Shown here: positions 1 to 39,916 of the stretch, piece after piece
Position numbering within the stretch: the first letter of the stretch is position 1
Layout of the letters: the number at the start of each line of letters is the position of its first letter
Assembly (NCBI GenBank): GCA_001600695.1
Contig: BCKQ01000002.1
Location: 1,980,935 to 2,020,850 of the forward strand
Length of the DNA: 39,916 bases
Source: Ascoidea asiatica JCM 7603
Taxonomy: Eukaryota; Fungi; Ascomycota
Direction: 5' to 3'
Program-made: the position numbers and the translations under genes
The notes under the pieces: generated by a model
What the model was told of the DNA's origin: nothing
The model's database searches: none
Seen by the model: the letters and a program-made list of their open reading frames with translations, nothing else

Positions 1-67
1 TTCTTGGATTCACTCTTTGTAAAAGAAATTTGTCTCAAAATTATTTTTAAAAAGATATTTTTTATTA

Positions 68-177
68 TATTCGTCAAATCATAATTGAATCAAAATAATG
101 AACTCTTATTTGGATACTTGTTTTTAGTCATTTCATTAAAAAAATATGCCTTTTCAATAATATTTAATGAATTCAAA
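68..177. repeat. Diverged direct repeat, copy A (coding relic on - strand)
   Basis: Shares TATTCGTCAAAT...TATGCCTTTTC...TTTAATGA.TTCAAA with 1422-1539. The - strand reads SLNSLNIIEKAYFFNEMTKNKYPNKSSLF*FNYDLTN. Confidence 0.7.
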
Positions 178-333
178 GAGAATACTGTGATTTAGTTATA
201 TGAAATGAATAAGTATATTTATAAAAGTTAATAGATAGTTGTATAGAAAATATTATTTAATGATGAATAATTGATAAAAGATAAAAATTTCTCAGATTTG
301 ATTCAATATAGTTAGATACCATGATGATTCCTT

Positions 334-1128
334 TCACCAAGAATCACTATCATAATCATTATCACCATCATTGTTATCATAATTATCATAATCATTGTCA
401 TTGTCATTGTCATTGTCATCACTATGATAATTATCGTAGTCATTGTCATCTTCATCATCTTCTTCATCTTCTTCATCATCTAAAGAATTACTATTCTCAT
501 CACTGAACTCATCACTATCAATATCACTATCAATATTACTATCGCTATCACTGTCACTGTCATCATCATCAGAATCATCAGGGTAGTAATCATCTAAAGC
601 ATCGTAATCTCTATCATCATCTTCAGATTCATCTGAAGTATCGCTGCCTTCAAATCTTTTAGTTGAATAACTTCCTTCTTTATCTAAATGCGACCAACTA
701 TTTATATTTGAAGGAACATACTTTTTTGAATTATATTTGGCTTTTTTAAGTCTTTTTTTATCCCTTTTACGTTTCGCACGTTTTTTTTTTCTTTTAATAC
801 GTTTAATTTTTTTAGAAATTGAAGAATTTGATAATCCAGAAATTTTTAAATTATTATTACTCAATTTTGAAATTTTTAAAGATTTCGGTTCTTTAGTATT
901 CTTCAACAATTTTAAATTTGAACTTCCAGGTTCTAAATTCATGACATTTTGAAGTCTTTTACTAATAAATTTATTTAAAAATAAAGCTTTATTATTTGAA
1001 AAAATAAATTTTAAAAGTTGTACAAAATTATTATCTTTTAAATAATTTGAAATTACTTCATATGCACTTTTAATTAATTTTGATAAATTTTTTTTAATAA
1101 AAAATATAATTTTAACAAAAAAATCCAT
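334..1128 (-). CDS. Hypothetical protein with basic cluster and long acidic (D/E/S) tail; possibly a remnant of a decayed tandem gene family
   Basis: 264-aa ORF with KKIKRIKRKKKRAKRKRDKKRLKK followed by an Asp-rich tail. No family recognised. Flanked by two decayed copies of a coding-like segment (68-177 and 1422-1539). Confidence 0.45.
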   Translation of the reverse strand: MDFFVKIIFFIKKNLSKLIKSAYEVISNYLKDNNFVQLLKFIFSNNKALFLNKFISKRLQNVMNLEPGSSNLKLLKNTKEPKSLKISKLSNNNLKISGLSNSSISKKIKRIKRKKKRAKRKRDKKRLKKAKYNSKKYVPSNINSWSHLDKEGSYSTKRFEGSDTSDESEDDDRDYDALDDYYPDDSDDDDSDSDSDSNIDSDIDSDEFSDENSNSLDDEEDEEDDEDDNDYDNYHSDDNDNDNDNDYDNYDNNDGDNDYDSDSW

Positions 1129-1421
1129 AACTTTATTTTATTTGAACCTTGTAGAAAAAATAATTATAAAAATCAAAATGAAATTATAATGCTTATAATG
1201 ATTTTACTAAATTATAAATGATATTTAATCAATTTCTTAATTTCAAGAATTAGTTACAACTAAAAGTAGAACCTGAATTCTTTGAAAGGTTCCTTATTAC
1301 ATATAGCCAATTACATATACACTTTTGTCCAAAAAAAAATTAATACTTTTTTCTGGACTTTTTTTTTTAGAAAGAGCCTAACTCTGAAAGAGACTCTTGA
1401 AAGAAAACCTCTATTCTATTC

Positions 1422-1539
1422 TATTCGTCAAATAATAATATCATAATCAAATTAATATAGGAAACTCCCAATTGGGTACTCATTATTTGATATTTCTTAG
1501 AAATGGTATGCCTTTTCTATAACCTTTAATGATTTCAAA
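1422..1539. repeat. Diverged direct repeat, copy B (coding relic on - strand)
   Basis: The - strand reads LKSLKVIEKAYHF*EISNNEYPIGSFLY*FDYD, which aligns with copy A. Confidence 0.7.
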
Positions 1540-2610
1540 AACGAAATGTTGAAACTAGTTTTTTTTCTACTGTTTCTTTTCCCATAAAATTGATTACTTT
1601 TTTTAATATTTTTTTCTCTCTTTCTTCTCCCTCTTTATCAATCACCACATCATTACTGAAAAGCGAGAAAAAAAAATAACTACAAGCAAATGAACTACTT
1701 TCAGCTATTGTAAACGACTAGTATCCTGTGAAAAAAATTGAGCTGCTTATTTGATTAGAAGTGTTCTGGTAGATTCTGAGAAAACTAGCTGATGTTCAAA
1801 AGTAAAAAATCATATCTTTGAAACTAATTCATTTAAGAAATATTTACCAACTTTTTACATAATTAGTGGCAAAACCCCCCGTTGAAGAAAAGTTATTTCA
1901 TTTATCAACCAATTTTATATAAAGCTTCAATTAAATCAAATTGAAATTATCCATTTGAAAATGATTTTTTAAAGAATAAGAATAAAATCTATGAAATTTC
2001 CAGTATTTGTTTGTTTTTTCTTTCTTTTCAGTAATTTATCCAGGCTTAAAATGTTACTCCAAAGTTTGATTTTCAATAATGTAAAATAACGTTAAGGTGA
2101 ACACTCGTAGAAGTGATTTTCACTTGAAGAAATCAGAGTTGCAGAACAATGAAAAATCCAAAACAATGATCTTCTATTATTCAAAGTATCAATAGAGAAT
2201 GGAAGCTGGTTTTGTTCAAATAATTCAATGATAATAAAGTTATTCTGGTAATAATATTGTCAAATATATTAAAATAACCTCTGGGGTTTTTATTCAATTT
2301 TACTCCATTCCAATGTTTCATTTCAATTTGGTTTTTTGTCTTATGAGAGCTTTTTAAAAAGAAATAATGGATTGAGTTTTATTATTTTGTATAAATAGGA
2401 ATGGGATGAACAGAATTATTTTATTTACTTCTGGAGTATTTTTTTTTTGTTTTTTTTTTTAATCTGTTTCATAAATATTTCAAAGAAAAGTAAAAAATAA
2501 ATTCATAATTTTATTCATTCCTTATAATTCAATTTAATCTTGTATTTGATTTCAAGATAATTGAGATCATTTAGAAATTTTTAGTAAAAAAAAAAAAAAA
2601 AAAAAAAGAA

Positions 2611-3986
2611 ATGTATAAACAGATTATATCTTTTGCTCTTTTAGCTTCAACATGTTTTTCAATTGAAGTTTTAGAGAAAAAAGATACAGAAACTTATGGA
2701 TTAACAGGAACTGTTGGGCCAACTACAACTTTAGCAGATAAAACAACTGTTTGTGATATTACAGATTATGGAGCAGTTTCTGGATCAGATATTTCAACAG
2801 CTGTTAATAAAGCATTTACATCATGTGTTGCAACAACAAGTAATTCAAGATTATATATTCCTGAAGGTACATGGAAATTATCAAGTTATTTAGCATTTAC
2901 AAATGTTAATAATTGGACATTTCAAATTGATGGATTAATTGATATTGATAATGATGGAGATTTTAATCAAGTTAATTCAAAAGGTGTTGTAATGCATAGT
3001 GATATGATAAGCAAATTGTAATAATTTTGAAATGTATTCATCAAATGGTAAAGGAGCATTTCAAGCTAATGGATATAAATATAGAACAGAAAATGGATTT
3101 AATGGAGGTGCTTCAAGATTAATGAGAGTTACAAATATTGTTGATTCTTCAATTCATGATTTATTTTTAATTGATTCAAGAACTTTTCATTTAGTTTTAA
3201 CAAATATTACAAATACAGAAATTTATCATTTAACTATAAGAGGACCAAATAGAGGTGGTACAGATGGTATTGATGTTACAGGTACAAATTATTATATTCA
3301 TGATTGTGAAGTTACAAATAAAGATGAATGTGTTTCAATTAAATCAGAATATGATTTGTAATAATTCAAATGGTATGTCAATTGGATCATTAAAATCCAA
3401 TTCAGATATTTCTTTTATGCATGTTAAAAATGTTACATCATATTATGTTAATACAATGATGTATATTAAAACATATCCAGATGGTACAGGTGATACAAAT
3501 ATTGTTAAAACTTGTAAATTTGAAGATTTTACTGGATATCAAGTTGCTTATGGTCTTAATATTGATCAATATTGGTATTTTACAACTGGTGATAGTGGTG
3601 CAGTAACTTTAGAAGATTTACATTATAGTAATTTTTCAGGTTCTATAGCTGCAACATCTAGTGATCCTAAAAAAGTTATAAGAAGTGGAATTTATATTAA
3701 AGGTAGTAGTTATATATTACCAAAGGATATTATTGTTGAAGATTTTAGTTTTTATAAAGATCAAGCTAATGAAAAATATTATATGATTGATGTTTATCAA
3801 AATGTTTATGGATCTGGATATGGTATAGCAACTGGAACTGATACAACAACATATACTTCATCATCAACAGTTACTGCAGCACCTTCAGGATGGACCCAAC
3901 CAACAGAACCAGCATGGGCTGTTGGAACCACTGGTTATGGTTTAACATCTCCAATTCCTGTTTATACTCCAGCTGCTCTCTGGTAG
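2611..3986 (+). pseudogene. GH28 rhamnogalacturonase (RGase A/RhgA-like), secreted; interrupted by two frameshifts (~3010 and ~3347)
   Basis: Three consecutive ORFs are collinear with Aspergillus RGase A: signal peptide, LTGTVGPTT, CDITDYGAV, FQIDG, FEMYSSNGKGAFQ, IRGPNRGGTDGIDV, VTNKDECVSIKS, CNNSNGMSIGSL, YGSGYG, TVTAAPSGW. At each junction a single nucleotide replaces conserved codons. Confidence 0.88.
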
Positions 3987-4305
3987 ATTATTTCTGGTAT
4001 ATAAAACAAAATATGTATATTTTTCAATATTTTTATTTAAAACTTTTACTTATTGATTAAGTAGACATTAAATAACTAAGCATTTTTCAATAAATTTTTT
4101 GATTTCTTTTTCTTAAATTGTAAGTAACAAACATATAACACTAATCTTTAAAACAATAATAATCTTCTATATATTCTTCATATACTCCATAAAGGTTAAT
4201 ATTGTATATACAGCATTTCTTCTCCATTGTCTATCTCTTCATTGTTTATCTCTTCATTGTTTATATTTATTCCCTATTTGTTTGTATTTTGTTGAACTTT
4301 CATTA

Positions 4306-4365
4306 TGAGACCAGTATTGCGGCTCTTCTTTGGTCTTGTTTTGAGACCACTATTGCGGGTCTTCT
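4306..4365. repeat. Two 24-bp imperfect direct repeats with a 36-bp period, each partly self-complementary
   Basis: TGAGACCAGTATTGCGGCTCTTCT (4306-4329) and TGAGACCACTATTGCGGGTCTTCT (4342-4365), 2 mismatches. Confidence 0.85.
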
Positions 4366-4651
4366 GTTTTAAATTTTGTCTGCGGATTTCCGATGATGCT
4401 ACGTATCCGTGTCATTTCCCTGCAGCATGAGAGTTGTTCCGGTGCCGGAGAAAAGTCCTTAAATTTCAACTGCTTTGGCTTTTAGAACATTTTTATGGAA
4501 CAATTTCGCTTTTGAAGACGAGAGATCTAAAAAAACAATTATAAGAATAGAATAAAATAACATAAAGAAGAAAATTGTAAAGAAATTGGATAGGCAAATA
4601 TTTTGGAGATAACTATTTTTGGAGAGAGAATTCGATTCATAAATATTAAAA

Positions 4652-6439
4652 ATGCGATCAATTTCTATAATTTCAGGTGGTACTGCAACTAATTCTATTT
4701 TACCTTCTTTATTCTCAATTAATAATCCTCCAAGTGAAAGAATAAATTATGAAAGAAATCGAGAAATACGTTTAAGAAGTAATTCAATTGATCCTCCAAT
4801 TGGTTTTTTAGTTGAACGTCAATCTGAGATACAAGAAGATATTAATTATGGTCTTCCTAATGGTAATACCCATGGCCTTCCAAATGGATCTACATTTGAT
4901 CCAACTTCAAATTATCCTATTCAATTACCAAAAGGTAAAATACATCCAAAATTTAAATTGAATTTTATATTACCAATATCTGATAATGGTGGTTCTTCAA
5001 ATATTGTTTCTGATTATTTTGATTGTGTTGCAATTGGTGATATAAGAGCAAGATTATGTAATATTTTTTTATTCTTATCTAAACCTTATATTGAAGAAGA
5101 AGAAGAAGAAGAACAGCAATCTGAACAACAACCTGAACAACAACCTGAACAACAACAAGAGCAACAAGAACAGCAAATAGAAGAACAGGAGGAAGAATAT
5201 AGTAATGATGAATATGAAGATGAAGATGAAGATGAGTACGAATATGATTCCGAAAGTCTGGAAAATTGTTATTCTGAATATAGAAAATATCCATTTTATT
5301 TGGAATTTTATAAAATTTTAAATTTAAGATTAAATAAAGATAATAGTTTATTGGCAAAACATCAATTTCTTGAAATTATTAATTATCAATATATTGAATT
5401 ACTTGAAATTGTTGGTAATAAAGATCAAATTTTATTAAATAATATTGTTATAAATTTATTACAATTATTAGGTTATTTAAATATTCAATATAAATTAATT
5501 GAAAATAATAATTTTGATTTTAAAAATTGTTCAATTGGTAATTTAGTATTCATTTCAATTTCAAAATTTTTTAAATATAATAAAATTAATGATATTTTAT
5601 TAAAATTATATGATTTACTTCATTTAAATTCTCATATAAATAAAATTACAAATTTATTTAATCTTTTTGGAATCTCAAATGATTTATATAATAGAATTCA
5701 TTTATCTTTAATTTTAAATGATAATAAACTTCTTAATGGACAAAATGAAATTTCTCATCCAAATTTAAATTTTATTAATTCTTCAAATTTAATTATTGTT
5801 AATCAAAATATTATTCCAATAACATCTCCAATTTTAATTCCAATAAAATCTTTATATTATTTTAAATTACCAAATAATTCTATTCCAATCTCTCAACAAA
5901 TTCAATATAATAAATATAAACTTAATCCTTCAAATTTAGTCTCAAATTCAATTTTAAATTCAGATTATATAATTTATTCAATTGGTTCTTTATTCACTAG
6001 TATTTTACCAATATTAATGTCAAATAATTTAGCTAATAATATTTTAAATTCAAGAAAACTATTAAAAAAAATAATGATTTTAAATTCTGTATATGATAGA
6101 GAAATTTATAATTTTAATATCATTAATTATTTATATTATTTCTTAGTATCAATTATTAATTCATTAGATTTTAATTTTAATAGAGAAAATTCAATACAAT
6201 TTAATAATTTATCTGAAATTTCAATTCGTTCAATCTTAGATTTAGAAGTTCAATATAATATTAAACTTAATATGTTCTTAGATATAATAATCTTTAATCA
6301 ATATAATCAAGTTAATATTATTGAAAATATAGATAGTTTATATCATTATTTTAATATTATTTGTATTCAATCTAAATCTGATAATTATTATTATAATAAT
6401 AATTATCTCTCACTTATTTTAAATGATTTAATAAGTTAA
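4652..6439 (+). CDS. CofD/UPF0052 (YvcK-like) family protein, YNL011C-like
   Basis: Motifs ISGGTATNS, ILPISDNGGSS, IGDIRARL, SIGNL, GQNEISHP, YSIGSLFTSILP, NSVYDRE. Carries a Q/E/P repeat insertion at ~5094-5250. Confidence 0.88.
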   Translation: MRSISIISGGTATNSILPSLFSINNPPSERINYERNREIRLRSNSIDPPIGFLVERQSEIQEDINYGLPNGNTHGLPNGSTFDPTSNYPIQLPKGKIHPKFKLNFILPISDNGGSSNIVSDYFDCVAIGDIRARLCNIFLFLSKPYIEEEEEEEQQSEQQPEQQPEQQQEQQEQQIEEQEEEYSNDEYEDEDEDEYEYDSESLENCYSEYRKYPFYLEFYKILNLRLNKDNSLLAKHQFLEIINYQYIELLEIVGNKDQILLNNIVINLLQLLGYLNIQYKLIENNNFDFKNCSIGNLVFISISKFFKYNKINDILLKLYDLLHLNSHINKITNLFNLFGISNDLYNRIHLSLILNDNKLLNGQNEISHPNLNFINSSNLIIVNQNIIPITSPILIPIKSLYYFKLPNNSIPISQQIQYNKYKLNPSNLVSNSILNSDYIIYSIGSLFTSILPILMSNNLANNILNSRKLLKKIMILNSVYDREIYNFNIINYLYYFLVSIINSLDFNFNRENSIQFNNLSEISIRSILDLEVQYNIKLNMFLDIIIFNQYNQVNIIENIDSLYHYFNIICIQSKSDNYYYNNNYLSLILNDLIS

Positions 6440-7657
6440 TAATTATTATTCAGTATATCATAGAGACAAAAAGCAATATATATTTACAACTCAGTGTAAT
6501 TATAATAAACATAGAAAGCTTCATATTAAAATAGAAAATAAAAATCGTAATTTGATTCAATTTTTAAAATTCAATCAAACCATGCCTTTATTAAATTGAC
6601 TGACGAATTTGATAAGTTTTATAGGTATTCTGTATGATTTATTAATTTATTATGAGATTTTGAATTATTAATTTTCAAATTGATTCATGCAAGGAAAAAA
6701 AATGTAAAAAAAAAAGTATGCTTTCAAATAAGTAACAAGCATAATCACTTAAGAGTAACAAAGTCTTTATAAAAATTGGATTAGAATTAAGTATAAGATA
6801 AAACAAGAGTAATTATTTTCTTTTTTTTTGTAATAAGAAAATTTAATATGATCAAAAATAGTTTTGAAACATTTGAACTAAAATAAAAAACATTAGAAGA
6901 CAAAGGATAAGAATAGTGAGAAAAAGATATTAAGGTGAAAAATTAATATGACATAATATTACTATGAGAGACAAGATAATGACTAAAAAATATTGAAATT
7001 AAAAATGAGAATAATAAAGTAAAATGATAAAGTGTAAGATCAACAAGAGATAAGTAAAAATGTAACAAAACATTAAAAATGAGGAGTAAAAGAGGAAAAG
7101 AGTAAATAAGTAAAAAGTAATTAGGAGATATAAGAAATGATAAGGGAATAAGATAATAAAATTTTTGAGAAAGGAAAAGGGAAACTATAAAGAAAAAAAT
7201 TCAAAATATTGACCAAAAAATAGAAGACATATACAGTATATATATATATATATATAATAATGTATATATGTGTGAATCTTTCAGTATATTCTGATTTATA
7301 ATTAATAAAATTAAAAATATTAATAAAGACTGACAAAAAAAAAAGTATAATATTAACAAATAAAGCAAACAACAATTACTTTTATCAGGGTATATGTAGA
7401 GATTTTATTCGATTGAACAATAAAAATTAAGTTTGATCACAGAATAGTATATATTATTGTTGATCACAAAAGTTTGCTTTCAGAAATAAAGAGCTTTATC
7501 TTTTTTTTTATCTTTAGTCAGTTTATGCTTTATCTCTTTATAGGGAAGATAAAATGGGAAAATATGAGTGAGGAAATTTGAATGATGGACAAAAATTGAG
7601 GAATGGGAAATGTATGAGTAAGTAAAAAATGAGGAATTTTTGTTGTAATTGATGCTC

Positions 7658-10351
7658 TTAAGCAATCATTTTTTTAGCCCATTTTGCAGTATTTCTTGTA
7701 GTGGAAGTGAAATTTGGATTTGTTCTAATTTTCTTAATGAATTGTTGCACCCAAGGTTGTTTGAAGTACATTTTAACATCATCATCATTTAAAAACATTT
7801 GAGCTAAATCACCAATTAAACCAACAGCAGATCTGCAAACATTATCATTTGTTGAAAAGTTGAAATCTGAATGAATGGTATCTAAAAATTTGAAAATATA
7901 TTCAACGTATGGCTTTATTGAGTTTGGAGCCTCACTTAAACCTGCAACTACACCAACATATGCATCTAATACGGCTTCTCTGACATCAATTATATATTCA
8001 ATAGTTTCAACAGAAGAATCTTCTGGTTGTAAATTTTGAGCAGCTACACAAATTTGCATAACAACTTCTAAATATTGTTGGAAATTAATACCTATAGAAG
8101 AAGCAATATCACCAAAACAAGATAAAATTGGAGGTCTTAATTCTCTTTTTAAATCTGGATTTGAGAGATTATTACCTAAGATATTTAATAAATCATTACA
8201 ATATGGTAAAATTTGTTCCCCTAATGATCTTGCAATATCGGCTAATAAACCAACAGCTATATTTGAAATACTTGAATCAGTATTAGATAAAGCATTTTTT
8301 AAAAATGGTAAAAAACTATCCATATATTTTAAGAAATTAGATTCAATTGAAGTAGAAATTGCACTAATTGCAATAAATAGATCTTCTTCAATTAAAGAGT
8401 TTGATTGTAAAGTTAATAATTTTAAGAACATTTCCATTAAGGAATCTGATACATTTAAAACATCTTTACCAGCTCTTCTAATAACATTTGATAATAAAGA
8501 TAAAATATTACTTTGTAATTCTAAGATATTATTTACATCATTAATATTTTGACTACCAGATTCAATTATATTTGATGTAAAATTTAATCTTGATAAAGCT
8601 TCAGTGGCAATTGAATTAACAAAATTCATTACATCATTTGAAGAATATAAAACTAAAGCAGATAAAGCTTCATAAGCAGAAGCTCTTGAAGAAAATTCAT
8701 TATCATCTCTTGAAGATACTTGAAGTAAAGCAGGCACTAAAGCTGGATAATATTGAGACATCACTGAAGTTTCATTTGATTTATTTTCATTATCATTATC
8801 TATATCTTTTTCAATATTATCAGTAGGAGGATTTAAAATATCTTGATTTAATTGTTCAATTAAATTCATTAAAGTCCAACAACAATTAGTAATAACTTTT
8901 GGATGATCACTAAGACCTGTTAAGATTGCTTTTATAACATTTGGTAAATGTTCATTGATATCAATTGATTCAATACTTAAATCAGATATTCTACCAAGAC
9001 ACCAAGCAACAGTTTCTTTAACTTGTAAGAAATCATCATTAATTAAACCTAAAATTGAATTTAAAGCTTGAGAAATTAAATTTTTTAGTTGATCATGATC
9101 AGGACCATCTAAGATTGAACCAAAAGCCATTACAGCACTTTCTCTTGATCTCCAATCATCATTATTAATATTTTGTTCAACAAAAGTTAAAACAGGTTGA
9201 ACAATATTATTACCACAATTTTGAGAAAATAATTGTAAACATGAGCCTGCAGCCATAGAAATTGACCAAGTATCATCTTCAGGATCTTCATTTTGTTTTT
9301 TAAGTAAATTTAATAAAGTTGGAATAATATCATTTAAAGCAGCATTTGCAAAACCATAATTTACAAGATCCAGATCAATATCATCAGATTTATTATCATT
9401 TGTTGAAGAATCAGTATTTGAAGAATCAGATAATAATTCTGATTTTCTAAAAGCAATTTCTAATTCTTCTTCACAAACAGTTGACCAAAATTCAACAGCC
9501 ATACAAGCAACTTTTTCATCATTATTTTGCATACCTAAAATTGTTAAAGAATAAAGAGCTTTTTCCATATATAAACTCATATATTTATAATAAATTGACA
9601 TAATTTTAGCTAAAGCACCAAAAGCAGCAATTTGTAAATTTATATCATCATCTTGAGTTGCTTCACAAACTACTTGCATAATAAAATTTCTTTCACCATC
9701 TTTTTGAAAATTATAATTAATAAATTCTAAAGAATTAACTAAAGCATTAATTGCAGTTAATCTAATTAATTTAGAAGGTTCAGATTCTTGAGCAGCTTGA
9801 ATAATTGCAATTAAAAATCCATTTGATTGAGAAATAATATTATAATTATTTGGATCTGAATTTTCACAAATATAACCAATTGTTAAAAGTGAAGCTCTTT
9901 TAATATTTATTGGAATATTAATTTTAGTATTATTAATTAAAATTTCAATTAATGAAGACCAATTATTATTATTAATTAATTCTAATTCAGCAATTGTTGA
10001 AATTAATTGTGATAAAGAATTTAAAACTCTATAATCATTATTTTCATTATTTAAATTATCAATTAAAATTTGTTTAAAATTTTCTTTAAATTCACTTGAT
10101 AATTCTAACCATTTATTTAAATTTTTTTTTTTAATTGAATTAATTTTTGAAAAAAATTGATTTTTAATTAAAATTATTGAAAGCATACGAACTTCAATTT
10201 TAATTGAATCATTTTTTAAAACTTCAATTAATGAAGATAAATATAATTGAAAATTTTCTTTTGATAAACTATCTAATTGAAATTCAGCCTCTTTACGTTT
10301 ATCAGTATCTGAACTTAAGATTGCATTTTCTAAAACTTGAGAGATATCCAT
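7658..10351 (-). CDS. KAP95: Importin beta (karyopherin beta-1)
   Basis: 897-aa HEAT-repeat protein with ERNFIMQVVCEATQ, AVEFWSTVCEEE, ESAVMAFGSILDGP, VKETVAWCLGRI, LRPPILSCFGDIA. Confidence 0.97.
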   Translation of the reverse strand: MDISQVLENAILSSDTDKRKEAEFQLDSLSKENFQLYLSSLIEVLKNDSIKIEVRMLSIILIKNQFFSKINSIKKKNLNKWLELSSEFKENFKQILIDNLNNENNDYRVLNSLSQLISTIAELELINNNNWSSLIEILINNTKINIPINIKRASLLTIGYICENSDPNNYNIISQSNGFLIAIIQAAQESEPSKLIRLTAINALVNSLEFINYNFQKDGERNFIMQVVCEATQDDDINLQIAAFGALAKIMSIYYKYMSLYMEKALYSLTILGMQNNDEKVACMAVEFWSTVCEEELEIAFRKSELLSDSSNTDSSTNDNKSDDIDLDLVNYGFANAALNDIIPTLLNLLKKQNEDPEDDTWSISMAAGSCLQLFSQNCGNNIVQPVLTFVEQNINNDDWRSRESAVMAFGSILDGPDHDQLKNLISQALNSILGLINDDFLQVKETVAWCLGRISDLSIESIDINEHLPNVIKAILTGLSDHPKVITNCCWTLMNLIEQLNQDILNPPTDNIEKDIDNDNENKSNETSVMSQYYPALVPALLQVSSRDDNEFSSRASAYEALSALVLYSSNDVMNFVNSIATEALSRLNFTSNIIESGSQNINDVNNILELQSNILSLLSNVIRRAGKDVLNVSDSLMEMFLKLLTLQSNSLIEEDLFIAISAISTSIESNFLKYMDSFLPFLKNALSNTDSSISNIAVGLLADIARSLGEQILPYCNDLLNILGNNLSNPDLKRELRPPILSCFGDIASSIGINFQQYLEVVMQICVAAQNLQPEDSSVETIEYIIDVREAVLDAYVGVVAGLSEAPNSIKPYVEYIFKFLDTIHSDFNFSTNDNVCRSAVGLIGDLAQMFLNDDDVKMYFKQPWVQQFIKKIRTNPNFTSTTRNTAKWAKKMIA

Positions 10352-10562
10352 TTTTTAAAGAATTTATTTTGATATTATGTTAGATTATTAAATTAGATTA
10401 TGATATGAAATAATAGGAAATGATATATAATTAAATGAATAATATATACCGATGATTCAAGAAAATAATTATTTATAATTTATTAGATTCAGAAATTTGT
10501 TGAAATAATCTAGATAAATGGTTATGATTATGGCTAAAATAAATTAAATTGGAAAAAAAAAT

Positions 10563-10612
10563 TAGATTAAACTAAATTAAATTAAATTAAATTAAATTAA
10601 ATTAAATTAAAT
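10563..10612. repeat. (TAAAT)n pentanucleotide microsatellite upstream of KAP95
   Basis: Directly visible tandem TAAAT units with a few variant units at the 5' end. Confidence 0.85.
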
Positions 10613-11190
10613 CAACTTTAACTCAATTGAATTGAATTAAATAAATCAAAATTAATATATTAAATTTAAATGAAACAAAAAAATTTTAATGTTGAAGAGC
10701 TGGAGTTAAGTTGAGTTGTATACATTTGGAATACCATACTCAGATTCAGCAAAAGAATAATAAACACAGCGATCTGGCGGCAGGGCATCAGGTGAAGACT
10801 TAAAAGAGAATGGGACAATGAGGAACAAATTGGAGGCAAGATAATAGTATTTGTTTAGCTTTATGTAGCAACAGCACATGAAATAGACCCTTTAAAACAG
10901 AACCTATAAATTACTGCATGTGACATCTGCTGATGTAGGAAGATGAAGCAAACCCGCAGAACCGCAAAAAATGGATATCCGTGCTACCTGATCCGGATTC
11001 AGATACAATTGGATATTTAAATCCTTGGTGGCACGGTGGCAAAAAGTAAAACCGTCTTGGATAAAAGTCCCACCACACTGGTTTCAGACTATTTTTAACT
11101 TGAGCTGCGTGTTGCTGTGCAATGTTTGCTCTGAGTGCACAATTCTGTATGTACACATTATGCATATTCACGTTTAATTATGTGTATACA

Positions 11191-11232
11191 TTAGGGCTCT
11201 GTAAAGCAGGGCTCTACCACATTTAGGGCTTT
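11191..11232. promoter_or_regulatory. Cluster of three AGGGCT motifs (Tbf1-like, aRCCCTaa on - strand) in the KAP95/SSP120 divergent promoter
   Basis: TTAGGGCTCT, CAGGGCTCT and TTAGGGCTTT within ~40 bp. AGCCCTAA matches the Tbf1 consensus known from S. cerevisiae. Confidence 0.45.
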
Positions 11233-11466
11233 ATTTCTCCAATTGCACGGTAACGTTACTGCGCAAGGGGGCAAGAAAACGGTTGGATTGCTGTTCTGTT
11301 TCTTAAGCAAATATTTTATTTCAGTATTGTAATCTATTCCAACGAAATATGAATTAATCAACAATCAACTAATCATTTAATCAATTAATCAATTAGCCAA
11401 TCAATTAGTAAATCATCTTTAGTTAGTTGTTCAATTGAGTAGTATATTTTATAATTAATAGGAACA

Positions 11467-12261
11467 ATGAATTGGAATACCTTCATACTATCTTTACTTC
11501 TTCATCTTAATATTTTTTTATTCAAAATCAATGCCGATGGTAATGAAGATGGAAATCCAGATCATGAAGCTGATATAACTGATGATCCAACAAAGGCTTC
11601 AACAATATTATTTGAAAAATGTCCACAAGATTTATCTTGGCAAGAATGGCATATGATTCAAGAACATAATATAGATAATTTTGATCCAGAAAGTTTTTTT
11701 CATCTACATACAACTGAAAATAAAGATTTTTTATTAATGTCAGATATTTTAAATCTTTATGGTTTAAAAAGAGATAAAGTTGTTGGTAAAGGTGATGGTA
11801 TGGGTGCTCATGATAATTCAGAAAGTATTTTAAATGAAAATAAAAAACAAGTACTTGATACAATTTTAAAAATGATGGATTTAAATGATGATAAAAAAAT
11901 TTCTTTAAATGAATGGATGAATTTTTTCTCAAATAAAGATTCAAATGGTAATGATAATAATTTACCTGATTTTGGTTTAGGTCCCGGTCATCATTATGAA
12001 GATTTTGAATATGAATATGAAGTTCATCATTGGAATCAATATCATTCAAATGATGATCCTGATGTAAATATTCAACATAAAGAAGATATTGAACATGAAT
12101 TATTACATCATGAACATGAATTAGATCATTCTGATTATGATTCTTCAATTGATAATAATGATGATCATGAAAATAAAATTTTAGTTAACTTAAATCAACA
12201 TCATTTAAATAATCATATCAATCTATTAAATGTTCCTAAATCTTATCGCTTTCTTCAATAA
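11467..12261 (+). CDS. SSP120: Secretory-pathway EF-hand protein Ssp120
   Basis: Signal peptide, WQEWHMIQEHNIDNFDPESFFHLH, GKGDGMGAHD, EF-hand MDLNDDKKISLNEW, LPDFGLGPGHH, EYEVHHW, HKEDIEHELLHH. Confidence 0.93.
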   Translation: MNWNTFILSLLLHLNIFLFKINADGNEDGNPDHEADITDDPTKASTILFEKCPQDLSWQEWHMIQEHNIDNFDPESFFHLHTTENKDFLLMSDILNLYGLKRDKVVGKGDGMGAHDNSESILNENKKQVLDTILKMMDLNDDKKISLNEWMNFFSNKDSNGNDNNLPDFGLGPGHHYEDFEYEYEVHHWNQYHSNDDPDVNIQHKEDIEHELLHHEHELDHSDYDSSIDNNDDHENKILVNLNQHHLNNHINLLNVPKSYRFLQ

Positions 12262-13237
12262 TTCTTTTATTAATCTAAATACAATGAATATAATTTTAGA
12301 ATTAATTTCTCCTTTATTGTTCTTACTTCTTATAATGTTCTTACTAATTCTATTAATTTTCCTAATATACCTCTCAATTTTTTATAAATTATATTTAAAT
12401 TTATACTAATCTCAATAAATAATTATTCTCTCATTTGCAATAAAAAATTTCATTATCTTTTATTTCAGAGTATTGTTTCCAAACAAAATATTTTTGAAAG
12501 AAGATTGAAATCAAAAAAACTTTGATCAATTGGAGCATGGAATTATTTTAATTTTTTCAACACACTTCGAATTACCTATTTCTTGTTTTATTCTTTTCAA
12601 TTTAAGAACGATTATATCAACAAGGTTTTGTTTCTATAATACAGTCTTCATTTACTTAAACTTCTTTCTTTTCCAAACCAAACTATTTACAAACTAAAAA
12701 TTTAAGTGAAATTTAACTGCTTCCATTAAAAATAAAGTTCAAGGTTTAAATTGTAGGGGTAATCATTAAATGTAAAGAAGCATAAAAGTACCTTAGGTTT
12801 TATTTACTGCATATTGTTTACATATTATTTTGAATTTAAACTATTTCCGTTTTTTGAATTTAATTCCTTTTTTGGGAAATTCCGGCTTATGAATTCCGGC
12901 CAAAAAACATATGCATTTATATGTTACTGGATGTACAATGTACATCCAGCAAAACCACGATTGGGGATCGTGACACGAAAATCTCTGAAATCCAAACGTA
13001 AAGACGCAATTCTCTATTATTTGTCAATTAGTTTTATTTATATTTATATTTCATCCAAATTAATCAAAATATAAACAACAAAATATATCAAATATATCAA
13101 TATTAAGAAATAAAATCAGAAAATATTTAATATACATCATATAAGTAAATAAGGAAGTGGGCAATAATTCATCTTTATAACAATATTAAAAACTATAATA
13201 ATAAGTATAAAAAGAAATTTAAATATCAATGTTATGA

Positions 13238-15538
13238 ATGAATTATCACAATAGTAATAATATTAAAAATAATAATCATAATAATAAGTTTATAAATAAT
13301 AATAATAATATAAAGTTAAAAAAAAATGATAATAATATTGAAAATACTATTCCAGATTCAAAAAGATACGATGATCTAAAAACGTCTTTGAATAACATAA
13401 TGAATATCCATAAATATCAATTAAAACCATCGAGAAATAATATATCGACAGGTGAAAAAACTAATCAAACACTTAATTCAAAAAAAAATATAAAATTGAA
13501 CAATTTCAATAAAATTAGTAAAATAAAATTGAATAATGACAAAATTTCAACTATTTTAGGTGATCCTTTACCTTTGCTTTATAACACATCCAAGCCAAAT
13601 AATAATAACAGTATTAATAATAATGATAAAAATAGTAATAGTAATATCAATGCCAATGCTAATAATTTATATTCCCATGATATTCATAAAAAAGTCAATG
13701 AAAAAAAATTAAATACTCATCCATTTAATTTACCTAAAAAAGTTAAAATCAATAATTTTACCACAGTCAATTCACTTCAACCTACTCGTAATAAAATTGA
13801 AGCAAACATTCCTATCACAAATGAAAATAATCAAATATACAATACTAATGAAAAAACTAACAAAAGTAATTACATCAGTAACATAGATAAAGAAAAAAAG
13901 ATTTTATTCGATAAAGATTCATTAGTTAATTTTTTGAATAACAGATATAATTCAAACTCAACTCTTTTCAATAAACTTTCAAATAATTATACTAAACCCT
14001 CCAAAGCCTCGATTAATCAGCATTCAAATAAAAATAGTGCTAGTAATAAAAATGTTAACAACGTTCTTGACTATCATTTAAATAATCAAAGTGATAACAC
14101 TAATAATAATAATTATAATCATAATAACATTAATAGTAAAAATACTCGACCTTTATCAAGAGAATCAATTATGAATAAAAAAATTGAATTCAATAAAAAA
14201 TCTATTCAACAAAATTATATTAATCAAAATTTAAAAAAAAAAATTATCAATAATGATATTTATAAAAATACTAATAATAATAAAAGTATCACTAATGATC
14301 AAAAAGTGAAATCCGAAAAACAAAAAAATATTAGCTTGAATAATTTGAAAAATGAAATCACAAATGATATTAAACTGGAAATCAAAAACGACATTCAAAA
14401 TGATATACGGAATGATTTACAATTTCAAATTCATGATATTTTTCAACAATTGAAAGATACCATCAATCAAAATACAAACCATTATAATAAAAAAAATAAT
14501 GAGAATAATGATAGTAATAGAAATAACTTTATCGAAGAAACTGATATTGAAGATCATAGCCTCGATGATTCTGAAGTTATTCAAGATATAATTAATCAAA
14601 GTAATCATCAATTGTATAATAAAAATGATCTTTCAAATGATTCCTTTGCTAATTCTTCAAATACAAATCAATCTCTAATTAACAATTCTTTGAATAAAGC
14701 ATCATCAATCAAGAATTCTTTAACTAAGAATCAACACCAAACAGAAACCAAAATTAATGAAAATACTGATAATGTTGATAATGGTAAAACTCAAACTAAA
14801 TTTTCTAAGACGGAGACCTTAAGTGAAACTGAATTGATTTATTTGAAGAAATTTTTAAAAGACATTATAAATCAAACAGAAAAAAATTTTGATAAAAAAA
14901 ATGACAAGAAATCAAATAGTAAAGTTGAAAATGACATTGAAAATACCAAAAAGAAAGGTACTATTGAAAGTAATAATAATAATATTCTTGATAATAATAG
15001 TAATAATTTCAATAATAATATTTTGAGTGATTCAAATCATAATAACTCAGAAGATCTCATTAATTTCACCAATTTTATCAACTCAGTTGATTTTAAATCA
15101 AACTCTGAAATAGACTTAGATTTAAATTCAAATTCCCAATTACAATCAACTAGAATCGGAGGTGATTCAACGTATGATATATCATATAGTGATACTATAG
15201 AAACTAGTAAAGATAAAACGAAAGATGAGAAAATAATTGAAAAAAATGAAAAAAATGAAAAAAATATTAAAAATATCAAAAACACTAAAAATTTCAAAAA
15301 CAAGAAAATACTTGATAGAAGTTTTAGTTTAAATTTCAAAAAAGTTTCTGAAAAGTTTATGATTTTATTAGGATATATTTACTCATTTCTAATTAATAAT
15401 AAAATAATATTATTTATCTTGATTGGACTTTTAGTGAATTATTTATATTCATTGATATTTAATTATGACAAAGATTTCAATTATTATAAAAAATTGTTAG
15501 AGGAAGAGGAGGATGATGATGACTTTTTTTATTTTTAA
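13238..15538 (+). CDS. Asn-rich, largely disordered protein with short coiled coil and C-terminal membrane segment(s)
   Basis: 766-aa ORF. Hydrophobic FMILLGYIYSFL..KIILFILIGLLVNYLYSLIF near the end, followed by an acidic/aromatic tail. No family recognised. Confidence 0.75.
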   Translation: MNYHNSNNIKNNNHNNKFINNNNNIKLKKNDNNIENTIPDSKRYDDLKTSLNNIMNIHKYQLKPSRNNISTGEKTNQTLNSKKNIKLNNFNKISKIKLNNDKISTILGDPLPLLYNTSKPNNNNSINNNDKNSNSNINANANNLYSHDIHKKVNEKKLNTHPFNLPKKVKINNFTTVNSLQPTRNKIEANIPITNENNQIYNTNEKTNKSNYISNIDKEKKILFDKDSLVNFLNNRYNSNSTLFNKLSNNYTKPSKASINQHSNKNSASNKNVNNVLDYHLNNQSDNTNNNNYNHNNINSKNTRPLSRESIMNKKIEFNKKSIQQNYINQNLKKKIINNDIYKNTNNNKSITNDQKVKSEKQKNISLNNLKNEITNDIKLEIKNDIQNDIRNDLQFQIHDIFQQLKDTINQNTNHYNKKNNENNDSNRNNFIEETDIEDHSLDDSEVIQDIINQSNHQLYNKNDLSNDSFANSSNTNQSLINNSLNKASSIKNSLTKNQHQTETKINENTDNVDNGKTQTKFSKTETLSETELIYLKKFLKDIINQTEKNFDKKNDKKSNSKVENDIENTKKKGTIESNNNNILDNNSNNFNNNILSDSNHNNSEDLINFTNFINSVDFKSNSEIDLDLNSNSQLQSTRIGGDSTYDISYSDTIETSKDKTKDEKIIEKNEKNEKNIKNIKNTKNFKNKKILDRSFSLNFKKVSEKFMILLGYIYSFLINNKIILFILIGLLVNYLYSLIFNYDKDFNYYKKLLEEEEDDDDFFYF

Positions 15539-15936
15539 TTTTTTTTCTCTTACTTTACAATTTATCATTTGACTATAGATTTTTTTTTATTTTCTTCTAT
15601 TTTAAGTTTCTTTTTAAATTTCTTTATTAGTTTCTTTAAATTTTCTTATTTGCTATGTTGTATTTATTATGATTTTTTTTTTTATCTTATTTGCTTTGTT
15701 TTTTTTTATTAAAAGTTGTTAATTTATTGTATATTTTAATTTGCTAAAATTCTAAGGACTGTTCTATTTTTTTTTCTCAAATATTTGTATATTAGTATCA
15801 ATATAATAATAGGCTATTAAAATTCAAATCCTCCATTAAATTATTTACAAGAATGTAGAGTACATTTAGAATAAATTTTATTACATTTGTTATTTTTTTG
15901 ATTCTTTTTTTTTGTTTTTTTTTAATTTTTTTTAAA

Positions 15937-16506
15937 TTATTCATCATAATCATTAGCAGGAGGTAATGCATAATCCTTTCGCATATATAAATCAATTGCA
16001 GCACCAAAAGCAGCAAACCCAGCACAACCAACCAATGCATTAGTTGGACCAGTTTTCATAGCAAGTCCACCACCAGTAACACAACCAGCACCAACTCCAT
16101 TCCATATATCATTCTTTGCTCTTAGACTCTCAATACAACATTCAACCCCAGAATAAATTGCACCTATGTAACCAAAATTTTTAGCAGATGAGTACATTTT
16201 TTTACCCATATCAGAAAACTGAATCTTCATTTGTTGTTTGAAAGGTAAATCAGCATATTTCATACCAGGAGAAACTCCTCCTCCTATTCCTCCACCGGGC
16301 ACATCATAAGCCATAGAAGCCATAAATAATCCAAAGAAACCACCTAGAAAAAAACCAGATACACCTGCAAATACAAATTTACCTGGACATGATTGTGTAA
16401 AACCGATGACAGAATTAGCTATTGCCTCTCCCTGTTCCTCAGGAGTAAGCTCATTAAATGATTTGTCAGTCTTTATCTGACTGTACAATCCAAGACCAGG
16501 TGCCAT
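15937..16506 (-). CDS. TIM22: Mitochondrial inner-membrane translocase subunit Tim22
   Basis: [75 protein letters not shown]. Confidence 0.97.
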
Positions 16507-17015
16507 AATATCGTAAGATCAGTAATTCAAGTAAAAACTCTTTCTTCAATTCAATAGCTTTGGGGTTTTACATGAGTTCTTCGAAATAAAATTCAAAGCT
16601 TTCATGTCTTTCAAATCAGCTCAAATTTCTAAATTTGCATTTGAATAAATCTAAATTCAATCAAATCCAAATACGGCAATAGAAAACATTTATATTTCCG
16701 GTAATCACATGATATGGTCGTAATTCAAACCAAAAAGTATTGCTGTTTCTGATTTGAAATAAATTTATGTCAAAAGCTCAGTGGTTTTGTTTAAGATGTA
16801 AAGTTATATTATTTTAATGAATATTAATGAAAACTTTCTGAAACTATCCCCTAATTATCCAAATAAATAGTAATAATCTCTTAGATCATTCAAATAAACT
16901 ATACCTAAGATTCAAATTAGGCTTTGCTACTGTTTTTCAGCTCTTAAAGTCGATTTATATTGAATGAAACTCGTTTATAGCTTCTATAAAATTAGGTGAT
17001 CTAATTTCCATTTTA

Positions 17016-20000
17016 ATGTGGCCATCAAAATCAAATCAAGGTGTTCAGTTAACTTATGGAATTGATATAAATTCTTATTACTTAAATAGCAATTCTTTAT
17101 CTCAAAATAATGATCAGAATAATGATCGAAATAAGGCTAAAAATATTTCCGATTTTTCTTTTTTGAAGCCAAGATTTACTGATTCTATAAATAATTTAAA
17201 TTTATTCAAAATCAATTATTCTTTAAAAAGATTGATTTCTCCACAAACTAATATAAATCAAAGTAATCTCACAAATAATGAAGAGTTTCCAAATAGTAAA
17301 GTCAATTCAAATTCTAGTTTGAATTTAAACTCTTTAAACAACAGTTATAATAACAATAATAATATCACTTACAACTTTATACCGAGAGATATAATTAAGA
17401 ATTTTAATAAAGAATCAAATAATTTAAATTCAAATTTTTTATATGATCCAACAATAGAAACTCTACTAAAAACTTATGATTTTAAAATTTATTCAAACTT
17501 TACTAAAAACTTTTTATTTCAAAAAAAAATTTCACCAAATAATCCAATTTTATTACAAAATCAATTCAAATTATTAGCTTATGTTTCAAATTCTAATTAT
17601 TCACATTTGAATTTATCTTTATTAATTTATAAAAAAAATTCAATTATTAATATTCCTTCAAATTCTAACAATGATAATCAAAATAAAAATGGTAAAGAAT
17701 ATAATTCAAAACATTTAAAAAATAAGAAAATTTATTTAAATTTACCAAAATTATTCATAAATAATACAAATCAAATTTCAAATAATATTCAAATTAATCT
17801 AAATAATAATAAAATCAAACAAATTGAATTTAGTAATAATTCAAATACAAATGAATCTAATAGTTCTCTTAAATGTTATTTATTAATAAGAACTGATTCA
17901 ATAATTTATATATTCAAAATATTATTAATACCATATAAAAATTCAATTAAATGTCAATTAATTAATAAATTAAAAATATCTGATACAAAAGGATTCAATA
18001 ATTTAAACTTGATTTATACATATGTTAATTTCAATCCTTTCAAAAAAAATCAATTTATAACTTTGAATTCAAATTTACAATTTAATATTTATAACATTAA
18101 AGATTTTAATCTTTCAACTTTATCTAAATTAAACTTAGTTAAAAATAATGTACCTATAGATTTTATAAGTAATTCAAAAATTTCAAATCTTTCAAATTTC
18201 AAAAAAATCTATTGGGGTAATAATTCTTTACAATTATTAATTTTAACAAGATCATTAATTTATCAGATTGATTTGAATGAAATTAGAAATATAAATAATA
18301 AAAAAAAAATATATTATGATTTTAAATTAAATGAATTAGTATCTTTTAATAATAAAAATTGGTCAGAATTAAGAGATTTCCAAATATCAGATAAAAATCC
18401 GAATTATGCTTTTTTATTAACTTCAAAAGAACTAATTTGTGTTAAATTCAATGATTATAATAATCCTATTAATTTAAAAAATTCAAACAAAAAAAAAACA
18501 GATAAAGTATCAAATAATACTACTTCCTCTAATTCTAATTCTAATTCTAATTCTAGTTCAGATTCGGATGATGAATCTAATTCAGATCAAAATTCTTCAA
18601 ATAATGATTCAGAAAACGATTTTAAACCTTCTTTCAATAGATTAATTTCTTGGAAACATTTTCTTGATTATGAAGATATTTCTTTGAAATTTTCAATTGC
18701 GAACACTTTCAACTCTGATGAATTTCTAATTTTAGTTTATTCTCATTGTCATAACTTAAATTTTATTTATCAATTCCAGAAAATCAATTTAAATAACAAT
18801 GATAATAATTTATCAAATGATCTAAAAGAACCTGAAAATATTAACAATAAAAAAGAACTAATACAATTGATTAATCAACCATATTATATAATTTCAAATT
18901 TAAATTCTATTTCTCAAAACATTCAATTATTTGAATTTTCAAAAGTAGATATGAATTATGTTAAATATTCGAATAAAAATTTAAGACCAAGACTACCGAG
19001 AAAATCAAAAATAATCTCAAATGATTTTATTCTAGATTCAGATTTGGAAGCAAATGAATACGTTTTGGAAAAAGACCAAAATTATAAATTTAAAACCAAT
19101 ACAGAGTTTGGTATTCAAAATGAACTAAATTCCTTGGCCTTGAATAATTTAATTCACAAAGATGACGAATTTTATGTTGATACACACAATATTGAGCATT
19201 ATAAAAGTAATTACCAAGATTTAGATAATAATGATTTAAATAGTGATAATGTTGAGAGTGACGTTGAAAATGATATAGAAAATAATGATAAAGATGAAAA
19301 TTCTATAAGTAAAGATCAAACTTTGAAAAAGATAAATGAAACTAAAATCAGTAATTTGAAAAAAATTCAGGAGGTTGTTAATGAAGACAAAATAACAAAA
19401 GAAGAAGAGAATATAAATAATAGTAATGATGATAATTCAGGGAACAACTTAAAGGCTTCAGATTCGGATGAAAATGACAGTGATTTATCTAAAAGTTTGG
19501 TATCTGAAGAAGAAAGTGAAAATATTTCAGATGCTGATAACGAAAGTTCAGAAAATGGGTTTTCTTCAGACTCATCTTCAGAATTTTCATCTTATGCTTT
19601 TTCTGATAATGCTGACTATCTTGAAGAAAGTAGCGATGAATCTAGTAATAAAACAGAATTCACTCAAAATGAAAGATTCTTCGCTCTTTATCAAATTTCT
19701 AACGAGTTAGAAATTACAAGAACTTTATACGCAACAGAACCAAATAATGTAATATCAAAATATAAAGATTTAATGATTAATACCGAATCGAATTATTCTA
19801 GTAAAAAGGCTCTTTCTACTTTTCATGAACTAAATATAACAAGTTCGCCAGAAAAGGATTCATATTCTAAAGATCATGTTAATTCACCTTATGATTTAGG
19901 TAATACTAGTATTCGTATGTTGGTTGCTAATGGTCAAAAACTAACTCCTTTTTTGAAAGTTTTATTTTCAAGGAAAAACAATTTGCTTTACGAAAAGTTA

Positions 20001-21125
20001 TTCAACTTTGAATTTTTTAGTGAATCAATTTGTAAGCAAAATTCCAGATTAACACAATTGAATGATAATCAATTAAAAAATATTATTCTCAAAGCCTTCA
20101 GTGAAAATAAACAGATTCATTCTTCTCAAAAAAGTCAAGTGAATAGTGAACAAAATTGTAATGATACTTCATTAGAATTAGACAAATTAGTTTCATCCCC
20201 TTTGAGACCGAGAAAACAATCTTTCAATGAAACATTTGATGTGTCTTTTAACGCTACTCAAAAAGTTTTAAGTTCTTTTTTGGAAACTCAACAAGATCCA
20301 GATGATATTCAAGATACTTATAAATCTTGTTCTTACTCTCTCCTTGAAATTTTAAGTAAAGAAATCGATGTGGCTACTTTTATTGAAGATTTTGATCTAA
20401 TTGATACAAAACTCGATAATCTTATTGACTATCTTTTAGAAGAAGAAGATTATTTCATTGTTGTGAACAACATTTCCCGAAATTCTAGTATATTTAAATT
20501 CGATTTTTCAGAAAATCTGAAAAAGCCATCTATTTTGGCAATTTATAATCATTTGTGTGAATTGTGGAGGTTCAAAAAGCTTTCAAAATTTTTTTCTTAC
20601 TATGATACATTTTTCAAACAAATTGCAATTAATATTGGTCTTTCTATGGTTGTCATTAAGAGTAGAGACAAGTCTGAAATAATGTTATATAATAGGCCAG
20701 CTGATGAAGTTGAAAAGGATTATTCTGTTATATGTAAAGATAAAGCTGACAGCTTAAATATATCTTCCAAATTACGCTCAGTCTTAGATTTATGGGACGA
20801 TGATTCTGATCAAGAAAATGAAATAGAAAAACTTTCAAATAACTTAAACAACAAATATGCATCATTTTCACAACCAAGTTTTATGGCCGATTCATTACCC
20901 ACAATTTCTGTATCCCAGCAGATTCCGCCTAGTTTTGATTTTAATGTCCCTACAATCAATTCTCAGTTCTCTTTTACTCAAGGTCGAGATATGGATTTTG
21001 GATCATCGCAAATGTTCAATAAAAGTTCTCAAGCATCACAAAAATTTGCTGCTTCCCAAATAGAAAGAGGTCCCTTTGGAGGATCTAAAAAAAGACGTAA
21101 AAAGAAAAAGGGAGGCTTTAACTGA
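17016..21125 (+). CDS. RRN6: RNA polymerase I core factor subunit Rrn6, expanded by low-complexity inserts
   Basis: N-terminal MWP..GVQLTYG; propeller-region motifs IRT, FNP, WSELRDF, FLLTSKEL, ISWKHFLD..DISL; SQ-rich C-terminus ending KKRRKKKKGGF. Confidence 0.85.
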   Translation: MWPSKSNQGVQLTYGIDINSYYLNSNSLSQNNDQNNDRNKAKNISDFSFLKPRFTDSINNLNLFKINYSLKRLISPQTNINQSNLTNNEEFPNSKVNSNSSLNLNSLNNSYNNNNNITYNFIPRDIIKNFNKESNNLNSNFLYDPTIETLLKTYDFKIYSNFTKNFLFQKKISPNNPILLQNQFKLLAYVSNSNYSHLNLSLLIYKKNSIINIPSNSNNDNQNKNGKEYNSKHLKNKKIYLNLPKLFINNTNQISNNIQINLNNNKIKQIEFSNNSNTNESNSSLKCYLLIRTDSIIYIFKILLIPYKNSIKCQLINKLKISDTKGFNNLNLIYTYVNFNPFKKNQFITLNSNLQFNIYNIKDFNLSTLSKLNLVKNNVPIDFISNSKISNLSNFKKIYWGNNSLQLLILTRSLIYQIDLNEIRNINNKKKIYYDFKLNELVSFNNKNWSELRDFQISDKNPNYAFLLTSKELICVKFNDYNNPINLKNSNKKKTDKVSNNTTSSNSNSNSNSSSDSDDESNSDQNSSNNDSENDFKPSFNRLISWKHFLDYEDISLKFSIANTFNSDEFLILVYSHCHNLNFIYQFQKINLNNNDNNLSNDLKEPENINNKKELIQLINQPYYIISNLNSISQNIQLFEFSKVDMNYVKYSNKNLRPRLPRKSKIISNDFILDSDLEANEYVLEKDQNYKFKTNTEFGIQNELNSLALNNLIHKDDEFYVDTHNIEHYKSNYQDLDNNDLNSDNVESDVENDIENNDKDENSISKDQTLKKINETKISNLKKIQEVVNEDKITKEEENINNSNDDNSGNNLKASDSDENDSDLSKSLVSEEESENISDADNESSENGFSSDSSSEFSSYAFSDNADYLEESSDESSNKTEFTQNERFFALYQISNELEITRTLYATEPNNVISKYKDLMINTESNYSSKKALSTFHELNITSSPEKDSYSKDHVNSPYDLGNTSIRMLVANGQKLTPFLKVLFSRKNNLLYEKLFNFEFFSESICKQNSRLTQLNDNQLKNIILKAFSENKQIHSSQKSQVNSEQNCNDTSLELDKLVSSPLRPRKQSFNETFDVSFNATQKVLSSFLETQQDPDDIQDTYKSCSYSLLEILSKEIDVATFIEDFDLIDTKLDNLIDYLLEEEDYFIVVNNISRNSSIFKFDFSENLKKPSILAIYNHLCELWRFKKLSKFFSYYDTFFKQIAINIGLSMVVIKSRDKSEIMLYNRPADEVEKDYSVICKDKADSLNISSKLRSVLDLWDDDSDQENEIEKLSNNLNNKYASFSQPSFMADSLPTISVSQQIPPSFDFNVPTINSQFSFTQGRDMDFGSSQMFNKSSQASQKFAASQIERGPFGGSKKRRKKKKGGFN

Positions 21126-21477
21126 ATTGAACTCTCTTTTAGATTGTATTTTTCGTTTCTCATATAGCATTCTTTTACGCAAAATAATATTTGTATTATA
21201 ATAAATTTAATTAGTAATGATTTCTTTCAATAAAAGAAGTAATTACAAAACATCAAAATATTTATTTGGAAAAAAAAATTAAAAAAAAGTTGAATAGAAA
21301 AGAGAAATTTTTGAACCTCCATCAGTACATATAAAATAAAAAAAATTCTTAACAGTCATGATTAAAACTATTATAAAATAGTTTTGCAAGTGAAAAAAAA
21401 AAAGTTTAGAAAGCACTCTAAAAAAAGAGTTATCTTTTGAAAAAATTCTAAATTGAGATATTTCAAAAAATAAAAAA

Positions 21478-24366
21478 TCATAAATTCTCCTGATTCAATT
21501 CAGATAACAACCACGTTCTCCATAATTCACCAGCATCGCTTATTATATCTTCAATATCAGTGAAATTTTTATCAATTATATTCATTGGGAAAGGAGTAAA
21601 TTTGGACACAGGTTTACAGTATTTCTTTGTACCTATAATTAAATCTTCTTCACTGTTGAGAAAACCATTAGTATATAACGGATTACTACGTGTGGATTTA
21701 ACTTTATGCTTTACTCTTTTACTTGAAAATGGAGATGTGTAATTCAAATATTCTTTAATTTCAGATTCTTCTAATTCTAACAAAACATTTTCTTTTGATT
21801 TTAGCATTGACAAACAAATAAAAATGATTTCAGCATGAGGATCAATCTGAGAAAATGGAATATCGTAATGAATCTTTGAAGAAGTCAAAGTTGAATTACT
21901 TAAATTTTTTGAAGCCAGATCTTTTATTGAATTATCAATTTTTGTATGAATAGTAGCAGAATTTGTCTGATTGGTTTTTGATTTATGAGTATTGTTAATT
22001 TGGGTATGAAAATTATTGTTAGATGATGACTTTAAAGATAAATTAGATAATAATGTTGTTATTGAATTTCTATGGCCAGAATTGTAATTAATTTGATTAT
22101 TTCCATTAAAGTTTGTATTATCAGTAAAATTATCTTTATTGTTGGAATAATTATTACTCTGTATTTCATTATTCAATTCTTCTTCTGGAGCTAATGAATT
22201 CCACCAAAAATTATTAGGGCCTAAGGATTTTAATAATTCTTCATCATTTATGAAATCTATGAAAGGATTTGAATTTTCTATTTTTGTTGAATTTTGATTT
22301 GGATTTGGATTTTTACTATCACTTGACAATAAAGAATCAGAAGAATTTGATAGCTTAGAAGAAGAACTGGAATTAATAGAAGAAGAAGTTCTAATTTTTG
22401 TTAGATTATTAGTTAAATTGAAGTTAGAATTATCAGAAGATGAAGATCTTGAAGAGAATGAAGAATGTGAAGCATATGAAGAATAAAAAGATTCAGGTCT
22501 CCAAGATAATAAAATATCCCAAATTCTACCTCTATCAAATTTATTAAAAACTTTTGAACCTGACCATTTTAACCAATATAATAACCATTCATTATTTGTA
22601 TTACCAGAACTATTATTATAGAATATATTTTCTTCTTTTAAATAATTTGTTAATTCTGGTAACATATGACTAGTTAAATAAAGAAAAAAAGAAATTCTAT
22701 CATCAATCGAACCACCTTTTATTGGTAAAGTTGTGATTGAATTTATAAATTCAGTTGTTTTATTAGTTTCAGTTTTTTGTAAATTATTTGAATTGATTTT
22801 TTTAGACTGATTTTCATTATCTATTTTAATTTCAATTTTAGATTTATTATTTGTATCTTCATTAATTGTATGATCATATTCATTATCATTTTCATCTTCT
22901 TCCTCATCATCATATTCATCTTCTTCATCATCATCTTCTTCTTCTTCATCTTCATCCTCGGGTGGAGGAGAATGTAAAACAACTAAAACTAATCTTTCAT
23001 AAATTTCGGAGAATGATAATTGTTTTTTTTGTTTTTGTTTATCATTATTTTCAATATTATTATTATTATTATTATTATTAATATTATTTACATTGAAAAT
23101 AGAATTATTTAATTGTTGAAATTCATTATAATAGTAAGAAATATCTTTAATATCATTTGAGAAATTATCTAAGAAGTTTGGAAAATAAGAATTGAATTCA
23201 TTGAATGAATTTATTAAACAACTATTTTCATTTAAATTTGGATCATTAAAGAATAGATTATTTAAATTTGAATTAGAACTTATATTTGAATTTGAAGATG
23301 AATTTGAGTTTGAATTTGATGAGGAAGATGAAGAAGAAGTTGAGGCAGAAGTGGATGTAGAAGTTGAATAAGATATATTTGAATTTAATGAATTATTAGT
23401 TAAATAACTTGAATTTGATAAAGAGTTTAAAGAATTATTTGATAATTTATCATTAATTTTATCATTAAATTTATAATTTTGATTATTTATAATATTAGAT
23501 TGATTATTTATAATATTTTGATTATTTAATTGAAAAAAATTAGGAATATAAGTGGATTTTAAATTTAAAGGTATATATTTTTGAAAATTTTTTAAATTTA
23601 TATCTTTACCTAATAAAACATAATTACTATTAGATGTTAAATTTGTAGTATTACTAGATGTAAATGGAGAAATCCATTCAGCTAAAGATAAAGCTAACCA
23701 AGATAAACCAGATTCATATTTGAATATTCTACCCCATTTTTTTAAGAATTTAATTATTGAATATTCTAAGATTTTAAAAAATTTGATTTCTATAGTTGAA
23801 GATAAATTAGAATATGAGTTATTATTGGTATTATTACTGGAAGTATTATTGTTGTTATTATGATTATTTAAAAATAAATTTTTTCTTTGATATTTTAATA
23901 GATCTGATTTAATTTTGTCAATTGGAATTATATAATTATCTTTATCTTTATCTTTTTTATTATCATTTTGGATATTTTTTCGGTTATTTTCGTTGTTATT
24001 GTTATTGTCGTTTTCTTCATCATCATCGTCATCGTCGTCATCATCATCATCATCGTCGTCGTCTTCTTCTTCATCTTCAGTATCATGATAATTTGGATTA
24101 ATATAAGGATCTTTAACAAAAGGATGATTTTTTAATAATAAAGGCCAAATTTTAAATCTTAAAAAGGGAGGTAAACCTTTTTGTCTTGCAATTAAAGCTA
24201 AAGCATCAATATTATTATCATTAATGTATTTATAACATAGTTTGATTAAATTGAAATCATTTAAGATTGTTGAATTATTTACATTACTTGAAGTATTTAT
24301 GTTATTTGATTGATTGGAAGCGAATGAATTATATGAATTTTGAGAAGAATTATCAGGTATTACCAT
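21478..24366 (-). CDS. OCA5: Oca5 (TBC-like domain protein)
   Basis: LALIARQKGLPPFLRFKIWPLLLKNHP, FLKKWGRIFKYESGLSWLALSLAEW, FSEIYERLVLVVLHSP, LPELTNYLKEE, DRGRIWDILLSWRP, AGELWRTWL. Confidence 0.9.
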   Translation of the reverse strand: MVIPDNSSQNSYNSFASNQSNNINTSSNVNNSTILNDFNLIKLCYKYINDNNIDALALIARQKGLPPFLRFKIWPLLLKNHPFVKDPYINPNYHDTEDEEEDDDDDDDDDDDDDDDEENDNNNNNENNRKNIQNDNKKDKDKDNYIIPIDKIKSDLLKYQRKNLFLNNHNNNNNTSSNNTNNNSYSNLSSTIEIKFFKILEYSIIKFLKKWGRIFKYESGLSWLALSLAEWISPFTSSNTTNLTSNSNYVLLGKDINLKNFQKYIPLNLKSTYIPNFFQLNNQNIINNQSNIINNQNYKFNDKINDKLSNNSLNSLSNSSYLTNNSLNSNISYSTSTSTSASTSSSSSSSNSNSNSSSNSNISSNSNLNNLFFNDPNLNENSCLINSFNEFNSYFPNFLDNFSNDIKDISYYYNEFQQLNNSIFNVNNINNNNNNNNIENNDKQKQKKQLSFSEIYERLVLVVLHSPPPEDEDEEEEDDDEEDEYDDEEEDENDNEYDHTINEDTNNKSKIEIKIDNENQSKKINSNNLQKTETNKTTEFINSITTLPIKGGSIDDRISFFLYLTSHMLPELTNYLKEENIFYNNSSGNTNNEWLLYWLKWSGSKVFNKFDRGRIWDILLSWRPESFYSSYASHSSFSSRSSSSDNSNFNLTNNLTKIRTSSSINSSSSSKLSNSSDSLLSSDSKNPNPNQNSTKIENSNPFIDFINDEELLKSLGPNNFWWNSLAPEEELNNEIQSNNYSNNKDNFTDNTNFNGNNQINYNSGHRNSITTLLSNLSLKSSSNNNFHTQINNTHKSKTNQTNSATIHTKIDNSIKDLASKNLSNSTLTSSKIHYDIPFSQIDPHAEIIFICLSMLKSKENVLLELEESEIKEYLNYTSPFSSKRVKHKVKSTRSNPLYTNGFLNSEEDLIIGTKKYCKPVSKFTPFPMNIIDKNFTDIEDIISDAGELWRTWLLSELNQENL

Positions 24367-25861
24367 TTTTAATTAAATTGATTATATTGACTGTGTGAAT
24401 AAACGAATTTATGAAAATGTTATATTGTAGTATGATTATAAATTATAATATAATTTTATTATAATATTAGTTGATTATATTATTAAAAAGTTTTCAATAA
24501 TTTTTATATATTAATTAACATTTCTTTAATAATAATTTGGATAATGATATAAATGATATAAATGATATGAATGAAAAAATGGATTTAATAAGAAATAGAA
24601 TACAATAATGAAAAATTATTTTAAATATATAGAATAATATAATATGATATAATATAATGTTGATTTGCGTTAAAGCGAAATAAAATTTTAAAATGATTGA
24701 ATTTAGATAAAATTTAAAGAGGAGTATCAAATCAAGTAACCAGTCAGACTAGGAATAAATTGAATAAATAATAGAAGTAATTTTTTTATATTTTTAAAAT
24801 AAAATCTTCTAAATGTTTGGATTCTTTGAAAATTGATTAATAGAAAAAAAAAAAAAAAGGTGGATTGATTTGATTTAGAATTGAGTAGAATTTATTGAAT
24901 GTTTTTTTGTATAAAATTGTCTTGAGACTCTTCCTCAGTTTAAGTGAAGGTCTTGAGACTCGTGAGACTTTCTGTTAGCTAGTCTCGAGAGACACCGAGA
25001 GACAAACGCTGCCAGACTCAGCAAGCTCGCGGGGCACGGGACCAGCACGGGACCAGCCACGAGACTCAGCACCGGATCGAGCAGTGGCTCCAGCGAGTGC
25101 ATTCCACATGCAGACCCGTGACGGTGGAAATAGCCGGAAGTTGCTAGTTTGTGGCGTATTATAGCGGATTTTTTGGATTTCTCTGAGACATGTGATGTCA
25201 GTAGGAGAACCCCTGCAGGAGCGTCAATTGAGGCTGCATCTGAATGCACTTTATGAGTTTTGCATAGGAGAAAAACAATGCTGGCCAATCAGACGTCTTT
25301 CCGGACTTTTCCTTGAGCATTATGTTTTGCCCCCACCAAAAACAATTGAGAAGAAACGGTAGACCTTATCCGGATTCCTGTTTAGAAAGGGAGCCGCGGC
25401 CAGTTTTGTGGGTTTCAAATGTGTTTGGTGTCCCAAATATAAAATATATAGGACGCGCCTCAAGACAGTGGAAAATGTCCCGAATCTTAAATTTGCTACC
25501 ACAAAACTCATCTTCTACGTTAGCTACAATTGGTTAACTACAGTTGGTTAACAGAGTCGACTTTGCAATGAATATAATATAATATAATACTGAATAAGAT
25601 TAACTTCCTAGTGAAGATTGAATAACAAAGACTAAGAATATAATACTGATCACAAAGGAAAAGAATTGAAAGGTAAGACTAGGTCTGCAAAAATCCATGG
25701 AAGAAGAATTGAATTTACCCTAAAAAACGTTAAAATTTCATCAATTTTGATATTCACTTTTTTTTTCATTTTACTTAAACTTTTTTTAATCACTATTAAT
25801 CAAATTGAATTTGATTTGATTTGGTTTAATTTAATTTATTTTCATTTCACTTCACTTCACT

Positions 25862-27349
25862 TCACTGTATTTTCTTTTCAGTTTCAAGTCTTGCAATTCT
25901 CATTGTTGCTAATAAATTATTAGCTGCATTAGAATGTTGATAAATATCTCCAAAAAATCCATTAGTTGCATCTTTACCAACTAAATTAGTTAATAATACT
26001 TTACCACCTGGATGTTCATTAATAAATAATGAAATATCATATATTATATTTGAAATTATAATTAATTTTAAAGAATTTTTATCATCATTTTTATTTTTAT
26101 TTATTTTACAATTTTCAAAAAAATATTCAATTGACCAAATTGGTAATTCATTTATATCTTTACCCCAATTTAAATTTAATTTAACTTCATTTAATTTTTT
26201 TAAATTTTGTTGATATAATCCTTGTTTAATAATATTTTCTGAACATTTTTTTAAATCTTTTGATAATCCAATTTTATATGTTAAATATATAAAACATTTT
26301 GTTGGATCATATTGATACCATTTTAATGCATTTCTATAATCTGAAGGAAATTCATGATGAAAATTATGATAACCTTCTCCAAATGTAACTAATGCTGTTA
26401 AAAAATGATCTCTTGGTGTTCTTCTATCATCAAATGGTTGAACTCCGATCCAATGAGCTAATGAATTAACACAAAATGTACATTGTTGTATAAAAAATGT
26501 TTTAAAAATTCCTGCAATTAAAAATCCTCCAATATAATCATTCCAAAAAAAACCTGAGATTAAACATGGTAAAAGAACTGAACTTAAAAACATAATTTTT
26601 AAAAAATGTCTATGTTGAAATCTAACAATCCAATCATTATTTAAATCATTAATATCAATTCTTACTTTATATTTTGGATTTGAATATGTTAAGAACCATC
26701 CCATATGAGAATACCAAAATCCATTTCTTGCATTATATGGATCTTTTTTTGTATCTGTAAATCTATGATGAATTCTATGATGATGTGACCACCATTTTAT
26801 TGAACCTTGTACAGCACCTGCACCAAAAAATGCATAAAATAATCTTAAAGAATAATGACAATTATAAGATTTATGAGCCCATAATCTATGATATCCTGCA
26901 GTTATTGAAATTCCACTTAATATATATAAAGTTATTGATAAAATTATTGTATTTAAATAAATTTTTTTTAATATAAAAAAGCTTAAAAATGAAATAAATG
27001 GTAAAATTATTGTAACAATGATATTAATCCAATTAAAATGATAAATGAAATTTTTAAAAGTTATTGGTTCTTCAGATATATGTTTTTTATTTAAATATTT
27101 TAATTTCTCTAATTTATCTTTTTTTAATAATTCAACTAATGATGTTCTTGGTGGAGGTATTTTTTGAGATATTTTTGTTTTTATATTTACTTCTGTGTCT
27201 GTATTTGGATTTGGATTTGTATTTGTATTTTCAATTATATTTCTATTTATATTTGAATTTGTATTTGAATTTGTATTTGATAAATTAATAGTTCCTGTGG
27301 CTATTTCATTTGCTTTTTTAATATCTATAAATTCTATTGAGGTTGACAT
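25862..27349 (-). CDS. OLE1: Delta-9 acyl-CoA desaturase with C-terminal cytochrome b5 domain
   Basis: His boxes ITAGYHRLWAH, HRIHHRFTDT, GEGYHNFHHEFPSDYRN; cytochrome b5 HPGG and HSNAANNLLATMR. Confidence 0.96.
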   Translation of the reverse strand: MSTSIEFIDIKKANEIATGTINLSNTNSNTNSNINRNIIENTNTNPNPNTDTEVNIKTKISQKIPPPRTSLVELLKKDKLEKLKYLNKKHISEEPITFKNFIYHFNWINIIVTIILPFISFLSFFILKKIYLNTIILSITLYILSGISITAGYHRLWAHKSYNCHYSLRLFYAFFGAGAVQGSIKWWSHHHRIHHRFTDTKKDPYNARNGFWYSHMGWFLTYSNPKYKVRIDINDLNNDWIVRFQHRHFLKIMFLSSVLLPCLISGFFWNDYIGGFLIAGIFKTFFIQQCTFCVNSLAHWIGVQPFDDRRTPRDHFLTALVTFGEGYHNFHHEFPSDYRNALKWYQYDPTKCFIYLTYKIGLSKDLKKCSENIIKQGLYQQNLKKLNEVKLNLNWGKDINELPIWSIEYFFENCKINKNKNDDKNSLKLIIISNIIYDISLFINEHPGGKVLLTNLVGKDATNGFFGDIYQHSNAANNLLATMRIARLETEKKIQ

Positions 27350-29072
27350 TTTGAAATAATTTCAAAATTATTTTCATATAAATAGATATAGAATATTTAT
27401 TATATTCAATATATTTAATATATTAATATATTAATATATCAATATATCAAAAGTTTATATGAGAATGGTGATGTATATGAAATGAAGTTGATAAGAATAT
27501 ATAATATATAATAGTTATATAATAGATATATAATAAATTATGGAAATGATTGAAAGAAATATTATGAAATTAATTTAGTTTTTATATGAATTATTTCGAT
27601 CACAAAAAAAACAAAAAGATTATATTGATAAGAGAATAAATATATTGATACGTAAATTGAATTGAAGAAATGAATTGAGAAAATGAATTAAAAAATATTT
27701 ATTTAATAAATAATAAAATAAATAATAAAATAAATGATAAAATAATTAGATAAAGGCATACTTTTAAACAGAGAAGTTAAAAAGAGATTTGAGATTTGAG
27801 ATTGAAATTTGAGAAAGAGAAAAAAAAATCAAAAAAAACAACCAAGAAATTTTGTTAAAATAAATAACATTCCCAGATTGAGAACCTGGAATTGAGGATA
27901 CTTGTTTGTACTTAATTCTTCAATGGTTGTCTCGTTGTTATTTGTTATTCGATATATTATTGTGATTAATATATTGATATATTCCTTGGAAGGAAATAAG
28001 AAATGAGAAATGAAAATTGAAGATTTCCATTCATATTCATATTAATATTCATGATTGAACTTAAATTGGTAAACTGTGAGAAAAATACATTTCTTTTAGA
28101 ATAAAATGCCAAATTTTGGTCCTGTTCTTGGAATATTTTCTGTTTTTGAATTATATTTTCAGTTCTGATTTCTGTTTTTGGTTTGGTTTTCTTTTTTGTT
28201 GTTGTTCTTTCCAAGAAAAATATCCTCAGCCTTTCCACTTTTGCATGGAAAAATTGAGCCCGAAATAGAATTCATGAGAAAAGCAGTCGCAAACACAGAA
28301 CTGTTTCTGTTGCAGCGCTGATAAATATTCCAAATAAAAAATGGTAGCATGTGACTTAAATATTTATATTTTAGGAAAACAGCCAATATCTGTTTACTTG
28401 TCCACAAATTGGTGCTGAGACACGTGTAAAACCACAAACACCTGGCGAATCAGAGCAGGGGCTGATGATAATCACACGGCTGACGGGACGGGCCAAACAC
28501 ACCCGATGCCTTCTTCCGCAGAGCTTGCAGCAAAGTCTAGAACGGTACGATCCATACGAAAAGCGGTACGAGCTTAGTGTGCTCCCAGCAAGGTGTTCCA
28601 AACAAATCCCAGACTCCGCGGGGAGTTGTTCAGCCAATAGTAGTGGCCGCCGGTTGCTTGATAGGACCCTTTCTGCTGCGCAGCTACCAGCAGCCGCAGG
28701 GACGGCGCCTTAACTACATCCGGGCTGGTTTTTTTTTACTTCCGTGGGCCAGGAAATGATTTTGGGAATGTTCCAAAAATAATCAAAAGGATATTTTGCC
28801 CACGGGTCCAGCAACGCCAAAGAATCCTCATTATACGCCACAATACTTATAAAATGCGTGCTGCGTTACTGTTGCGTTACTATTTGCGTTGCATGTTCGC
28901 TTTGTACAACAGAAGAAATATACTGTATTTAATAAATGCTATGTATTATACAGTATATTATGTATTATGTACTTTAGTATTATGTATTATGTACTTTAGT
29001 ATTTTCTTTTTGTCTGTGGTAGCAGAAAATGGTTTAAAGTCAGTCAATCAACAATAAGTCAGAAAAGCATCT

Positions 29073-31281
29073 TCACATAATTAGATTGTCAATTTGTTTG
29101 AAGTTCTGCGAAAAATCTTCATCGCAGATAATCTCAAAAACTTCTTTGTTATCTATTAATTCTTTAAAAATTACAGTTCTTTTGTCCCTAGTTTTCTGTA
29201 AAATACAAGAAAATTTAATTTTTGAAGATTCTTTCCATACTATTGAATTTTTCAAAATCTCTTTAAATTCCTTTTCAAAGTTTTGAATCTCTTCAATTGT
29301 ACATTCTAAAACTTTTTTTATTGAAAATTCACAAAAATAATCAGTAATATATTGAAGATTTTTAGAAGGAATAGAAAAAATTTTAAATCCACTATTGAAA
29401 TTCCATTTAGGATAAATTTTATTTCTAAATTCACACAAAAATGGAAGTATTTTACTAATAATATCTTTTTCTTTTTCATCTTCTGAAATAACAATATTTG
29501 GTGCAAGAATTTTAATAACATTTTTATTTTCTAAATTTCTAATAATAAATCCAGGTCTTAATAACCCTTTATTATTACGAAAAATAATTAATTTACCAAT
29601 TGAAATATCCTTTGAAAGGCTCTTTTTATCTATCATTTCTTTAATTATCTTTAATGTCAAATAATCATATCTCAAAAACTTTCCATAAATTTGACACATT
29701 AACTTTATTGGAAATTTACTTTTATTCTCTTCTTTTTCTTCTTCCTTATCCTCGTAATCTTTTTCTTTCTCAACTATGGAATTGATTTTTGCTTCAATCA
29801 TTTTTAGCTTCTTTTTTTCTTCTGAAAGTGAATAGTAAGTTTTTTTCTCTTTCAACCCATTGAAGTTTCTAGACCTAAGTCTAAATTCATTTTTCTTCTC
29901 ATTTTTAAATTTTAATAATTCTAAAGCAAGTATAGAACTTCTCTCGCAAGCATCTGAAAAATTCCAACCTATTCCAATACTTAAATATTCTTCAATATTT
30001 TCACTCTCTTTTTCATTTTTTTGCTGTTGTTTTTTTGGAAATTTAAAACATAAAACAGAATAAGGATATTCTGAATCTGAAGAATTAGTCCATTTCCTAA
30101 ACTCAATTCCATATTCATCACCAATCAGTTTTTTCAATGACTTTATTGATTTATTTTTATTAGAAATTGATGAAAATTTAATCTTCATTGAATCCAGATC
30201 AATTAAAGAAGTATAATTAATAGATAATTTTAGAAAATATTTTTCAAGTTTTTCTAAAATAATTAAAGAATTCTTCTTTGTATTCTCAATTAATTTTTCT
30301 TTAACTAATTCTCTAGTTTTATCTTTATATTCAAAAATTACTTGATTATATATTGATAAAGTTCCATTTATATATCTTGAAACTTCTTGAGCATTCTCTG
30401 TGTTGAAAGTTGATGGGGTAAAACATTCTTCAAATTCAAATTGGGGAATTAAGTTAACATCATTTATTCTTACAAATTCATTATTTTTCTTTTCAATTTT
30501 ATTGTCAGCTTCTTTTTTATTGTTTTTTTTTCCATATTCTATACTATATTCGGTTTCAAAAATTCTTACCAATTCTTCAATTGAGCTAATATTTGATAAA
30601 TTTTGATCAATTTTCATATTTTTCAATTCAAACTTCACTATCTGATCAATCCATTGAAACAAACTATTATTATCTTGAAGAATTAATGATCCAATATAAA
30701 CTTTAGAAATTATAATAATTTCTTTTTTATATTCTTCATTACTTTTCTTCTTTTCCCCATTGAGAAAATATTCAAAATTATAATATTCTCCCAAATGAAA
30801 CAAAATATTTTCATATAAAATTTGATAGAATGAAACTTCTTTTAATGCTAAACCTAAGTTAATTTCCATCAAATACAATTTAAAACACTATTAAAATATT
30901 TGTAAACAAGCTCACCTAAAGGTTTATAAAAATTTAAAATCATAGACACATACTCAGAATCATTAAGCAGAAATAATTCTTCAATTAATAACTCTTCTCT
31001 TAGCAATCTTAAGGAAGGATACTCGTTTGTAATGCAATTTTCTTTTATTTTTTTTTTTCTTTTTCAGTTTTATTATTGATTAATTTAGAGCTTAATTTTT
31101 TTAAAAGAATTTGTGTATCCTGAGGTTTTGATTGAAGAAGTTCAACAAAAGATTTTTGAATCTCATCAATATCATTATGATTGTCATATGATCTTTTTGC
31201 TTTTTCGAGATTATAGAATTTATCAAGGTACTGTTTCTTCAATAAAAACTGTTTTCTTTGGAATTTTGATTGATAAGTCAT
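29073..31281 (-). pseudogene. Pseudo-Dicer/Ski2-arch fusion, copy 2; split by two -1 frameshifts (pseudogene, recoded gene or assembly error)
   Basis: The 78-aa ORF (KQYLDKFY), an unlisted middle frame 31048-30869 (IKENCITNEYPSLRLLREELLIEELFLLNDSEYVSMILNFYKPLGELVYKYFNSVL) and the 601-aa ORF together are collinear with the 878-aa paralogue. Confidence 0.75.
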
Positions 31282-31804
31282 GATAAATGTTTAATTTTTG
31301 CCCAGTTTCAGAAAAAAAAAAAAAACTTTAGCAATTGAATAGAAAAAATATAAGTAAAGATGTAGCTCTTTTATATAAAGAAAACTCTTCTAACTATAAT
31401 CATAGTTTCAAAAGAAGATTTATATGATTTAGTTTACAAAAGTATAGAAACAAAGATAAGTTTTATAAAGGAAATCAATGACCAAGAATTATTCGGAAAA
31501 TAACAAGATTTAATTGTTTCCCATTCTGAAAGTTCAAATCTTAGAAAATAATTATAATAATTTTAAAGTTGCCTAAAACAGAAATTTATGTACAAATTTT
31601 GCAGAAAGCAAGAAAGCCCAGTTCTATGTGTGTGGCTGCACCTAGAGCCAAACACTAAACGGCTTTAAGGGCTTTCAGGACTTTGTGTTTTTGTTTTTGA
31701 AAAATTTCATTTATTCAAATCTTTCAACATACTAAGAGAAAATACTCTCTAATAAAGTGAAAATGAAATAACATATCTCAGAGAAAAAAAATTACAAAGT
31801 AAAG

Positions 31805-34441
31805 CTAAATTAGTAATCGATTAAATTCTTCGTCAAGTAGTTTGAAATTTCTTAAAAAGCTTTCACGTTCTACAATACTCGGAAATTTTCTGAATTCCTT
31901 TTTCAATTCTTTGGCTATTTTTTTTCTAAAATAATCAAGACTGTCTCTAATACTACCAACACCAACTGAAGGAACTTCTTCCCAAACAGAAAAATCATTA
32001 AGAATCTTTTTTGTTTCCAATTCCAAGAGACGTAATTCTTTGAAATTATAAGTGGAAATTTTTTTTATAGGTAGAGAACAAAAATTACATGACATGAATC
32101 TTAGTTTATCAGGAGTAACCTTACATGAATTAAAACCATTAATTTCATAACCCCATCTAGGAAATAATGTATCTTGTAATTCAGGAATAAAAGGAATTTT
32201 ACTAAATCGAATATTTTTTTGCTTCTCAGTTTCAGAAAGTTTTACATTGGGAAATAAAACCAAAAAAATATTTTTATAAACATTAAAATTAATTAAAAAA
32301 CCAGGCTTAAGATACCCTTCATTATTTTCAAAGAGAACTAGTCTTCCAGCAGTATTATTTTTACGTATTTTTTTCATAATATATCTCTGTATTCTTTCAA
32401 CCAAAAGTATATTACATTGATAAAATAGTTCATAAATTCTCAAAAGAGCTAATTTTGAATACAGAAACTGGTCTATAAAATGGTCATTAATTTCATGTCC
32501 AGTATTTAAGGTTAATTTTAGTATTTTGCTTTCACCCATAGTAATTTCTTTCATTACTTTTGCAAGAGAGCTTTTATTTTGATTATCCTTTAAAAGAGAT
32601 TTCCACTTTTTATCTCTGGATAATTCGACTAGTTCAATTGCAATCAATGAACACCTTTCCCAAGAGTCTTCATCGCTCCAGCCAAATCCAAAACATAAGT
32701 CGAACACATTTTCTTTATCATTATTATCAGAAATTGAGCAACGTGTTTTATAAATATTTCCTAATTTATTTTCTTCTTCAGGACTTAAAATTAATCCATC
32801 AAAGCAAAACGTGAAATCTTCATCATTTATCAACATATCCTCTAAATAATCTGCCCAAATAAAATCATTTACCGTTCTTGACTTTAACTTGATTAATTCT
32901 GAGATATTGATTTTAGTTGAGCTTGAATCAAGTTCAGATGTACATCTTATACTTAGATCAAATAAGTATTTATCAATATTTTTGTAAGCTGAAAACTTAT
33001 TTAGCGAAAAGTTTTCAAATAATTTTTCTGCAGCAATTTCAGCATTTTTTCCCACACAACTTAATACTAAAAATCCAAAAATTTTTAGATCAGCTTTAAC
33101 TGATGTCAGTGATTCATTACCATTTGAAGATACATTTGAATAACTTAATTTAAAAGGAAAAAGTTGTTCACCAATTCTTACATTAATATTCGATTTGTAT
33201 GGAGACTTTTCAGCTTCTGAATTATCTTGATCTTCTTGATCTTCTTTAATTTCTTGATCTTCTTTAATTTCTTTAATTTCTTTTACATCTTTAATTTCTT
33301 CAACATCTTCAACATATTCAACATCTTTAATTTCTTCAACATCTTTCGTTTCTTTTACTTCTTTTACTTCTTTTACTTCTTTTGCTTCTTTTGCTTCTTT
33401 TGCTTCTTTTACTTCTTTTGCTTCTTTTGCTTCTTTTATTTCTCTAATTTCTTTTACTTCTTTAGTTTTTTTGATTTCTTTTACTTCTTTTACTCCTGTA
33501 ATTTCTTTAGATTCTTTAGCTTCATGAAGTCCACTTAATTCTTTTGGCTCGATTTTCTTTTTACGTTTTTTCTTATTACTTTTTTTAGTTTTCTTTTTCT
33601 TGGAGTTTAATCTAAGCTCATTGCCAGTATTCCCAGAGTTCATTTCGTTTATTTCCCATAAATAAAATTCTGTTAGAATATTGAAAGAAGTTCCGGCTAG
33701 ACTAATTTTTTCAAGTTTCATTAAATCATAGACCCAATCAAGTAAATCTGATTCTGATTGTTTTGCCAAAGAGCCTGTAAATGCTTGAAAAAGCAAACAT
33801 AAATTAACATCGAAACTTAAGTTTGAAAATATCTCAGTGAAATCCTCACTAACTTCCAAAGAATCCTGTAGTTTATTTTTTGGCTGTTTAATCAAAAAAT
33901 ACTGAAAGTTATAAAGTTTTGCCCATTTGACTAAGTTTTGCCTTGAGTAAATTTTACAAAATAAGAAATTCTTTAGTTTTTTGATTGTAATACTGGTTAA
34001 AATTGCACTAAACTTTTTTTTAAAAGTTTTTCGTGACAAGCTTAAAAATTGAGAATTTAAATTCAGTTTGAAGGAAACATTGAGATTGTTATCGACATTG
34101 AATAATTCTAAAAGAATTTTTTCATTGGTTAGTTTAATTAATTTTGGATATTCTATTTCAGCATCATTTTTTAATTTGATATTTTCAATATTTGATTCAC
34201 TGGATTTTCCGGATTCTAAAATTGAATTTGACAATTCGATAATAGAATTTGTTTTATTTTTGTTCAGATAAACTAACTGTTCATTCAATTGATAAAATTT
34301 ATCAAGATATTTTTTAATTGAAGCAACCTTCACACCTTCATCTTCAAGTTTATTTTCAATTTCAGTTTTGAATTCGGTTTGCTTTTCAGGAAAAATCACT
34401 TCGTAAGAAGAATGAAGCTCGTTACTTACATTCAATTCCAT
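31805..34441 (-). CDS. Pseudo-Dicer/Ski2-arch fusion, copy 1: inactive RNase III + 2 dsRBD-like + Ski2 arch/KOW domain
   Basis: aa~97-243 resemble the Rnt1/Dcr1 RNase III (YPKLIKL..ELF, NLVKWAKLYNFQYFL, LFQAFTGSL, DLLDWVYDL). dsRBD-like ends at LVLSCVGKNAEIAAEKLFEN and LCFGFGWSDEDSWERCSLIAIE. aa~620-878 resemble the Ski2 insertion (GRLVLFENNEGYLKPGFL, IPFIPE..LFPRW, ELETKKILN). Confidence 0.75.
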   Translation of the reverse strand: MELNVSNELHSSYEVIFPEKQTEFKTEIENKLEDEGVKVASIKKYLDKFYQLNEQLVYLNKNKTNSIIELSNSILESGKSSESNIENIKLKNDAEIEYPKLIKLTNEKILLELFNVDNNLNVSFKLNLNSQFLSLSRKTFKKKFSAILTSITIKKLKNFLFCKIYSRQNLVKWAKLYNFQYFLIKQPKNKLQDSLEVSEDFTEIFSNLSFDVNLCLLFQAFTGSLAKQSESDLLDWVYDLMKLEKISLAGTSFNILTEFYLWEINEMNSGNTGNELRLNSKKKKTKKSNKKKRKKKIEPKELSGLHEAKESKEITGVKEVKEIKKTKEVKEIREIKEAKEAKEVKEAKEAKEAKEVKEVKEVKETKDVEEIKDVEYVEDVEEIKDVKEIKEIKEDQEIKEDQEDQDNSEAEKSPYKSNINVRIGEQLFPFKLSYSNVSSNGNESLTSVKADLKIFGFLVLSCVGKNAEIAAEKLFENFSLNKFSAYKNIDKYLFDLSIRCTSELDSSSTKINISELIKLKSRTVNDFIWADYLEDMLINDEDFTFCFDGLILSPEEENKLGNIYKTRCSISDNNDKENVFDLCFGFGWSDEDSWERCSLIAIELVELSRDKKWKSLLKDNQNKSSLAKVMKEITMGESKILKLTLNTGHEINDHFIDQFLYSKLALLRIYELFYQCNILLVERIQRYIMKKIRKNNTAGRLVLFENNEGYLKPGFLINFNVYKNIFLVLFPNVKLSETEKQKNIRFSKIPFIPELQDTLFPRWGYEINGFNSCKVTPDKLRFMSCNFCSLPIKKISTYNFKELRLLELETKKILNDFSVWEEVPSVGVGSIRDSLDYFRKKIAKELKKEFRKFPSIVERESFLRNFKLLDEEFNRLLI
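33224..33525 (-). repeat. 9-bp coding minisatellite (KEA/KEV/KEI/EDQ tripeptides) inside the 878-aa ORF
   Basis: Tandem TCTTTTGCT/TCTTTTACT/TCTTTAATT units on the + strand; absent from the paralogue. Confidence 0.9.
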
Positions 34442-34777
34442 TTGATACTAGAGGTGTACAAGAAATATCAAAAATTATATAAAAAAGATAAAAATGAACT
34501 TCAAAAATATGTAGAAATATATTTTCTTAATCTTCTGGAAAAAAAAAACATTCTACAAATTAAACAACAATTCACCAAAGCATTTTTAATGTTTTCATTC
34601 CTTTATCAATTAAACAGCTAGTATTTAACAAAGTATCAATGTTTTCATTCTTTTTTGAAATGTGAATCAATAAATGAAGTAGGCTTCTGATTCAGGAAAT
34701 ATAAAAAATCAGGGCAAAGTCTCAAAGCAAATTATATCATCTGTGAACTAAAATATTGAAAAAATATACAACAAATT

Positions 34778-34877
34778 CTCCCGGTGGCCAAGCTGGCTAA
34801 GGCGCGAGACTGTAATGTTTCACTTTGTGACAAACAAAGTAATCTTGAGATCGGGTGTTCGACTCACCCCCGGGAGA
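34778..34877 (+). tRNA. tRNA-Tyr(GUA) with 26-nt intron (34816-34841)
   Basis: Acceptor CTCCCGG/CCGGGAG, A box TGGCCAAGCTGG, anticodon arm CGAGA-CT-GTA-A/A-TCTTG, T arm GGGTG-TTCGACT-CACCC, downstream T-run terminator. Confidence 0.96.
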
Positions 34878-35118
34878 TTGTTTTTATTATTTTTATCAAT
34901 TGTTTTTACTAATTCAATTGTTAATTACCCCAAAAAAAAATAAATGAAATGGTTTATATTTCTAATTGGATTAATATGCAATAGTTCTTAATTTAGCTTT
35001 ACTGAAAAAAAAGGTTTTTTTTAATAGAGAATATTATTTATTTTGAAAAAATTAACATATTTACAATTGACTGTGCTGTTTTATGAAAGTAAATGGAAAC
35101 AAAACAGTTAAAGCTATT

Positions 35119-35967
35119 TCATTTTGGGTCCCATCTTGAGGAACAAACATGATGATCTTGTGGATGACTTAAAGATGATAAGTCTGGTTTAAAATCGAAA
35201 ATATTAATATTTTCTTTTGCTCTACTAGAACTTACTGTTTTAGGTAAGGTAATAAATCCTTGATCTACCGACCATCTTAATAGTATTTGAGCTGGAGTTT
35301 TATTATATTTCTTAGATAATTCAATTAAAACTGGCTCATTTAATTTTTGAGCTTTAGTTAATGGTGAATAAGCTTCCAAAAGCATACCTTTTTTTTTACA
35401 ATATTCAACTAAATCATTTCTCATTAACCATGGACTTAATTCAATTTGATGAACAGCTGGCTTTATGCTTAGTTCCTCATAATCAAAAATTTCTTCAATG
35501 TGCTCTTTATTAAAATTTGAAATACCAATGGATTTTACTTTACCACTTTCAACGAATTCTTGCATTGCTTTCCAAGTTCCTAGTCTTCTTTCTTTATTAG
35601 ACAAAGGATCATGAATTAAAAGCAAATCAATATAGTCCAAATCTTCTGCGATTTTAAGTCTTTCTTCAATACCCTTTTTAGCTTCTTCATAACCATGATG
35701 ATGATTCATAATTTTTGTAGTATAAAAAATATCTGATCTTTTCCTTAATGTTTTATCTTCATCCAACCATCGTTTGATAGCTTTACAAACTTCATTTTCA
35801 TTCTCATAAAGCTCGGCAGAATCAAAATGTCTATATCCAATATTTAAAGCATCATATACAATTCTCTCAGCATCTTTTCTATTGGTTTTGTAAACACCTA
35901 ATCCTAGAACAGGAATATCAAAACCTGAGTTTAATTTCACTTTAGGAGATAATATTGGCATATTCAA
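35119..35967 (-). CDS. Aldo-keto reductase (AKR; YJR096W/Gcy1-like)
   Basis: GYRHFDSAELYENE, IFYTTK, YIDLLLIHDP, GKVKSIGISNF, HQIELSPW, EAYSPL, AQILLRW, LPKT, ENINIFDF. Confidence 0.95.
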   Translation of the reverse strand: MNMPILSPKVKLNSGFDIPVLGLGVYKTNRKDAERIVYDALNIGYRHFDSAELYENENEVCKAIKRWLDEDKTLRKRSDIFYTTKIMNHHHGYEEAKKGIEERLKIAEDLDYIDLLLIHDPLSNKERRLGTWKAMQEFVESGKVKSIGISNFNKEHIEEIFDYEELSIKPAVHQIELSPWLMRNDLVEYCKKKGMLLEAYSPLTKAQKLNEPVLIELSKKYNKTPAQILLRWSVDQGFITLPKTVSSSRAKENINIFDFKPDLSSLSHPQDHHVCSSRWDPK

Positions 35968-36170
35968 ATGTTTTTTGTTGTTTCCTTTAATCTCTTTGAT
36001 AGTGACTTAGAAATATTTTCCTTTGCAAACTGAAAATATTCATTACTTTTAAAGGTGTAATTAATTAAGCAGCCTTTAGAATTATGCTCACCCTTTAAGA
36101 ATTTGAAACGGATCAAGACAAAAGTACTTTGGATTATTTGAAAACATATCTTTTCTATATTAAAAGGTTT

Positions 36171-36267
36171 GCCTGGCTAGCGTAATGGTTAACGCGTCTG
36201 ACTTCTATAAGAAATAACTTTCAATAAAGTCATCAGAAGATTGTGGGTTCGACTCCCACGTCGGGTG
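36171..36267 (+). tRNA. tRNA-Arg(UCU) with 24-nt intron (36208-36231)
   Basis: D arm GCGTAATGGTTAACGC, anticodon arm TCTGA-CT-TCT-A/A-TCAGA, T arm GTGGG-TTCGACT-CCCAC, acceptor GCCTGGC/GTCGGGT, poly-T terminator. Confidence 0.93.
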
Positions 36268-36680
36268 GTTTTTTTTTTTAGTTTCTCAAAATTTTTCACT
36301 TTTATCATTGGTGAATATTCAATAACCCATTGATAATAGTCAAGTAGTGAATGTAATTGGGAATTGAATTAAATGAATTCGGCTTTTTAGGCTAAAGAAA
36401 ATCTTATAAAATGATCGTAATGGGCTTATACCTACAAGTAGATCATGCGATGATAAATCTTTAAGTAAAAAAAAGCTCTCGAAAAGATATTCAATAAACA
36501 AATTTTTAGAGGTAAAAGAATAGTTTTAAACATTTGTCAAGAAAGAAAAAAGAAAGAATAAGAAAATAAGTAATACCTAAATAAAACCGGTTAAAAGAAT
36601 TAGCAAAAACCATAAATAAAAATTTGACTGAGAAATATTTTCAAAAAAGGATTGATTTGTTAAGAAGAGCTTTGTCAAGC

Positions 36681-38342
36681 TTAAGCACTTTTTTCATCAA
36701 CTGCTTTTTCACTAATAACTTCATCGATTATATTAACATTCTTTTCTTCGTCTTTAGTAGAATCAATTCCCATTAATGAAATATCATAACCAGACTCAAC
36801 TAAATATTGCAAAAATTTTTCATCTTCTTTTCTCATACAACCTGGGTCACAATCTGGGGCTAAAAATAAAGCTAGGAAAGCACTAAAAATACATAATGAA
36901 CTAGCGACCCAGTATGGAGCTTGTAATCCTTTGACAGTATCATATCCCCCAGCATTTTTGATAATAATTGGGAAAATATATGTACCAATAAAAGCACCAA
37001 CTTTTCCAATAGCTGCACAAACACCATAAATAGATCCTCTAACTGGAGCTGCACAAGTTCTTGAAATAAAACAACCAATATTATCACCTGGACCTAATTC
37101 TCCTAAAGATAAGAAAATACCATAAACAACTACAAATGCTGCGATATGTTGCATTAATTTAGAATAAAGAGCTGCCATAATAAATCCAACAACAGCTTGT
37201 AAACTTACTCCAAGAATTAAAGAAAATCTTGGTCCTAAATAATCACCAGTATAACCCCCAAGAAATGATCCTGGTATATAAAAAATATTCAAAACAACAT
37301 TCCATCCAAAAGTTTTATATAAATCACCATCTGGAATAATTTTAGCTAAAATATATGAACTATAGATACCAAATGCATAAACACTAAAATCATAAATAAA
37401 CCAAATTAAAGCTAAAACAAGAACTCTAAACCAATAAAATTTTATTGTTAACCAATATGGAATTTGAGTTTTAAAAAATTTCATTTTCTCAAAAGATTCA
37501 TCTTCTTTAAATTTTAATCTCATAAAAAATAAAGAGATTGGAGGAATTGCTCCTAATCCCAATGTTAATCTCCAAACTGGAGTTAAGTGGTTGGTTCCAC
37601 AGATCCATAATAGGACCATTGGAACAAATGATGAGATTACAAAACCCCAATCAATTGCAAAATCTGTAAACCAGATATAATATCGATTTCTTTTTCTTCT
37701 TGGTAATAAATTAGATGCTTCAGCACAAGCAATAGAACCTGTTGGATATTCAGATCCAATGAAAATACCTAAAAAGAATCTCCAAGCTGTTAAGGCAGCT
37801 AACATACCATTAATACTACCTTTATAACCCCATGAAGCTGAAGCTAATATTGTGAAAATTATTAAACATCCAGAACTTATTAACATTCCGGATTTTCTTG
37901 ATATTTTATCAGCAATATAACCAAAAGATAACTGACCTAAAACAATTCCTGCAAAGGCAATTGAAGAAACATTTGAAATTGCATTAGAATTAGCATATTC
38001 CTTAGGATATAAGATTGCAAGACAAGTTGAGGTTGTACCAATGGAATTATTAACGTAACCATCAGAAAATAAACCTGCTCCAGCAGTTGCAACTGTCCAA
38101 ATAATTTCTGAAGTTTTTAAATTTCTTCTTTTTTCTAATTTTTCTTGAATTTGTTATTGAGAAACAGTTTGTGATAATGATGAATTAATTGGAGCAATTT
38201 CTGAATTTTCTTGTTCTTCAATTAAAGCTTCTCTTTCTCTTGCTTCTTTACTTAAAATGATTTCTCTTTCAGCTTGACCTTTCCAGCCAAATGCAAAATC
38301 ATTGAATGATTTTGGTAAATCTCTTTTCCAACCTCCAGACAT
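36681..38342 (-). pseudogene. GIT1: Glycerophosphodiester (GPI/GPC) MFS permease, Git1 family; full 553-codon frame with one internal TAA at 38154-38156
   Basis: The 62-aa and 401-aa ORFs share a frame. The gap reads QIQEKLEKRRNLKTSEIIWTVATAGAGLFSDGYVNNSIG...SSIAFAGIVLGQLSFGYIADKISRK (TM1-2). Downstream motifs GSEYPTGS, WFIYDFSVYAFG, GELGPGDNIG, AAIGKVGAFIG. Confidence 0.85.
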
Positions 38343-39916
38343 TTTTTGTTTGTTGTTGATAGTTGATAGATGAAAGTTATTGTTGTTTTTTTCTCTTGAT
38401 ATTATTTATAGTATCTAATATTATATAAAATTATTAGTGGGGGTGTGTTGATTTTTAAATATTGTTATGATATATTATTAGTATAAAGTTATTGAAAAAA
38501 AAAAGAAAAATAAAGAAAAAAAGAAAGACAAAAAGTTTGAGCTTTATAAGATAATGAAAGTTGGCTTTAGATTATTTTCAAAAAAAAAACCTGGTAAGAA
38601 ATGAAATGAATTGAATTAGATTTGAAAAAAAAAAACTGAAATTTTAAGAGAATTGCATTTTAAATCTTAATGAATTATACAGTAAAAAAAAGAAAAATTA
38701 TTATCAAAAAAAAAAACAAGGATACATTTATTGAACAAAAGTTAACATTTTATGATAAATAATTAGCACATGTGGTAGTGAATCTTATAATTTGTGTTAA
38801 ATTTCAATAGCTTTAGCGTTTTGAGTTTCAGAAAAATTTTGAACATATGAAGAAATAAAAATAAAATAGAATATGTAATTTTGCTATTGATAACTGATAA
38901 CTGAGAAATATAGTTTATAGCATTTATTATAGTTACAATTATTGTGTACTTTGGATTAATAATTTATGAAGTTTTGCAGAAATTTTGCTGATCATTGTAC
39001 TATTTGAAATAGTATGATTAAATTATCACACCAATTAAACTGTCGAAAGAAACAAAATTGAACAGTACTTTGATAATTCAAGACATTTGGGTGGTTCTTT
39101 CTGAGAGACTTGGATTCAAAAGATAATAAAAGAAAGCTAGAGCAATACCTTCAAAGTTTAATAGTTCAATTCCTATCATAGATATCCTAAAAAATCCAGA
39201 ATTTTTGCATTCTAGGTAATTACCAATACACCTTGAAGATTATATTATTACAATGATACTTTCAATTATCAATACCTTACAATAAAATATTATTATAATA
39301 TTCATAATAAAAGTAGAAAAAACTAATTTCAAAAAAGAAATTTTATCCTAGACCTCACCAAGTTCTTGATTTTTCAATAATGGATAAGCTTTCAATCAAT
39401 TTTCTGGTATTTCAATATCTCGATTCGCTGTCAAGTCATAATCTGAGTAAAATCCAAAGTAAAAGTTGATTGAAAGCTGCTCAGAAACTGACAAATAATT
39501 GGCCAGAAACTGCTTTAAATTAGTTTGAGCTGATCGGAAGATTTCCGCAGCCACCGCTCCAAACGTTACCCAGCGTTTTTGTGCAGTTTCGGAAAAATAA
39601 AAAGCAAACGCCTATGTCTATCGGCAGACTTGCCCGCCTACCACTGTGCGGCTGGGCACGGTGCCAAGGATCATTTTTGCACCTCTTTCAGGTGCAAACG
39701 CAACCTCAGACGCAAATGCTTATCTGTCTAATATCAATCATTGAAATCTGCTAAAATTGTTTTCATTTATTTTACTTTTTCTTTTTATGCTTTTACAGGC
39801 AATTATTATTTCTTTATTTTTATTTTTTTTAACTTTAATTCAAATATATTTCAACTATGACACGTGCCTTATTTTTTTTATATTGAATGTTGGATGTTCA
39901 ATGATTGTGTTGTCAG

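Follow-up and report, generated by a model that had tools for sequence, protein, structure and literature searches.

The question raised by this locus is what kind of protein carries the arch of the Ski2 helicase but not its motor, behind what appear to be the remains of a Dicer-type enzyme. In the window (the whole stretch of 39,916 nucleotides of Ascoidea asiatica JCM 7603 that was analysed), two adjacent paralogues, P1 and P2, lie on the minus strand of an AT-rich budding-yeast genome, and the motifs that a sequence-only reading had listed for this same-strand pair are visible in their alignment. In an own-genome search the two match at E 3.5e-32, with 29% identity over P1 370-871. P1 and P2 are very probably tandem members of a dead Rnt1/Dcr1-derived family that combines an inactive RNase III domain with two or three dsRBD-like modules, and their common ancestor would have gained the arch of the genome's own SKI2. 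The order of parts along P1 is as follows:

31805..34441, minus strand: P1, an intact open reading frame with an ATG start, 878 codons and a stop
34172..34441, minus strand: N-terminal helical region (aa 1-90), with the family motif YL-x-KFY
33689..34150, minus strand: catalytically dead RNase III-like domain (aa 98-251), from profile-profile comparison
33197..33634, minus strand: low-complexity insert (aa 270-415), a basic K/R cluster and then K/E-rich repeats
32933..33190, minus strand: dsRBD-like module A (aa 418-503), beta strands and then a long helix (AF2, pLDDT 54-73)
32612..32866, minus strand: dsRBD-like module B (aa 526-610), alpha-beta-beta-beta-alpha (AF2)
31808..32614, minus strand: complete Ski2 arch (aa 610-878), with ascending stalk helices, beta-barrel and descending stalk; the stop codon follows directly

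In DNA of 24% GC, with a stop probability of 8.75% per codon, a frame of 878 open codons has a chance probability of 1e-35. P1 contains four CTG codons, and thus an alternative reading of CUG alters little. Its N-terminal region is helical in AF2 at low confidence, both AF2 models being poor (mean pLDDT 41.6 and 44.8). The YL-x-KFY motif is also present in P2, P3, M6, M8 and M10, and Pfam finds no PF18497 (RNase_3_N) match at the N-terminus of P1. The insert, which is missing from P2 in the alignment, has 39 lysines and 35 glutamates among its 146 residues, and its K/E repeats are encoded by a 9-bp minisatellite (period 9, 32.4 copies, 33232-33523, TRF). A K/R cluster with K/E repeats is typical of nuclear and nucleolar RNA-processing proteins. 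The basic cluster of P1 resembles an NLS, which would suit the nucleus better than the SKI site in the cytoplasm.

P2 (29073-31281, minus strand), unlike P1, is not a single open frame; it consists of three pieces in different frames, with two -1 frameshifts within the first ~140 codons:

31048..31281, minus strand: piece A, an ATG and 78 codons that include the YLDKFY motif, up to and including an A11 run
30872..31063, minus strand: piece B, 64 codons, in which the dead RNase III domain begins, with the E-Y-P-S-L motif
29073..30887, minus strand: piece C, 604 open codons (601 in the open frame 29073-30878), running from the second half of the dead RNase III domain through both dsRBD-like modules to the Ski2 arch
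about 29076-29900, minus strand: the arch within piece C, matching PF21409 at E 7.9e-9 (36.2 bits, over the cut-off of 27.9)

The first shift, from piece A to piece B, is at the A11 run near 31050, and the second, from piece B to piece C, is near 30880. Piece B aligns with P1 and P3, while piece C has an internal ATG at 30869 and, under the same model, a chance probability of 1e-24. The two open-frame probabilities argue that P1 and P2 are real genes and not products of chance. Logan contigs from three public runs of two studies, possibly of one and the same strain, show no difference and no gap across 29073-33379, which places the P2 frameshifts in the DNA as sequenced, and not in an error of the assembly consensus. 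P2 is either a young pseudogene or a gene expressed from the internal ATG; a search of sequencing runs found the P1/P2 locus in no RNA run. One might also suspect a misassembly that joined the arch to a dsRBD gene, since the repeat in P1 breaks short-read contigs and those of all three runs end inside the K/E insert. However, in each copy dsRBD-B and the arch lie together on single contigs of the three runs, without a difference, and the same junction is present in two diverged copies, so that a chimera of this kind is effectively refuted.

The C-terminal part had been proposed to be a Ski2 arch lacking the RecA/DExH core, and this is borne out for both proteins. The arch of P1 matches PF21409 at E 1.9e-5 (25.4 bits, slightly below the cut-off), and P1 610-873 aligns with residues ~802-1063 of the genome's own Ski2 at E 4.2e-21 and 24% identity. 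The P2 arch is 28.6% identical to that of P1 and 25.8% identical to that of the own Ski2. A profile of the three arches matches S. cerevisiae Ski2 807-1052 (E 2e-19) and the crystallised insertion domain 4A4K (E 1.9e-13). Foldseek with the AF2 model likewise retrieves 4A4K first (E 4.6e-6, prob 1.00), and then Ski238, ribosome-bound Ski and Mtr4. The arch of Mtr4 belongs to the same fold class, but both Pfam and Foldseek place Ski2 above Mtr4 for P1 and P2.

The likeness to the Ski2 arch extends over the entire stalk and beta-barrel, and the limits of the module nearly coincide with those of the crystallised domain. The differences are that P1 and P2 lack the RecA1/RecA2 DExH core (no RecA/DExH match in Pfam), the winged helix and the helical bundle, that their arches are fused to dsRBDs, and that these share only 23-26% identity with the arch of the own Ski2. 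According to an own-genome search, the barrel occurs in SKI2, P1 and P2 only. A motif, N-N-x-G-Y/L-L-K/R-P-G-F, is common to the arches of P1, P2 and the own Ski2 but is not found in S. cerevisiae Ski2, which points to a capture within this lineage. A single event can be envisaged, in which a partial duplication of SKI2 in the common ancestor of P1 and P2 would have joined the arch directly after dsRBD-B. The core motifs of the arch are kept in both copies in spite of ~29% identity, which suggests a long period of purifying selection after the duplication.

The N-half had been read as Rnt1/Dcr1-like and non-cutting. Although Pfam, HMMER and BLASTP find nothing there, comparing the N-domain of the family by hhalign with a profile of 54 Rnt1/Dcr1 sequences, the sole basis on which the fold is assigned, gives a match that rises with the number of family rows: 63.5% (P 6.8e-5) with three, 80.4% (E 1.3e-5) with nine, and 93.6% (E 2.2e-7) with 11, over 140 collinear columns in register. 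The highest scores among column-shuffled nulls are 18.6, where the real score is 38.9, and 19.3, where it is 55.3, while unrelated profile pairs give P 0.57-0.88. The conserved family blocks fall on the core helices of the RNase III domain, and the structural residues that the own Rnt1 has at P266, F281, Y352, G383 and W405 are retained. The catalytic residues are not. P1 has L, R, L and Q where the four catalytic acids align; across 10 family members, E110 corresponds to K in eight (Q in P1, V in M4) and D107 to a non-acidic residue in nine (D in M8), and none of the 10 keeps all four acids together. As far as profile alignment can tell, the N-half of P1 is a degenerate Rnt1/Dcr1-type RNase III domain with its aligned catalytic acids replaced.

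Given that RNase III domains act as dimers, the dead domain might pair with the active enzyme or compete for its stem-loop substrates, while the arch touches pre-ribosomal RNA in the manner of Mtr4, thus tuning pre-rRNA and snoRNA processing in the nucleus or nucleolus. The conservation on the core helices is consistent with this, as are the nuclear- or nucleolar-like K/R cluster and K/E repeats of P1. The genome's active-looking Rnt1/Dcr1 belongs, with its two dsRBDs, to the dual Candida type, and in Candida the dead paralogue Cdl1 is kept beside such a dual enzyme (PMC3579876). We nevertheless consider a modulator of this kind unlikely: the arch is of the Ski2 type and not of the Mtr4 type, Ski2 is cytoplasmic, and one would hardly expect at least 11 diverging copies of a protein that pairs stoichiometrically with a single essential enzyme.

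The presence of two dsRBD-like modules, also proposed from the sequence, is upheld by profile and fold comparisons. For dsRBD-B, a comparison of A10 with dsRBD1 of Rnt1/Dcr1 by hhalign gives 81.1% (E 1.2e-5) and AF2 yields an alpha-beta-beta-beta-alpha topology; the top Foldseek matches, over ~185 columns, are tandem-dsRBD proteins, among them Loqs-PB, TARBP2, DRB4 and R2D2. Profile and fold searches thus relate the N-half to known domains, although no Pfam family was matched; in the paralogue M7, the module homologous to dsRBD-A reaches dsrm at E 0.003, under the cut-off. Helix alpha-1 is not evident in the AF2 model of dsRBD-A, and the last helix of dsRBD-B continues into the stalk of the arch. 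In VIA-align, dsRBD-B resembles Staufen dsRBD5 (Z 6.7, rmsd 2.8, 70 of 70 residues), TARBP2 dsRBD3 (Z 6.6) and the dsRBD of Aquifex RNase III (Z 5.9), Z values of 6-7 being a range that common folds also attain and the underlying model being of low confidence. At the conserved lysine of helix alpha-2, which contacts RNA, dsRBD-B has E in P1, S in P2 and L in P3, and P1 shows an acidic D-E-D there; M6 and M8 retain the lysine. The type B dsRBDs, such as Staufen dsRBD5 and dsRBD3 of TRBP and Loqs, bind protein and likewise lack the basic alpha-2 motif; structurally, dsRBD-B matches them about as well as anything.

It is tempting to see in these modules a sensor of double-stranded RNA, whose dsRBDs would capture dsRNA of viruses or transposons and whose arch would pass it to ribosomes or the Ski-exosome for decay. 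Such a sensor would replace a lost RNAi, and the family would be expanding under genetic conflict. The genome contains a separate intact SKI2 and a Rnt1/Dcr1-type gene, both of which had been anticipated, but no Piwi match that would represent AGO1. There is accordingly no sign of an Argonaute or of a canonical RNAi pathway that P1 could regulate, which fits a replacement but weakens the earlier reading as a sensor or a Dicer decoy. SKI genes are known antiviral genes of yeast, named after the superkiller phenotype (PMC8860381). Tandem dsRBD folds are present, with canonical residues in some paralogues (M7, M6 and M8), and a fast-evolving, multi-copy family rich in pseudogenes is what conflict predicts. 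Nevertheless, we hold the sensor to be distinctly improbable, because in P1, P2 and P3 the alpha-2 lysine is gone, P1 has an acidic patch, the best folds for dsRBD-B include the non-RNA-binding Staufen dsRBD5 and TARBP2 dsRBD3, dsRBD-A seems to lack helix alpha-1, and P2 is broken. Moreover, we know of no link between an isolated arch and Ski3, Ski8 or the exosome.

The family has at least 11 loci in a genome of 20.3 Mb, and appears to be lineage-specific, fast-evolving and subject to birth and death. Only P1 and P2 carry the arch. They are sisters in the tree with support of 85/89, a grouping that is uncertain because terminal branches are ~2 substitutions per site. Broken copies include P2, one on contig C66 and fragments on C57 and C10, while M4 and M5 have no obvious start. 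With P2 broken and so many pseudogenes among its relatives, the fusion may be under drift. At its extreme this would mean a by-product of birth and death, with P2 dying, P1 still open and the arch without a role, as the broken copies, the extremely long branches and the failure of sequence searches to retrieve an orthologue would allow. We find this less probable still than a sensor, as frames of 878 and 604 open codons are far past chance at 24% GC and the selection implied by the arch motifs would have been long.

The reading that we favour is that P1 is a non-cutting scaffold. An arch can serve as a binding module, since the arch/KOW of Mtr4 is a docking platform for adaptors (Nop53, NVL, NRDE2 and Red1 complexes). 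In Ski2 itself the arch makes the main contact to the 40S subunit and binds rRNA and other RNA, and it has been described as the major 80S interaction site, with a KOW fold that binds rRNA (PMC8860381). On this basis, the arch of P1, freed of the motor, might dock on the RNA of ribosomes or pre-ribosomes, at the SKI site or close to it, while the dead RNase III domain and the dsRBDs would associate with themselves or a partner, and perhaps bind structured RNA. P1 would then be a trans-acting competitor or adaptor at the docking site of Ski2, modulating 3'-5' decay or surveillance. The scaffold mechanism is put forward tentatively, as something that could well be wrong; for identity and mechanism taken as a whole, the chances appear evenly balanced.

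Known systems cover the parts of P1 but not their combination: sequence and literature searches retrieved no other protein or record that joins RNase III/dsRBD to a Ski2 arch, in line with the initial impression of an undescribed architecture. Budding-yeast Rnt1/Dcr1 (class 1, with an N-terminal domain, one RNase III domain and one or two dsRBDs) has the same succession of an RNase III-type domain and dsRBDs, with profile-level homology over the entire RNase III domain and one dsRBD, whereas P1 has its aligned catalytic acids replaced, shows no PF18497 match, and has in addition a K/E-rich insert and an arch. Catalytically dead Dicer paralogues, by contrast, are already described: Candida Dicer-like 1 (Cdl1) is an inactive RNase III paralogue of CaDcr1 with altered metal-binding residues (PMC3579876, PMC11047096). 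P1 and P2 resemble it as paralogues of the budding-yeast Dcr1 type, altered at catalytic residues, beside one active or active-looking dual Rnt1/Dcr1 enzyme. They differ in that no Ski2 arch is reported for Cdl1 (PMC3579876, PMC11047096), that Cdl1 is described as a single gene, and that their N-half is far more degenerate, HMMER finding no RNase III relative. The genome has further, better-preserved dead Dicer-like genes on contigs C6 and C17, which would be likelier counterparts of Cdl1 than P1 and P2. The gene on C6 has in common with the P1/P2 family a derived G-A-L-x-x-Q motif.

The assembly of this budding yeast comprises 20.3 Mb in 71 contigs, and the window, with a GC content of 24%, comes from contig C2. 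Two related genes, P1 and P2, lie here on the minus strand, flanked by an aldo-keto reductase gene and OLE1:

31805-34441, minus strand: P1, an intact ATG-started frame of 878 codons
29073-30878, minus strand: P2 main frame, 601 codons
30872-31063, minus strand: P2 upstream piece, 64 codons in a different frame, with N-terminal motifs of the family
31048-31281, minus strand: P2 5' piece, an ATG and 78 codons in another frame, also with N-terminal motifs of the family

Reading through P2 requires two -1 shifts, one in an A11 run and the other near 30880 at ...ATT TGA... These shifts could mean that P2 has recently begun to decay, that transcripts slip on the A run, or that an internal ATG at 30869 is used. 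An intron was rejected as an explanation for the second shift despite a nearby GTATGT, since splicing would cut sequence that aligns with P1 and with P3, a paralogue found elsewhere in the genome. Across these breaks (30860-31070, minus strand), the DNA is identical in three public sequencing runs.

Independent assembly of these runs, which belong to two studies and possibly to one strain, gives contigs that span 29073-33379 with zero differences. Thus, the P2 shifts, as well as the dsRBD-arch junctions of both genes, are present in the DNA as sequenced. A misassembly that joined an arch to a dsRBD gene is contradicted by these contigs and is hardly credible. Stops make up 8.75% of random codons, so that by chance a frame would stay open for 878 codons with a probability of 1e-35 and for 601 codons with one of 1e-24; in an own-genome search, P1 matches P2 at E 3.5e-32, with 29% identity. 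The tandem pair of same-strand paralogues noticed in an earlier, sequence-only reading is therefore real.

The only Pfam family matched by the pair is PF21409 (Ski2_beta-barrel), which scores 36.2 bits in P2, above the cut-off of 27.9, and 25.4 bits in P1, just below it. In the genome as a whole, this family is found in exactly three places: SKI2, P1, and P2. The SKI2 gene, whose separate existence the same reading had asked to be confirmed, is intact, with 1282 codons; P1 residues 610-873 match its product at E 4.2e-21, and the match is limited to SKI2 residues 802-1063 or thereabouts. An alignment of the three proteins covers the ascending stalk helices, the barrel, and the descending stalk, which is where P1 and P2 end. 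DExH helicases of the Ski2/Mtr4 type have a RecA1/RecA2 core and a C-terminal helical bundle, whereas P1 and P2 are without both, and no match to DEAD, Helicase_C, or DSHCT was obtained in either protein with Pfam at E values up to 10. When compared with the PDB, a profile of the three arches retrieves S. cerevisiae Ski2 (residues 807-1052) at E 2e-19, and also the crystallised insertion domain 4A4K. AF2 modelled P1 416-878 poorly (mean pLDDT 44.8); Foldseek with this low-confidence model places 4A4K first (E 4.6e-6, prob 1.00), followed by Ski2-Ski3-Ski8, the ribosome-bound Ski complex, human SKI, and Mtr4. On this evidence, the C-terminal third is a Ski2 arch devoid of the helicase core, as had been proposed from the sequence.

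The three arches are well diverged, with identities of 28.6% between P1 and P2, 22.8% between P1 and Ski2, and 25.8% between P2 and Ski2. A barrel motif, N-N-x-G-Y/L-L-K/R-P-G-F, is common to P1, P2, and the Ski2 of this genome, and is absent from S. cerevisiae Ski2. The shared motif points to a capture of the arch from the SKI2 gene of this lineage. Since SKI2 is a single open frame, the arch would have been acquired by duplicating part of the gene, not by exon shuffling. The economical reading is that P1 and P2 arose by tandem duplication after a single capture. In the AF2 model, the last helix of the second dsRBD-like module (dsRBD-B) is predicted to be continuous with the arch stalk. Two paralogues from elsewhere in the genome, M4 (L027:1042-2211) and M8 (L029:1073-3124, both positions on extracted stretches), show by eye a third dsRBD-like module where P1 and P2 have the arch. 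Thus, the arch may have replaced a module.

The region that precedes the arch was expected to contain two dsRBDs. For P1 1-625, the AF2 model has a low overall confidence (mean pLDDT 41.6), with the two modules reaching about 55-73. Residues 418-503 (module A) form strands and a long helix, while residues 530-624 (dsRBD-B) adopt a clean alpha-beta-beta-beta-alpha arrangement. The alignment supplied to AF2 consisted of paralogues only, so the fold and the Foldseek results are independent of the dsRBD hypothesis. The top Foldseek matches of this low-confidence model are tandem-dsRBD proteins aligned over approximately 185 columns, with Loqs-PB at E 7.7e-4; TARBP2, DRB4, MLE, R2D2, and TRBP are further matches of this kind. 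With VIA-align, P1 513-617 resembles Staufen dsRBD5 (Z 6.7), TARBP2 dsRBD3 (Z 6.6), and the Aquifex RNase III dsRBD (Z 5.9); these values are of a size that common folds also attain, and hibernation factors of similar alpha/beta fold score alongside the dsRBDs. Profile comparison with hhalign relates dsRBD-B to dsRBD1 of Rnt1/Dcr1 (81.1%, E 1.2e-5), and module A of the paralogue M7 matches Pfam dsrm at E 0.003. Together, these results uphold the expectation. Budding-yeast Dicer (Dcr1) has a second dsRBD, and P1, as modelled, would likewise have two dsRBD-like modules.

Whether these modules could sense dsRNA is another matter. The conserved lysine at the start of helix alpha-2 of dsRBD-B (the K-K-x-A-K region) is replaced by E in P1, where the local sequence is D-E-D, by S in P2, and by L in P3; of the family, only M6 and M8 retain it. 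The loss of this lysine makes RNA binding by dsRBD-B doubtful, judging from the alignment. The sequence-only reading had cast the protein as an antiviral dsRNA sensor, a function that is in part disfavoured and that we consider rather improbable.

For the N-half, Pfam, BLASTP, and HMMER against the PDB gave no RNase III match; PDB sequence searches with P1 and with an N-half profile found nothing, and BLASTP of P1 and P3 against the Rnt1/Dcr1 of this genome was not significant. HMMER with the N-half profile against 1.84 billion representatives returned only low-complexity matches to K/E/V repeats. AF2 failed to fold the RNase III-like domain in its model of P1 1-625. The ESM Atlas gave no match for P1 416-878. 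For P1 85-265, its best matches were to DUF3871, at chance level, and some RNase III clusters that ranked below them are at most a lead; TM values in its fold search were 0.25 or less.

What proved decisive was the recovery of paralogues from the genome. A Rnt1/Dcr1 profile was made of 54 sequences, all relatives of the 665-aa enzyme of this genome, and was aligned by hhalign with the N-domain of the family. With three family rows the match was 63.5% (P 6.8e-5), with nine rows 80.4% (E 1.3e-5), and with eleven rows 93.6% (E 2.2e-7), the last with 140 columns collinear across the whole RNase III domain; the match thus strengthens with each added set of paralogues. Column-shuffled nulls reached at most 18.6 against a real value of 38.9, and at most 19.3 against 55.3, while control pairs of unrelated profiles from the same genome gave P values of 0.57-0.88. 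Of 100 block shuffles, 87 still matched the same RNase III segment. Block shuffling is an invalid null because homologous blocks survive it; that the same segment continues to be matched indicates that the signal resides in specific motifs, not in composition.

Several structural positions are retained, namely the P of the P-P-L-P start, F281, Y352, G383, and W405 (numbering of the Rnt1/Dcr1 of this genome). At the positions of the catalytic acids E40, D44, D107, and E110 (Aquifex numbering), P1 has L, R, L, and Q, P2 has G, Y, I, and K, and P3 has C, N, T, and K, although the signature-motif region is the least certain stretch of this alignment. None of ten family members keeps all four acids, and eight of the ten have K at the E110 equivalent. 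Judged by these replacements, the N-half of P1 and P2 is a catalytically dead RNase III of the Rnt1/Dcr1 type. The earlier proposal of a non-cutting Rnt1/Dcr1-like N-half is thus supported by profiles where Pfam is blind.

An insert of 146 residues, unique to P1, separates the RNase III-like domain from module A and consists of a K/R cluster followed by K/E repeats. The repeats are encoded by a 9-bp minisatellite (33232-33523; 32 copies, 78% matches), at which the short-read contigs of all three runs end and where word depth is up to five-fold higher. The basic cluster and the K/E repeats would fit a nucleolar modulator of Rnt1/Dcr1, a role that is unlikely.

Own-genome searches identify at least 11 loci of the family. 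Apart from P1 and P2, they include:

contig C45: P3, 566 aa, N-half only
contig C36: M4 and M5, a tandem pair
contig C57: M6 and a fragment
contig C2: M7 and M8
contig C10: M9, a fragment
contig C14: M10
contig C66: a stop-ridden copy

For alignment and tree-building, the P2 pieces were joined with X. The resulting N-half tree groups P1 with P2 (support 85/89), but every terminal branch measures about 2 substitutions per site. That P1 is a drifting by-product of a birth-and-death family is also doubtful, a little more so than the sensor.

The same genome encodes a mitochondrial RNase III-like protein and a Rnt1/Dcr1 (C30:30055-31674) that looks active from its sequence, is of the Candida dual type, and has two dsRBDs; its nearest relatives, in Pachysolen, Priceomyces, and Candida, are 33-40% identical. 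Just upstream (C30:27313-28325) lies a decayed tandem duplicate, split by stops, in which the RNase III domain is still recognisable (E 1.9e-47 to the profile). There are two further Dicer-like genes:

contig C6, L033:859-3264: 801 aa, dead, both dsRBDs well kept
contig C17, L038:1865-4312: 815 aa, only the N-terminal domain and the last dsRBD recognisable

The C6 protein has I, K, E, and Y at the four catalytic positions, as read by eye with no alignment tool; the family profile matches it at P 3e-4, and a derived G-A-L-x-x-Q motif is common to both.

Dead Dicer paralogues have already been described. Candida Cdl1, compared here by description only, is a Dcr1-type paralogue with altered catalytic residues, as are the members of the P1/P2 family; the C6 and C17 genes look like better Cdl1 counterparts. 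A Ski2 arch is not mentioned in the Cdl1 literature examined, and a full-text literature search found no fusion of a dsRBD or RNase III with a Ski2 arch. Long Rnt1-like database proteins (600-814 aa) were rejected as arch carriers, PF21409 being present in none of ten. In a word-indexed collection of 5.8 billion proteins, whole P1 gave only a low-complexity match, and the P2 arch region gave none among proteins of 330-1051 aa. The proteins of this genome are themselves absent from the collections by exact look-up, so missing orthologues say little about related species. The literature search and the ten Rnt1-like proteins agree with the earlier remark that no described protein of this architecture is known, and the evidence supports P1 and P2 as a dead Dicer-like protein with a captured Ski2 arch.

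Budding-yeast Dicer works with an Argonaute encoded in the same genome, whereas a six-frame search of the 20.3 Mb assembly found no Piwi match here. A PAZ search was blank, and its positive controls likewise gave no match. The sequence-only reading had proposed a check for separate RNT1/DCR1 and AGO1 genes; the first is present and active-looking, while the Piwi search gives no indication of the second. Going by the Piwi search, nothing points to an Argonaute, even though the genome has a Dcr1-type RNase III with two dsRBDs and numerous dead paralogues.

What might such a protein do? To our knowledge, Ski2 and Mtr4 arches occur only as helicase insertions, where they regulate the motor and dock it on ribosomes or adaptors. 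P1 is shown to be a non-catalytic protein, with a dead RNase III domain, two dsRBD-like modules, and an arch without a motor. In Ski2, the arch holds the helicase in check, provides "a major interaction site" for 80S ribosomes, and binds rRNA through its KOW fold (PMC8860381). On the reading favoured here, itself tentative, the arch would dock P1 on the 40S subunit or on pre-ribosomal RNA, either at the SKI site or close to it, and the Dicer-derived part would contribute dimerisation or contacts with a partner and RNA. P1 would in this way either compete with SKI-dependent 3'-5' decay or supplement it. A bolder reading, itself rather unlikely, is that an RNAi-less yeast built a trans-acting factor from a dead Dicer and a detached Ski2 arch, which occupies the SKI docking site of the 40S subunit or recruits to it. 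If true, this would be a natural motor-less arch protein that controls which ribosome-bound or viral RNAs enter 3'-5' decay, and one that evolves inside a conflict-driven gene family.

The significance hinges on P1 being expressed and binding something. If so, a natural protein that bears only the arch would be a ready-made test case and tool for the arch in isolation, be it binding to the 40S subunit or to RNA, or competition with the SKI complex. The find extends the little-studied class of dead Dicer paralogues, exemplified by Cdl1, to a whole expanding family within one genome, and shows that new modules can be acquired by such proteins. The pair further offers a clean budding-yeast case of a domain captured from the interior of a gene without introns.

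Elsewhere in the window is a tRNA gene (36171-36267, plus strand, Rfam 55.1 bits), flanked by the aldo-keto reductase gene and a sugar-transporter-like ORF; since it spans 97 bases for a 71-position model, an intron is probable. At E 0.001, no Pfam family matches either of two long ORFs, 13238-15538 (plus strand, 766 aa) and 21478-24366 (minus strand, 962 aa).
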